NCBI GenBank assembly: GCA_963819815.1
Contig: CAWFXL010000001.1
Coordinates: 607,027-671,026, forward strand
Origin: an uncultured bacterium
Lineage (GTDB): Bacteria > Babelota > Babeliae > Babelales > Babelaceae
DNA: 64,000 bases
Reading direction: 5' to 3'
The stretch's first letter is position 1; each line of letters opens with the position of its first letter. Shown here piece by piece: positions 1-64,000 of this stretch. The notes beneath the pieces are model-generated. The model ran no database searches. It was not told the origin of the DNA and was given only the letters and a program-made list of their open reading frames with translations. A program made the position numbers and the translations under genes.

Positions 1-406
1 TATTAAGAACCAGCCAGGCCCAACCACTACCGAAGCGGCTTTTTGCCGCAGTATTAAACTGTTCTTTAAATGCTTCAAAGGAGGTAAACTGCTTCTTAAT
101 TGCGTCAACTACAGTTCCTTGAGGAGTACCACCACCCTTGACCATCCAATCCCAAAAGAGTGTATGATTATAGTTTCCACCACCATTGTTTCTCACAGCA
201 GTACGAATATCTTCAGGTATCTGCGTGAGGTTACCCAGTAACTCATCAAGTGTTTTACCCTGAAGTTCTGGATGACCAGTAAGCGCTGCATTGAGGTTAT
301 CAACATACCCCTGGTGATGCTTCGTGTAATGGATCTCCATAGTACGCGCATCAATATAGGGCTCTAGGGCATCATAGCTATATGGTAATGGGGGAAGCTT
401 AAACAT
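1..406 (-). CDS. Fe/Mn-family superoxide dismutase (3' end cut by window edge)
   Basis: Not in the ORF track because it runs off the window. Reverse-strand translation from ATG (406..404) reads [42 protein letters not shown]...[14 protein letters not shown]...FGSGWAWLV. These are canonical Fe/Mn-SOD N-terminal and metal-ligand motifs. Confidence 0.9.
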
Positions 407-408
407 AC

Positions 409-696
409 TCATCCTTCAGGTAACAAATACACCGTTTCATTTTTGTAAGCCATTTGAAGCTCTTTTCGAGCTATGCTTTCTTTATAAAAAGGATTCTGCT
501 GACGCTCATCAAGTTCATATTGGAGTTGAGCTATTTCTTCATCAAGCATCTTTATGTCACTCAGAAGTTCCTTATTAAGAGCATCGGCCTGCCTCAATGC
601 GTGCAGACCACCCTTTCCAAACAAATAAAAAAAGACCACTAAAGCAATCTCAAAGCCGATAATAACACGTAATGCCGTTCTTTGTAATTCTTTCAT
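409..696 (-). CDS. ftsB: FtsB/DivIC-type septum formation initiator
   Basis: 95 aa. One N-terminal TM helix ([16 protein letters not shown]) is followed by a coiled coil ([25 protein letters not shown]) and an IARKELQM tail, which is the typical FtsB/DivIC layout. Confidence 0.6.
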
Positions 697-974
697 AGGG
701 TACTATTCTTTGGACGTCTCGCCACGTTTATGTTCACAAGGATAATTTCTCTGAATCTAGCGTAAAAGCATGATCTTGACAAGCGAAAATTAGTAAGCAT
801 CAACCCCATAAGTGATTCAAATGGGGCAAGAAAGTAAGGTGGGCACACTTCATCTAAGATCGTGAACTGGAATGCAAAGCGGATCAAGCGTTACACTACT
901 TGGTTGTTTGCTTATTGCCAGATTCATCAAAAACCCTATTGGATCCTAAGCAAGAGATATCATACAGCTTCTAT

Positions 975-2447
975 CTAGTCACTATTTTTAAACAGGTCAT
1001 CAAGGGTACAGATTCCCGATATAAGTTCTTGTGAGTACATCGTTTTTTTAAGGCCGCTAGCAGAAATCATACTGATTAAAAATGTTTTTTGGGTCTTTGT
1101 TTGCTTTTCAAAGACTTTGAGTTTATTAGCCAAATTTGTTGCACATGATTTATCGATGGTAAAAGGTGTTATGGTATATTTAATTTCGCACACGGTAATC
1201 ACACCATCATCTCGGTCAAACAAAAGATCTATTTGAGCTCCTTGCTCAAGAGAGCCTTTTGGCGGAACATAACGCCAGGTATAGGGAATTGCAGCATCAC
1301 TTATCTGCAAAGCTTTTCTTATTTGTGAGACATGTCTATGACATAATGACTCAAAAGCGTAGCCAGCCCAACTATGCCATGCAGGAGAATGTTGCACCTT
1401 TTCCCAATGTCCCTTGCTCATCCCTTTCTCCTGCAAAGTTCCTTTGATTGGCTCAATCCATTGAAAATAAAATAAACTATATTCGTCAACCATCTTATAA
1501 TAGTAGCTCTTCTTGGCGGAGAATGGTGTGAACCGCTCAATAAATCCCGCCTTCTGTAAGTCTTGAAGACGTTGCACTAACGTGCCTCCACTTGAAGCGT
1601 GAAGAGCCTTTCTTGTCAACTCTTCTTGGCTAATTCCATAGCGGCAACCTGCGATAATTCTTGCTAACTCGATATGGTCTTCACCACTATCAAAAAGCGT
1701 GGCATATAAGTTTTCAAATTCCTCAAGCAAGAAGCTGTGTTTTCTAAAGGCAAGATCAGCTATAACCTGTACCGCAGATAATCCTGGCCTGATCTGTGAA
1801 AGGTAAAAAGGAATACCTCCCAAGATCATATAGAGATCAGCTATATGCTTATTGCTTAGAGTAACCTTCTTGTACTGCAAGTACTTTTTTGTCTCGTTGA
1901 GGGTAAATGGTTCAAGACAAATCCTCCGGGTAACACGATTATATAAAGCTCCACGATTGTTAACGATCTGCTTGAGTATCCAACCTGCTGAAGAACCGCA
2001 AATGATGAGCTTAACCCGAGAATCGTTGCTCGCGTGCTGATTCCAGAAATATTCAAATGCGGTCAGAAGTTCTGATTTTCTTGTCGCCATCCAAGGAAAC
2101 TCATCAAAGAATAGAACTATCTTCTTTTTCTGCGAGGCCTTTATTTCTCCCGCAAGTAGGTCAAGAGTATCATACCAGTTTTCTGGCGGCTCAAGCCGTG
2201 CGCCAGGTCGATAAAAACACTCGCCAATTTGGTTCACAAAATTCTTAATCTGCTGGGCAACCTTTCCTTCCTTCATTCCTGTTATCGTAAAAAATATTGT
2301 ATTTTTCCTGTCGAGAAACGTATTTCGAACCAGATACGTCTTGCCGACTCTGCGCCGACCAAACAGTGCAATAAGCTCTGAACTATCTGATAAAAAAGCA
2401 TCTTCAAGAATTCGCTTTTCCTCATACCTACCAATTATTGGTTTCAT
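975..2447 (-). CDS. AAA+ ATPase of the archaeal-type ATPase/DUF234 family
   Basis: 490 aa. Walker A is FGRRRVGKTYLV and Walker B-like is IVLFFDEFPW. The long C-terminal region is typical of ATPase+DUF234 proteins. It is a stand-alone gene. Confidence 0.75.
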   Translation of the reverse strand: MKPIIGRYEEKRILEDAFLSDSSELIALFGRRRVGKTYLVRNTFLDRKNTIFFTITGMKEGKVAQQIKNFVNQIGECFYRPGARLEPPENWYDTLDLLAGEIKASQKKKIVLFFDEFPWMATRKSELLTAFEYFWNQHASNDSRVKLIICGSSAGWILKQIVNNRGALYNRVTRRICLEPFTLNETKKYLQYKKVTLSNKHIADLYMILGGIPFYLSQIRPGLSAVQVIADLAFRKHSFLLEEFENLYATLFDSGEDHIELARIIAGCRYGISQEELTRKALHASSGGTLVQRLQDLQKAGFIERFTPFSAKKSYYYKMVDEYSLFYFQWIEPIKGTLQEKGMSKGHWEKVQHSPAWHSWAGYAFESLCHRHVSQIRKALQISDAAIPYTWRYVPPKGSLEQGAQIDLLFDRDDGVITVCEIKYTITPFTIDKSCATNLANKLKVFEKQTKTQKTFLISMISASGLKKTMYSQELISGICTLDDLFKNSD

Positions 2448-2497
2448 ACTTTACCCATTCACCAAAAGAGAGCCTTACCAATTTCACCAGAGATATG

Positions 2498-2617
2498 TAG
2501 CGGAAAAATAAGAAAACTATGAAAATTCCGCTGGGAATAAAATAACATATCCAGCGGAAAAAACCAATTTTTGCAAAAAAACCGCTGGCTATATATCAAC
2601 ATTCCCAGCGGAATTTT
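2498..2617. promoter_or_regulatory. Array of five CCGCTGG/CCAGCGG-core sites upstream of the DUF234-type ATPase gene
   Basis: aaaattccgctgggaat (2522..2538) is the exact reverse complement of attcccagcggaatttt (2601..2617). An inner pair ccagcgg (2551..2557) / ccgctgg (2582..2588) and an agcggaaaaa half-site (2499..2508, repeated at 2553..2562) complete the set. Each full site is itself palindromic (ATTCC-GCTG-GGAAT). Confidence 0.4.
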
Positions 2618-2799
2618 ATGCAAATCAAGCACCATCAAAAACTTCCAAACTTAGCACCTAGAGGGATAATGCAGGACCTTTCGAAGGCGCTCCCATTCAT
2701 CAGATAGCAACGTAAAATGCCCTAAAAAGAAGCAAAGAATGAACAAAAAACAAAGCTCTCTTATCTACGCAAACTGACTAGTGCTACTCACACCAACAC

Positions 2800-3771
2800 T
2801 CACGCCTCAAGTTCATGAGGATCAGGATATTTCACACCGCGCGCAATTCCCATAGGAAAAAGCTGATTAAGTCGTCTTAAGTCCTCAGCAGATAGAGTGA
2901 CGTTTGCAGCATTCACGTTCTCTTCTAAATAAGATATGCGTTTGGTACCTGGAATCGGTACGATGTCATTTCCTTGGGCTAATATCCATGCTAATGCTAA
3001 TTGAGCAGGCATCAATTGCTTTTCTGCAGCAATTTCTTTTAATGTTACCAGCAGTTTTTTATTTGCCTCAAAATCTTCACCAAGAAAGCGAGGAAGCCCT
3101 CGCCGGAAATCACCCTCAGGTAAAGTTTCAGTGCGGTCGATAGTCCCCGTCAAAAACCCTCGCCCGAGTGGGCTGTAAGCAACAAAGCCAATACCCAATT
3201 CTCTGCAGGTGGGAATAATCTCCTTTTCTGGATCACGTTGCCACAGTGAATACTCTGTTTGTACTGCGGCTATAGGGTGGATTTTTGCTGCGCGTCGTAT
3301 GGTTTCAGGCTTCACTTCAGAGATACCGATATGACCAATTTTACCCTCCTTAACAAGATCGGCCAGCGCTCCTATAGATTCTTCAATGGGAGTTTTCGGA
3401 TCGACACGATGTAAATAATAGAGGTCTATAAAATCAACACCAAGTCTTTGTAAACTTTGGTCACACGCCTGTTTAATATAGGCAGGCGACCCATCAAGGA
3501 CAACATCATTAACCAGTCTAAAACCCATCTTTGTTGCTAAAATAACGTTATCACGCTTGCCTTTAATCGCTTTACCTATAAGCGTTTCATTGTGTCCCAA
3601 CCCATACATATCAGCAGTATCGATGAATGTCACACCCAATTCAATAGCTCTTTGTAACGTAGCAAGTGATTGTGCATCATCACGTGTCCCATACCCCATA
3701 GACATGCCCATGCACCCAAGTCCAAGCTCAGGCACCACTAATCCGTTAAGTCCTAATTTTCGCAGTTTCAT
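2800..3771 (-). CDS. Aldo/keto reductase (Tas/YajO-like)
   Basis: 323 aa with the AKR motifs [28 protein letters not shown] and IPGTKR..YLEEN. Confidence 0.9.
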
Positions 3772-4216
3772 CTCAACATCTCCTCATCAACAAAATAATT
3801 TTTTCGTTGGAATACCCTATCATATCGAGCAGGAAAATCCAATTTCCCCAAAAATGGCGCGGGCTCTGGTTTGATTTAACAGTATATAAACCCATCTCCC
3901 GGTAAGAAATTATTTCCAACTTCACATGGTATGCTCATTTCCTTACGCCCATATTGCAAGCCCTTATGGGGATGAAAAAAAGTGCCACCTTAGATTCCGG
4001 AGTACGTATATGTCTGATTTAGAATGGATGAATGTGGTTTCAAGCAATCAAGGCAAAGGATCTGGTACGCGCGTGATTGGTCTATTATGGGTGCACAGGG
4101 TAACCAACAAATGTTGTTATCGTGCTCTCGAGATTGCAAGCAAATGAACTGAGGTATGATGATAATCGGTTTAGCAGGGTATGGAGACAATCATGCCTCC
4201 ATACCCTACTAAAACC

Positions 4217-4732
4217 TTATTTGCAGATTAAGCGGTACACAGTGAAATTATTTATTGGCACTGCTGGAAGAGCAGTACTAGGTAGTTGTGCTTTTGGATC
4301 AGCAAACTCGGTTGCTGAAAAATTAGTGATTTGTGCGGTATTACACGCATCGTCAGTAAAGCAGATAGTTCCAACGTAACGAATAAACTGTACATGGGAT
4401 TCAATATTCAAATCTGCGATAAGACTTTCAGCAGCGCAAAAGGAAAAGCAGTTGTCACCAAGGCATTTCCATGTTCCTAATATTTCATGTTGAGTAGACG
4501 GATGATCTGCATCTGAACCAGGTCCCTCAGCAAATTGAATGATCATCGTTTTATCCTTATTGAATTGAAACGTAAATGGTCGAAACTCATGAAAATTCGA
4601 TGCCATTGTTATGCCAACAAAAATGCCCTCGATGCATTTTGCGCCTTGAGGACGTTCATCACAACGTGCAATGGCCGGTAAAGTTACTAAGAGAAGTCCT
4701 ATGGTTGCTACTTTAGAAAATGTATTCATCAT
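4217..4732 (-). CDS. Secreted hypothetical protein
   Basis: 171 aa. It has an N-terminal signal-like segment (VATIGLLLVTLPAIARC) and several Cys. No recognisable family. Confidence 0.5.
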   Translation of the reverse strand: MMNTFSKVATIGLLLVTLPAIARCDERPQGAKCIEGIFVGITMASNFHEFRPFTFQFNKDKTMIIQFAEGPGSDADHPSTQHEILGTWKCLGDNCFSFCAAESLIADLNIESHVQFIRYVGTICFTDDACNTAQITNFSATEFADPKAQLPSTALPAVPINNFTVYRLICK

Positions 4733-5038
4733 TTTAATTCCTTTTTTTGCGATATATCAATGAGATTCGCGGTTACTTAATATAGTTTAGTAATGCACCC
4801 CACTATTCTGTGGGTAGAAGTAAAAAAGTGTATGAGCGCTCTTCCTCCCTCTAGTAACAAATTTGTATTGCAAGACATCATACAAAAAGTACTAAAAAGA
4901 GTTTTCACCAGTCAATAGATTGCTGGTATCTTTGAGCATAAGCTCAATGCATAGGCAAGCACTTCTCGTAATAGCGAGAATACCTGAGACATGTTGCATG
5001 CTTCATAGATACGAAAAAATGAGCTTTGAAGATAACCG

Positions 5039-6884
5039 TCACTCAACCGTGAGAGACTTTGCAAGATTCCGAGGCTTATCTATCGGACGCCCAAGGTGCT
5101 TTGCAATAGAATAGGCAAAGAACTGCATGAGCCCCGTCATAGCAAGCGGACCAAGAAGAGGATCAACCTGAGGCAATACAAAGGAGGTATCTGCAAGCTC
5201 AATAAGCTCTTTTTGACCTTCAAAGGCAAAGACCAGCAGATGCCCATTGCGAGCTTTTACCTCTTGAGCATTCGCGACAAGCTTTTGATAGAGAACTGGA
5301 TCAAGCACGGAGAAAACAAACACCGGCATATGCTCATCAACAAGCGCTAGTGGTCCGTGCTTAAGCTCAGCTGCTGGATAACAGTCTGTAAATATGTATG
5401 ATATTTCCTTAAGCTTTAACGATGCTTCCCGTGCAAAAGGATAGGTAATATGACGTCCAAGGAACAAAGCATTTTTATATAAAGCATACTGTGGTGCTAA
5501 CTTCTCTACGATCACCTTTTTATAGGTATCGATCGCATTTTCAAGAATCTCTGCAACTACCAGAAGCTCATCTTCTGAAGCCTCAAGAGTTCGCTTATCG
5601 ATACAACCTCGTTCATAGGCCATCTTGTGAGCAAGCCAATAGAGCGCCGCTACTTGTGCTGAAAAGGCTTTTGTTGAAGCTACAGCAACTTCTGGACCTG
5701 CATATAACGGAAGATAGCCATCAGTCTCACGTACCATAGTGCTTGATGGGACATTTACCAAAGCCACCGTATGCATCTTCTGACTTTTTAGAAACCTGAG
5801 CGCTTCTAACGTATCAGCAGTCTCACCTGACTGACTTATCCCGATGCCAATACTTCGCATCTCCGGGAAGAATTCCTGATAGCGCATCTCAGACGCAAGA
5901 CCAACTTCAATTTTTATGTGCGCAAGAGACTCAAAAAAGTACTGCCCAACTAAAGCAGCGTGCCACGAGGTACCACATCCTACAAAGGTAATACTTTTAA
6001 GATCTTTTATCTGCTGAGAAGATACACCCATGCGCTGCCAAAGAGTATCTGCCAATGCACGATAGTTATGCACGGTATCTTGGATAACCTTCTTCTGATC
6101 GTAAATCTCTTTGAGCATAAAATGCTCAAAACCCTGCTTTAAATCTGATCCCATTGGTATATTCACCAACTCAAACTGCACCGGCATCTCGTTGCCCATA
6201 AAGTCAAACAGCTTAACCGAATCCTTCTTCACTAACGCAAAGCTCTCATCAGGTACAAAGAATATCTTCGTGGTCTTACCGGCAAATGCGAGAATGTCTG
6301 ACGCTATATACATCTCACCCTCGCCTCTACCTATACAGAGCGGCGAGCGTTTGCGTATAATAACCAAGGTATCGGGACAGTCACTGAGCATAAGAGCACA
6401 GGCATAGGCTCCTTCAAGCACATTGACGAGTTCAATGAGTGCATTTTTTAAGATCGTGTGGCGCGTAAGAAGAGATTCCAATAGATGAGCAATAACTTCG
6501 GTATCGGTCTGCGAGCGAAAGGTATGTCCCTTCTTTTAAAAGCTGTATCTTCAGCTCATGGTGATTCTCGATAATCCCATTATGGACGACCGAGATCTTT
6601 TTTTCACAATCAAAATGAGGGTGTGCATTTTCAGTGGAGCTCACTCCATGAGTAGACCAACGGGTATGCCCAAGGCCAATAAAGCCATCAATAGGTACGA
6701 GATCAAACGTCTTTAATAAGTTTGATACGCCCCCTTGGGATTTGGTGTACATAATCTGATGGGTATCAGGATGTAAACAAGCAAACCCCGCAGAATCATA
6801 CCCACGATACTCAAGATGCGTAAGACCTTCCATAACGAAGGATCGGCTGTAGCTTTTGCCTACATACCCTACAACACTGCACAT
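5039..6884 (-). pseudogene. glmS: glmS (glutamine--fructose-6-phosphate aminotransferase) interrupted by one +1 frameshift near 6527..6530
   Basis: The N-terminal ORF (6432..6884) starts MCSVVGYVG and carries the Ntn Cys2. The C-terminal ORF (5039..6481) carries the two SIS domains and ends ...LAKSLTVE. Joined, the protein reads LLKEG|HTFRSQTDTEVIAHLLE if one C of the CCC run at 6528..6530 (plus strand) is removed. Confidence 0.85.
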
Positions 6885-6898
6885 AGATATATCTGGTA

Positions 6899-7342
6899 TT
6901 AACGTTTGGTAAATTGGAAACGAGCACGCGCTGCACGTTGCCCATATTTTTTACGCTCTTTAACACGAGAATCGACCGTTAAAAGGCCTGCATCACGCAA
7001 TATTGAACGTATATCTGGGTTAATTTCTAAGAGTGCTCGAGCGATACCGAGTTTCACCGCGTCCGCTTGGGCAACAACGCCACCCCCACAAACATTCACG
7101 TCTATGTCATACTTTGAAGTATGAGGATAGACCTCAAATGGAGTTCGTGCTCTAAATTGAGCTATTTCTGTATCAAAGTAGCGATCATAAGGACGATCAT
7201 TCACGGTCATGGTCCCCGTTCCTCGACGTAACCATACTCGTGCTACAGATTTCTTACGACGACCTACACCATGACCTAAAGGTGCAGAACCTTTAGGAGC
7301 TTTAGGTGCTTCTTTTTTCGCAGTTTCTTTTTTTAGTGCCAT
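6899..7342 (-). CDS. rpsI: 30S ribosomal protein S9
   Basis: 147 aa. The C-terminus GGGVVAQADAVKLGIARAL...RVKERKKYGQRAARARFQFTKR is the S9 signature. The N-terminus has a Lys/Ala-rich extension. Confidence 0.95.
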   Translation of the reverse strand: MALKKETAKKEAPKAPKGSAPLGHGVGRRKKSVARVWLRRGTGTMTVNDRPYDRYFDTEIAQFRARTPFEVYPHTSKYDIDVNVCGGGVVAQADAVKLGIARALLEINPDIRSILRDAGLLTVDSRVKERKKYGQRAARARFQFTKR

Positions 7343-7361
7343 TCTTAAACCTTTTACCTTT

Positions 7362-7438
<77 letters not shown>

Positions 7439-7540
7439 GTATGCACGCTCTTCACTAAGCTTGAGTATAGCAGATAAAGATAAAAACTCCACTCCAAAAT
7501 ACAACTCTTTTTAGGCTCACCATGCTCCTGGGCAGGTCAG

Positions 7541-8389
7541 CTATTCCTTATGTGCATGTAGAGAAGGACCCTCTTCATAGGCCTCCTGACATTTAAGGCA
7601 TCGAGTTGCATAGGGAAACATTTCTAAACGACGTTCAGATACTGGAATATTGCATTCTGAGCAGTTGCCATACTCGCCGTTATCGATCATAGCTAAGGCA
7701 CGAAGTACCATCTGGTACTCATCAAGCTCATTATCATGCAATGAGATTTTGATACCTTCTAACGATGACGTTAAGGCCTGGTCTGCCGTATCTTGCACCT
7801 GATCATCGGTCACTTTTTCTTTATAGACCAAGGGTAAAGCTTCCTCCAATTCAAGCTTTCGTTTATGGAGCTTCGCTTTTATCGATTCTAAGTTCTTCAC
7901 TCTGTATCCTTTTTTTTTGAAAAAATCCTCAATAAGCTTTTGTGATTCATCACTCAGCACACCAGAAGTAATACCCTTTAGGTGCTTCTGGTAGACCTCA
8001 GGAAAAGCTTCTTTCTCTACCTGGTAACCAAAGAGCGGTGATTGAGCACCATACACCACACGTGAAACTCTACTCAAACAGACCAAGCTCATGCACATAA
8101 GACAGGGCTCCACCGTTACATACAGCGTACAGTCGGTTAGTCGCCAATCTTTGCCTTCTATCCCCGCCTGTTCAATAGCTCGTACTTCAGCATGGTAGCT
8201 TTGACTATAGCCATGCTCTGTATGATTAAAACCAGAGCCTATCACAACTCCTTCGGCGCTTACAATAATAGCTCCTATAGGAACTTCGTCAGCTTCGAAG
8301 GCAAGAATCGCCTGCTCTAGAGCCTTATGCATATATGTTTGATCGTACGCCCTTGTGCCTCCTATGATTCGGTTAACCATACTTTGCAA
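7541..8389 (-). CDS. tadA: Fusion of tRNA adenosine deaminase TadA (N-terminal) with a DksA/TraR-type C4 zinc-finger domain (C-terminal)
   Basis: Residues ~1-160 carry the CDA motifs HAEVRAIEQA and PCLMCMSLV. Residues ~165-282 form a coiled coil plus CSEC-x17-CLKC (CSECNIPVSERRLEMFPYATRCLKC), the DksA/TraR finger. It is a single uninterrupted ORF. Confidence 0.8.
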   Translation of the reverse strand: MQSMVNRIIGGTRAYDQTYMHKALEQAILAFEADEVPIGAIIVSAEGVVIGSGFNHTEHGYSQSYHAEVRAIEQAGIEGKDWRLTDCTLYVTVEPCLMCMSLVCLSRVSRVVYGAQSPLFGYQVEKEAFPEVYQKHLKGITSGVLSDESQKLIEDFFKKKGYRVKNLESIKAKLHKRKLELEEALPLVYKEKVTDDQVQDTADQALTSSLEGIKISLHDNELDEYQMVLRALAMIDNGEYGNCSECNIPVSERRLEMFPYATRCLKCQEAYEEGPSLHAHKE

Positions 8390-8784
8390 CTTTCACTCTC
8401 CGGATATAAATCAACAATCTTTTCAAGAAGCTGCACAATATCACCCTTGCGCAAAGTACGCAGCTGTGTTGACCAATCTTCCCTATCGGGAATCGATTCA
8501 GGGTGTTCAAGCCAAAATATCAATAATGCCGCAATATGCTTACAGGGGACAGATCTATTAACATAACAGGTACAGCATGAATTTGCTATGCCACGCTCAT
8601 CAAGTAAGACACGAACAGCATAGCTTGGACACTCCGTTCCTTCGCTTAAAGCTTTCAGCATGTTCCATTCCCGGTAAAAGACGAAAAATGGATCCGTTTT
8701 CAAAAACTCCTTACCAATGTTGTACATCCGCGATCCACAATAATCTCTAATCGACTGCTTCGTAAGCTTGGGTAGCGTAACCAT
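8362..8784 (-). CDS. SWIM-type zinc-finger protein
   Basis: 140 aa. CCTCYVNRSVPCKHIAALLIFW matches the SWIM CxC-x(n)-CxH pattern. Its 3' end overlaps the tadA-fusion start by 28 nt. Confidence 0.65.
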   Translation of the reverse strand: MVTLPKLTKQSIRDYCGSRMYNIGKEFLKTDPFFVFYREWNMLKALSEGTECPSYAVRVLLDERGIANSCCTCYVNRSVPCKHIAALLIFWLEHPESIPDREDWSTQLRTLRKGDIVQLLEKIVDLYPESESCKVWLTES

Positions 8785-9114
8785 TCCACTCCTTAAGAGT
8801 TTTACGTAAGAATCTTCATTCTCACGGCAGTGCCACTATCGGAGCATACCTTATGCCCTTCCAGCCCGCACTTTGAAATAACCAGCTTCCACTACAATTA
8901 CTCACCGCATAACGGATGTCTCTAGTGTAGAAAAAGTCATCAAGAAATGTAAATGGTTTTCGCAAATTCTATAGGAGTTCCGCGAAAATCACCAGTAGTA
9001 AGATGCGCTAAACTGTCGAAAGAGACCACTATTTACGCTAAATTTCTTTCATTCAGCGCCAAAGACAAGCTACAACCGTAGGTCTATTAATGAACAGGTC
9101 AACAGGATCAATGC

Positions 9115-9870
9115 ATGTCATACATGTATGGACAAAATTCATCGCCTTATTCGTATTTCAGTTTTATTGATTCGCATTTTAGGGTAAAATGTGAAGGATT
9201 GAGCATCAAGGTCTTTGACAAAGCAGAGCTAAATACCTTTATGTGCTTTATCAAAAAGATTACAGTTGGAGTACATCAGTTCATGAAACGTAGCAATAAA
9301 GTACGAGTAAAAAAACATACAAGCATCACTAGCGTACCTGAGCTTATTGTTCATGAGAACAAGACTAGAAAAATATCACTTCTGCTTTTGCCTCTACTTG
9401 CAGCTTTGGGTTTTGATGTTCTTTTTAAACTCTATAACTGGTCTTCCTCAATTTCTATAAAAACTCTCTTATTCATTGTATTGATAGTATTTGCGGTCTT
9501 TTCAATGGTCAGATTTTTCCAACTTCTTAAACTGTATATAAGCAAAGCCCCCGTACTGATTCTTAACAAGGACGGCCTATGGGTTAAGCAATGTGGTGTA
9601 ATCCCGTGGGATAACATACTAGTAGTAGAAGAATTCATCATTAATCCCTTTAGTATCGAAGGTGAAGATCTTGTCAGCCTTGGGATTCGCTTGCGAGACC
9701 CGGAAGTAGCCTTCAAAAAAACAATGTTGGGACGTGTGGCACTCAAGTTAGTGAGACGCCGTAATCCCAATTACCATATTCTGGTGCGACATCTTGATAT
9801 AAGTTACCAAGAGATTTCACAATTTGCTGAAAAATTTATTAGTAAGAATCAACAAATTTCGCCTGAATAA
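9115..9870 (+). CDS. Hypothetical membrane protein (two TM helices plus a cytoplasmic domain)
   Basis: TM segments are ISLLLLPLLAALGFDVLF and LLFIVLIVFAVFSMVRFF. The start is uncertain (internal Met at MKRSNK). No family recognised. Confidence 0.45.
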   Translation: MSYMYGQNSSPYSYFSFIDSHFRVKCEGLSIKVFDKAELNTFMCFIKKITVGVHQFMKRSNKVRVKKHTSITSVPELIVHENKTRKISLLLLPLLAALGFDVLFKLYNWSSSISIKTLLFIVLIVFAVFSMVRFFQLLKLYISKAPVLILNKDGLWVKQCGVIPWDNILVVEEFIINPFSIEGEDLVSLGIRLRDPEVAFKKTMLGRVALKLVRRRNPNYHILVRHLDISYQEISQFAEKFISKNQQISPE

Positions 9871-10065
9871 GCAATGAGATCTGGGAAAGTATATTCGAGA
9901 TCCACGAGCAATCACTTATTTAATTCCCTTGGTTTTCATCAATTCCCTAGAGGCTGTCTGAGAAGAACCTGATATCTCCACTATAAGATTGTATCTCCTG
10001 AGAAGGCGTTTATGTTGGAGGAATTTTATGAGAGCTGCTGGAGACAATGATGGTAACAAGGGAAA

Positions 10066-10091
10066 GGTGGAAGCACCACGGTGCTTCCACC
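10066..10091. terminator. Hairpin downstream of the Cys-rich peptide gene
   Basis: ggtggaagcacc / ggtgcttccacc are perfect complementary arms (about 10-bp stem after loop allowance). The hairpin lies 27 nt past the minus-strand stop at 10118, and a T-rich tract follows on the plus strand. Confidence 0.45.
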
Positions 10092-10117
10092 AATCGTGAA
10101 GTTCTTTTTTCTAAAAC

Positions 10118-10354
10118 TTATCTACTGCGTTTGTCGCAGCAGCTTTTTTCTTTCTGGTCGCAGCGATCTTTGTTGCATGATGAGAAGTTTTTCTCTCTGC
10201 AGCAATCTCTATCTTTTGATTCACAACGATCTTTGTTGCATGATGAGAATTCTTTTTCTCTGCAGCAATCTCTATCTTTTTGTTTACCTGCAACTACATT
10301 AGAAGCAACAGCACAAGCTGCTACGAGTACTAATAGGCTTAAGAATTTTTTCAT
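10118..10354 (-). CDS. Small secreted Cys-rich, highly charged repeat peptide
   Basis: The start was re-set to the Met at 10354, preceded by GAAAGGG. The product is MKKFLSLLVLVAACAVASNVVAG followed by two 21-aa repeats (KDRDCCREKEFSSCNKDRCES / KDRDCCREKNFSSCNKDRCDQ). These are encoded by a 63-nt tandem repeat at about 10164..10280. Confidence 0.55.
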   Translation of the reverse strand: MKKFLSLLVLVAACAVASNVVAGKQKDRDCCREKEFSSCNKDRCESKDRDCCREKNFSSCNKDRCDQKEKSCCDKRSR

Positions 10355-10823
10355 GGAATTACCCTTTCTTAAAAAGTGTTTTTTGTTAGTTTTCTTATAC
10401 ATCAATTTTGGTATTCTGCCTTCCATAGTTCGATACCTGGTAATCATCCTTTCATCGTTAAGAGTGTTAACAAACAAACATCAATACCTCGGTGAGGTAG
10501 GATTCCTCACGCTGGATTGTTATACTTTCACTATACCGCATTCTCGATTACAGAAACAAGATTTTCTTAATTTTACATTAATTCAAAATAGAAATATTAT
10601 ATTTTTGTGAGAAGTCGCGCATTATTGATGCCCTCCTAGAGGCATGTATACTTACAAACTAGCAACCGTGCAATCGCATGCTAGCTTTGGAATAAAGCTA
10701 AACTTTTTTCTCCAAAAGTTTCACCCTGTCAATAAAGGGGGCCTGTTTTCCTGTTTCTCGACTTGGAAAATTCCCTATTTAGAGGTATACTAGGGACAAA
10801 TTCAGCAAATCGGGAGTATTTCC

Positions 10824-13241
<2,418 letters not shown>

Positions 13242-13243
13242 CG

Positions 13244-14263
13244 ATGGCACATCCCCAGATGGTACATCGACTCGTTGAAAAAATAAGAACCTTTAGTGAT
13301 GAGCATCAGCTCATACCTAAAGGTTCTCCCCTTATTGTGGGTCTTTCAGGGGGACCTGACTCGATAGCACTCCTGTCCATTCTTAAGACTCTCGAGCCTG
13401 TATATGACTATACACTCATCGCCGCACATCTTGATCATCAGTGGCGTATCCACTCATCTAAGGACGTTGCCTTCTGTAAAGAATTTGCCGATTCACTTCA
13501 AATAGCCTTTGTGCATACAACAGCGGATCAAATCAGCCTCACAAAAAAACCTCGATCTCAAGAAGATACAGGACGTCTTTTAAGACGGACTTATTTTGAA
13601 CGGCTCGCACAAGAGCATAGAGCCAAAGGAATTGCACTTGGCCATCATTACCATGATCAGCAGGAGACCTTTTTTCTTCGTTTAATTCGTGGAGCAAGTA
13701 TCGCTGGTCTCGCGGCTATGAAACCAAAACAAAAAGAATATATTCGTCCACTTCTTACCTGCACCAAGGATGAACTTATTGCGTATCTTAACGAGCTTGC
13801 TATCCCCTTTTTAACCGATGAAACGAATGATGATCCACGCTTTCTTCGTAATGCCATTCGACATACCGTCATGCCCGCCTTGCGCGCTTGTGATGATCGC
13901 TTCGAAGGATCATTTCAAAAAACCTTGAGCGCTCTTCAGGAAACAGATGCGTACCTTGAGCGCATTACAGAACAGATGCTTACCCAGCTTACCCGTGATT
14001 CTCACCAACTTAGTATTGATGCGTTCCTGGCAACTGATACGTTTCTACACCCTAGAATCCTCGTTGCATGGCTCTGTAAGGAAGGGGTGCCCTTTACGCC
14101 TTCCACAAAATTCTTTGAAGAACTCATTCGCTTCATGCACAACAATGCTCAGGAGCATCAGATGCATCCGTCATGGAAGCTCAGAAAATCAGGCACTCTT
14201 CTTTCTATTCATAAGATAGTCTCCAAAGATACGAACCCATCTTCATCGATTGTTCAGTCTTAG
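13244..14263 (+). CDS. tilS: tRNA(Ile)-lysidine synthase
   Basis: 339 aa. The PP-loop GLSGGPDSIAL and downstream HLDHQWR / HHYHDQQETF motifs are present. It starts 2 nt after the gyrB stop. Confidence 0.9.
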   Translation: MAHPQMVHRLVEKIRTFSDEHQLIPKGSPLIVGLSGGPDSIALLSILKTLEPVYDYTLIAAHLDHQWRIHSSKDVAFCKEFADSLQIAFVHTTADQISLTKKPRSQEDTGRLLRRTYFERLAQEHRAKGIALGHHYHDQQETFFLRLIRGASIAGLAAMKPKQKEYIRPLLTCTKDELIAYLNELAIPFLTDETNDDPRFLRNAIRHTVMPALRACDDRFEGSFQKTLSALQETDAYLERITEQMLTQLTRDSHQLSIDAFLATDTFLHPRILVAWLCKEGVPFTPSTKFFEELIRFMHNNAQEHQMHPSWKLRKSGTLLSIHKIVSKDTNPSSSIVQS

Positions 14264-14365
14264 CATTCGGTGTAGTGAAAAATGGAGGCCCGCCTCCCGT
14301 AGCTTTTTCTTGCGCATCTGCTAAGATAGAAAAATTATATAACACCCCTTCGTAAATAGAGCGCT

Positions 14366-14593
14366 ATGAAAAGGTATACTCTTTCTAAAACACTGTTCTT
14401 AGCCATGGTGCTCGTAAGCGTTTCTTTCCCGTTTTTATCTGCTAAAGCCGCACCTTCCTCAAAAAAAAAATCAGAGTACCAAGAAAGTTTCCGTTTCAAA
14501 AAAACGGAGTACACAGCGCAAACGGCCTTTCAGAAAAGCACTCAAGAAAACACTGAAACTTCCAAAAAAAATAGTTCAGCACAAATCCCGTAG
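14366..14593 (+). CDS. Signal-peptide ORF, probably the displaced 5' end of dacB
   Basis: MKRYTLSKTLFLAMVLVSVSFPFLSAKA is a signal peptide. The ORF ends 20 nt after an A8 run (14564..14571). The dacB frame is open from upstream of that run, so removing one A fuses the two ORFs. Confidence 0.5.
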   Translation: MKRYTLSKTLFLAMVLVSVSFPFLSAKAAPSSKKKSEYQESFRFKKTEYTAQTAFQKSTQENTETSKKNSSAQIP

Positions 14594-14675
14594 AGTTCCC
14601 GTATCAGCCACTGCTCTTTCTTCAACTGCACAGAAGCCACTCACTCAACAGGGAGTAAGCACAGCACAACAATCA

Positions 14676-16097
14676 TTGCAAGGTTTTCAAGCACCAGATA
14701 AAGCTCCGATTAGCAAGGCCCATCAAGAACAGCTACGAGCATTAAGAACTACTATAGGAAACTTAGTAAGCGAAGTTGATAAAAAGGCATCAGTCGGGGT
14801 AAAGGTAGTCCTTCTTAAAAATAATAGCACCATCTATGAAAAAAATGCTACCCATCTTTTTACCCCTGCAAGTAATACCAAACTGATTACTGCAGCCGCT
14901 GCTTACCATCTTTTAGGGCCAGACTATCAGTTTAAAACTAAACTCTATACTGACAAGAAAGTAGGAACCCATGCGATTCGCCATCTGTATATCAAAGGAG
15001 CGGGAGATCCCACACTCACCGATAAAGATCTTGTTGCATTAGCAAAGCGCTTAAGAAGTCTTGGCATTCACGAAATCAAGGGTGATATCATCGTTGATGC
15101 TTCCCTATTTTCATCTGAAAGCGCCGCTGCTCCTGGATGGAGTAAGGGAGATGGCCCCATCTTTGATAAATCTCCCACAGGTGGGCTCATGGTCAATCAT
15201 AGCTGTATTCGCATCCAGGTAAAGCCTTCAAGGATGGTAGGAAAGAAACCGATCGTTATTATTGATCCTCACACCGACTATGTGCTGATTCAAAACGAAG
15301 CAAAAACACGAGCAGAAAACAAACCTCATTCTCTTACAGTAGTTCCAGGAGCACATAATAGCCTCATCATTCGCGGATTTCTTGGAAAGAAAAGTAAAAC
15401 GAAGTTCTATAGAATGGCCGTAGAGCATCCCACTATCTATGCAGGTCAGGTCCTTGCCGGTATCTTAAAAGCACAAAAAATTCAGGTGCGAGGTAAGGTT
15501 ACCACCGGTATTGTTCCAGAGAATGCACGGTTTCTTGCTGAGCATAGCTCTACTGATTTAAACGACATAATCAGACATATGATGAAAAGATCAGATAACT
15601 TGTATGCAGATTCGCTCTTTAGACTCATGGGAGCTCGGCACACCAATGAACCAGGGAGCTGGGCCAATGGGAAAAAGGCGATTGAGGAGTTTTTACAGAC
15701 AACTGTAGGAATCGATACGACTACCCTTAAGATTTTTGATGGTTGCGGACTCTCCCATAAAAATAAAGTATCTCCCAACGATTTCATTCAGCTGCTGAGC
15801 TGGATGTATACCCAGTCACCATATAAAGATAACTTTATTGCCTCGCTTCCGATTGGAGGAGTTGACGGCACCCTGCGCAATAGAATGAAACAGACCGTCC
15901 CTCATAGTATCAACGCGAAAACGGGAAATTTAAATGGGGTGACCTGTCTCTCGGGTTATATTACCCCAAAGACAGGACTCCCACTTATTTTTGTAATCAT
16001 GGTAAACCGAAAAAATAAATCTGCCGTTATGTTCAAAAGAAAACTCGAAGACCAGCTGTGCAAGATTCTTGCAGCTCACGCTTTTAGTACTTCTTAA
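14676..16097 (+). CDS. dacB: D-alanyl-D-alanine carboxypeptidase/endopeptidase (PBP4 family), catalytic part
   Basis: SxxK (PASNTKL), SxN (RSDNLYAD) and KTG (NAKTGNL) motifs occur in PBP4 order. The ORF as drawn starts at TTG and lacks a signal peptide (see 14366..14593). Confidence 0.85.
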   Translation: MQGFQAPDKAPISKAHQEQLRALRTTIGNLVSEVDKKASVGVKVVLLKNNSTIYEKNATHLFTPASNTKLITAAAAYHLLGPDYQFKTKLYTDKKVGTHAIRHLYIKGAGDPTLTDKDLVALAKRLRSLGIHEIKGDIIVDASLFSSESAAAPGWSKGDGPIFDKSPTGGLMVNHSCIRIQVKPSRMVGKKPIVIIDPHTDYVLIQNEAKTRAENKPHSLTVVPGAHNSLIIRGFLGKKSKTKFYRMAVEHPTIYAGQVLAGILKAQKIQVRGKVTTGIVPENARFLAEHSSTDLNDIIRHMMKRSDNLYADSLFRLMGARHTNEPGSWANGKKAIEEFLQTTVGIDTTTLKIFDGCGLSHKNKVSPNDFIQLLSWMYTQSPYKDNFIASLPIGGVDGTLRNRMKQTVPHSINAKTGNLNGVTCLSGYITPKTGLPLIFVIMVNRKNKSAVMFKRKLEDQLCKILAAHAFSTS

Positions 16098-16542
16098 GAG
16101 GCTCCGGCTGATGATAAAAACTCTCATGTTTTTCGCATGATTCAATACACTCATCAACTGCAATTAAAGCTCGCTCACAAACATCGCGGGCATCTTGGCA
16201 TGCCGATCTACACCCTTCTAGTAGAGAACAGGTATCGATTGAGGCATTAAGTGTCCTTATACACTCACCAAGAGTTTTCACTGCTTTATTGATAACCTCC
16301 ATATGATTCTCATCACCTTCATCTTTGAATTGGATGATCATCTCATCTAATACTTTAACGCAGGAATGGCAGGTCGCAATACACTCATGTGCTTGATCAA
16401 TAAAGTTTTTAGCCCCAATGGGACACTGGGCAGGCTTTTCACATAGATCTTCACAAGAATCCGCCGCAGCAATGCAGCTTTCTAGTTCAACGATGCTTTT
16501 ATTGCAGGCATCCATGAGGTTAGTAAACGCTTGAGGTAACAT
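16084..16542 (-). CDS. Cys-rich helical protein, possibly a Csp3/DUF326-like four-helix-bundle metal-binding protein
   Basis: 152 aa with 16 Cys, mostly spaced i/i+3-4 in predicted helices (SCIAAADSCEDLC, ECIATCHSC, DECIESC). No signal peptide. The family call is tentative. Confidence 0.35.
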   Translation of the reverse strand: MLPQAFTNLMDACNKSIVELESCIAAADSCEDLCEKPAQCPIGAKNFIDQAHECIATCHSCVKVLDEMIIQFKDEGDENHMEVINKAVKTLGECIRTLNASIDTCSLLEGCRSACQDARDVCERALIAVDECIESCEKHESFYHQPEPLKKY

Positions 16543-16694
16543 ACTGATACCCTCCGTAAGTCCCTAGTCAGACACCGCCCCTTTACCTAACTCAGGAATT
16601 TTGCATACACTTACACAAACGCACATCGCTCAATTCTCACTCGTTGATTTCATAATAGCATACATAAAATTAATTATTCAATAGTTTCATTCAA

Positions 16695-17252
16695 CTATTT
16701 TCGAAGTGAAGAGATAGGAATTACAAAACGCCAGAGTTTATCAACTCCTTGCGAGATACCAATCCGAGGAGTAGAAAGTACTTGAGCTGGCTGATATACA
16801 TCGTCATAGACACAGAGTAAGGAGGAAGATTGAGTAAGATCGATACCGTTATGTTCAAGGGAAACCTGAAGAGCCTTGCCCGTTCTTCCAGGGCCATCGA
16901 TACGTCGTGTTATTTTATTGGTATCACTCATCTGTTCAATTCCACGAATAAGCACCCCTCCTGCGGAAACACCTTCTGGCCGTGAAACAATATTCATGCA
17001 CCAATGAATACCATAACTTAGGTATATATAGGAATGGCCCACAGGCCCAAAAAGTGCTGAATTCCGCTTTGTAAGACCACGATAGGCGTGACAAGCAGGA
17101 TCATCGGAACGATAGGCTTCAGTTTCTACGATACGGCCAATAAAAGGCACATCAGCAACTGAGCATATAAGCACTTTGCCAAGCAAATCGCGTGCTACAG
17201 CAACCGTATCTCGTTCGTAAAAACTTCGTGGTAAAGGGTTTAAGGTATTCAT
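16695..17252 (-). CDS. mpg: DNA-3-methyladenine glycosylase (MPG/AAG family)
   Basis: 185 aa. FYERDTVAVARDLLGKVL, ETEAY, DPACHAYRG.T.RN..LFGP.GHSYIYL.YG are hallmark MPG-family strings. Confidence 0.85.
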   Translation of the reverse strand: MNTLNPLPRSFYERDTVAVARDLLGKVLICSVADVPFIGRIVETEAYRSDDPACHAYRGLTKRNSALFGPVGHSYIYLSYGIHWCMNIVSRPEGVSAGGVLIRGIEQMSDTNKITRRIDGPGRTGKALQVSLEHNGIDLTQSSSLLCVYDDVYQPAQVLSTPRIGISQGVDKLWRFVIPISSLRK

Positions 17253-17287
17253 ATAGCTCCCCTAGGCTAACTTATACATGCGGTAAA

Positions 17288-18094
17288 CTATCTATTGAGA
17301 TAAATAATATCAATACATTGAGGAAAGGTCATTTCTTGAGGATTCTCCTGAAAGAAACTTAGAAGCCGATCAGATGCATAATTTTTAAGCGCTGTACCAA
17401 AACGCGTTTGCTGCTGAATCTCAGGAGTTATTTGAAGGTAACAATACGCCCTTTTAAGATCATCTTTTTCAAGAGAGTCTAAATGGGCCTTAAGGTTATT
17501 CAAAGTCAGCGTATTTTTCGTAAAAGTTGGCTGTAAATCGGTCCATATAACGGCAGTGTATCCATTTTCACGTGCCCAGGAAACGATTCTCTGAAGCAGA
17601 GTATGGTCTGTATAATAGTCATCGCCAATAGTGCCCTTTTGAAGAGTAGTTTTTCCCGTGCGTACATTATAGTCTTTGCGCCTATAGGTACTATCTTGCA
17701 GATTAACATACCCAATGTTTTCAGCAGAAACACCTTCACGAGCCTGCAACGCCGAACGGGCTTGGCTAACATTATCACCTCTATAGGTAGCATAAAATGT
17801 TTCCACCTCTTTTATTAAGGGCTCTGTGCCAAGCTTTCCAAATCCAGACGCAATAACAAGACTGAGTCTGCCATCACTATTTTGACGGGCATACTCGACC
17901 GGAAGTGTGGGACCTGTGCGGGGATTAGACTTAAATCCATTTGGCTCAACCAAAGGAAGACTGCCAGGATTTGCAGCTAGAGAACCCCAAGATAAATAGG
18001 CAATTTTTGCAGGCGCTTCTACGCCATTCATAGGAACAAGCCAGAAAAGAGCTCCAAGAATCACATATAGACTTCGTATACAATACACAAGCAT
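17288..18094 (-). CDS. Secreted hypothetical protein
   Basis: 268 aa with an N-terminal signal-like helix (LYVILGALFWLVPMNGVEA). No family recognised. Confidence 0.5.
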   Translation of the reverse strand: MLVYCIRSLYVILGALFWLVPMNGVEAPAKIAYLSWGSLAANPGSLPLVEPNGFKSNPRTGPTLPVEYARQNSDGRLSLVIASGFGKLGTEPLIKEVETFYATYRGDNVSQARSALQAREGVSAENIGYVNLQDSTYRRKDYNVRTGKTTLQKGTIGDDYYTDHTLLQRIVSWARENGYTAVIWTDLQPTFTKNTLTLNNLKAHLDSLEKDDLKRAYCYLQITPEIQQQTRFGTALKNYASDRLLSFFQENPQEMTFPQCIDIIYLNR

Positions 18095-18135
18095 CTCCTT
18101 TATCTCTTGTCAAACATCTGAAATTCTCATATTTA

Positions 18136-18165
18136 ATTGTATCACAAATAGTTTCACCCTGTCAA
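18136..18165 (-). promoter_or_regulatory. Sigma70-like promoter for 17288..18094
   Basis: The minus strand reads TTGACA (18165..18160), an 18-nt spacer, then TACAAT (18141..18136), about 40 nt upstream of the start codon. Confidence 0.5.
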
Positions 18166-18306
18166 GAGTTTAAGCAGAGTGATCCTAATACTCGCATGTA
18201 TGCAGATCCGTGACTCTCAAAAGGCCATTACTTGTGGATTTTGGGTTACCGTATAGCCAAGACTCGTTCCGATAGATTTTATAGGAGAGGAGATGCTATA
18301 AATACA

Positions 18307-18334
18307 TTGACACAACTGGTGATTTAGCTACAAT
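18307..18334 (+). promoter_or_regulatory. Sigma70-like promoter for the ankyrin-repeat gene
   Basis: TTGACA (18307..18312), a 16-nt spacer, then TACAAT (18329..18334), 60 nt upstream of the ATG at 18395. Confidence 0.5.
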
Positions 18335-18394
18335 TCATACTACACATCGGGTTATGTTGATTAAGTCATATCTATAACAAGCAGGACCTATCTG

Positions 18395-20854
18395 ATGCGC
18401 GCTATATTCTACTCTCTTATCTTACTCGTAACATTTTCACTGTCTATACAGGCAAAAGATTCGATTCACTCGACTCAAGCAGCTCAGGACCAATTAAATA
18501 GAGAATTCCTTGCTGCGGCGGCGGAAGGTTCCTCAAACTTACTTGCCGACCTTCTTAAGAGGGGAGCTCATGTTAATGCCCAGGATGAATATGACTTGAC
18601 ACCTCTTCACTATGCCGCTCGGAATGGTCATAGAGGCTGTTTAGAGATTCTCATTACTGCTAAGGCAAACGTTAATGCTCAGGATAGAAGTGGCAGCACA
18701 CCTCTTCACTATGCCACTCTGCATGGTCATAGAGGCTGTTTAGAGATTCTCATTGCAGCTAAGGCAAACGTTAATGCTCAAGATAGAAGTGGCAGCACAC
18801 CTCTTCACGATGCCACTCTGAATGGTTATAGAGACTGCTCAGAGATTCTAATTGCAGCCAAGGCAGACGTCAATGCTCAGGATAAAAGTGGCAGTACACC
18901 CCTACATCACACTGTTTATAAAGGCGACCAAGAGAGTACCAGTATCCTCATTACCGCCAATGCAGATGTTAATAGACAAGATAGAGGGGGCCGCACCCCC
19001 CTTCACGAAGCTGCTACATATGGCCATAGAACCTGCTTAGATATTCTCATTACTGCTCAGGCAGATGTTAATATTCAGGACTCAGATGGCGACACACCCC
19101 TGCACAAAGCTGTTTACCGCGGCCACCAAGATTGTATCGGTGTTCTCATTGCTGCCAACGCAGAGGTTAATGTTCAGGATAGAACGGGCGACACACCCGT
19201 ACATTATGCTGCTGAATGTGGCTATAGCACCTGTTTAGAGATTCTTATTACTGCTCAGGCCGAGGTAAATGCTCAGGGTAGAGATGGCGCCACGCCACTC
19301 CACAAAGCTGCCTGCAATGGCCATAGAAACTGTATAGATATACTCATTACAGCTAACGCACTTGTTAATATTCAAGATAGAGAAGGCGATATACCTCTTC
19401 ACAAGGCTGCTCGAAATGGTCATAGAGAGTGTGTAGATAAACTCATTAAGACTCTCGCCGAGGTAAATGTTCACAACGGAAGTGATCTCACACCGCTTCA
19501 CATGGCTGCTTGCAATGATCATAGCGAGTGCGTAGGAATGCTCCTTACCTCTGGAGCAGACGTTAATGCTCAGGATATCGATGGCTTTACACCCCTTCAC
19601 TATGCTGCCAGAAATGGTTGTAGAGACTGCTTAGAGATTCTTATTACTGCTCAGGCAGATGTTAACGTTGAGGATACAGATGGCGAAATGGCTCTTCATA
19701 AGGCTGCTTACAATGGTCATAGAGGCTGCGTAAATATTCTTATTAGCGCCATGGCAGATGTTAATGCTCGGAATAAAAATGGCAACGCACCCATCCACGA
19801 AGCTGCTTGCCATGCTCATGGAGGCTGCTTGGACATTCTCATTAAAGCTAAAGCAGATGCTAACGCTCAGAATAAAAATGGTTTGACACCCCTTCACTAT
19901 GCAGCAAAGAATGGTCATCCAGATTGTGTGGATATTCTCATTAACGCTAAAGCAAAGGTTAATTCGCAAGATATAAATGGCTCAACACCACTGCACAATG
20001 CTGCTGAAGAGGGTCGCCTAGATTGTATAGATATTCTCATTAGCGCCAAAGCTGACGTCAATGCACAGGATAGAGATGGCTTAACACCACTTCACTATAC
20101 TGCTAAGAATGGCTGTAGAAACTGCATACATATTCTTATTAATTCTAACGTAGACGTTAATGCTCTGGATAAAGATGGCTTTACACCACTTCACTATGCT
20201 GCAAGCAATGGTCATAGAGACTGTCTAGATATTCTCATTAGGGCTAAAGCAGAGGTGAATGCTCAGGATAGAAGAGGCTCTACACCACTTCATTATGCCG
20301 TTGAATACGGTCATAGATACTGTCTAGAAACTCTCATTAGAGCTAAGGCAGATGTTAATGCTCAGGATAGAGATGGCTTCACACCACTTCACATAGCTGC
20401 TCGCAATGGCCTTAAAGACTGCATGGATATTCTCATTAAAGCTAAAGCTGATGTTAATGCTCAGGACAATCAATGTCGCAATAAGGCATTGCAGATGGCT
20501 GCTGAGTGTGATGCATGTGATTGTGTCGAGCTACTCATAAAGCACAGTTATTTGATGTTCGCACCTTCAGCAGAAACTTCTTCTGAAGCTCTTGAAAGAG
20601 TTCGTACAGCTCGCGCTCTACCTGACGACCTTTCTCTGATTTTTCTTGATCAAGTCAGACAAGGACAAGTCGCCGAAGATTCCTTAATCAAATCAAAAGA
20701 TACGGCCATTCACTATCTCATTAAAAAGTTTACTGATCATAGTGCATTATTTGATCTAAGTAGTGTGAGCATTGCACTCAGAGTATTCCTCCAAGATACA
20801 ACTCATATTGAAAAGCTTATCAGAGAAGGTGTCAACGAAAGATGTAGCAACTAA
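18395..20854 (+). CDS. Secreted ankyrin-repeat protein (~20 tandem ANK repeats)
   Basis: 819 aa. After the signal peptide MRAIFYSLILLVTFSLSIQA come 19 consecutive 33-aa units of the form G.TPLH.AA.NGH..C..ILI.AKA.VNAQD plus capping repeats. The last ~130 aa are non-repeat. The DNA shows a 99-nt periodicity. Confidence 0.95.
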   Translation: MRAIFYSLILLVTFSLSIQAKDSIHSTQAAQDQLNREFLAAAAEGSSNLLADLLKRGAHVNAQDEYDLTPLHYAARNGHRGCLEILITAKANVNAQDRSGSTPLHYATLHGHRGCLEILIAAKANVNAQDRSGSTPLHDATLNGYRDCSEILIAAKADVNAQDKSGSTPLHHTVYKGDQESTSILITANADVNRQDRGGRTPLHEAATYGHRTCLDILITAQADVNIQDSDGDTPLHKAVYRGHQDCIGVLIAANAEVNVQDRTGDTPVHYAAECGYSTCLEILITAQAEVNAQGRDGATPLHKAACNGHRNCIDILITANALVNIQDREGDIPLHKAARNGHRECVDKLIKTLAEVNVHNGSDLTPLHMAACNDHSECVGMLLTSGADVNAQDIDGFTPLHYAARNGCRDCLEILITAQADVNVEDTDGEMALHKAAYNGHRGCVNILISAMADVNARNKNGNAPIHEAACHAHGGCLDILIKAKADANAQNKNGLTPLHYAAKNGHPDCVDILINAKAKVNSQDINGSTPLHNAAEEGRLDCIDILISAKADVNAQDRDGLTPLHYTAKNGCRNCIHILINSNVDVNALDKDGFTPLHYAASNGHRDCLDILIRAKAEVNAQDRRGSTPLHYAVEYGHRYCLETLIRAKADVNAQDRDGFTPLHIAARNGLKDCMDILIKAKADVNAQDNQCRNKALQMAAECDACDCVELLIKHSYLMFAPSAETSSEALERVRTARALPDDLSLIFLDQVRQGQVAEDSLIKSKDTAIHYLIKKFTDHSALFDLSSVSIALRVFLQDTTHIEKLIREGVNERCSN

Positions 20855-20989
20855 AGGTATATATAAGATCAGTCTTCATTTTGACTCACTAGTTCGCATT
20901 TTCCCCAGATGCAGCATCAACCATAGTTTTTTTATAGCTCTTTCCGGTATACTAGTAGAAGCGGATTTAACCATCCTACACAATGGACT

Positions 20990-21886
20990 ATGACCACATT
21001 TACGTTCAAAAAATATCGCTCCTTTATTCTTTCATGTCTTCTGCATGCACTGTTGCTCTTGGTCCTACTGTATACAAGAATATATCAGAATAGTCCCGAG
21101 CAGCTCATTCGTACTACGCGTATCCCTGCAAAAGTCCAGATGCAAAATATACCCCAGCTGCCTTTTCAACCTCCCGCTTCTGATAATCAACCTACCCTGG
21201 ATGATACAGCAGAGTCTAAACCCGTCCAGCAGGAAGAGGCCCATCCTGAACAAATGTCTGAAGAAAACGCCAAATCAGAGATTCTAGAGAAAAAAGAATC
21301 TACATTTCAAGAGCAGCTCCCTCAGAAAGAGGCTCCAAAAAATGTATCAGAGAAAACTAGCATGCAGCCTTTCTCTAGAAATGACTACCTATCAGCTTCA
21401 CCGTATCAAAGCAAAAACGTTCAGCATGGAACATCTGTTTCACGTGAGGCGTTTATGCAAGCTTTTTCATCGGCAATACAGCATGGGAAGGTATATCCTA
21501 CAGCTAAGTCTTCTCAAGATGCCTACTCTGGTCCTGCTCATGTGCAAGAGCGCCTTCAAGAATGGGGCCAGCACCATTATAAAGAAAAGCTATTTAAAGC
21601 ACTAAGAAAAGCCAGTGTACATACCTCAACTCATATCTATAATGAACGATCTCTCAAGAAAAGAATATTAATCACCATCACCATCACTAAAGACGGCATG
21701 CTCGGCAAAATTAATAAAAACGATCTCTCAGGAATTCAGGAAGTTGATAACCATATCATCAGAATTCTCGAGTCAGCTGACTTTCCGCCGATTCCAGACC
21801 GCTATGGTACAGATTCATTTGTCTTTTCACTCCCTATAGAAATTAACCTTCAACCAGGCTCAGGGGCATACCGACTCTTTGTATAA
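20990..21886 (+). CDS. TonB/TolA-like energy-transducer family protein
   Basis: The protein has an N-terminal TM anchor (FILSCLLHALLLLVLLY), a Pro/Glu/Gln-rich linker and a C-terminal ~80-aa domain (ILITITITKDGMLGKI...FPPIPD...FVFSLPIEINL) resembling the TonB C-terminal fold. Confidence 0.5.
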   Translation: MTTFTFKKYRSFILSCLLHALLLLVLLYTRIYQNSPEQLIRTTRIPAKVQMQNIPQLPFQPPASDNQPTLDDTAESKPVQQEEAHPEQMSEENAKSEILEKKESTFQEQLPQKEAPKNVSEKTSMQPFSRNDYLSASPYQSKNVQHGTSVSREAFMQAFSSAIQHGKVYPTAKSSQDAYSGPAHVQERLQEWGQHHYKEKLFKALRKASVHTSTHIYNERSLKKRILITITITKDGMLGKINKNDLSGIQEVDNHIIRILESADFPPIPDRYGTDSFVFSLPIEINLQPGSGAYRLFV

Positions 21887-21906
21887 TTGAAAAGCACTAG
21901 ATAAGA

Positions 21907-31042: not shown

Positions 31043-31425
31043 GTTACAACTCCCCACACCTCAAAATCCATTGAGGGGGTAATAATAATAGGTTCATAGG
31101 CAGGATTCTCTGCACAAAGCAGTATCCTTGACCCTTCTTTACGAAGACGCTTAACGGTAAGTTCACCATCAATACGTGCAATAACAATCTTATTATTGGT
31201 AGGCGTAAGTGCCCGATCAACAATAAGAATATCATCTGACGTAATACCAGCATTCATCATAGAATCACCCGATACGCGCACAAAAAAAGTTGCTGCAGGA
31301 TGTTGAATAAGCAACTCATTTAAGTTCAGTGCTCGATCAACATAATCTTCAGCAATAGAAGGAAACCCTGCAGGAACAAGAGATTCAAAAAGAGGAAATG
31401 AGAGCTCTTTGCGTAGTTTACCCAT
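31021..31425 (-). CDS. umuD: UmuD / LexA-like S24 peptidase
   Basis: 134 aa. The Ser nucleophile is in VSGDSMMNAGI and the Lys in GELTVKRL. It lies directly upstream of umuC. Confidence 0.85.
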   Translation of the reverse strand: MGKLRKELSFPLFESLVPAGFPSIAEDYVDRALNLNELLIQHPAATFFVRVSGDSMMNAGITSDDILIVDRALTPTNNKIVIARIDGELTVKRLRKEGSRILLCAENPAYEPIIITPSMDFEVWGVVTCVIHRV

Positions 31426-31442
31426 TGTGATTATCCTTATTA

Positions 31443-31471
31443 TTTATATACTACGCTCTCTAGTATATAAA
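31443..31471. promoter_or_regulatory. Palindromic operator candidate (possible SOS box) upstream of umuDC
   Basis: tttatatacta-cgctctc-tagtatataaa has 11-bp perfect inverted arms and a 7-nt spacer. It lies 18 nt upstream of the umuD ATG and overlaps a TATACT -10-like hexamer on the minus strand. Confidence 0.4.
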
Positions 31472-31913
31472 AATCCTCATAAAATGGAAGTTCCGGTCCT
31501 GTGGAACTCTGAAAGGATGTAGGCGAGATTAAACCACACCGAGATTGATTGAAGTGAATATATTTCATACTATCACTGGAGTTAGAGTTGGCGAAATTAT
31601 TGTATTTATTTTAAAATCCCGCCAACTCTTGAAGTTTGATCCCCACACAAATTAATATTTTAATAAACACTGCATGATATATTTGACCTATAAGGGGTTT
31701 TTATGAATTCACCACCCTATAACATCCTTGGGGTGACAGATCGCACAATTCTCCCCCCTCTTTACATGATCATGCAACATGGTAAACTAAACTTAGATGT
31801 GGTACAAGAAGCTCAGTGTGTTAGTACACTGAAAAGGTACAAACACTCATTTCTTGCTGGACCATTGAAAAGAACGATATTGTCATTTTTTTTCATTCAG
31901 AAGGAGTATTCGC

Positions 31914-32396
31914 ATGAAAAAACTATACGGCATAGTATTGATGAGTCTTGCAGTTGCAAGCTTACAGGCAAAAAAAGAGATCGACCTTGATGCTATATTG
32001 CAAGCAATTCAAAACTCTAACCTACCGGATGCTCAACGTCAGCTGGAACCACTGAATCTTAGCACTAAGAATTCTGCTGACAGGCAAGAGCTCCTTGAAG
32101 AACTGAAAGACAAAGCTACTTCAGTTGATCAAAGACAGAATATCACTAAATTAGCCTTAGGTAGCCTCATTTTGCTGGGATCAAGTTTAGGAACCACCTT
32201 CGCCCAAAGAAGCGACTGGTACAATAGAAATACATCTGTATATCCTAGAGATCTTGTCTATTATTGCTTATTCGGTGCTCGAGTACTTGCAGCACTCTTT
32301 ATAAAAGATGGGATTTCAGGACTGTTCTTTAAGGATGGCTCTTCAAAATCTGCACGTGTTCGTGAGTATTTTGAAGACCTTGCTAATATAGAGTAA
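31914..32396 (+). CDS. Hypothetical secreted/membrane protein
   Basis: 160 aa. It has the signal peptide MKKLYGIVLMSLAVASLQA and an internal TM (LALGSLILLGSSLG). AGGAG lies upstream. Confidence 0.5.
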   Translation: MKKLYGIVLMSLAVASLQAKKEIDLDAILQAIQNSNLPDAQRQLEPLNLSTKNSADRQELLEELKDKATSVDQRQNITKLALGSLILLGSSLGTTFAQRSDWYNRNTSVYPRDLVYYCLFGARVLAALFIKDGISGLFFKDGSSKSARVREYFEDLANIE

Positions 32397-32501
32397 TTGC
32401 CCTGGTTGCGCGATCTTGAAGGCTGGAGAACTCGTGAATAGAGCTCCTCAACGCAAGACAAAAACTAACCTTTAGAGACTAATCTAAATCTCAGGTAACA
32501 A

Positions 32502-32543
32502 AACGGCGGTAGATATAGTACTTCTATCGCCGTTCTTTTTTTG
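32502..32543 (+). terminator. Rho-independent terminator
   Basis: aacggcggtaga / tctatcgccgtt form a 12-bp stem with 1 mismatch, followed by CTTTTTTT. Confidence 0.6.
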
Positions 32544-32573
32544 CTCTCAAGAGTATCTAATCCCTTGATAGTT

Positions 32574-32640
32574 ATTTTTTTTGTACGAGCTGATCATCTA
32601 TAGAGTTGATAAACTTCCAAGTCTAGGCGACATGGTAATC
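32574..32640 (-). pseudogene. Decayed 3'-end fragment of a third copy of the Cys-protease paralog family
   Basis: ttttttttgtacgagctgatcatctatagagttgataaacttcc aligns at roughly 70% identity, by eye, to the 3' end of 35680..37020 (tttctttgtaccagaagatcatctatataggtaaccaatttc, encoding ...YIDDLLVQRN*). The frame is broken by stops. Confidence 0.3.
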
Positions 32641-32785
32641 CTTTTTTGTTGGAGAAGTAAGAAAAAACGTGATCAGATGCTCGTGCAGAGGCTCTTAGTC
32701 GATCAATGAAATGATGGGTATCTCTACTTTTTTAATGCTCCAACTACAATCCATTGATTATTCAACATACACTTTTTCTTAAGAA

Positions 32786-34243
32786 CTACTTAGGCGGCAT
32801 TTTAGATTTTTGCTCAGAAGAAGTCCAATTAAAATTTTTTGTTATACCCCGAACCACTGCACCTAAAAGCAGGTAAAGAAACGGGGGTAAATCATGTAAG
32901 TCCACTATTGCTTCTTCGACCTCAGGTTCAAGGAGATCATCTATATAGCTAACCAACTTCGTAACACCGTTGCCTGCTCTGAGAGGAGCGTTCAGTGAAT
33001 CGAAAAGATACATGGTTGAGACACCTTCTTTACGCACAACTGCAAGAAGTACCCAGTGGCAGCCAGCAACATTATAAATAAAATACGTAACGGGAAGTGT
33101 TTGTAATTTTTCTTTGAGATGCTTTATTGCATCGACTTTTTTGCCAGTTTTTAATGCTGTGTGAAGAAAACCGATTGTTTCAGGACTAACGAGCTCAATG
33201 GAGTTCGGGTCAATATTCAGCTGTACCGCTGATGGAATAAGATCAACATCGGCACTATATTCTACTGCACCTCCACGCTGCAGTTTCTTAAAGGCCGGAA
33301 GATTAGTGATAGCTTCAGAAAATACTTTCTCAGCCAGTTCACGTGTCCGCGCAAACGTAATTGGTTGCCCTTGCGATACTTGAGCATTCACCGCAACTAA
33401 ATTCGCCAGTGCCGAAAATCCACAGGTATCTTCTATTTGGTTAGAGGACACTACGTACACAAAGGGATTCTTAAGAGAAAGCCCAGACAGAGGAGTACCA
33501 TCATCTAGAGTAGCATAAACAGGACCATGCACATTATTAACGGCTAGTAAGGGATCATATTGTCGACTTGCTATAGAGCGCCATAATAGGTCGCCCGTAT
33601 AGAACCAGGGCGATCGGGAAGCCCTTTTTAGTTTTTCTTGCAAGAGCTTTTCTAGCTTCTCCTTTTCAAGAGAAAGTTCTAGATACAGGCTATCATTGCC
33701 GGCAGCCACAGCTTGATCTATTTTTTCATCTCGCTCTAAGAGCTTTCCCTGGGCTTTTGTAAAGTCTGCCCGGACGGGAGATCTTTTGTCAAAATAGTCT
33801 TGTATATTCAAGGGCTTGGTAGTTGCTTGAGTTGTAGGTTTTACTGCAGGTCTTGAAAGAGGCGATCTGAAAACTGCTGGAGCCATATTCGCATTTTGCA
33901 GCGATTGGACCGCAGAAACATGCATAGTCTCTGCAACTCGACTCGGTACTGCAGGTGATTTTGTTGCATGCGTTTGATCGATAATTTGTTGAGTTTCAGC
34001 CTCTTCAATAAGCTCGTATGCCTTTCTTCGTGCTATAGGAAGCTCTTCTACATTTTTATCCGCTATGGCAATAAGTTGTTCTTCAAGCTCGGCTAAATGA
34101 TATTGATCAATCCCACGTCCTTGGGCTGTTTTTAGAGCATCTTCAAGGAAGATGACATCCGACTGCATGCCTCTACACGAGAAGACTAAGAAACCCGCAA
34201 ACCAAAAGAACAAGCGGATAAAGACTGTGGGGGTTGTTTTCAT
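32786..34243 (-). CDS. Secreted papain-fold Cys protease, Josephin/UCH-like (putative deubiquitinase-type effector), paralog 1
   Basis: 485 aa with a signal peptide and a helical N-terminal half. The C-terminal domain has NQIEDTCGFSALANL (Gln at -5, Cys, L+5, N+7, L+8 as in the Josephin QEGSLCAQHCLNNL). About 120 aa later comes AGCHWVLLAVVRKEGVSTMYLFDSLN (compare Josephin HWFTVRKLGKQWFNLNSL). Confidence 0.5.
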   Translation of the reverse strand: MKTTPTVFIRLFFWFAGFLVFSCRGMQSDVIFLEDALKTAQGRGIDQYHLAELEEQLIAIADKNVEELPIARRKAYELIEEAETQQIIDQTHATKSPAVPSRVAETMHVSAVQSLQNANMAPAVFRSPLSRPAVKPTTQATTKPLNIQDYFDKRSPVRADFTKAQGKLLERDEKIDQAVAAGNDSLYLELSLEKEKLEKLLQEKLKRASRSPWFYTGDLLWRSIASRQYDPLLAVNNVHGPVYATLDDGTPLSGLSLKNPFVYVVSSNQIEDTCGFSALANLVAVNAQVSQGQPITFARTRELAEKVFSEAITNLPAFKKLQRGGAVEYSADVDLIPSAVQLNIDPNSIELVSPETIGFLHTALKTGKKVDAIKHLKEKLQTLPVTYFIYNVAGCHWVLLAVVRKEGVSTMYLFDSLNAPLRAGNGVTKLVSYIDDLLEPEVEEAIVDLHDLPPFLYLLLGAVVRGITKNFNWTSSEQKSKMPPK

Positions 34244-34386
34244 AGCGAATGCCTTTCAATTTGTCAATTAATAGACTTATTATGTATTAATATTATCACT
34301 AACTGAAAATAAATGCAAGGGTCTGGCGTCTTTCGCCGACCTCAAAGCAGAATCCCTCATCAAAGGGATCAAAGGGGAGATTTTTG

Positions 34387-34451
34387 AACCAAATGTAGGA
34401 TGCGTTTGACGTTTGGACTGACCAAATATCAAACGCATCCTACATTTGGTT
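34387..34451. repeat. 23-bp perfect inverted repeat (long hairpin)
   Basis: aaccaaatgtaggatgcgtttga (34387..34409) is the exact reverse complement of tcaaacgcatcctacatttggtt (34429..34451). The 19-nt loop itself contains tttgg/ccaaa. Confidence 0.85.
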
Positions 34452-34579
34452 ATTTGTGGGAATAGCTAAATTCTAGGCGCTTATGCCTTCTTTAAAAGTC
34501 GTATATTTCCTGCAGGGAGCCTAGAAAAGTCTCTTGCTTAGATGAAGGATCATACAGATGTCTGCTTCTGAAAGCCCTT

Positions 34580-35272
34580 TTAAAGGCCCGTTTCAGTAAG
34601 ATCTACCGCAGTGATGAAAGAAAGCGGTACCTCTAAAGCTTCTTTCTGTGAGGTAAAGCTCATACGATGAAAGAGCGTCAGTCCATCTTGATCGATACCT
34701 TGACGATGTGCCTTGGTACCATAGCCCTTATTATTGGCATAGGCATACCCCGGGGTAACGGCATCTAAGCGGGTCATAAGCGCATCTCGAGTTACTTTCG
34801 CTATAATAGAGGCTGCGGCAATAGATTTCGATTGGCGCTCTCCGTAAATAAAATGGACCACAGGAATATCAAGATGATCAAGCTTAATAGGCATTGCATC
34901 GACAAGAATGACTGAAGGCTTCGGATCATGAGCTGTTAGTAACTGCATCAGGGCACGCTTCATGGCAATAAGTGTTGCTTGATAGATATTGCGCGAGTCG
35001 ATCAAACGATGATGTACTATACCTATGCCGTAAGTTGAATTCTTCATAAGCCACTGAAAGGCTATTACTCGCTCTTCATGAGTCATCAGCTTAGAATCTT
35101 TTATGAGCTTATTGCGCGCTTTAGGTCGCAATATGGCTGCAGCAGCAACCACAGGACCTGCAAAGCAGCTTCTCCCCACCTCATCAATACCGCACACAAG
35201 CTCTGATCGCTCCCATGCCTCATTCTCATAGAGGTTGCGCTTAAAATCGGGCTTACGCTTCGTGGTGACCAT
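34580..35272 (-). CDS. rnhB: Ribonuclease HII
   Basis: The motif GIDEVGRSCFAGPVVAAA (DEDD-type RNase HII N-terminus) is present, with DSK and KGYGT downstream. The ATG at 35272 was preferred over the TTG at 35287. Confidence 0.9.
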   Translation of the reverse strand: MVTTKRKPDFKRNLYENEAWERSELVCGIDEVGRSCFAGPVVAAAAILRPKARNKLIKDSKLMTHEERVIAFQWLMKNSTYGIGIVHHRLIDSRNIYQATLIAMKRALMQLLTAHDPKPSVILVDAMPIKLDHLDIPVVHFIYGERQSKSIAAASIIAKVTRDALMTRLDAVTPGYAYANNKGYGTKAHRQGIDQDGLTLFHRMSFTSQKEALEVPLSFITAVDLTETGL

Positions 35273-35607
35273 GCAAGTTCTCGGCAAAGATTAAAGACTC
35301 CGTAATCCAAGAATAGCTCAGTATCATTAGGAGAGCAACCAGCTGAGCTAAAGGCATACTTAGACAAGGAGGCTTTTTGCAGCCATTTTTAAGTTGGGAC
35401 CAACCACGAGAATGAAAGCGTCTCTTCAAACAAAAGATTGTAGCACAGGGCATCCCCACTAGCTTTTGAAGCCGGTTGTGCGTGTTCATTTTTCAAGCAA
35501 TTAACGAATTAGTAGACTTAGTCGATACTTTGTAGTTTTTGAAGCTGCAGGCACATTCTCATTTGGCAAACCAAGAGGAATGAATGACTATACAAAAAAC
35601 CCAGATA

Positions 35608-35650
35608 ACGAAACGGCGGGACCAAGTAAGTTCACCACCGTCGTTTTTTT
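35608..35650. terminator. Hairpin plus T-run just past the stop of 35680..37020
   Basis: aacga(aa)cggcgg ... ccaccgtcgtt is an imperfect stem followed by TTTTTTT on the plus strand. It lies 30 nt from the minus-strand stop and is probably bidirectional. Confidence 0.4.
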
Positions 35651-35679
35651 ATCTAAAAGTCAGTTATCTCTACAGGTAG

Positions 35680-37020
35680 CTAGTTTCTTTGTACCAGAAG
35701 ATCATCTATATAGGTAACCAATTTCATAACATCATCACCAACTCTGACAGGAGCATTTGATGAATTGAGAAGATACATACTTGGAACGCCATCTTTGCTA
35801 ACAACTGCAAGAAGTACCCAGTGACAACCTCCTACGTTATAAATGATATATGTAAAGGGAAGTGTATGTAATTTTTCTTTGAGATGCTCTATAGCATCGA
35901 TTTTTCGGCCGGTTTTTAATGCATTATGAAGAAAGCTAATCGTTTCATGGCTAACAAGCTCAATGGTATTTGGATCAATCTTGAGCCGTGCAGCTGAAGG
36001 AATAAGATCAACATCGGCACTGTAGTTCACTGCACCTCCACGCTCTAGATTCTTGAAGGCTGGCAGTGCTGTGATAGTTTCAGAGAATGCTTTTTCAGCC
36101 AGTTCACGCGTCTGTGAAAAGGTTATCGGTTTTCCCTGAGCCACCTGAGCATTCACCGCAAACAAATTTGCAAGCGCCGAAAACCCACAGGTGTTTTCTA
36201 CTTGGTTAAAAGACACAAGGTACACGAAAGGATTCTTCAGAGGAAGAGTAGACAAAGGAGTACCATCATCTAATGCAGCATATACAGGACCATGCACGCT
36301 ACTAATGGCTAGCAAGTGATCAAAGTGTCGAACCGTCATATAACGCCATAATAGATCCCTCGTATAAAACCAGGGAGACTGAGAAGCTTTTCTCAGTCGT
36401 TCTATGAAGGGCGTTTCTATTCCTTCCTTTTCATGAGAAAGTCTTAGATAGAGGCTATCGTTTTGGGCAGCAACAGCTCGCTCTATTTTTTCATCGAGTA
36501 CTCTAAGCTGGCCTTGGGCTTTTGCAAAGTCTGCCTGGAGAGGAGATCTTTTGTCGAAATAGTCTTGTAGATTCAAGGGCTTGATAGCTGCTTGAGTGCT
36601 AGACTTTATTGCAGGTCTTGAAACTGACGTAGATGAATTCGCGTTTCGCTGCGATTGGGATGTAGTAACATCTTCATCGTCGTCGTTTGAAAAAATGCGC
36701 ATAGGTCGTGCACCTTGACTTGGCACTACAGCAGTTTTTGGTTCATTCGTTTGATCGATAATTTGTTGAGTTGCTGCCTCTTCAATAAGCTCGTATGCCT
36801 TTGAGCGTGGAATCGGAAGCTCTTCCTTAGCTGTATCGGCTATGGCAAGAAGTTTGTCTGTAAGCTGTATTCTATGATCTGCATCAATCCCCAGTTTTTG
36901 TGCTCTTGCCAGCGCATCTTCAAGGAAAATTATGTCCGATTGCATAGCTCTGCACGAGAAAGCTGAGAAACTCATAAATAAGAGTGCCCATATGGTAGGG
37001 CTTGTGAAGGTTATTTTCAT
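35680..37020 (-). CDS. Secreted papain-fold Cys protease, Josephin/UCH-like, paralog 2
   Basis: The start was re-set to MKITFTSPTIWALLFMSFSAFSCRAMQSDIIFLEDAL, matching paralog 1's MKTT...FSCRGMQSDVIFLEDAL. The motifs NQVENTCGFSALANL and GGCHWVLLAVVSKDGVPSMYLLNSSN are conserved, with the third residue D->N. Confidence 0.5.
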   Translation of the reverse strand: MKITFTSPTIWALLFMSFSAFSCRAMQSDIIFLEDALARAQKLGIDADHRIQLTDKLLAIADTAKEELPIPRSKAYELIEEAATQQIIDQTNEPKTAVVPSQGARPMRIFSNDDDEDVTTSQSQRNANSSTSVSRPAIKSSTQAAIKPLNLQDYFDKRSPLQADFAKAQGQLRVLDEKIERAVAAQNDSLYLRLSHEKEGIETPFIERLRKASQSPWFYTRDLLWRYMTVRHFDHLLAISSVHGPVYAALDDGTPLSTLPLKNPFVYLVSFNQVENTCGFSALANLFAVNAQVAQGKPITFSQTRELAEKAFSETITALPAFKNLERGGAVNYSADVDLIPSAARLKIDPNTIELVSHETISFLHNALKTGRKIDAIEHLKEKLHTLPFTYIIYNVGGCHWVLLAVVSKDGVPSMYLLNSSNAPVRVGDDVMKLVTYIDDLLVQRN

Positions 37021-37201
37021 AGCAGTGTGTCCTTTTTTCAATGTGTCATAAATCAAAACATTTAATAGTAATTATAACACTTATTGAAAACATGCGCAAG
37101 AACCTGCTGCTTTTCCAGCCTCTATTGCAGCCCAGTCAAGCAACGAGCATACAGGCGCCCCTTCAATTGTATATTGTAGGACTCCACCATCCCAATAGCG
37201 C

Positions 37202-39283
37202 TCATGCAGCTTGTGCATGTTCTTTTTCATGTAGTTGACGCACTAAATGGGCAGCCTTATCAAGAATCACCCCAGGAAACCCCTGCTGCTTGAGTACCTC
37301 AAGCGCAATACACTGATGAGAAACACCAGCTTCAAGCTTAAATGGATACACGTATTCACCCTGATCAGTAGCCTTAACCGATACTCGGTAATTTTTGAAG
37401 GTATCGGTAGCTTCTTCCAATTTGGTAAGCAAAGAGAAGTGGGTTGATATAATACAGATATTATTTTTAAAGGGGGCCAAATGATGTGCAAAACTATACG
37501 CTGCAGCAGAACCTTCTACTGGAGCAGTCCCATTAAATATTTCATCAAAACAGGCAAAACTAAACTCACCCGATCCTTGCTGTTCTACTCGCTCAATTAA
37601 GCGCTGCGCCTGGCATGCTTCTGCCATAAAGAGAGAGTTGCCTGCACTAATATCATCCACAACATGTAAGGATGTTTTAATCGTATGGAACGGCGTAAAA
37701 TGCATTGCAGAAGCGGGGACAATCCCAATGGTTTGCCCTAAGATGATACAAAGTGCTAGTGATCTTAGGATGGTCGACTTACCACCCGCATTGGGACCAG
37801 TTATAATCATATTTTGTCGCTCAGTGCCTCCCAATAAGACATTATTTGAGATAGCGAGTTTTGAATCAATTAGTGGATGCCACATTTCATGTATATCTAA
37901 AAGAGGAGTCTGTTCCGCGGCATAGGTAGCAAAGCAAAACTTGACCTGCTGCGTCTCATGTTCTTTCATAAGCTTTGCCAAAGACACATACATATCGATT
38001 TTACCAATATCAGTTGCGAGTTCTTTAAGCTCATCTTTTACCTGATGCACAAGCTTATGCGCTCGTACCGCATGTCCCCTATTACTTGTCAATGAAAACT
38101 GTTTTTTAAACGTATCTCGCCCCAAAAGATCGATGAGCTCTTTTAACCTCGGTGATGCGGGAACTTTGACCTCAAAGAAATCAACTATTCCTTTACATTC
38201 CTCATAGAGCTCAGGACAGCTTTTCATCTCTTCAGAAAGCTTCCGTGCATTCATCATAAACTGAGCATAATGCGAGGTCATTGCATGCATATATTCTTCA
38301 AGATGATAGCAATCTGAAAGCCATTGAATGCTTTGCTTAGAATGATACCATGAGAGCAATCCTGTACCAAGGGCAATCCCAATATTCATCCATCTGTTAT
38401 TCCTATCCCAGAGCATCCCTGACAAGGACCATGCCCCTCCCCCCAATGAGTCTCTAGCTAAAGTTGCCACTCTCTCTGAAGGTTGCTTGTTAGCTATCCT
38501 TTGAATCGCATACCATGATAATACACACATACTTCCACAGCATAATGCTATCCACTTCAATCGCTGTGCATGCCCAGCAGTACTTCCGCAATTTAAAGCG
38601 ACCGTGCTTTTATTAAGAAAAGCAAACATGCCCCCATACTGTTCCTCCGAAAATTCAAGCAAATCCTCGACATATCTTTTCATGTAGTCAGTCTGGTAAA
38701 AAGCAAGAAATACAGGCTCAGCAGTGCGCATGGCACCTAGTGCCTCACTAAAAAGCTTCATTTTCTCTTCATCAGCCACAAAGCCCCGTATGATATCTTG
38801 CCTCTTTTTCAAGCGACTAACATCGGTTAGCGGTGAAGCAAGATGTAAAAAAAGAGATACTTTCCCAAGCTCGGTCTGAGTGCGACACAGAGCTTGCGCC
38901 ATATACACATCAGGCTTGGATTGTCCAGAAAAAAGAGTTAGATCAGTCCACGTAGTAGCCGGATCTAACAATACGTTACTCTGAAGCTGAAGCCTTTCCT
39001 CTGCTCCTTTAAAGAGATCAAATGCGGCAGATCTATACCACTTCTTGAGCGGACTACACTTACGCTTCCATTCACCATCTATAAATTCACGACTCGAGGA
39101 ATAGTTAGCTGGCTCTTCCTGCTCCCAGCTAAACGATGCAAGATTATGCTCTGCAACCGCGGTAACGGTTGCGCCTCCGGCCGGACGAGGGCAGGGCTCT
39201 TCAGCAAGCACACGTGGAAAAAGGAGCACACTAAGAATAATCGATAGCCGAAAAATAGTATTCATGGGTAGCCTCTGGAACAA
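37202..39283 (-). CDS. MutS-domain-V ATPase with an N-terminal signal/TM region (MutS-related, not canonical MutS1/2)
   Basis: 693 aa. Walker A is ITGPNAGGKSTILRSL, Walker B FACFDEIFNGT, and a STHF motif is present. The N-terminus has a signal-like helix and a hydrophobic segment (WIALCCGSMCVLSWYAI). No mismatch-binding or Smr domain is evident. Confidence 0.7.
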   Translation of the reverse strand: MFQRLPMNTIFRLSIILSVLLFPRVLAEEPCPRPAGGATVTAVAEHNLASFSWEQEEPANYSSSREFIDGEWKRKCSPLKKWYRSAAFDLFKGAEERLQLQSNVLLDPATTWTDLTLFSGQSKPDVYMAQALCRTQTELGKVSLFLHLASPLTDVSRLKKRQDIIRGFVADEEKMKLFSEALGAMRTAEPVFLAFYQTDYMKRYVEDLLEFSEEQYGGMFAFLNKSTVALNCGSTAGHAQRLKWIALCCGSMCVLSWYAIQRIANKQPSERVATLARDSLGGGAWSLSGMLWDRNNRWMNIGIALGTGLLSWYHSKQSIQWLSDCYHLEEYMHAMTSHYAQFMMNARKLSEEMKSCPELYEECKGIVDFFEVKVPASPRLKELIDLLGRDTFKKQFSLTSNRGHAVRAHKLVHQVKDELKELATDIGKIDMYVSLAKLMKEHETQQVKFCFATYAAEQTPLLDIHEMWHPLIDSKLAISNNVLLGGTERQNMIITGPNAGGKSTILRSLALCIILGQTIGIVPASAMHFTPFHTIKTSLHVVDDISAGNSLFMAEACQAQRLIERVEQQGSGEFSFACFDEIFNGTAPVEGSAAAYSFAHHLAPFKNNICIISTHFSLLTKLEEATDTFKNYRVSVKATDQGEYVYPFKLEAGVSHQCIALEVLKQQGFPGVILDKAAHLVRQLHEKEHAQAA

Positions 39284-39445
39284 TTGATACGTGAGCTTTT
39301 TTGTGCAATAGCCTGTTAACCCAAGTGTATCATGCTCCTATACTCCCAGCAACACCTTGTATACTGCCTCACCTTGAACTATGCTTGAACAAGATGATAG
39401 GAATATGGTATATCTTAACTCAGTTTTTACGCAGCAAAGTACACT

Positions 39446-39970
39446 ATGAAAAAAAAGATCATGTTCACCATCGGCCATTCAACAAGAACTCTTGAAGAGC
39501 TTCTAGAACTTCTCAAGCACTATGGCGTCACTGAGCTTGTTGATATTCGCTCCATACCAAAATCTCGCCATAATCCCCAATTTAATGGACCAGAACTCGC
39601 TCATTTTTTACGTAATCACCGTATTGGGTACCATCATCTCAAGAAATTAGGCGGCCTCCGTCATGCACAGTCCGATTCGATTAATACTGCTTGGAATAAC
39701 CTATCATTTCGAGGCTTTGCAGATTATATGCAAACAGAAGAGTTCAAGGAAGGATTAGCAGAACTTATACAGATCGGCCATGAAAAAACAGTCGCCATCA
39801 TGTGCAGTGAGGCTGTACCCTGGAGATGCCATAGATCATTAATTGGAGATGCTCTCCTTGTACATGGTATCCAGGTAGAGGATATTTTCAGTATCACATC
39901 AATAAAGCCTCACGACATGACTCCTTGGGCCATCGTTAAAGGGATGACTATCACCTATCCCGGCTCCTAA
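39446..39970 (+). CDS. DUF488 family protein
   Basis: MFTIGHSTRTLEELLELL...VDIRS.P.SR.NPQF and the C-terminal CSE..PWRCHRSLI are characteristic DUF488 strings. Confidence 0.75.
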   Translation: MKKKIMFTIGHSTRTLEELLELLKHYGVTELVDIRSIPKSRHNPQFNGPELAHFLRNHRIGYHHLKKLGGLRHAQSDSINTAWNNLSFRGFADYMQTEEFKEGLAELIQIGHEKTVAIMCSEAVPWRCHRSLIGDALLVHGIQVEDIFSITSIKPHDMTPWAIVKGMTITYPGS

Positions 39971-40112
39971 AGTATCACCAGAACTCACCTAGAGCCATCT
40001 CTAAGGGTGGTACATCTTTCCAGGGACAAAACAGGTTTTTTTTGGTATCCTTTACTCAGAAAATCTGATACAAATAGACTCAACCTTGAGCTTAGCCATA
40101 TTCAGGTGCCCT

Positions 40113-41243
40113 ATGGAAAAAAGAGATTATTACGAAGTGCTCGGCCTTTCAAAATCGGCCACCCCAGAAGAAATAAAAGCTTCCTATCGCAAGCTTGCTA
40201 TGAAATATCATCCTGACCGCAATCCTGATAATAAGGAGGCTGAGGATAAGTTCAAAGAAGCCGCAGAAGCGTATGAAGTGCTTTCAAACTCCGAAAAACG
40301 TAAACAGTACGATCAATTTGGACACCAAGGTGCCATGGGCGGCTATGGTGGACAGGGGATGGATATGAATGATATCTTCAGGAATTTTGAAGATATCTTC
40401 GGTGACATTTTTGGGCAGCAGGGACAGCAGCAACGGCGCAAGGGGAAAAAAGCTGGACCTTCTCCAAAGCGAGGTCATGACCTCGTTAAAGAGATCAACC
40501 TTACTTTGCCGGAAGCATTTTCGGGCGTAAAAAAAGATATCAAACTCTATCACTTTGTACCTTGCGCAACCTGTGACGGACGGGGGATGCCAAAGGGAGC
40601 TAAGGCTCCTGAATGTTCAGAATGTCACGGGGCTGGACAAGTAGGATACAGACATGGCATTTTTATGTATTCTCAAACCTGCCAAGCATGTCATGGAGAA
40701 GGATTTACCATAAGTGACCCTTGCCCTACTTGTAAAGGACAAAGTCGCGTTCAACAATATGACACGATCAATGTTGCAATTCCCCAAGGAATCTTTGATG
40801 GTGCAGAGCTTCGCATGCAAGGCCTAGGAGATGCTGGTGTATTTGGAGGATCTGCTGGTGATCTCTATATTCGTGTACATGTCGCACCTGATAAAAAGTT
40901 CAAGCGGATCAATGATGACCTTGAATGCAGTATTACCCTTACCTACCCACAGTTGGTATTTGGGTGTCAATTGGACGTAGAAAATATTGATGGTACAAAA
41001 GAATCTATCAAGGTAAAACGGGGTACCGCTGTTGGCGAGCGAATCATTATTGCCCATAAAGGATTTCATAAAGTACGGGGATCAGGACGTGGCGATCTTA
41101 TTGTCATCGCCAAATGCCACATCCCTAAAAATCTTTCGCCGGAAGCTGAGAAACTCCTCAAAGAATATTCTGATCTTATCGGAACGAGTACGCAGGAAGA
41201 AGAAGGTAGCATTACCAGCTTCTTTAAAAAGTTCTTGCGTTAA
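40113..41243 (+). CDS. dnaJ: Molecular chaperone DnaJ
   Basis: It has a J-domain with HPDRNP, a G/F-rich linker and four CxxCxGxG fingers (CATCDGRG, CSECHGAG, CQACHGEG, CPTCKGQS). The ATG at 40113 was preferred. No dnaK or grpE is adjacent. Confidence 0.95.
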   Translation: MEKRDYYEVLGLSKSATPEEIKASYRKLAMKYHPDRNPDNKEAEDKFKEAAEAYEVLSNSEKRKQYDQFGHQGAMGGYGGQGMDMNDIFRNFEDIFGDIFGQQGQQQRRKGKKAGPSPKRGHDLVKEINLTLPEAFSGVKKDIKLYHFVPCATCDGRGMPKGAKAPECSECHGAGQVGYRHGIFMYSQTCQACHGEGFTISDPCPTCKGQSRVQQYDTINVAIPQGIFDGAELRMQGLGDAGVFGGSAGDLYIRVHVAPDKKFKRINDDLECSITLTYPQLVFGCQLDVENIDGTKESIKVKRGTAVGERIIIAHKGFHKVRGSGRGDLIVIAKCHIPKNLSPEAEKLLKEYSDLIGTSTQEEEGSITSFFKKFLR

Positions 41244-41391
41244 AACTATGTATCGGTTGTTTCAAGCGTACTTTCAGCTGCATAGGCACATTTTTTCTGC
41301 ATACCTCTGAGTACACACAGACCTCTGTGCAAGAAAGAACTCTTGACAGGAAAATCCTCCCTTGGTACCGTGTAATTGAAAGGAGTATCAG

Positions 41392-42060
41392 ATGTGTTTT
41401 TCTGCCCGCATGAGCTTTTTAGCTGCCGGATTATTGGTAAGTATCGCTATTGCCACCTATCGCAAGATACGGGAATTTAATGAGATTCCTTTTGCCTCGA
41501 TTCCTCTTGCCTTTGCAATTCAGCAAGCTCTCGAGGGAGCTCTCTGGCTCTTACTAAACCAAGGTACACATCCTGGACTCACAGCACTTTGTATGTACGG
41601 ATTTCTTGGGTTTGCCGTGGTATTTTGGCCTGTCTTTATACCCTTTGCGCTCATTCTTATAGAACATCATCCCCTAAGACGTGCGATTATGGGATTTTGT
41701 CTTATCATGGGAAGTACCTGGTCTTTGGCCAGCTTATGGTATCTCATACATGTCGGTGCCACCGTTCAGATTCAGTCTCACCATATCGCCTATACGTTGC
41801 CCGGCTTTGAAAGTATTACGGGACTCCAGTTGCTCATACTGTATAGCTGTATAGTACTTACACCCTTCCTTGTTTCAAGCGATTTTGTCTTGAGACTCGT
41901 TGGTTGCCTTATTGGGGTTTCCTGCCTTATATCATATCTTGTGTGGTACTATTATTTTACCTCAATCTGGTGCTTCTTCGCAGCAATAATCAGTCTAGCC
42001 ATTTACGCTGTCATTATTCATCGTAACCAGAATACTAGACCGAAACAAAACGCTTCTTAA
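41392..42060 (+). CDS. Hypothetical polytopic membrane protein
   Basis: 222 aa with ~6-7 hydrophobic helices. AAAGGAG lies upstream. Confidence 0.55.
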   Translation: MCFSARMSFLAAGLLVSIAIATYRKIREFNEIPFASIPLAFAIQQALEGALWLLLNQGTHPGLTALCMYGFLGFAVVFWPVFIPFALILIEHHPLRRAIMGFCLIMGSTWSLASLWYLIHVGATVQIQSHHIAYTLPGFESITGLQLLILYSCIVLTPFLVSSDFVLRLVGCLIGVSCLISYLVWYYYFTSIWCFFAAIISLAIYAVIIHRNQNTRPKQNAS

Positions 42061-43147
42061 GACTTTTTTGTGAGTAAGCAACTGACTTTGACTGTGAGAT
42101 GTGCATCTTTCGCAAGAGACTAAAAAAGAATTCTCGCTCATGCCCTTTAATTACCGCCTGCTCATGAGCCTCTGAAAGAGCAATCGGATAGCCATTCCCT
42201 TTAACTGATTGATCACAAAGAATAGATAATACCGTATCTAATAACGCAGGATCTTCAGCAACCCATCGAGGCATCTCAACTCGAGCAATTTCATCCCCAA
42301 CATTGAGATACGCAAAATAGGGAACAAGATGTGGAGGATATTCCTTTGCTAACGGTGAGTTGTGGGTAAATACCGTAGTGCGTTCAGAGGGCTTGAGAAA
42401 GGATCCAATAATATCTGTATCTACCGTAGTAAGCAAAATATCCCCTTCAACGATCGGCCCCTTCTTTTGAGCTATACAATTTTTAATCAGTGCAACCAAC
42501 TCTTTGCTCTTTGGCAGACTAATATATCCTGCTATCGGTACGCGAGCCTGATAAAACTCATCAAGTAACCCCATATACCGTTTTAAAAAGCGTTCTTTAA
42601 CAACGGGACTTTTAGATTCGAGATGCCAAAATATTAAGGATCCATCACAGAGAAACACAAAAGGAACTTCAGGATAGGTGCGCATCACCTCTTTCGATGC
42701 TGCGAGTCCTACCTCAAATTCAAGTTCGGCCCGTCGACAATTCACCAGATCTTCAGAAATAAAAGTCTCATCATCATTCTGGGTAACAATCAGCGGAGAA
42801 GATTCAAGCTTTACCTCTGAAGAATTAGTACCATATACAAATTGAGCAGTACCACTATTTAAAACAAAGCAGGGAACACCCTGATGTTTATCGGGATAGA
42901 TTTGCGATCCATCAGTAGCGATAACCGCATAAGGATGCGGCTGTTGGCGTATAGGCACCCTTGCATCCAGAGGACCTTCCCAAAGAGGAACTGGATTAGG
43001 GCCAACCTTGAGAGCTTCAAGTATCTCAGGATGTTCACGTATAAAGAGAAAGAGCTCATGTGCACGGATATACTCATGTGAAAGTTCGGCATACAGATCA
43101 GGTAACGCGCGAGCTATCTCCTGCATTATTTTTAGGGGATCAAGCAT
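42035..43147 (-). CDS. NurA-like nuclease-domain protein (tentative)
   Basis: 370 aa. Two DGS motifs (VIATDGSQIYPD, FLCDGSLIFWHLE) have NurA-like spacing. The start ATGCTTGA overlaps the sufU stop by 8 nt. Confidence 0.4.
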   Translation of the reverse strand: MLDPLKIMQEIARALPDLYAELSHEYIRAHELFLFIREHPEILEALKVGPNPVPLWEGPLDARVPIRQQPHPYAVIATDGSQIYPDKHQGVPCFVLNSGTAQFVYGTNSSEVKLESSPLIVTQNDDETFISEDLVNCRRAELEFEVGLAASKEVMRTYPEVPFVFLCDGSLIFWHLESKSPVVKERFLKRYMGLLDEFYQARVPIAGYISLPKSKELVALIKNCIAQKKGPIVEGDILLTTVDTDIIGSFLKPSERTTVFTHNSPLAKEYPPHLVPYFAYLNVGDEIARVEMPRWVAEDPALLDTVLSILCDQSVKGNGYPIALSEAHEQAVIKGHEREFFFSLLRKMHISQSKSVAYSQKSLKKRFVSV

Positions 43148-43535
43148 TATCGCCTCCTTGTCTATACAGCTCTAGCGTTTTATGTAATGTTTCCAAAGCC
43201 AATAGAGCACAACGCATTCTAGTGGGCCCAAGCGTTATCCCAAGAAGAGCGAGCATTCTTTCTTGGGAAAGATTCTTAAGCTCCTCAAGCGAGCTGTGTT
43301 TGACACGCTCCGTAAGCATCGAAGCCGATGCTTGGCTGATTACACACCCTTTACCTTGAAATGCTATGCCCGTTAAGCGGCCATCCTCGACACGTATGGA
43401 AAGAGCAATTCTATCGCCACATGAAGGATTAAACACTTCAGCAGATATCTGCGCATCTACAAGATCACCATAGTTGCGCGGATGACGGTAATGTTCAAGT
43501 AATTCTTCTCTATAGAGAGGTTCATCCATAAGCAC
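43140..43535 (-). CDS. sufU: SufU/IscU-type Fe-S cluster scaffold / sulfur acceptor
   Basis: 131 aa. HYRHPRNYG is present along with three Cys ligands in NPSCGD, GKGCVISQAS and RMRCALL. Confidence 0.85.
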   Translation of the reverse strand: MLMDEPLYREELLEHYRHPRNYGDLVDAQISAEVFNPSCGDRIALSIRVEDGRLTGIAFQGKGCVISQASASMLTERVKHSSLEELKNLSQERMLALLGITLGPTRMRCALLALETLHKTLELYRQGGDNA

Positions 43536-43704
43536 CCATATATCCTGTTAACTCTCTACTAGTGTAGAATATTTTAAGGATAACCTAAAGCTCAACTATC
43601 CCAGTCTTAAGGGTGCGTACTGTTTCCACTCACAGCCTGAGAAAAATGGCTCATCTCTTTTTTTTTCGAGCACAAATCTTCTATACTTCAAACAAAAGAG
43701 GTTT

Positions 43705-44514
43705 ATGATGAAACACGATGCGCCAACACATCTTCTCTGGGACTTAGGAAATACTCTAGTTGCTATAAACTCATTCTCTATGGCACGGTATTTGGGACTC
43801 ACCGATATGATGCTGTATTCACTTATTGAGCGCAAACCGCACAGAGAGATTTTTGATAAGGCTGTTGCGCTGCTTGCCCTTCTCTCAGACCGGGAAGCTG
43901 AAATTAGTCTTGCAACTGCCTATGGAAAGCCTATCCCACCACTCGTCCGCCAGTGGCTCACCGGCGACATCACCCGTGCTCAAACAAACCGATTCCTCGA
44001 GAGAGACTCTCTTGAAAGCTATGTTCCGAAGGGCTTCTTTTCAAGTAAGCGAGAAGCGCGACTTGTTAAGAAACTCCTAGAAGCCCTTACTCAACCCGAA
44101 ACATTTACTGCTGCAACCCGCATGATCAAAGAAGGAATACGCCTCTTAGAAGAATGCGCCGCCCAGTATGACGAACAAGGGAACCAAAGAAATACGCTGT
44201 TCGTTTTATCAAACTGGGACCCCTACTCATTTAAGACGATGCTTGAAGCCACACACTTACAGGACCTCTTTACCTACTTTGAACGAAAGAATCTGATTAT
44301 TTCTGGCGAAGTAGGCCTCATCAAGCCTTACCAAGAAATCTATTCCTATGTCCTTGCTACCTATCAGCTAACTCCTTCACAGTGCGTTCTCATCGACGAC
44401 CAAGTAGAAAATATTCTTGGAGCACAGCATATGGGTATGCACGCTATTCTTTTTAAAGAAGGAAACTATGAAGAAGTAAGGAAAGAGCTCTGTGCCCTCA
44501 AGGTTATTCGCTAA
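43705..44514 (+). CDS. HAD-superfamily hydrolase (atypical motif I)
   Basis: Motif I is WDLGNTLV, with the second Asp replaced. The C-terminal CVLIDDQVENILGAQHMGMHAILF is HAD motif IV. Confidence 0.6.
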   Translation: MMKHDAPTHLLWDLGNTLVAINSFSMARYLGLTDMMLYSLIERKPHREIFDKAVALLALLSDREAEISLATAYGKPIPPLVRQWLTGDITRAQTNRFLERDSLESYVPKGFFSSKREARLVKKLLEALTQPETFTAATRMIKEGIRLLEECAAQYDEQGNQRNTLFVLSNWDPYSFKTMLEATHLQDLFTYFERKNLIISGEVGLIKPYQEIYSYVLATYQLTPSQCVLIDDQVENILGAQHMGMHAILFKEGNYEEVRKELCALKVIR

Positions 44515-44590
44515 ATTCCCCTATTATTGTTTCTCAAAAAATGGCTCGATTGCTATCAAGCTGAGATAAACTTCCACAGGAGTTATCGAT

Positions 44591-45169
44591 CTAAAACTCG
44601 CTAGGCTTCAGTTCTGCTTCATCTTCAAGAGACGGTATCGTGGAGCGAGAGGTTTTAAAGACGGCTATATATAAGCCTATAAGCCAAAGAGTTATAAAGA
44701 TATTCCACCCGATAACAAAGCTCGCATGAAGAATGGCGCTATTACCCTCGATCAGGAGATAATACAGGTGTACGCCTGAACCACCTAAGAGCCATATGCT
44801 CGATCCGATGACCGTTGCAAGCCAAAACTCTTTATGAAAAATCGGGCTAATTAGTCCTAAAGCTCCTAAGCTCAACTCAGAGAAGGCTAACTCATACTGA
44901 AAAGGAGACCAACTCCAGGCAAGACAGGCAGCTATTTCAGGACCATAGAGTATCTGCCCCAAGAACCCCGTTATGAACAGGCATCCAACATTAAAAAAGA
45001 GGGCATACTTTAAAAGAAGCGCAGGAATGTACCGATGGGTATATCCAACACCAAGTGCAATGATAGCCACGGGAAATATGAGAGAGAGGCCGAATAGCAC
45101 AAGCGAAAGGACCGTATTAAGGCACATAAACGACATGGCTTCTTGCATGCTCATTCCTCGGCAGTTCAA
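44591..45169 (-). CDS. Hypothetical polytopic membrane protein
   Basis: 192 aa with ~6 hydrophobic helices. The start is uncertain. Confidence 0.5.
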   Translation of the reverse strand: MNCRGMSMQEAMSFMCLNTVLSLVLFGLSLIFPVAIIALGVGYTHRYIPALLLKYALFFNVGCLFITGFLGQILYGPEIAACLAWSWSPFQYELAFSELSLGALGLISPIFHKEFWLATVIGSSIWLLGGSGVHLYYLLIEGNSAILHASFVIGWNIFITLWLIGLYIAVFKTSRSTIPSLEDEAELKPSEF

Positions 45170-45233
45170 AATAGTTCACTTAGGCAATAACAATATTTAT
45201 TATTATATCATTTTTTTAAAATATCAACAACAA

Positions 45234-46451
45234 TCAGGCCCCTTTTCTCAAGGATCCCTTTTCAAGGTCCTCAAGGGCCGAAAGTAATCGATCTACATCG
45301 TCTAAAGACGAATACCCATAGAAGCTCACTCGTACCGATGCATCAATACCTAAACTCGCATGAAGAGGCTGAGCACAATGATTTCCTGCTCGAACACAAA
45401 TCAACTTTGTATCAAGAAAGGCTGCAATATCATGAGCATGAGCCTTTGAGCTCACAAAACTAACCATATGGCCAGACCGAGCAAGCTCTTCTTTTGGCCC
45501 TAGAATGGTGATACTGGGAAGCTTTGTAAGACCTTCAAGCAAACGAGCACATAGGGCAGCTTCATGCTGTGCAAGCTCTTCAAAAGAGATTCTGTAAAGG
45601 TAGTGTATAGCTGCTTCAAGGCCAATGGCCTGCGCAATGGGTGGCGTTCCCGCCTCATACCTTAAGGGTGCTTTTGCTACCTGATAGTCATGAAAAGAAA
45701 CCGATTGAACCATGCCACCACCAAGCTGATAGGATGCGACTTCTGGCTGTACTTGACGAGCAATATAGAGTACCCCAATACCCGTAGGGCCAAGCATTTT
45801 ATGACCCGAAAACACCACAAAATCTGCTCCCAAAGCATTCAGTACCAGATGCGTGCGCCCTGCTGCTTGGCAGGCATCTACCAGAACCTTCGCCCCAACT
45901 GCTTTTGCATGTGCGATGATCAAAGGCAGATCTACCTGGGTACCGAGTACATTCGACGTATGAGTAACTGCCACGAGCTTTGTTTTTGAGGTTAGCATCG
46001 CTGCATAAGCTTCATAATTAAGAACGCCCCGAGCATGTAAGGGAATATATTTAACCACACACCCTTTTTCTGCCTCCAAACGCAGCCAAGGAAGGATGTT
46101 TGCATGGTGCTCAAGCTCTGAGATAATAATTTCATCACCGGGTACTAGCTGCTTTGCAGCCCAGCTTGAAGCAATCAGATTAATACCCTCGGTAGCCCCT
46201 TTGGTAAAAATTATTTCATCAGGTTGAGCCCCACAATAGACAGCTACAGAGGTTCGTGCCTGTTCATACTGTGTCGTAGCTTCCTCAGCCAGGGTATAAA
46301 TACCTCGATGCACCGGAGCATTGTGCGTACTGTAGAAGGTTGTCAGAGCTTCTATAACCTCAAGAGGCTTCTGCGTGGTTGCAGCATTATCTAAGTAGCT
46401 TAAAGCCTTGTGGATTGTAAATAAGGGAAAGTCTTTTTTGGGAAATATCAT
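45234..46451 (-). CDS. sufS: Cysteine desulfurase SufS (class V aminotransferase)
   Basis: 405 aa. The PLP-Lys motif is FSGHKMLGPTGIGVLY and the catalytic Cys lies in VRAGNHCAQPL. Confidence 0.9.
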   Translation of the reverse strand: MIFPKKDFPLFTIHKALSYLDNAATTQKPLEVIEALTTFYSTHNAPVHRGIYTLAEEATTQYEQARTSVAVYCGAQPDEIIFTKGATEGINLIASSWAAKQLVPGDEIIISELEHHANILPWLRLEAEKGCVVKYIPLHARGVLNYEAYAAMLTSKTKLVAVTHTSNVLGTQVDLPLIIAHAKAVGAKVLVDACQAAGRTHLVLNALGADFVVFSGHKMLGPTGIGVLYIARQVQPEVASYQLGGGMVQSVSFHDYQVAKAPLRYEAGTPPIAQAIGLEAAIHYLYRISFEELAQHEAALCARLLEGLTKLPSITILGPKEELARSGHMVSFVSSKAHAHDIAAFLDTKLICVRAGNHCAQPLHASLGIDASVRVSFYGYSSLDDVDRLLSALEDLEKGSLRKGA

Positions 46452-46751
46452 TAAGAAATGCCTCCATAGGTCAAAGGTACCTTAAATGACCCTATTATAC
46501 AAGGGTACTTTCCCCCCAAAAGCCGCCTAGAATTTCCAAAAACCACCAATCAATAGCAGTTTTCGATGATTACTAGGTTAATACATACGTCTAGCAGCCA
46601 CCACCACCCCCTGCCAAAAAACTTGGACCTCTCCAGATTCTTTGATTCGCTCGTGCCAAAGGCATATTGCCCACCAGGGGATCCTATTTGAAAATATTAT
46701 GATTTTATGATATGCTCTTATAGAGCAAATAAATAAAAAAGGGAATACTCT

Positions 46752-49322
46752 ATGAAAACGTTAAAGCGACTTTTTAAACTACTTCTTATATGCCTTTTCA
46801 GTGCGCAGTCGCAGGTCAACTGGCAGCTTCGTGCCATGAATGTAGATGCACAAGTGCTACAAGAAAATCAACCGGAAAACAATCCAGTTCTGCCAGAAGG
46901 TGTTTTCGCACTACCAGGAAGTCCAGGCAAGTCAAAAAATGGCTGGCATATCAGGAACATTTCAAACCAAGAACTCTACGCAGCCTGGTATCTTTTTAAA
47001 GATCAACCAAACGGTGTATGGACTCGTATTGATGAACAAATGCACATCCTAAAGTGCGATGAGGAAAAACATATCCCCTTTCCCGATAGGCCTAACCTGG
47101 AAAAAAGATTCTTCGAGTTCAATCCTCAAAGGCGATTACTGGTCAGCACCAATCGGCATATCCATGCTGATGAAATTAAAGTAGATGCCGAAGGGAACCT
47201 TCCCCAAGGGATTGTAGCCTTTTCGCAGCATGACCTGGGGACATTTCAAGGCAAATGCACCTTACTTGTTACACAGAATGGCCCAGAAGTTCGCCTATTA
47301 AACAAGGATATCCGATTAAATAACACAACAAGCAAAGAACTCTATGCCGCCTTATATGATGTAGAGTTACAGGATGGAACCGCTACGAAATGTGACTTAG
47401 ATCAAAAGCTATCGCCACAGCTCAGTGCCATTCTTAAATTACCTCAATGGGGCCTAAGGTTGCAGAAATCTAAGAAAATCATTCTGCTGCTCTCTGAGAC
47501 TAAAGAAAAACTACAACCAAAAATGGCCCAGCAGGAATGGTCCAAACTTATCAATAAATCATTTGAATCATCAAACTGGTATGATTATTATTGGGTGGGG
47601 TCGTATGATATTATTATGAGTGTTGCGGGACACTACTCTATTGTAGGGCAAGGCGGAGGATTCTTCAATGCATGCCTCCGATCAATTGGGGATATCAATC
47701 CCTTTACGGTTAGAGAAATAGAGAATCTTGAAAACAAGCTGCAAGCAGCCCCCCTACCAGAAGCAAATCCTGATGTCGTGGTTACAACAGGAAAAACATC
47801 AAACTTACAGAGAGAAAAAGCCTATCTTGATGAGCGCATCAAGATAGTACGAAAAGCTTTGAATGACCTTATCAATGATCCAGAGTATATGCTTGACGCT
47901 GAAGAAGCACCCCCTACGGTAGCCTTTGTTTTTTCAGGCGGCGGCATTCGTGCTCTTACTGCAACTACAGGCTATCTCAGAGGAGCTGATAATGATGAGG
48001 GTGGAAATATCTTTAACTGCTCAACCCATATGATGGGTCTTTCTGGATCAACATGGGCAATCAATACCCTTGTTGCTTCAGGCATGAGGCCTAGTGAATT
48101 TGCAGAAAAACAACGGACCAAACTCGGAAAAGATATTAAACAGCTCTATTTTGAGCTGATTAATGACAGTATCGATTACAGGAAACGCCGTTTTATGCAA
48201 AGTCGTTATAATCAATATACAGGGATAATTGGGAACTATGGCCATGCCCTTGGTAATGCCCTATGTAAGGATTTCTCGGTCAATGGAAAGCAAACCCATG
48301 ATATTACCCTCTCTGACCTACAAGCTCATCTTGAAAAAGCTGAGTACCCCTTACCCATAAGTGTTGCCACATATTCAGGTGAAACTGACACCTTAAGGAC
48401 CTGGTACGAGTTCAGCCCTTATACGGTAGGTACTGCCCAACATGGCGGAGGATGGGTCGATACAAAATATTTTGGCTCACATTTTAAAGCTGGCAGTCTT
48501 CAGCAAGCCATTCCAGAGCTTCCACTTACCTATTATTTTGGAGTATGGGGATCAGCTTTTGCCCTTGCACCGCAAGATATAGCTAAGTCATCAACCCTAG
48601 GCGGCATTGCCGCGTATACTGTCAGTACATTAAGCTGGCTATCCAATCAGATTTGTGCACTTATGGCACGAAAGGTCTCAAAGACCGAAAGTGATAGACT
48701 CACCGAGGCACATATAGCGAACTTCTTCTATCAGATGAAGGATGGAAACGGTATGCATAGCATATTGGCGAATAAAGAAACAATTCCTCTCATTGATGGC
48801 GGAATTACCAAAGACGCCTCTCATCGGCACAACTTCGCTTCAGTCCCTGCACTTTGCCGAGAGATTGACGTTCTCATAATGTGTGATGCACATGAACATC
48901 CTAATAAGGATAAAGCATCTCACTTGGTAGCCGCTGCCAAAGAAGCTCGTCGCCTTGGGTTACCCTTCCCCGAAATAAAAGAGGAAGGACCTCAAGCAGA
49001 AGCCCTCAAAAAGCAGGTCTCCACGCTCATTATGCCGACTCATGATAATGAACCAATGGTACTCTATATGACCATCAAAAGGAACGCCATATATGATGAG
49101 AAGATAAAAGAGAACCTACATGAAGGATTTGATCCAGATTCAAGTGCTCCTTTTAAAGGTGGGAAACATTTTACTCCCACGGTCAACTTTAGTTATACAG
49201 AGGAACAGTATGACCTTCTTACAGGCCTATCTGAAGAGATCTTTATGCAAAGTAAGGAGCAGATAAAAGATGCACTTAAAAAAGCCATTAAAAGAAAAAG
49301 AAGCGCTCGTAAAAAAGCGTAG
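46752..49322 (+). CDS. Secreted cPLA2-type phospholipase, second paralog
   Basis: 856 aa with a signal peptide. Motifs are FVFSGGGIRALTA (GGGxR), MMGLSGSTWAINTL (GxSGS) and IPLIDGGITKD...IDVLIMCDAHE (Asp motif). The N-terminal ~370 aa contain two related modules (ELYAAWYLF.. / ELYAALYDV..). Confidence 0.75.
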   Translation: MKTLKRLFKLLLICLFSAQSQVNWQLRAMNVDAQVLQENQPENNPVLPEGVFALPGSPGKSKNGWHIRNISNQELYAAWYLFKDQPNGVWTRIDEQMHILKCDEEKHIPFPDRPNLEKRFFEFNPQRRLLVSTNRHIHADEIKVDAEGNLPQGIVAFSQHDLGTFQGKCTLLVTQNGPEVRLLNKDIRLNNTTSKELYAALYDVELQDGTATKCDLDQKLSPQLSAILKLPQWGLRLQKSKKIILLLSETKEKLQPKMAQQEWSKLINKSFESSNWYDYYWVGSYDIIMSVAGHYSIVGQGGGFFNACLRSIGDINPFTVREIENLENKLQAAPLPEANPDVVVTTGKTSNLQREKAYLDERIKIVRKALNDLINDPEYMLDAEEAPPTVAFVFSGGGIRALTATTGYLRGADNDEGGNIFNCSTHMMGLSGSTWAINTLVASGMRPSEFAEKQRTKLGKDIKQLYFELINDSIDYRKRRFMQSRYNQYTGIIGNYGHALGNALCKDFSVNGKQTHDITLSDLQAHLEKAEYPLPISVATYSGETDTLRTWYEFSPYTVGTAQHGGGWVDTKYFGSHFKAGSLQQAIPELPLTYYFGVWGSAFALAPQDIAKSSTLGGIAAYTVSTLSWLSNQICALMARKVSKTESDRLTEAHIANFFYQMKDGNGMHSILANKETIPLIDGGITKDASHRHNFASVPALCREIDVLIMCDAHEHPNKDKASHLVAAAKEARRLGLPFPEIKEEGPQAEALKKQVSTLIMPTHDNEPMVLYMTIKRNAIYDEKIKENLHEGFDPDSSAPFKGGKHFTPTVNFSYTEEQYDLLTGLSEEIFMQSKEQIKDALKKAIKRKRSARKKA

Positions 49323-49401
49323 ACTATTTTGCACAAAGGCGTACAATAATTTCTGAAGGGTATGCATAGTAGATGTATAACCGATTTCGGGAGTTTTCAA
49401 T

Positions 49402-51402
49402 ATGGACTATCGACTATCCCTTATTTCTCTTATATGGATAGGTACTCTCTGGAGTAGTCAAACAGCAGTAGTCGTTCCTATCATTAAAGAGCTTGCAACA
49501 ACTTGTGCATCTGAGACTCATGAAGTATCAGATCTTTTAAAAACTTTCTCTAAACTTCCTGAACCCGTTCAAGAGCAGCTCATCACAACTGATTATCTCA
49601 GTAAAGGCTATGTAGAATCCAAAGGTCTCATAAATGCAAAACCGCTGTTTATCGCAAAGACTGAAGTGGTCGAACTTAAAAGCCCGTACGATGCCCACGG
49701 TCACAGGCGACCAACGCGTCACCCTTTGAACCCTTTTATCATAGGTCAAACAGAAAAAGAGCCTGTGTGCTTTGCCTACACCTACGATGCTGTAGTAAAA
49801 GTTCCCAAAGAAGAAGCGTACTTTGTTCCCCATTTTTTTGATCACTCCACCGGCAAAAAATATTTGATGCACCCTGATCATGCCAATGAAGATTCAGTGC
49901 GTCAGTTCATAGGGCCTAATAAACATGGAGTCATCGTATTCTTCGATCATAATGAAGGCCAGATGCATATTGGGAGACTCTATGAAGAGATATACAATCG
50001 CAAGGCTTCCTGTTGGGATCCTGAATGCCATAAGGCAAAAATGCTAGAAGGCTTCAATCGGCCTGACCTTGTCAATGATTTCGCACCTGAGTTTGATCCC
50101 GCCGATCCTGTTACAGCAATTTCGCTGGATGCTGGAGAATTAGGCGAACCAATCGATGTCTCTTCCCATGATGCCCGCACTTTGGTGAAGGTGCTCATAT
50201 ATGGCTATGTACAGCATCTTTATAAGAATTATATCTTAGAGGGAAGGAAATCCGGCCGTGTGTTGCTTCATGAGTTCAACGAACGCGCAATGGGCTTATG
50301 TAACAGTTTTCTGTTTACTCCAAACCTTTCTACTAAGGAACTCCCTGTGCATCTAGAAGGTTCGGCAAGAGATCTTATTCTCGGCAAGGATCGATCAACT
50401 GCATGGATCCTCGATGGTCGAGCTTTGTATACCTACAGCATACCAACAAAAAAACAAACGACCGTTTGTACACTTCCCAATCTGGGATGCCGACAAGAGA
50501 GTGTCAAGGCAAGTCCGGATTATGAAAAGAACGATACGTCTGAAAAGATCACACGCTTTATCCTCGCTCCGGATGAACAGTATGCACTCCTTGGAGGAGA
50601 TCAAGGCTCGGTATTGTTAGTCGATGTTGCGAGCAACAATTGTCATGTGATTGAAGCGATGTCCGGTCATGCGATTGTAGATATGTGGTGGAGTGAAAAA
50701 AATCGCATCGTGCTATTAAGTAGATCTGGAGTGGTTAAAGCCTATACTCTTAAGATCGGTACACAAGATGCGTACGTAGAAACACTCATGAATGGTAACC
50801 AAAGTAACGAACGTGCAACAGTTTCTCAAGAATCCACCCAAGACGAAAATAGTACATCAGCTATACACAAACCTCGAATACAGCTCGCAGGTAATGCACG
50901 CCAAATTAATCTTACCAAAGATAATGTAGTTGCCTGGATACTCGACAAAGAAGCGCTCTATACCTATAGCCTAAAAACCCTCGAGCAAAAGCTTGTAGCC
51001 AAAATGCCGCAGTTACCTCCACGAAAAGATACCTATGTGTATGACTCTCAAACAGAGGAACATCTGCTAACTACTGAGTGTGAACTTATTGACTGTTTTG
51101 TCGTATCTCCCCATGAACAGTATGCCCTCTTAGGAGGTAGCCAAGGGTCAGTACTCTTGTTCGATTTTGCACGTAATACTCATCATGAAATCGATGTACT
51201 AGCCGATGATGGCATCAAAGCGATAGTCTGGAGCCAAGAAGATCGTATACACATAGACTGCATATCTGGCTCGTATAAAGAATTTACTCTTCACGTACTT
51301 CCCGATGGGAGTTTCACCAAAACAGATGAGCATTTTAGGTCAAGTAAGTTCGAATCTTGGGAAATAGATGAACTTATTGCTGCTTCCAAACCGCTAGCAT
51401 GA
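49402..51402 (+). CDS. Secreted repeat protein (internal duplication, beta-propeller-like blades)
   Basis: 666 aa with a signal peptide. Two homologous modules are seen: DRSTAWILDGRALYTYSIPTKKQ...ILAPDEQYALLGGDQGSVLLVDVASN and KDNVVAWILDKEALYTYSLKTLEQ...VVSPHEQYALLGGSQGSVLLFDFARN. Confidence 0.6.
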   Translation: MDYRLSLISLIWIGTLWSSQTAVVVPIIKELATTCASETHEVSDLLKTFSKLPEPVQEQLITTDYLSKGYVESKGLINAKPLFIAKTEVVELKSPYDAHGHRRPTRHPLNPFIIGQTEKEPVCFAYTYDAVVKVPKEEAYFVPHFFDHSTGKKYLMHPDHANEDSVRQFIGPNKHGVIVFFDHNEGQMHIGRLYEEIYNRKASCWDPECHKAKMLEGFNRPDLVNDFAPEFDPADPVTAISLDAGELGEPIDVSSHDARTLVKVLIYGYVQHLYKNYILEGRKSGRVLLHEFNERAMGLCNSFLFTPNLSTKELPVHLEGSARDLILGKDRSTAWILDGRALYTYSIPTKKQTTVCTLPNLGCRQESVKASPDYEKNDTSEKITRFILAPDEQYALLGGDQGSVLLVDVASNNCHVIEAMSGHAIVDMWWSEKNRIVLLSRSGVVKAYTLKIGTQDAYVETLMNGNQSNERATVSQESTQDENSTSAIHKPRIQLAGNARQINLTKDNVVAWILDKEALYTYSLKTLEQKLVAKMPQLPPRKDTYVYDSQTEEHLLTTECELIDCFVVSPHEQYALLGGSQGSVLLFDFARNTHHEIDVLADDGIKAIVWSQEDRIHIDCISGSYKEFTLHVLPDGSFTKTDEHFRSSKFESWEIDELIAASKPLA

Positions 51403-52510
51403 GTCGCTTATGTATCTCAGGATGAGCTACACATAAAGGCTCGTTAAAGAACCCCTCAATCAAAAGATGCTTTGCACACTCGACACTCATCCCTCTTGAT
51501 CGCAAGTACTGGAGCTTTTCCTCATCAAATTGCCCTACAGCGCTACCGTGGGAACACTGTACCTCATGAGTCGCTACCTCTAAGGAAGGAATCGCACAGG
51601 TACGAGCTCCTGGACTTAACAGAAGAGCCCGCTGCTGTTGTAAGGCGACCGATTTGTGGGCATCTTTGAAAATGGCAATCGTTCCTCGATAAAAGGATTT
51701 TGCTTGATCCGTTCCCACTGTTTTTACCAATACAGAACTCGAACTTGAAAGTCCACGATGTTCCTGAACAGTCGTTAAAGCGCTCTGCTCAGTACCTCGC
51801 AAAGAACCTAGAAACGTATATTTCATGTGTGCTTCATCGTTCAACACATACTCCTTGCGTAGCCAAGATTGCCGAGCACCGGTAAGAACTTGCAACATCT
51901 CAAGATGGGACCCTTTTTCAAGATGCCAACTATCATGCTGGAGTATTACACCCCCCGTATGCTCACTCACCCATACAAGATCAGAGTGAGACGCAAGAGA
52001 ACCTACAATAACTCGCGCTGAAAGCTCAGGAGAATTTACGCTATCTTGGACCTTTACTGAAATACCCTTTTCAAGAATCATAAAAAGTACCTCTTTACCA
52101 CCAAGAGAGTCCTCAAGAGCTACATGCTCAAGAGATTCAGCGCAGTACATAATACGTACCCTATGAAAAGTGGCACCGATAAGATGCATGAGAGAGCGGG
52201 GTCCGTTCATGGAGCTATGTAAAAGATCGTAGCATGCGGAAGGAATATGAGGAGCTCTATCTAGGGTAGCGATCCACGACCGTTCTCCAAGTTGCCGATA
52301 ACTCGAAGCTGCACCTTTTTCGACTCCCCATGAAATCATGGGCGTCATAAAACGGGTAAGCTCTTTATCCGGTTTGCCTACCTGCGAATATCCTAAAAAA
52401 GCTTTGGCACGTAGCTCCTCCTCAAAAGGAGTCCAGGAGCCTTCTTTATTCAAGTGGCCGATAAGCTCCGTGGGAGGAAAAAGATCATGAGGAAATGCAT
52501 ATTGGGCCAC
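51374..52510 (-). CDS. sufD: Fe-S cluster assembly protein SufD
   Basis: 378 aa with a GTG start. The C-terminal SFYRGTI...ALQQQRALLLS...A.PSLEV...EVQCSHGSAVGQFDEEKLQYLRSRGM is the SufB/SufD signature. Confidence 0.85.
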   Translation of the reverse strand: MAQYAFPHDLFPPTELIGHLNKEGSWTPFEEELRAKAFLGYSQVGKPDKELTRFMTPMISWGVEKGAASSYRQLGERSWIATLDRAPHIPSACYDLLHSSMNGPRSLMHLIGATFHRVRIMYCAESLEHVALEDSLGGKEVLFMILEKGISVKVQDSVNSPELSARVIVGSLASHSDLVWVSEHTGGVILQHDSWHLEKGSHLEMLQVLTGARQSWLRKEYVLNDEAHMKYTFLGSLRGTEQSALTTVQEHRGLSSSSSVLVKTVGTDQAKSFYRGTIAIFKDAHKSVALQQQRALLLSPGARTCAIPSLEVATHEVQCSHGSAVGQFDEEKLQYLRSRGMSVECAKHLLIEGFFNEPLCVAHPEIHKRLMLAVWKQQ

Positions 52511-52825
52511 CAGTGATCACCTTTATGTAGTCGATATCTCTCTCATGTGGAAGTCACCTGAGCAAACATATCGAATGTACTGTTTAAGAGTACCTTAAAC
52601 GTCTCTATCAATCAAAAAAAGGCCCGTTACACTATCTTAAAATCTTCAACGATCCTCCTTTTCTTGCTCAAGTTCTGATAACTGGAGAACAACTCATACA
52701 ATCGAAGAAAGTTCTTATAGGAAGGTCCATCGAAAGCCGAGCAATCATTGACTGCCGCTGAGAATACATGATATAACCTTACCACTAACAGAATTTTCTT
52801 GGCAATCACCTCATAAAGGAACCAT

Positions 52826-53851
52826 ATGTTTAAAGAAATAGTACCCTTAGGACTCTTAGTGATGTCTTTTTCACTATTTCCTATGAATAAGACCAAGGTT
52901 GATACAGTACTTATTGTTCCTATGCAGTTCCGAGCAGACACAAAAGAGTGGTATCTCTTACTTGGCCAAGATACGGGAGAGGCATACGGTGGGTTTAAGA
53001 AAAAACTAGTGCGTGAAACCCCCGATCAGGCAACAGTAAAGACCCTAGTTAACCAAACTAATGGTGTATATAATGATAAGAACTTTACCCTAGATACTGC
53101 TTATAAAGTGGAAACTCCCCTGGGAGAGATGCTTTATTTTGTGAACGTGCCTTTTATTCCTGATGCAGACTTGAAGAAAAAAGGTGCGACTAAGCGATTT
53201 AAATCTGACTTTAGGTGGGTTCGTGTAGAAACACTACTCAAATCCAAGGGAGACTTTACTCCTTCAGGAAGCACCAAGCCTGTGTACCCTGGGTTTGTAG
53301 AGAAACTCAAGAAGTATTTGCCGGATGCTCTGCAGAGTTTACCAAAACCCATTCCGGCAACTTCATCACAATCCGTTAGTGCTTCTGTACCCATAACAAC
53401 CAAAGCCGTCCAGTCATCAAGCTCAGCAACTGCAACTTCATCAAAAGCGCATCATGTTACGAACTATACACATTTGGCTCAGTTTGTACTTGATAATAAT
53501 CCACATGAGCCGAGTGAGAAGGAGTCGTTAGCAATCACTCCGATGTATGAAGACCTAGTGGACCGAGGTATTATCGACAACTTTTTGATACGATATGAAG
53601 ACTTACGACATCAAGATGGATCGACCTTAACCGAGAAAGAAAAGAAAGAGATTATCGATTATTTGGAAGCTAACGACCATCATGCAGATGATATGACTTT
53701 AAGACTTGCCAACAACAATATTCATGTTCTCGCGCAAGGAACGCACAACCCTCAATTAAAAAATAAAGTATGGAGTTATGTGCATCGTTATATGAGAAGC
53801 CTACCAAAACTCGTTGAAGAGCTAAAACAACAAAATACCAAGGCTCGCTAA
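52826..53851 (+). CDS. Hypothetical protein
   Basis: 341 aa. It has an N-terminal hydrophobic segment, a Ser/Thr-rich linker (PATSSQSVSASVPITTKAVQSSSSATATSS) and a helical C-terminus. No family confidently recognised. Confidence 0.5.
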   Translation: MFKEIVPLGLLVMSFSLFPMNKTKVDTVLIVPMQFRADTKEWYLLLGQDTGEAYGGFKKKLVRETPDQATVKTLVNQTNGVYNDKNFTLDTAYKVETPLGEMLYFVNVPFIPDADLKKKGATKRFKSDFRWVRVETLLKSKGDFTPSGSTKPVYPGFVEKLKKYLPDALQSLPKPIPATSSQSVSASVPITTKAVQSSSSATATSSKAHHVTNYTHLAQFVLDNNPHEPSEKESLAITPMYEDLVDRGIIDNFLIRYEDLRHQDGSTLTEKEKKEIIDYLEANDHHADDMTLRLANNNIHVLAQGTHNPQLKNKVWSYVHRYMRSLPKLVEELKQQNTKAR

Positions 53852-54028
53852 GGCAGGTAATAGCTAGAGTCCCTGTTAATATAGAGCCCCCCACCCTCAA
53901 TGCAATATCTAGGATTCGCAGGTTAATGCAAACGCTATTAGGGACAAAAATGTTGTGGATACAGTTTTCGCAACCTAAACCATTGTTTTTTGTAGAAAGC
54001 ACTTGCTATCCTATCGCTATCGCTAACT

Positions 54029-54673
54029 ATGCAAACCCATTACCTGAGACCATCTATGGCAAAATATCAACGTATTGATAAAGACAATTCCCTCGTCCTC
54101 TTTGTTGATCACCAGACAGGACTCATAAGCCTTGTTCATGACTTTTCACCAAGCGAATTTAAGAACAATATACTGGCACTTGCCGATATTGCCCTGTATT
54201 TTAAACTTCCGGTAATCTTAACAACGAGTTTTGAAAATGGTCCGAATGGTCCAATAGTTCCTGAGTTGAAAGAGATATTACCCCACGCTACTTTTATACC
54301 CCGTCCTGGACAAATTAATGCTTGGGACAACGAAGATTTTGTGAACGCAATCAAAGCGAGCGGCAAGAAACAACTTATCATCGCAGGGATTGTAACAGAC
54401 GTATGCGTTGCCTTCCCCACTCTTTCCGCCCTCGAAGCTGGTTATGAAGTTTTTGTAGTAACCGATGCTGCAGGAACAACCAGTGCTGCCGTACGTGATG
54501 CTGCACATCTTCGAATGAGCCAAGCAGGGGCCCAACTCATGAATTGGTTTAGCGTGGCCTCTGAATTGCAACGAGACTGGCGTAATGACGTTAAAGGGTT
54601 TGGTGAATTACTTATTAAACATGAACCAAACTACAAAGCTCTCATGGCAAGCTATAATGCCCTTAAAAAATAA
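54029..54673 (+). CDS. ycaC: Isochorismatase-family cysteine hydrolase, YcaC type
   Basis: Full-length resemblance to YcaC as I recall it: LVLFVDHQTGLISLV, FKNNILAL, TTSFENGPNGPIVPELK, NAWDNEDFVNAIKASGKKQLIIAGIVTDVCVAFP, VVTDAAGT, SQAGAQLMNWFSVASELQRDWRND. Confidence 0.85.
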   Translation: MQTHYLRPSMAKYQRIDKDNSLVLFVDHQTGLISLVHDFSPSEFKNNILALADIALYFKLPVILTTSFENGPNGPIVPELKEILPHATFIPRPGQINAWDNEDFVNAIKASGKKQLIIAGIVTDVCVAFPTLSALEAGYEVFVVTDAAGTTSAAVRDAAHLRMSQAGAQLMNWFSVASELQRDWRNDVKGFGELLIKHEPNYKALMASYNALKK

Positions 54674-54729
54674 TTTCGCCAAGCAAGCTCGTCACTAGTG
54701 AGAGCACTTTGCATTATGAATTCATGAAG

Positions 54730-54769
54730 ATTACCTGCAATTGCACCAGTCGTTAAAATTGCAGGTAAT
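54730..54769 (+). terminator. Hairpin downstream of ycaC
   Basis: attacctgcaatt (54730..54742) pairs with aattgcaggtaat (54757..54769), giving a 13-bp perfect stem and a 14-nt loop. No strong T-run follows. Confidence 0.35.
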
Positions 54770-55187
54770 GTGTTCATTCCCTCCTCTGTCTTTGCGCCAC
54801 TGAAGCAATTTTTCTTTTTTTGTTCACCAGTTTGACAAGCAATGCCTTTTATGGTATATTTTTTCTGTTGAGGTATAACATCGTGTTATGCCATATGCTA
54901 AAAGAGTTAAAAAGATGAAAAGCACATACAACAGTTTTGCTTCTAATCAAGGTTCATGGGTCAATCCCATGAGCAGCTCTCATAGCGCTCTTTTGGCATT
55001 CCCTCTCAACGCTCTCATTATTACTTCTATTCTGTCCTACGGGACTAAACATATAAAATAAACACTTACCCTCATTTTTGTTGTCTATTTTTCAAATCAC
55101 CTGATCATGGTGTGAGAATCACCTGCAGTCATGTGGAAAATAGTCATTGGATAGAATAATTACATCAATTACTTGATTGGAATTACT

Positions 55188-56069
55188 ATGTTAATACATT
55201 GTATAGTAAGCATGATGATGCTTACATTTACATGCACCGCATTCTGCATGGAGGATGATTCCTCTGTTCGTGTGCTTGCAAAGGAAGCTGCAATTGGTAC
55301 AGTTGCTGGAGCCGCAGAGGTAACTGCTAACTCTCCACTTATCTATTTCAAGAATGCTATGCAGCAGGGCCATAAAATATCTATGGATCCAAAGGTATGG
55401 TACCGTGGGTACGGAATGAATGTCACCGCAATGGGACCTACAACTGCTATCCAAATCTGCACAGATAGAGGACTTGAAACAGTTGTGCCGGGAACCGATT
55501 TGTACAGCAAAGTAGCTCGTGCATTTACTGCCGGAGCTCTTTCTGCAACGGTAAATGGGCCCATTGAGTTGGTCATCAGAGATCAACAGGAACATAATGG
55601 AACTGCACTAGCAACCTGCAAAAAAGTGCTTTCGGGTGGTGGATTGCGTGCGTTTGGTCGCGGATGGGCAGCAACCGCGTTGCGTGAAGGCGGATTTGCC
55701 ACGGGGTACTTGGTTGCTTTCCCTATGGCTGAAGAAGCAATAAAGAAAGCACAAGATGCCGCTCAAAGCAATATAGAGGATCCATGGGTAAAAGCGATAG
55801 TATCACACCCTGCCTGCTCCTATGTTGGTGCTGGAGCTGCGACGGGTATCGCTTTTGCCGTGGCAACACATCCTTGTGATACGGTGAAAACAAAGCTCCA
55901 AGCGGATTACCAAGGTGCTTTATTCAAGAACACCCAAGATGTGGTACGAACTGTGATTGCTCAGAAAGGCGTCGCTGGTCTTTTCGCAGGCGCATCACCA
56001 CGAGCAGTACGTGCTGGATTAGCAATTCCCTTGATAGGTACTATAAAAAAGTATTTTTCAGAGGAATAA
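55188..56069 (+). CDS. Mitochondrial carrier family (SLC25-type) transporter
   Basis: The protein has three ~95-aa repeats, each with two hydrophobic helices. Carrier signatures are SPLIYFKNA..(VWYRGYG), GPIELVIRD..(RAFGRGWAATALRE) and HPCDTVKTKLQ..(GLFAGASPRAVR); the third repeat matches P-x-[DE]-x-x-[KR]-x-[KR] exactly. The start is uncertain (TTG 55173, ATG 55188 or ATG 55248). Confidence 0.8.
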   Translation: MLIHCIVSMMMLTFTCTAFCMEDDSSVRVLAKEAAIGTVAGAAEVTANSPLIYFKNAMQQGHKISMDPKVWYRGYGMNVTAMGPTTAIQICTDRGLETVVPGTDLYSKVARAFTAGALSATVNGPIELVIRDQQEHNGTALATCKKVLSGGGLRAFGRGWAATALREGGFATGYLVAFPMAEEAIKKAQDAAQSNIEDPWVKAIVSHPACSYVGAGAATGIAFAVATHPCDTVKTKLQADYQGALFKNTQDVVRTVIAQKGVAGLFAGASPRAVRAGLAIPLIGTIKKYFSEE

Positions 56070-56238
56070 AGGCTGAAGTGCATACGTAGGTAAGATGTCT
56101 GGTATCGGGTCGTCGTACATTGATACAACGGCCTGGTACCAGATAGTGTCATATTTGATGCTTTATGACCAACATCCACTTGAAATTCATTAATAAGTAT
56201 CGTCGTATAGGTATCCGTTATTAAAACCGATCATCCAA

Positions 56239-56266
56239 TTGACTTTGGCTTGGAAGGCTCTATATT
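56239..56266 (+). promoter_or_regulatory. Sigma70-like promoter for the WD40 gene
   Basis: TTGACT (56239..56244), a 16-nt spacer, then TATATT (56261..56266). Confidence 0.45.
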
Positions 56267-56314
56267 GAGTGCCAATTCCAGTTATACCTAAGGCCTGTAT
56301 TGAGGGGGCATCAG

Positions 56315-58588
56315 ATGCTGCATAGAAAACTATTTCTTGGTGGATTTCTTGTATGTGAGATAATCTGTAGTGCCGCTTCACACAGTCGTAGCATTGAACC
56401 ACAGGTCGTTGCCATACTACCTCCTGAGAAAACGTTCTTTTTCGGGACTAGACAATGGCCTCTCAAAGTAGAACCACATTTGCTGCATTTCATGGAAAAT
56501 TATACCGAAGAAAATGGGTACGTATATTTACCAAAAATTTCGTATCATACAGGACTTCTGGTAACCGACCTCCTTCATTTGCTGCATCGTCTTGAATCTG
56601 AAGATGCGCGCCATCACCAAGAATTTAAAGACGAGCTCATAGAGCGTATTGGTAGTCTTGAAAATGGAGAATTGCTTGAGGCCTTCTATGCTACTCATCA
56701 TTTAAAGATCTCTGCTCTTAAGGAAGCTATTAAAAAAGCTATTAGAGAACGATCCTTCCTGGGAAAGAAGAAAATCAAAGTATCTAACATCCTACTTCAC
56801 TTACAACACTCTCGGCCAGAAATCATGTTTTTACACTGGGCAGAACCACTTCAGAACTGCACCATGCAAGAGGGCGTTATTGATGTAACTGCATTTCCCC
56901 GCTCTACAATAGAGTTTATCCTTACGCAACTAGACTTGGTCAATGAGACAATCGTCACACGTGGGAACGAAGATTCAGTTAGCAAAAAAATTAAAGCGCA
57001 TATTAAAAAACTTGAAGGCAACGATCTCGTAAAGCTTTTCAATGCTTCACGTGTCTTACATATCTCTACTATCCATTGGTTAGCCGAAGAAGCTCTCCGA
57101 GAACTTGAACAGCCCACGAGTATTACTGCTCAAAACCTCCTAGATTTACCAACTGATACTCGTAATACGTTCCTTAAAGAAACGATACGCAAGTTGTTTG
57201 AAATAAGGACCCGTTTGGTCGATAACGGTATTGCTAGTGGTACACTTCATGTGCCACCTGATGGGTCATTAGTCCTTGCTGGTTGTTGTTATGATTGTAC
57301 TATGATTGCTCTTACGACGGAGAGCACTCACCGTCAATCTTTCGTGGGTCATGAAAGACCTGTAACAGCTATCTGTATAACATCCGACAATCAGACTTTG
57401 GTAAGCGGTTCTGATGATGGTACAGTGCGTGTTTGGGATAGGCAGGGAGAGCAGCGTGCTGCTTATTCGCATCCTCAACCTGTAAGTACTCTATGCCTTT
57501 CACCCGATGGAAAAACAATCGTTGCAAGCTTTGATGACGGGATTATGCTCATTTGGAATTTCCCCGATGCTCCAAACCTGATTTCTGGTAATGCACTAGC
57601 TACTGCACGCGATTTATCAGGTACAAAAACATGGGAAGCTGATCCAGCATGGTTAGCAAAAGAACAAGGCCACTCAAAGATTACAGCAACCTGCGTCTCA
57701 TCAACTGGCAAGATAATCATTACGGGCACCGAAGATGGTGTTGTACGTATATGGGATATGAATGGTAGGCTAAAAGCAGTTTGCCATTGTGCACTGAAAA
57801 AAAAGATTCTTGCCGTGTCTACGACGCCTGATGATATTCTTAAAGTGTCCACGAGTCCTGATGATACGGTCATGGCAGTTACAGGCGATGGGATGGTGCT
57901 TATGTGGGAACAGTCTACACACTTTGTGAGGGGAGTATACCCATACATTGAAGGGTTATCACTCATCGATTTTTTTGTAGCTAAAGAAGGAGCCCAGGTG
58001 CCTACCTTAGTACAATGCGAAGTATCTCCTAATGGTTCTTTGGGCGCAACAGGAGTTCATGCAGCTTATATTGCGCCAAATGGCAGCATAGTCATTTTAG
58101 GAACGAATAAAGGAACGGTGAATATCTGGGACATCATAAATACCACAGCATGCAGAGTCTGCAGAGGCCATGAAGGTTGTATTAACTCGGTAAGCATGTC
58201 GCCCGATATGACCTCTATTATTTCAACTGCAGAAGATGGAACGGTACGTATTTGGAGCAAAGATGGTCAGTTGCTGGCAATATGTGATCATGATGACGAT
58301 CAAGAGGCTACCAAGGCAGTCCACGTAACAGGAAATGGTAAGATTGTTGCCAATTCTGATGATGGAAGCATATATGCTTGGAATATACAAAAAAACATAC
58401 AATGGAACTTCAATTTCGGTACTGTGCGAAGCTATATTGCACAAGCGAGCAGCAATCAAGTGAGAGGAATCTGGTCTCTGTTGCAGCGCCACTCTAAAGA
58501 ATATGGCATCGCTGATCAAGAAGAATGTTGGGAAGAAATACAAAGGCTTATAGCTAGAAGCACATCTAGAACTAGCTCAAGAACCTAA
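56315..58588 (+). CDS. WD40-repeat protein with two N-terminal BTB/Skp1-like helical repeats
   Basis: The ATG at 56315 was preferred. The C-terminal ~450 aa contain WD40 units (GHERPVTAICITSDNQTLVSGSDDGTVRVWD, TGTEDGVVRIWD, GTNKGTVNIWD, STAEDGTVRIWS, NSDDGSIYAWN). The N-terminus has two ~120-aa repeats ending LLEAFYATHHLKISALKEAIKKAI and LVKLFNASRVLHISTIHWLAEEAL. Confidence 0.8.
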   Translation: MLHRKLFLGGFLVCEIICSAASHSRSIEPQVVAILPPEKTFFFGTRQWPLKVEPHLLHFMENYTEENGYVYLPKISYHTGLLVTDLLHLLHRLESEDARHHQEFKDELIERIGSLENGELLEAFYATHHLKISALKEAIKKAIRERSFLGKKKIKVSNILLHLQHSRPEIMFLHWAEPLQNCTMQEGVIDVTAFPRSTIEFILTQLDLVNETIVTRGNEDSVSKKIKAHIKKLEGNDLVKLFNASRVLHISTIHWLAEEALRELEQPTSITAQNLLDLPTDTRNTFLKETIRKLFEIRTRLVDNGIASGTLHVPPDGSLVLAGCCYDCTMIALTTESTHRQSFVGHERPVTAICITSDNQTLVSGSDDGTVRVWDRQGEQRAAYSHPQPVSTLCLSPDGKTIVASFDDGIMLIWNFPDAPNLISGNALATARDLSGTKTWEADPAWLAKEQGHSKITATCVSSTGKIIITGTEDGVVRIWDMNGRLKAVCHCALKKKILAVSTTPDDILKVSTSPDDTVMAVTGDGMVLMWEQSTHFVRGVYPYIEGLSLIDFFVAKEGAQVPTLVQCEVSPNGSLGATGVHAAYIAPNGSIVILGTNKGTVNIWDIINTTACRVCRGHEGCINSVSMSPDMTSIISTAEDGTVRIWSKDGQLLAICDHDDDQEATKAVHVTGNGKIVANSDDGSIYAWNIQKNIQWNFNFGTVRSYIAQASSNQVRGIWSLLQRHSKEYGIADQEECWEEIQRLIARSTSRTSSRT

Positions 58589-58668
58589 TCCACCTATCTT
58601 ATGTAATACCGGTTGCAACTGATACATGCTGAAACTCATACAGAATATTCCATGATCTCCTACCTTCC

Positions 58669-64000: not shown

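What the first reader, a model, noticed from the sequence alone, without database searches (positions are those of the whole stretch)
55188..56069. Mitochondrial carrier family (SLC25) transporter encoded by a bacterium
The ORF has the defining tripartite structure: three ~95-aa repeats, each with two TM helices. Carrier signatures are present, including an exact P-x-D-x-x-K-x-K (HPCDTVKTKLQ) in repeat 3, degenerate versions in repeats 1-2, and the (Y/F)RG / G..P...R second-helix motifs.

This family is essentially eukaryote-specific. Bacterial examples, such as the Legionella nucleotide carrier effector, are rare and are translocated into host mitochondria. An extra hydrophobic N-terminal segment precedes repeat 1 if the upstream starts are used. 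The neighbours are also eukaryote-like (the WD40 protein).
Basis: partly seen in the sequence, partly recalled or inferred. Interest (0 to 1): 0.7.

Follow-up and report, generated by a model that had tools for sequence, protein, structure and literature searches.

The report
Signal-peptide-bearing mitochondrial carrier in Dependentiae
A parasitic bacterium of protists (phylum Dependentiae) carries an intact, selectively maintained copy of a transporter type normally found only in mitochondria, and it and about 90 sequence clusters of relatives (those inspected lie on bacterial contigs) have an added bacterial export signal, so it probably works in the bacterium's own membrane rather than being injected into host mitochondria as in Legionella.

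Summary
ORF 55188-56069 (+) encodes a 293-aa mitochondrial carrier family (SLC25) protein. Each of its three repeats passes Pfam's PF00153 cut-off on its own. The AlphaFold model (pLDDT 83) matches UCP1 and ADP/ATP carrier structures. dN/dS against a 94%-identical Dependentiae MAG is 0.06 for the mature part.

The "extra hydrophobic N-terminal segment" is a Sec-type signal peptide. It is preceded by an SD-like GGA and is present in about 91 related 50%-identity clusters. All the loci I inspected for these are bacterial contigs.

These clusters form a bacterial radiation next to an uncharacterised eukaryotic carrier subfamily (oomycetes, algae, Marchantia, Fonticula). A second bacterial clade, with one member on a gammaproteobacterial MAG, lacks the signal.

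Dependentiae are reported to have only a type II secretion system. Some homologues sit in conserved housekeeping synteny or next to amino-acid transporters, and one is translationally coupled to one.

My best reading (about 0.5) is Sec-dependent insertion into the bacterium's own inner membrane in mitochondrion-like orientation, importing an amino-acid-like host metabolite (contact point II = R-E). The LncP-like host-mitochondria effector reading stays open (about 0.3), because every eukaryote-like protein in the window also has a signal peptide.

Carriers in Dependentiae were mentioned once, in the 2015 Babela paper. I rate this a new variant of a known kind.

The parts
55179..55182 (+). Shine-Dalgarno-like GGAA, 6-9 nt upstream of the start codon
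   Evidence: AGGA/GGA lies 7-9 nt upstream of the signal-peptide start ATG in the window, L001, L002 (ATG 9977), L004, L005 (ATG 8037) and L006. This supports 55188 as the real start, so the hydrophobic segment is translated.
55188..55247 (+). Signal peptide, residues 1-20 (MLIHCIVSMMMLTFTCTAFC). Predicted signal-peptidase I site is A18-F19-C20 | M21-E-D-D.
   Evidence: This is the most hydrophobic stretch of the protein (KD about 1.9-2.2). An equivalent n/h/c-region segment is present in 91 related clusters: median uncharged run 17 residues, mean n-region charge +1.4, small residue at -1, and E/D after the site. dN/dS is 0.32, with hydrophobicity-preserving changes against L001. SignalP was not available and cleavage has not been shown.
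55248..56066 (+). Mature carrier, residues 21-293 (six transmembrane helices, three matrix helices)
   Evidence: Pfam PF00153 scores 81 bits. The AF2 model has pLDDT 83. Foldseek matches UCP1 and AAC. dN/dS is 0.064 at dS 0.31 against L001.
55269..55487 (+). Carrier repeat 1 (residues about 28-100). H1 carries E44 and N48-S-P50-L-I-Y-F-K55-N-A-M-Q59. The H2 lead-in is W71-Y-R-G74. Contact point I is A81.
   Evidence: PF00153 scores 22.7 bits alone.
55494..55757 (+). Carrier repeat 2 (residues about 103-190). It has P125-I-E127-L-V-I130-R-D-Q-Q134 and F156-G-R-G159. Contact point II is R166-E167.
   Evidence: PF00153 scores 26.5 bits alone. R166 is present in 157 of 158 subfamily members and [DE]167 in about 149 of 158. 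The register is fixed by the alignments to bovine AAC1 R279 and yeast Ggc1.
55800..56066 (+). Carrier repeat 3 (residues about 205-293). It has the canonical P229-C-D231-T-V-K234-T-K236-L-Q238, then F266-A-G268 and P271-R272-A-V-R275. Contact point III is R275.
   Evidence: PF00153 scores 49.8 bits alone. Profile position 264 (= R275) aligns to AAC1 R279.
56067..56069 (+). Stop codon
54832..54860 (+). Possible own promoter (TTGACA-17-TATATT with TG, 11/12), about 330 nt upstream of the start
   Evidence: This is a consensus scan only. Total hits in the region are not above shuffles (6 against 4.0 +/- 2.1). No riboswitch was found in the leader.
54029..54673 (+). Upstream neighbour: YcaC-type isochorismatase-family cysteine hydrolase, no signal peptide. 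Context only.
   Evidence: NCBIfam NF041461 scores 360 bits against a cut-off of 310. N-terminus.
56300..58588 (+). Downstream neighbour: 762-aa WD40-repeat protein with its own N-terminal signal peptide. Context only.
   Evidence: Pfam WD40 scores 135.6 bits. N-terminus ...LFLGGFLVCEIICSAAS.

Best explanation
The gene encodes a functional mitochondrial-carrier-family transporter of a Dependentiae bacterium, an obligate intracellular parasite of protists.

It descends from an orphan eukaryotic carrier subfamily by horizontal transfer. It now belongs to a large bacterial radiation in which an N-terminal Sec-type signal peptide has been added in front of the carrier.

Proposed mechanism, with shown and inferred steps marked:

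1. The signal peptide is translated. This is supported by the SD-like motif and by conservation.
2. It targets the weakly hydrophobic carrier to SecYEG/YidC (inferred).
3. Whether it is cleaved or kept as an anchor, it places the N-terminus in the periplasm. The six helices then sit in the bacterium's own cytoplasmic membrane with the 'cytosolic' face towards the periplasm and host cytosol, and the 'matrix' face towards the bacterial cytoplasm. That is the same orientation as in a mitochondrion (inferred).
4. There it works by the usual alternating-access cycle. Two of the three matrix salt bridges, all three glutamine braces and the central binding site are conserved (shown at sequence level).
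5. It takes a host metabolite into a cell that cannot make its own building blocks. The substrate is probably amino-acid-like or zwitterionic (weakly inferred).
For: It is a real, constrained carrier.
- Three PF00153 repeats each pass the cut-off.
- The fold matches carriers.
- dN/dS is 0.064.
- The binding-site and gate residues E44, K55, Q59, E127, Q134, R166, [DE]167, D231, K234, Q238, R272 and R275 are conserved in about 90% or more of 158 subfamily members, except K234 (about 83%) and R275 (about 80%).

The signal peptide is real and systematic.
- 91 clusters carry it, with canonical n/h/c features.
- An SD-like motif lies upstream of its ATG at 6 of 7 loci.
- Eukaryotic relatives lack it: 115 of 116 in the eukaryote-type clade.

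No injection system is reported for the phylum. T2SS is the only secretion system reported (PMC4378268; PMC4776705). The Babela authors listed their carriers among import transporters.

Genomic context resembles a housekeeping transporter.
- There is conserved synteny AspS/AsnS <-> carrier ... SodFe-DivIC-S41 peptidase in L002, L012 and L013.
- In L002 the carrier's stop overlaps the ATGA start of a basic amino acid/polyamine antiporter-like APC gene.
- In L010 an SNF-family symporter gene lies 147 nt upstream on the same strand, followed by murD and ftsW.
- In L011 the carrier is followed by AlaX-like, beta-eliminating-lyase and DUF2000 genes.

Charge bias fits the proposed topology. K+R is 15.8 on matrix-side loops against 6.7 on the other side. 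This is stronger than in eukaryotic relatives, which have 13.6 against 8.9.

Substrate class. Contact point II is R-[DE]. From my own knowledge of Robinson & Kunji 2006, this is the amino-acid-carrier signature. The reviews read here confirm only that contact point II sets the substrate class.
Against: - In this window every eukaryote-like, presumably host-directed protein also has a signal peptide: the ankyrin protein, two cPLA2-like proteins, two WD40 proteins and several unknowns. The signal alone therefore does not say 'own membrane'.
- The six helices of the signal-peptide clade are not more hydrophobic than those of eukaryotic relatives, and are slightly less so. There is no sign of adaptation to Sec-type lateral insertion.
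- Transporter neighbours occur at only 2-3 of about 12 loci. In the window the gene stands alone next to a WD40 gene.
- A sister bacterial clade without the signal exists, with one member on a gammaproteobacterial MAG, and may be effector-like.
- No experiment or localisation data exist.
- The absence of T4SS/T3SS was taken from the literature on other Dependentiae. It was not checked in this genome.
- SignalP and topology predictors were not available.
Confidence: 0.5

Rival explanations
1. Host-directed effector. The carrier is exported by Sec, leaves the bacterium through the type II system or outer-membrane vesicles, is picked up by the host's TOM/TIM22 pathway and inserts into the host mitochondrial inner membrane. 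There it changes metabolite flux for the parasite's benefit, as Legionella LncP does.
For: - LncP is a precedent (PMC3252375).
- In Dependentiae the signal peptide is the general mark of presumed effectors: 79 of 126 ankyrin proteins in Babela and 78% in Chromulinavorax. All eukaryote-like proteins of this window have one.
- The helices are as weakly hydrophobic as in genuine mitochondrial carriers, so they might pass through SecYEG.
- Chromulinavorax remodels the host mitochondrion and sheds vesicles.
- A closely related signal-less bacterial clade, one member of which lies on a gammaproteobacterial MAG, looks like T4SS-effector material.
- In the window and in L004-L006 the neighbours are WD40 or ankyrin genes.
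Against: - Type II secretion handles folded soluble proteins. No route is known for a six-helix membrane protein from periplasm to host cytosol.
- Dependentiae are reported to lack T3SS/T4SS.
- The conserved housekeeping synteny and the operon-like linkage to bona fide bacterial membrane transporters are unusual for effectors.
- Purifying selection is strong, and the clade is broad with stable positions in the subclade examined.
Confidence: 0.3
2. The carrier is exported and inserts into another host-facing membrane, such as the vacuole or replication-body boundary or vesicles, to make that membrane permeable to a metabolite.
For: The same export arguments apply as for the effector reading. 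Intracellular bacteria commonly modify their vacuole membranes (general knowledge).
Against: No evidence is specific to this reading. Chromulinavorax is described as lying in the cytoplasm with only its own two membranes. The delivery problem is the same as for the effector reading.
Confidence: 0.08
3. Not a working bacterial gene: a eukaryotic contaminant contig, a recently transferred decaying pseudogene, or an N-terminal extension created by gene calling.
For: gyrB in the same window is broken across three or more frames, so the assembly contains frameshifts or pseudogenes. About half of the family have a Met exactly at the predicted mature N-terminus, so an internal start is conceivable.
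Against: - The contig is densely bacterial.
- L011, which carries a homologue, contains a bacterial 16S rRNA start.
- The ORF is intact, with dN/dS 0.06.
- An SD-like motif precedes the upstream ATG, not M21.
- The hydrophobic segment keeps signal-peptide architecture in 91 clusters that are less than 50% identical to each other. Untranslated DNA would not do that.
Confidence: 0.02

Closest known systems
Legionella pneumophila LncP (Dot/Icm-translocated nucleotide carrier; PMC3252375)
   Same: It is a bacterial-encoded mitochondrial carrier family protein of an amoeba-associated intracellular bacterium, presumably acquired from a eukaryote. It has the same fold and tripartite repeats.
   Different: LncP is delivered by the Dot/Icm type IV system and is thought to bypass SecYEG/YidC; I did not see its N-terminus. 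This protein has a Sec signal peptide and comes from a phylum reported to have only T2SS. No Legionella-named protein appeared among the 120 listed relatives. The predicted binding site here is of amino-acid type (R-E), whereas LncP transports ATP.
[quoted passage not shown]
   Same: Same phylum and same protein family. The authors also list them among the bacterium's import transporters. These are probably members of the same radiation.
   Different: That paper gives only one sentence. It does not describe the signal peptide, the size of the family, the eukaryotic sister subfamily or the binding-site residues.
Orphan eukaryotic MCF subfamily (Phytophthora/Pythium/Saprolegnia, Marchantia, Monoraphidium, Scenedesmus, diatoms, Fonticula alba XP_009494278.1, Telonema)
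   Same: It shares the diagnostic residues: E six residues before the H1 proline, [ND]-Q-P...K-N..Q-Q in H1, P-x-E-x-x-[IMV] in H3, R-[DE] at contact point II and P-R-x-x-R in H6. Identity is about 29% and profile scores are 150-200 bits.
   Different: The eukaryotic proteins have no signal peptide (115 of 116 in the clade) and a weaker charge bias. They are uncharacterised themselves. Automated names disagree: citrate, carnitine, oxodicarboxylate and glycine carrier.
Giant-virus mitochondrial carriers (e.g. mimivirus VMC1; Pithovirus, Yasminevirus, Dasosvirus carriers in BFVD)
   Same: They are carriers captured by parasites of protists. The fold matches at TM 0.66-0.70.
   Different: Only 12-19% identity. 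The viral proteins are made in the host cytosol, so they can use the normal mitochondrial import route. No Sec signal is involved.
Bacterial/plastid NTT ATP/ADP translocases of Chlamydiae, Rickettsiales and Dependentiae
   Same: This is a functional analogy for the favoured reading. NTTs are transporters used by obligate intracellular bacteria in their own inner membrane to tap host cytosolic pools.
   Different: It is an unrelated 12-helix family, not homologous, and has no cleavable signal peptide.

Membership tests
Mitochondrial carrier family (SLC25 / Pfam PF00153) | Three tandem repeats of about 100 residues, each matching Mito_carr | tested here: met
   The whole protein scores 81.2 bits. 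Repeats scanned alone score 22.7, 26.5 and 49.8 bits against a cut-off of 22.3.
Mitochondrial carrier family (SLC25 / Pfam PF00153) | Six transmembrane helices plus three short matrix helices in a three-fold pseudo-symmetric barrel | tested here: met
   The AF2 model has pLDDT 82.9, and its helices H24-59, 75-96, 105-136, 160-193, 208-239 and 269-291 are joined by short helices in between. The Foldseek top 14 PDB hits are all carriers, TM 0.57-0.72.
Mitochondrial carrier family (SLC25 / Pfam PF00153) | PX[DE]XX[KR]X[KR] on H1, H3 and H5 (matrix salt-bridge network) with glutamine braces | tested here: inconclusive
   The motif is complete only in repeat 3 (P229-C-D-T-V-K-T-K). Repeat 1 is P-L-I-Y-F-K-N-A and repeat 2 is P-I-E-L-V-I-R-D. 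This leaves two of three inter-domain pairs (D231-K55, E127-K234), with I52/I130 in place of the third. The variant is conserved across the subfamily. Q59, Q134 and Q238 are all present.
Mitochondrial carrier family (SLC25 / Pfam PF00153) | [FY][DE]XX[KR] on H2, H4 and H6 (cytoplasmic network) | tested here: inconclusive
   By inspection only H4 has a recognisable E183-A-I-K186, and E183 is A in L001. H2 (T-D93-R-G-L-E97) and H6 (G-T-I-K-K) deviate. I did not analyse coordinates.
Mitochondrial carrier family (SLC25 / Pfam PF00153) | Central substrate site at contact points on H2/H4/H6, with a basic residue at contact point III | tested here: met
   The register comes from alignments to AAC1 (R79, R279) and Ggc1. 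Contact point I is A81, II is R166-E167 and III is R275.
Mitochondrial carrier family (SLC25 / Pfam PF00153) | Resides in the mitochondrial inner membrane, imported via TOM/TIM22 without a cleavable N-terminal signal | not testable with these tools
   The sequence instead carries a bacterial Sec-type signal. Localisation is unknown.
LncP-type translocated carrier effector (Legionella) | Substrate of a Dot/Icm type IV system encoded by the same bacterium | not testable with these tools
   No secretion-system gene was seen among the window ORFs scanned. The literature reports only T2SS in Dependentiae. The rest of the genome is not available.
LncP-type translocated carrier effector (Legionella) | Bypasses SecYEG/YidC (expected: no N-terminal Sec signal) | tested here: not met
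   A signal peptide is present here and in 91 related clusters. The LncP property is from PMC3252375.
LncP-type translocated carrier effector (Legionella) | Sequence affiliation with LncP | not tested
   The LncP sequence was not obtainable. No Legionella-named hit appears among the listed relatives.
Sec (type I) signal peptide | Basic n-region, uncharged hydrophobic h-region of 10 or more residues, and small residues at -3/-1 | tested here: met
   In the window, the h-region I6-F19 is uncharged and the site is A18-x-C20|M21. The n-region has only H4, but L001 has R3. For the family, the median uncharged run is 17, the mean n-charge is +1.4, and -1 is A/G/T/C/S in 38 of 41 scored sequences. 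These are heuristic scripts, not SignalP.
Sec (type I) signal peptide | Actually cleaved or exported | not testable with these tools
   This needs N-terminal proteomics or reporter fusions.

The most novel reading that the evidence does not exclude
A whole bacterial phylum has domesticated a mitochondrial carrier for its own cytoplasmic membrane by bolting a Sec signal peptide onto it. The parasite then presents to the host cytosol the same transporter, in the same orientation, as the host's mitochondria, and competes with them for a metabolite. This would be the first carrier-family protein shown to be inserted by SecYEG/YidC instead of TIM22 as its native route. It would also be a natural experiment on how this 'eukaryote-only' fold can be assembled in a bacterial membrane.
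Probability: 0.5. Interest if true: 0.8.

Novelty: new variant of a known kind. Interest (0 to 1): 0.62.

Why it matters
The SLC25 family is treated as a eukaryotic signature. Its few bacterial members are described as a handful of effectors in Legionellales, Chlamydiales and Rickettsiales (PMC5621508).

Here there is a large, conserved radiation, found on bacterial contigs wherever context was inspected, with a systematic bacterial export signal, in a phylum without an injection system.

If the carriers sit in the bacterial inner membrane, three things follow:
- they add a second horizontally acquired transporter class, besides NTT translocases, to the toolkit of energy and metabolite parasites;
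- they show that the carrier fold can be assembled natively by the Sec/YidC pathway;
- they offer naturally bacterial-expressible carriers for structural and transport work.

If instead they reach host mitochondria, they reveal an unknown Sec-dependent route for delivering a polytopic membrane protein into a host organelle.

Either way, they point to an uncharacterised eukaryotic carrier subfamily (oomycetes, algae, liverwort) whose substrate is worth finding.

Tried and rejected
1. Hydrophobicity test. I expected the signal-peptide clade to have more hydrophobic helices if it were adapted to Sec insertion. It does not: it is slightly less hydrophobic than its eukaryotic relatives. This gives no support to either reading.
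2. Riboswitch or RNA element in the roughly 500-nt leader that might reveal the substrate. Nothing was found in the window (only a chance-level Hatchet hit, E = 0.7) or at nine homologous loci.
3. Conserved operon partner across the family. There is none. Synteny is conserved only within one subclade (L002, L012, L013), and transporter neighbours occur at 2-3 loci.
4. Other carrier paralogues in the window. There are none.
5. Substrate by nearest characterised relative. PDB sequence hits rank UCP2 > UCP1 > AAC > Ggc1 > OGC at low scores. Source annotations of relatives disagree: citrate, carnitine, oxodicarboxylate and glycine. I therefore relied only on contact-point residues. From memory, the H4/H6 motifs (T-x-L-R-x-G, P-R-x-x-R) resemble the citrate carrier SLC25A1. 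I did not use this as evidence.
6. Direct comparison with LncP and with the Babela proteins. The sequences were not obtainable with the tools.
7. Literature. No paper in the library holds both 'Dependentiae' and 'mitochondrial carrier'. Only the Babela paper mentions carriers in this phylum.
8. Eukaryotic contamination was rejected on gene content, the SD-like motif and a 16S fragment on a homologous contig.
9. The first NJ tree was badly rooted. I redid it with an outgroup clade. It still has no support values.
Full report
**1. What is at the coordinates**

A single ORF runs 55173-56069 on the + strand. That start gives 293 aa identical to a metagenome protein, P0001. A GGA(A) lies 6-9 nt upstream. 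The same AGGA/GGA-spacer-ATG arrangement precedes the equivalent ATG at L001, L002, L004, L005 and L006. All residue numbers below count from this Met.

Pfam Mito_carr scores 81.2 bits, E = 4.6e-23. Scanned separately, the three thirds score 22.7, 26.5 and 49.8 bits against a cut-off of 22.3.

An AlphaFold2 model built from 15 homologues has mean pLDDT 82.9 and pTM 0.78. It shows six long helices, three short connecting helices and a low-confidence N-terminal helix. Its best 14 PDB matches are all mitochondrial carriers: UCP1, yeast and bovine ADP/ATP carriers, and carriers bound to Tetrahymena complex IV, with TM 0.57-0.72. Its best viral matches are giant-virus carriers.

Against a 94%-identical copy in a MAG titled Candidatus Dependentiae bacterium (L001), dS is 0.31. 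dN/dS is 0.064 for the mature part.

**2. Whose gene it is**

The window is bacterial. It carries sufB, sufD and sufS, dnaJ, tilS, RNase HII, a DD-carboxypeptidase, a Ku/ligase pair, a Y-family polymerase and a tRNA.

It also carries many eukaryote-like genes: an 819-aa ankyrin protein, two cPLA2-like proteins and two WD40-type proteins.

Dependentiae (TM6) are obligate intracellular parasites of protists. They lack pathways for amino acids, nucleotides, lipids and cofactors. They rely on transporters, including ATP/ADP translocases, and are reported to have a type II secretion system as their only secretion system (PMC4378268; PMC4776705; PMC6561590).

**3.

Residues 1-20 are MLIHCIVSMMMLTFTCTAFC, followed by MEDD. 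This is the most hydrophobic stretch of the protein.

All close homologues have the same architecture: a short, often basic n-region, an uncharged hydrophobic core, a small residue at -1, and then acidic residues.

A full HMMER profile search of 1.84 billion representatives found 347 clusters at E<=1e-30. Among the roughly 257 retrieved members of this subfamily, 91 carry such a segment. In these, the median uncharged run is 17 residues and the mean n-region charge is +1.4. The residue at -1 is A/G/T/C/S in 38 of 41 scored sequences, and the residue after the site is E/D in 29 of 41.

Between the window and L001 the segment evolves faster (dN/dS 0.32) but keeps its hydrophobicity: M to I, F to V, three synonymous changes, and a gain of R in the n-region.

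Taken together with the SD-like motif upstream of its ATG, this shows that the segment is translated and behaves as a Sec-type signal peptide. SignalP could not be run, and cleavage has not been shown.

**4. The family around it**

The subfamily is defined by the following residues:
- E44 six residues before the H1 proline;
- [ND]-Q-P50...K55-N56..Q59 in H1;
- P125-x-E127-x-x-[IMV]130...Q134 in H3;
- R166-[DE]167 in H4;
- P229-x-D231-x-x-K234...Q238 in H5;
- P-R272-x-x-R275 in H6.

Each is conserved in about 90% or more of 158 members, except the more variable [ND]48-Q49 pair, K234 (about 83%) and R275 (about 80%).

An outgroup-rooted neighbour-joining tree, without support values, separates three assemblages.

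(i) A eukaryote-type clade of 116, of which 115 have no signal peptide. Its named members come from Phytophthora, Pythium, Saprolegnia, Marchantia, Monoraphidium, Scenedesmus, diatoms, Fonticula, Telonema and Ostreobium.

(ii) A contiguous set of signal-peptide clades. The nine such homologue loci inspected (L002, L004-L006, L008, L010-L014) lie on contigs with bacterial gene content, many of them ankyrin-rich. One carries a bacterial 16S start, and one contig is 1.3 Mb long.

(iii) A clade of about 30 without a signal peptide, with the motif N-H-P-L-W-T-I-K-T-R. It includes GJM06434.1 from a gammaproteobacterial MAG.

The eukaryotic subfamily is itself uncharacterised. Source annotations call relatives citrate, carnitine, oxodicarboxylate or glycine carriers.

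Because carriers are ancestrally eukaryotic (established knowledge), the direction of transfer is inferred to be eukaryote to bacterium. The signal peptide would have been added afterwards.

**5. Transport machinery**

The matrix network is reduced but not degenerate. D231-K55 and E127-K234 can pair. The third pair is replaced by I52/I130, and this replacement is conserved across the subfamily. All three glutamine braces are present. The cytoplasmic network is only recognisable on H4.

The contact-point register was fixed by HMMER alignments to bovine AAC1 (profile position 264 = R275 aligns to R279) and to yeast Ggc1 (mapped). This gives contact point I = A81, II = R166-E167 and III = R275.

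The reviews read here confirm that contact point II discriminates substrate class. That R-[DE] marks amino-acid carriers is my recollection of Robinson & Kunji 2006, so it is a lead, not a test.

**6. Where it works**

These points favour the bacterium's own inner membrane.

- The signal peptide, whether cleaved or not, puts the N-terminus in the periplasm. It thereby reproduces the mitochondrial orientation (inference).
- The helices are too weakly hydrophobic to be good signal anchors. A hydrophobic leader is a plausible way to engage SRP/Sec (inference).
- K+R is 15.8 on the matrix-side loops against 6.7 on the other side. This is a stronger bias than in eukaryotic relatives, which show 13.6 against 8.9.
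- The phylum lacks an injection system according to the literature.
- In one subclade the gene keeps a fixed place between AspS/AsnS and SodFe-DivIC-S41 peptidase (L002, L012, L013).
- In L002 its stop codon overlaps the start (ATGA) of a basic amino acid/polyamine antiporter-like APC gene.
- In L010 an SNF-family symporter gene lies 147 nt upstream on the same strand.
- In L011 it is followed by AlaX-like and beta-eliminating-lyase genes.
- The Babela authors also filed their carriers under import transporters.

These points count against it.

- Every eukaryote-like protein in this window also has a signal peptide, as reported for ankyrin proteins of Babela and Chromulinavorax. The signal is therefore also the phylum's mark for presumed host-directed proteins.
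- The helices of the signal-peptide clade are not more hydrophobic than those of eukaryotic relatives.
- Chromulinavorax manipulates the host mitochondrion.
- The sister clade without a signal peptide has a member on a gammaproteobacterial MAG and may be effector-like.

I put the own-membrane importer at about 0.5. A host-mitochondria effector reaching the host by an unknown Sec-dependent route is at about 0.3. Other host membranes are at about 0.08, and artefact at about 0.02.

**7. Comparison with what is known**

It is a member of the SLC25/MCF family by repeats and fold, with a conserved variant of the gate motifs.

It is not an LncP-type effector in the features that could be tested. It has a Sec signal, and no Dot/Icm system is reported for the phylum. 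Sequence affiliation with LncP could not be tested.

Carriers in Dependentiae were mentioned once, in the Babela genome paper. NCBI already names one relative 'MC/SLC25 family protein [bacterium]'. The literature describes bacterial carriers as present in 'a handful of bacterial strains' (PMC5621508).

Four things appear not to have been described in the library searched:
- the systematic signal peptide;
- the size of the bacterial radiation;
- its orphan eukaryotic sister subfamily;
- the second bacterial clade, which lacks the signal peptide.

I therefore rate it a new variant of a known kind.

**8. Limits**

- There are no localisation or transport data.
- Signal-peptide and hydrophobicity analyses used simple scripts.
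- The tree is neighbour-joining without support values.
- The phylum assignment rests on one MAG title plus gene content.
- The absence of other secretion systems was not checked in this genome.
- The substrate class rests on two residues and a few gene neighbourhoods.

Noticed in passing
window 10831-13241 (+): gyrB is split over at least three reading frames: HATPase_c at 10831-11301, the DNA_gyraseB domain at 11460-11843, and the GyrB C-terminus at 12333-13241. This means either assembly indels or a pseudogene. Either way, it is a warning about the sequence quality of the window.
   Followed up: partly
window 26974-29676 and 46752-49322 (+); also L012 545-1807 and L013 2185-4107: There are large proteins with a eukaryotic cytosolic-phospholipase-A2-type catalytic domain (PF01735 PLA2_B) and N-terminal signal peptides. 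A PLA2_B gene also lies in the conserved neighbourhood of the carrier in two related contigs.
   Followed up: partly
window, N-termini of ORFs at 26974, 32786 (-), 35680 (-), 52826 and 55188; family-wide: A methionine sits immediately after the predicted signal-peptide cleavage site (small residue | M, then an acidic or polar residue). It recurs in about half of the 91 signal-peptide carriers and in several unrelated exported proteins of this window. It could be a relic of the original start codon, a second start giving a signal-less isoform, or a lineage-specific cleavage preference.
   Followed up: partly
L009 10001-10840 (GJM06434.1, 'marine bacterium B5-7', Gammaproteobacteria); about 28 related clusters: There is a second clade of the same carrier subfamily without a signal peptide, with the motif N-H-P-L-W-T-I-K-T-R-x-Q. 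The one member whose context I inspected lies on a gammaproteobacterial MAG; other members lie on contigs up to 541 kb. These are candidates for T4SS-type effectors. Their relation to LncP is untested.
   Followed up: partly
window 58669-60027 (-); L013 6876-8102; L012 4164-5345; L006 13973-15439: An AAA_14/DUF4143 ATPase gene recurs within a few genes of the carrier gene in four otherwise different contigs.
   Followed up: no
window 23097-24868 (-): There is a Ku plus ATP-dependent DNA ligase pair (bacterial non-homologous end joining) in a reduced intracellular bacterium. NurA lies at 42035-43147.
   Followed up: no
window 32786-34243 (-) and 35680-37056 (-): Two paralogous proteins of unknown function have signal peptides and near-identical mature N-termini (MQSD[VI]IFLEDAL...). 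Neither has a Pfam match.
   Followed up: no
window 54674-55187: There is an unusually long (about 500 nt) intergenic region upstream of the carrier gene, with a near-consensus sigma-70-like site at 54832-54860 (11/12). No Rfam family matches it. Homologous loci also have upstream gaps of about 150-900 nt, and short ORFs are called there in L004 and L005.
   Followed up: partly
L012 2580-4089: The AspS/AsnS gene of this contig is broken into four pieces and its AAA_14/DUF4143 gene into two. These ENA assemblies, from the same ERZ250394xx series as L002 and L008, seem prone to frameshifts.
   Followed up: no
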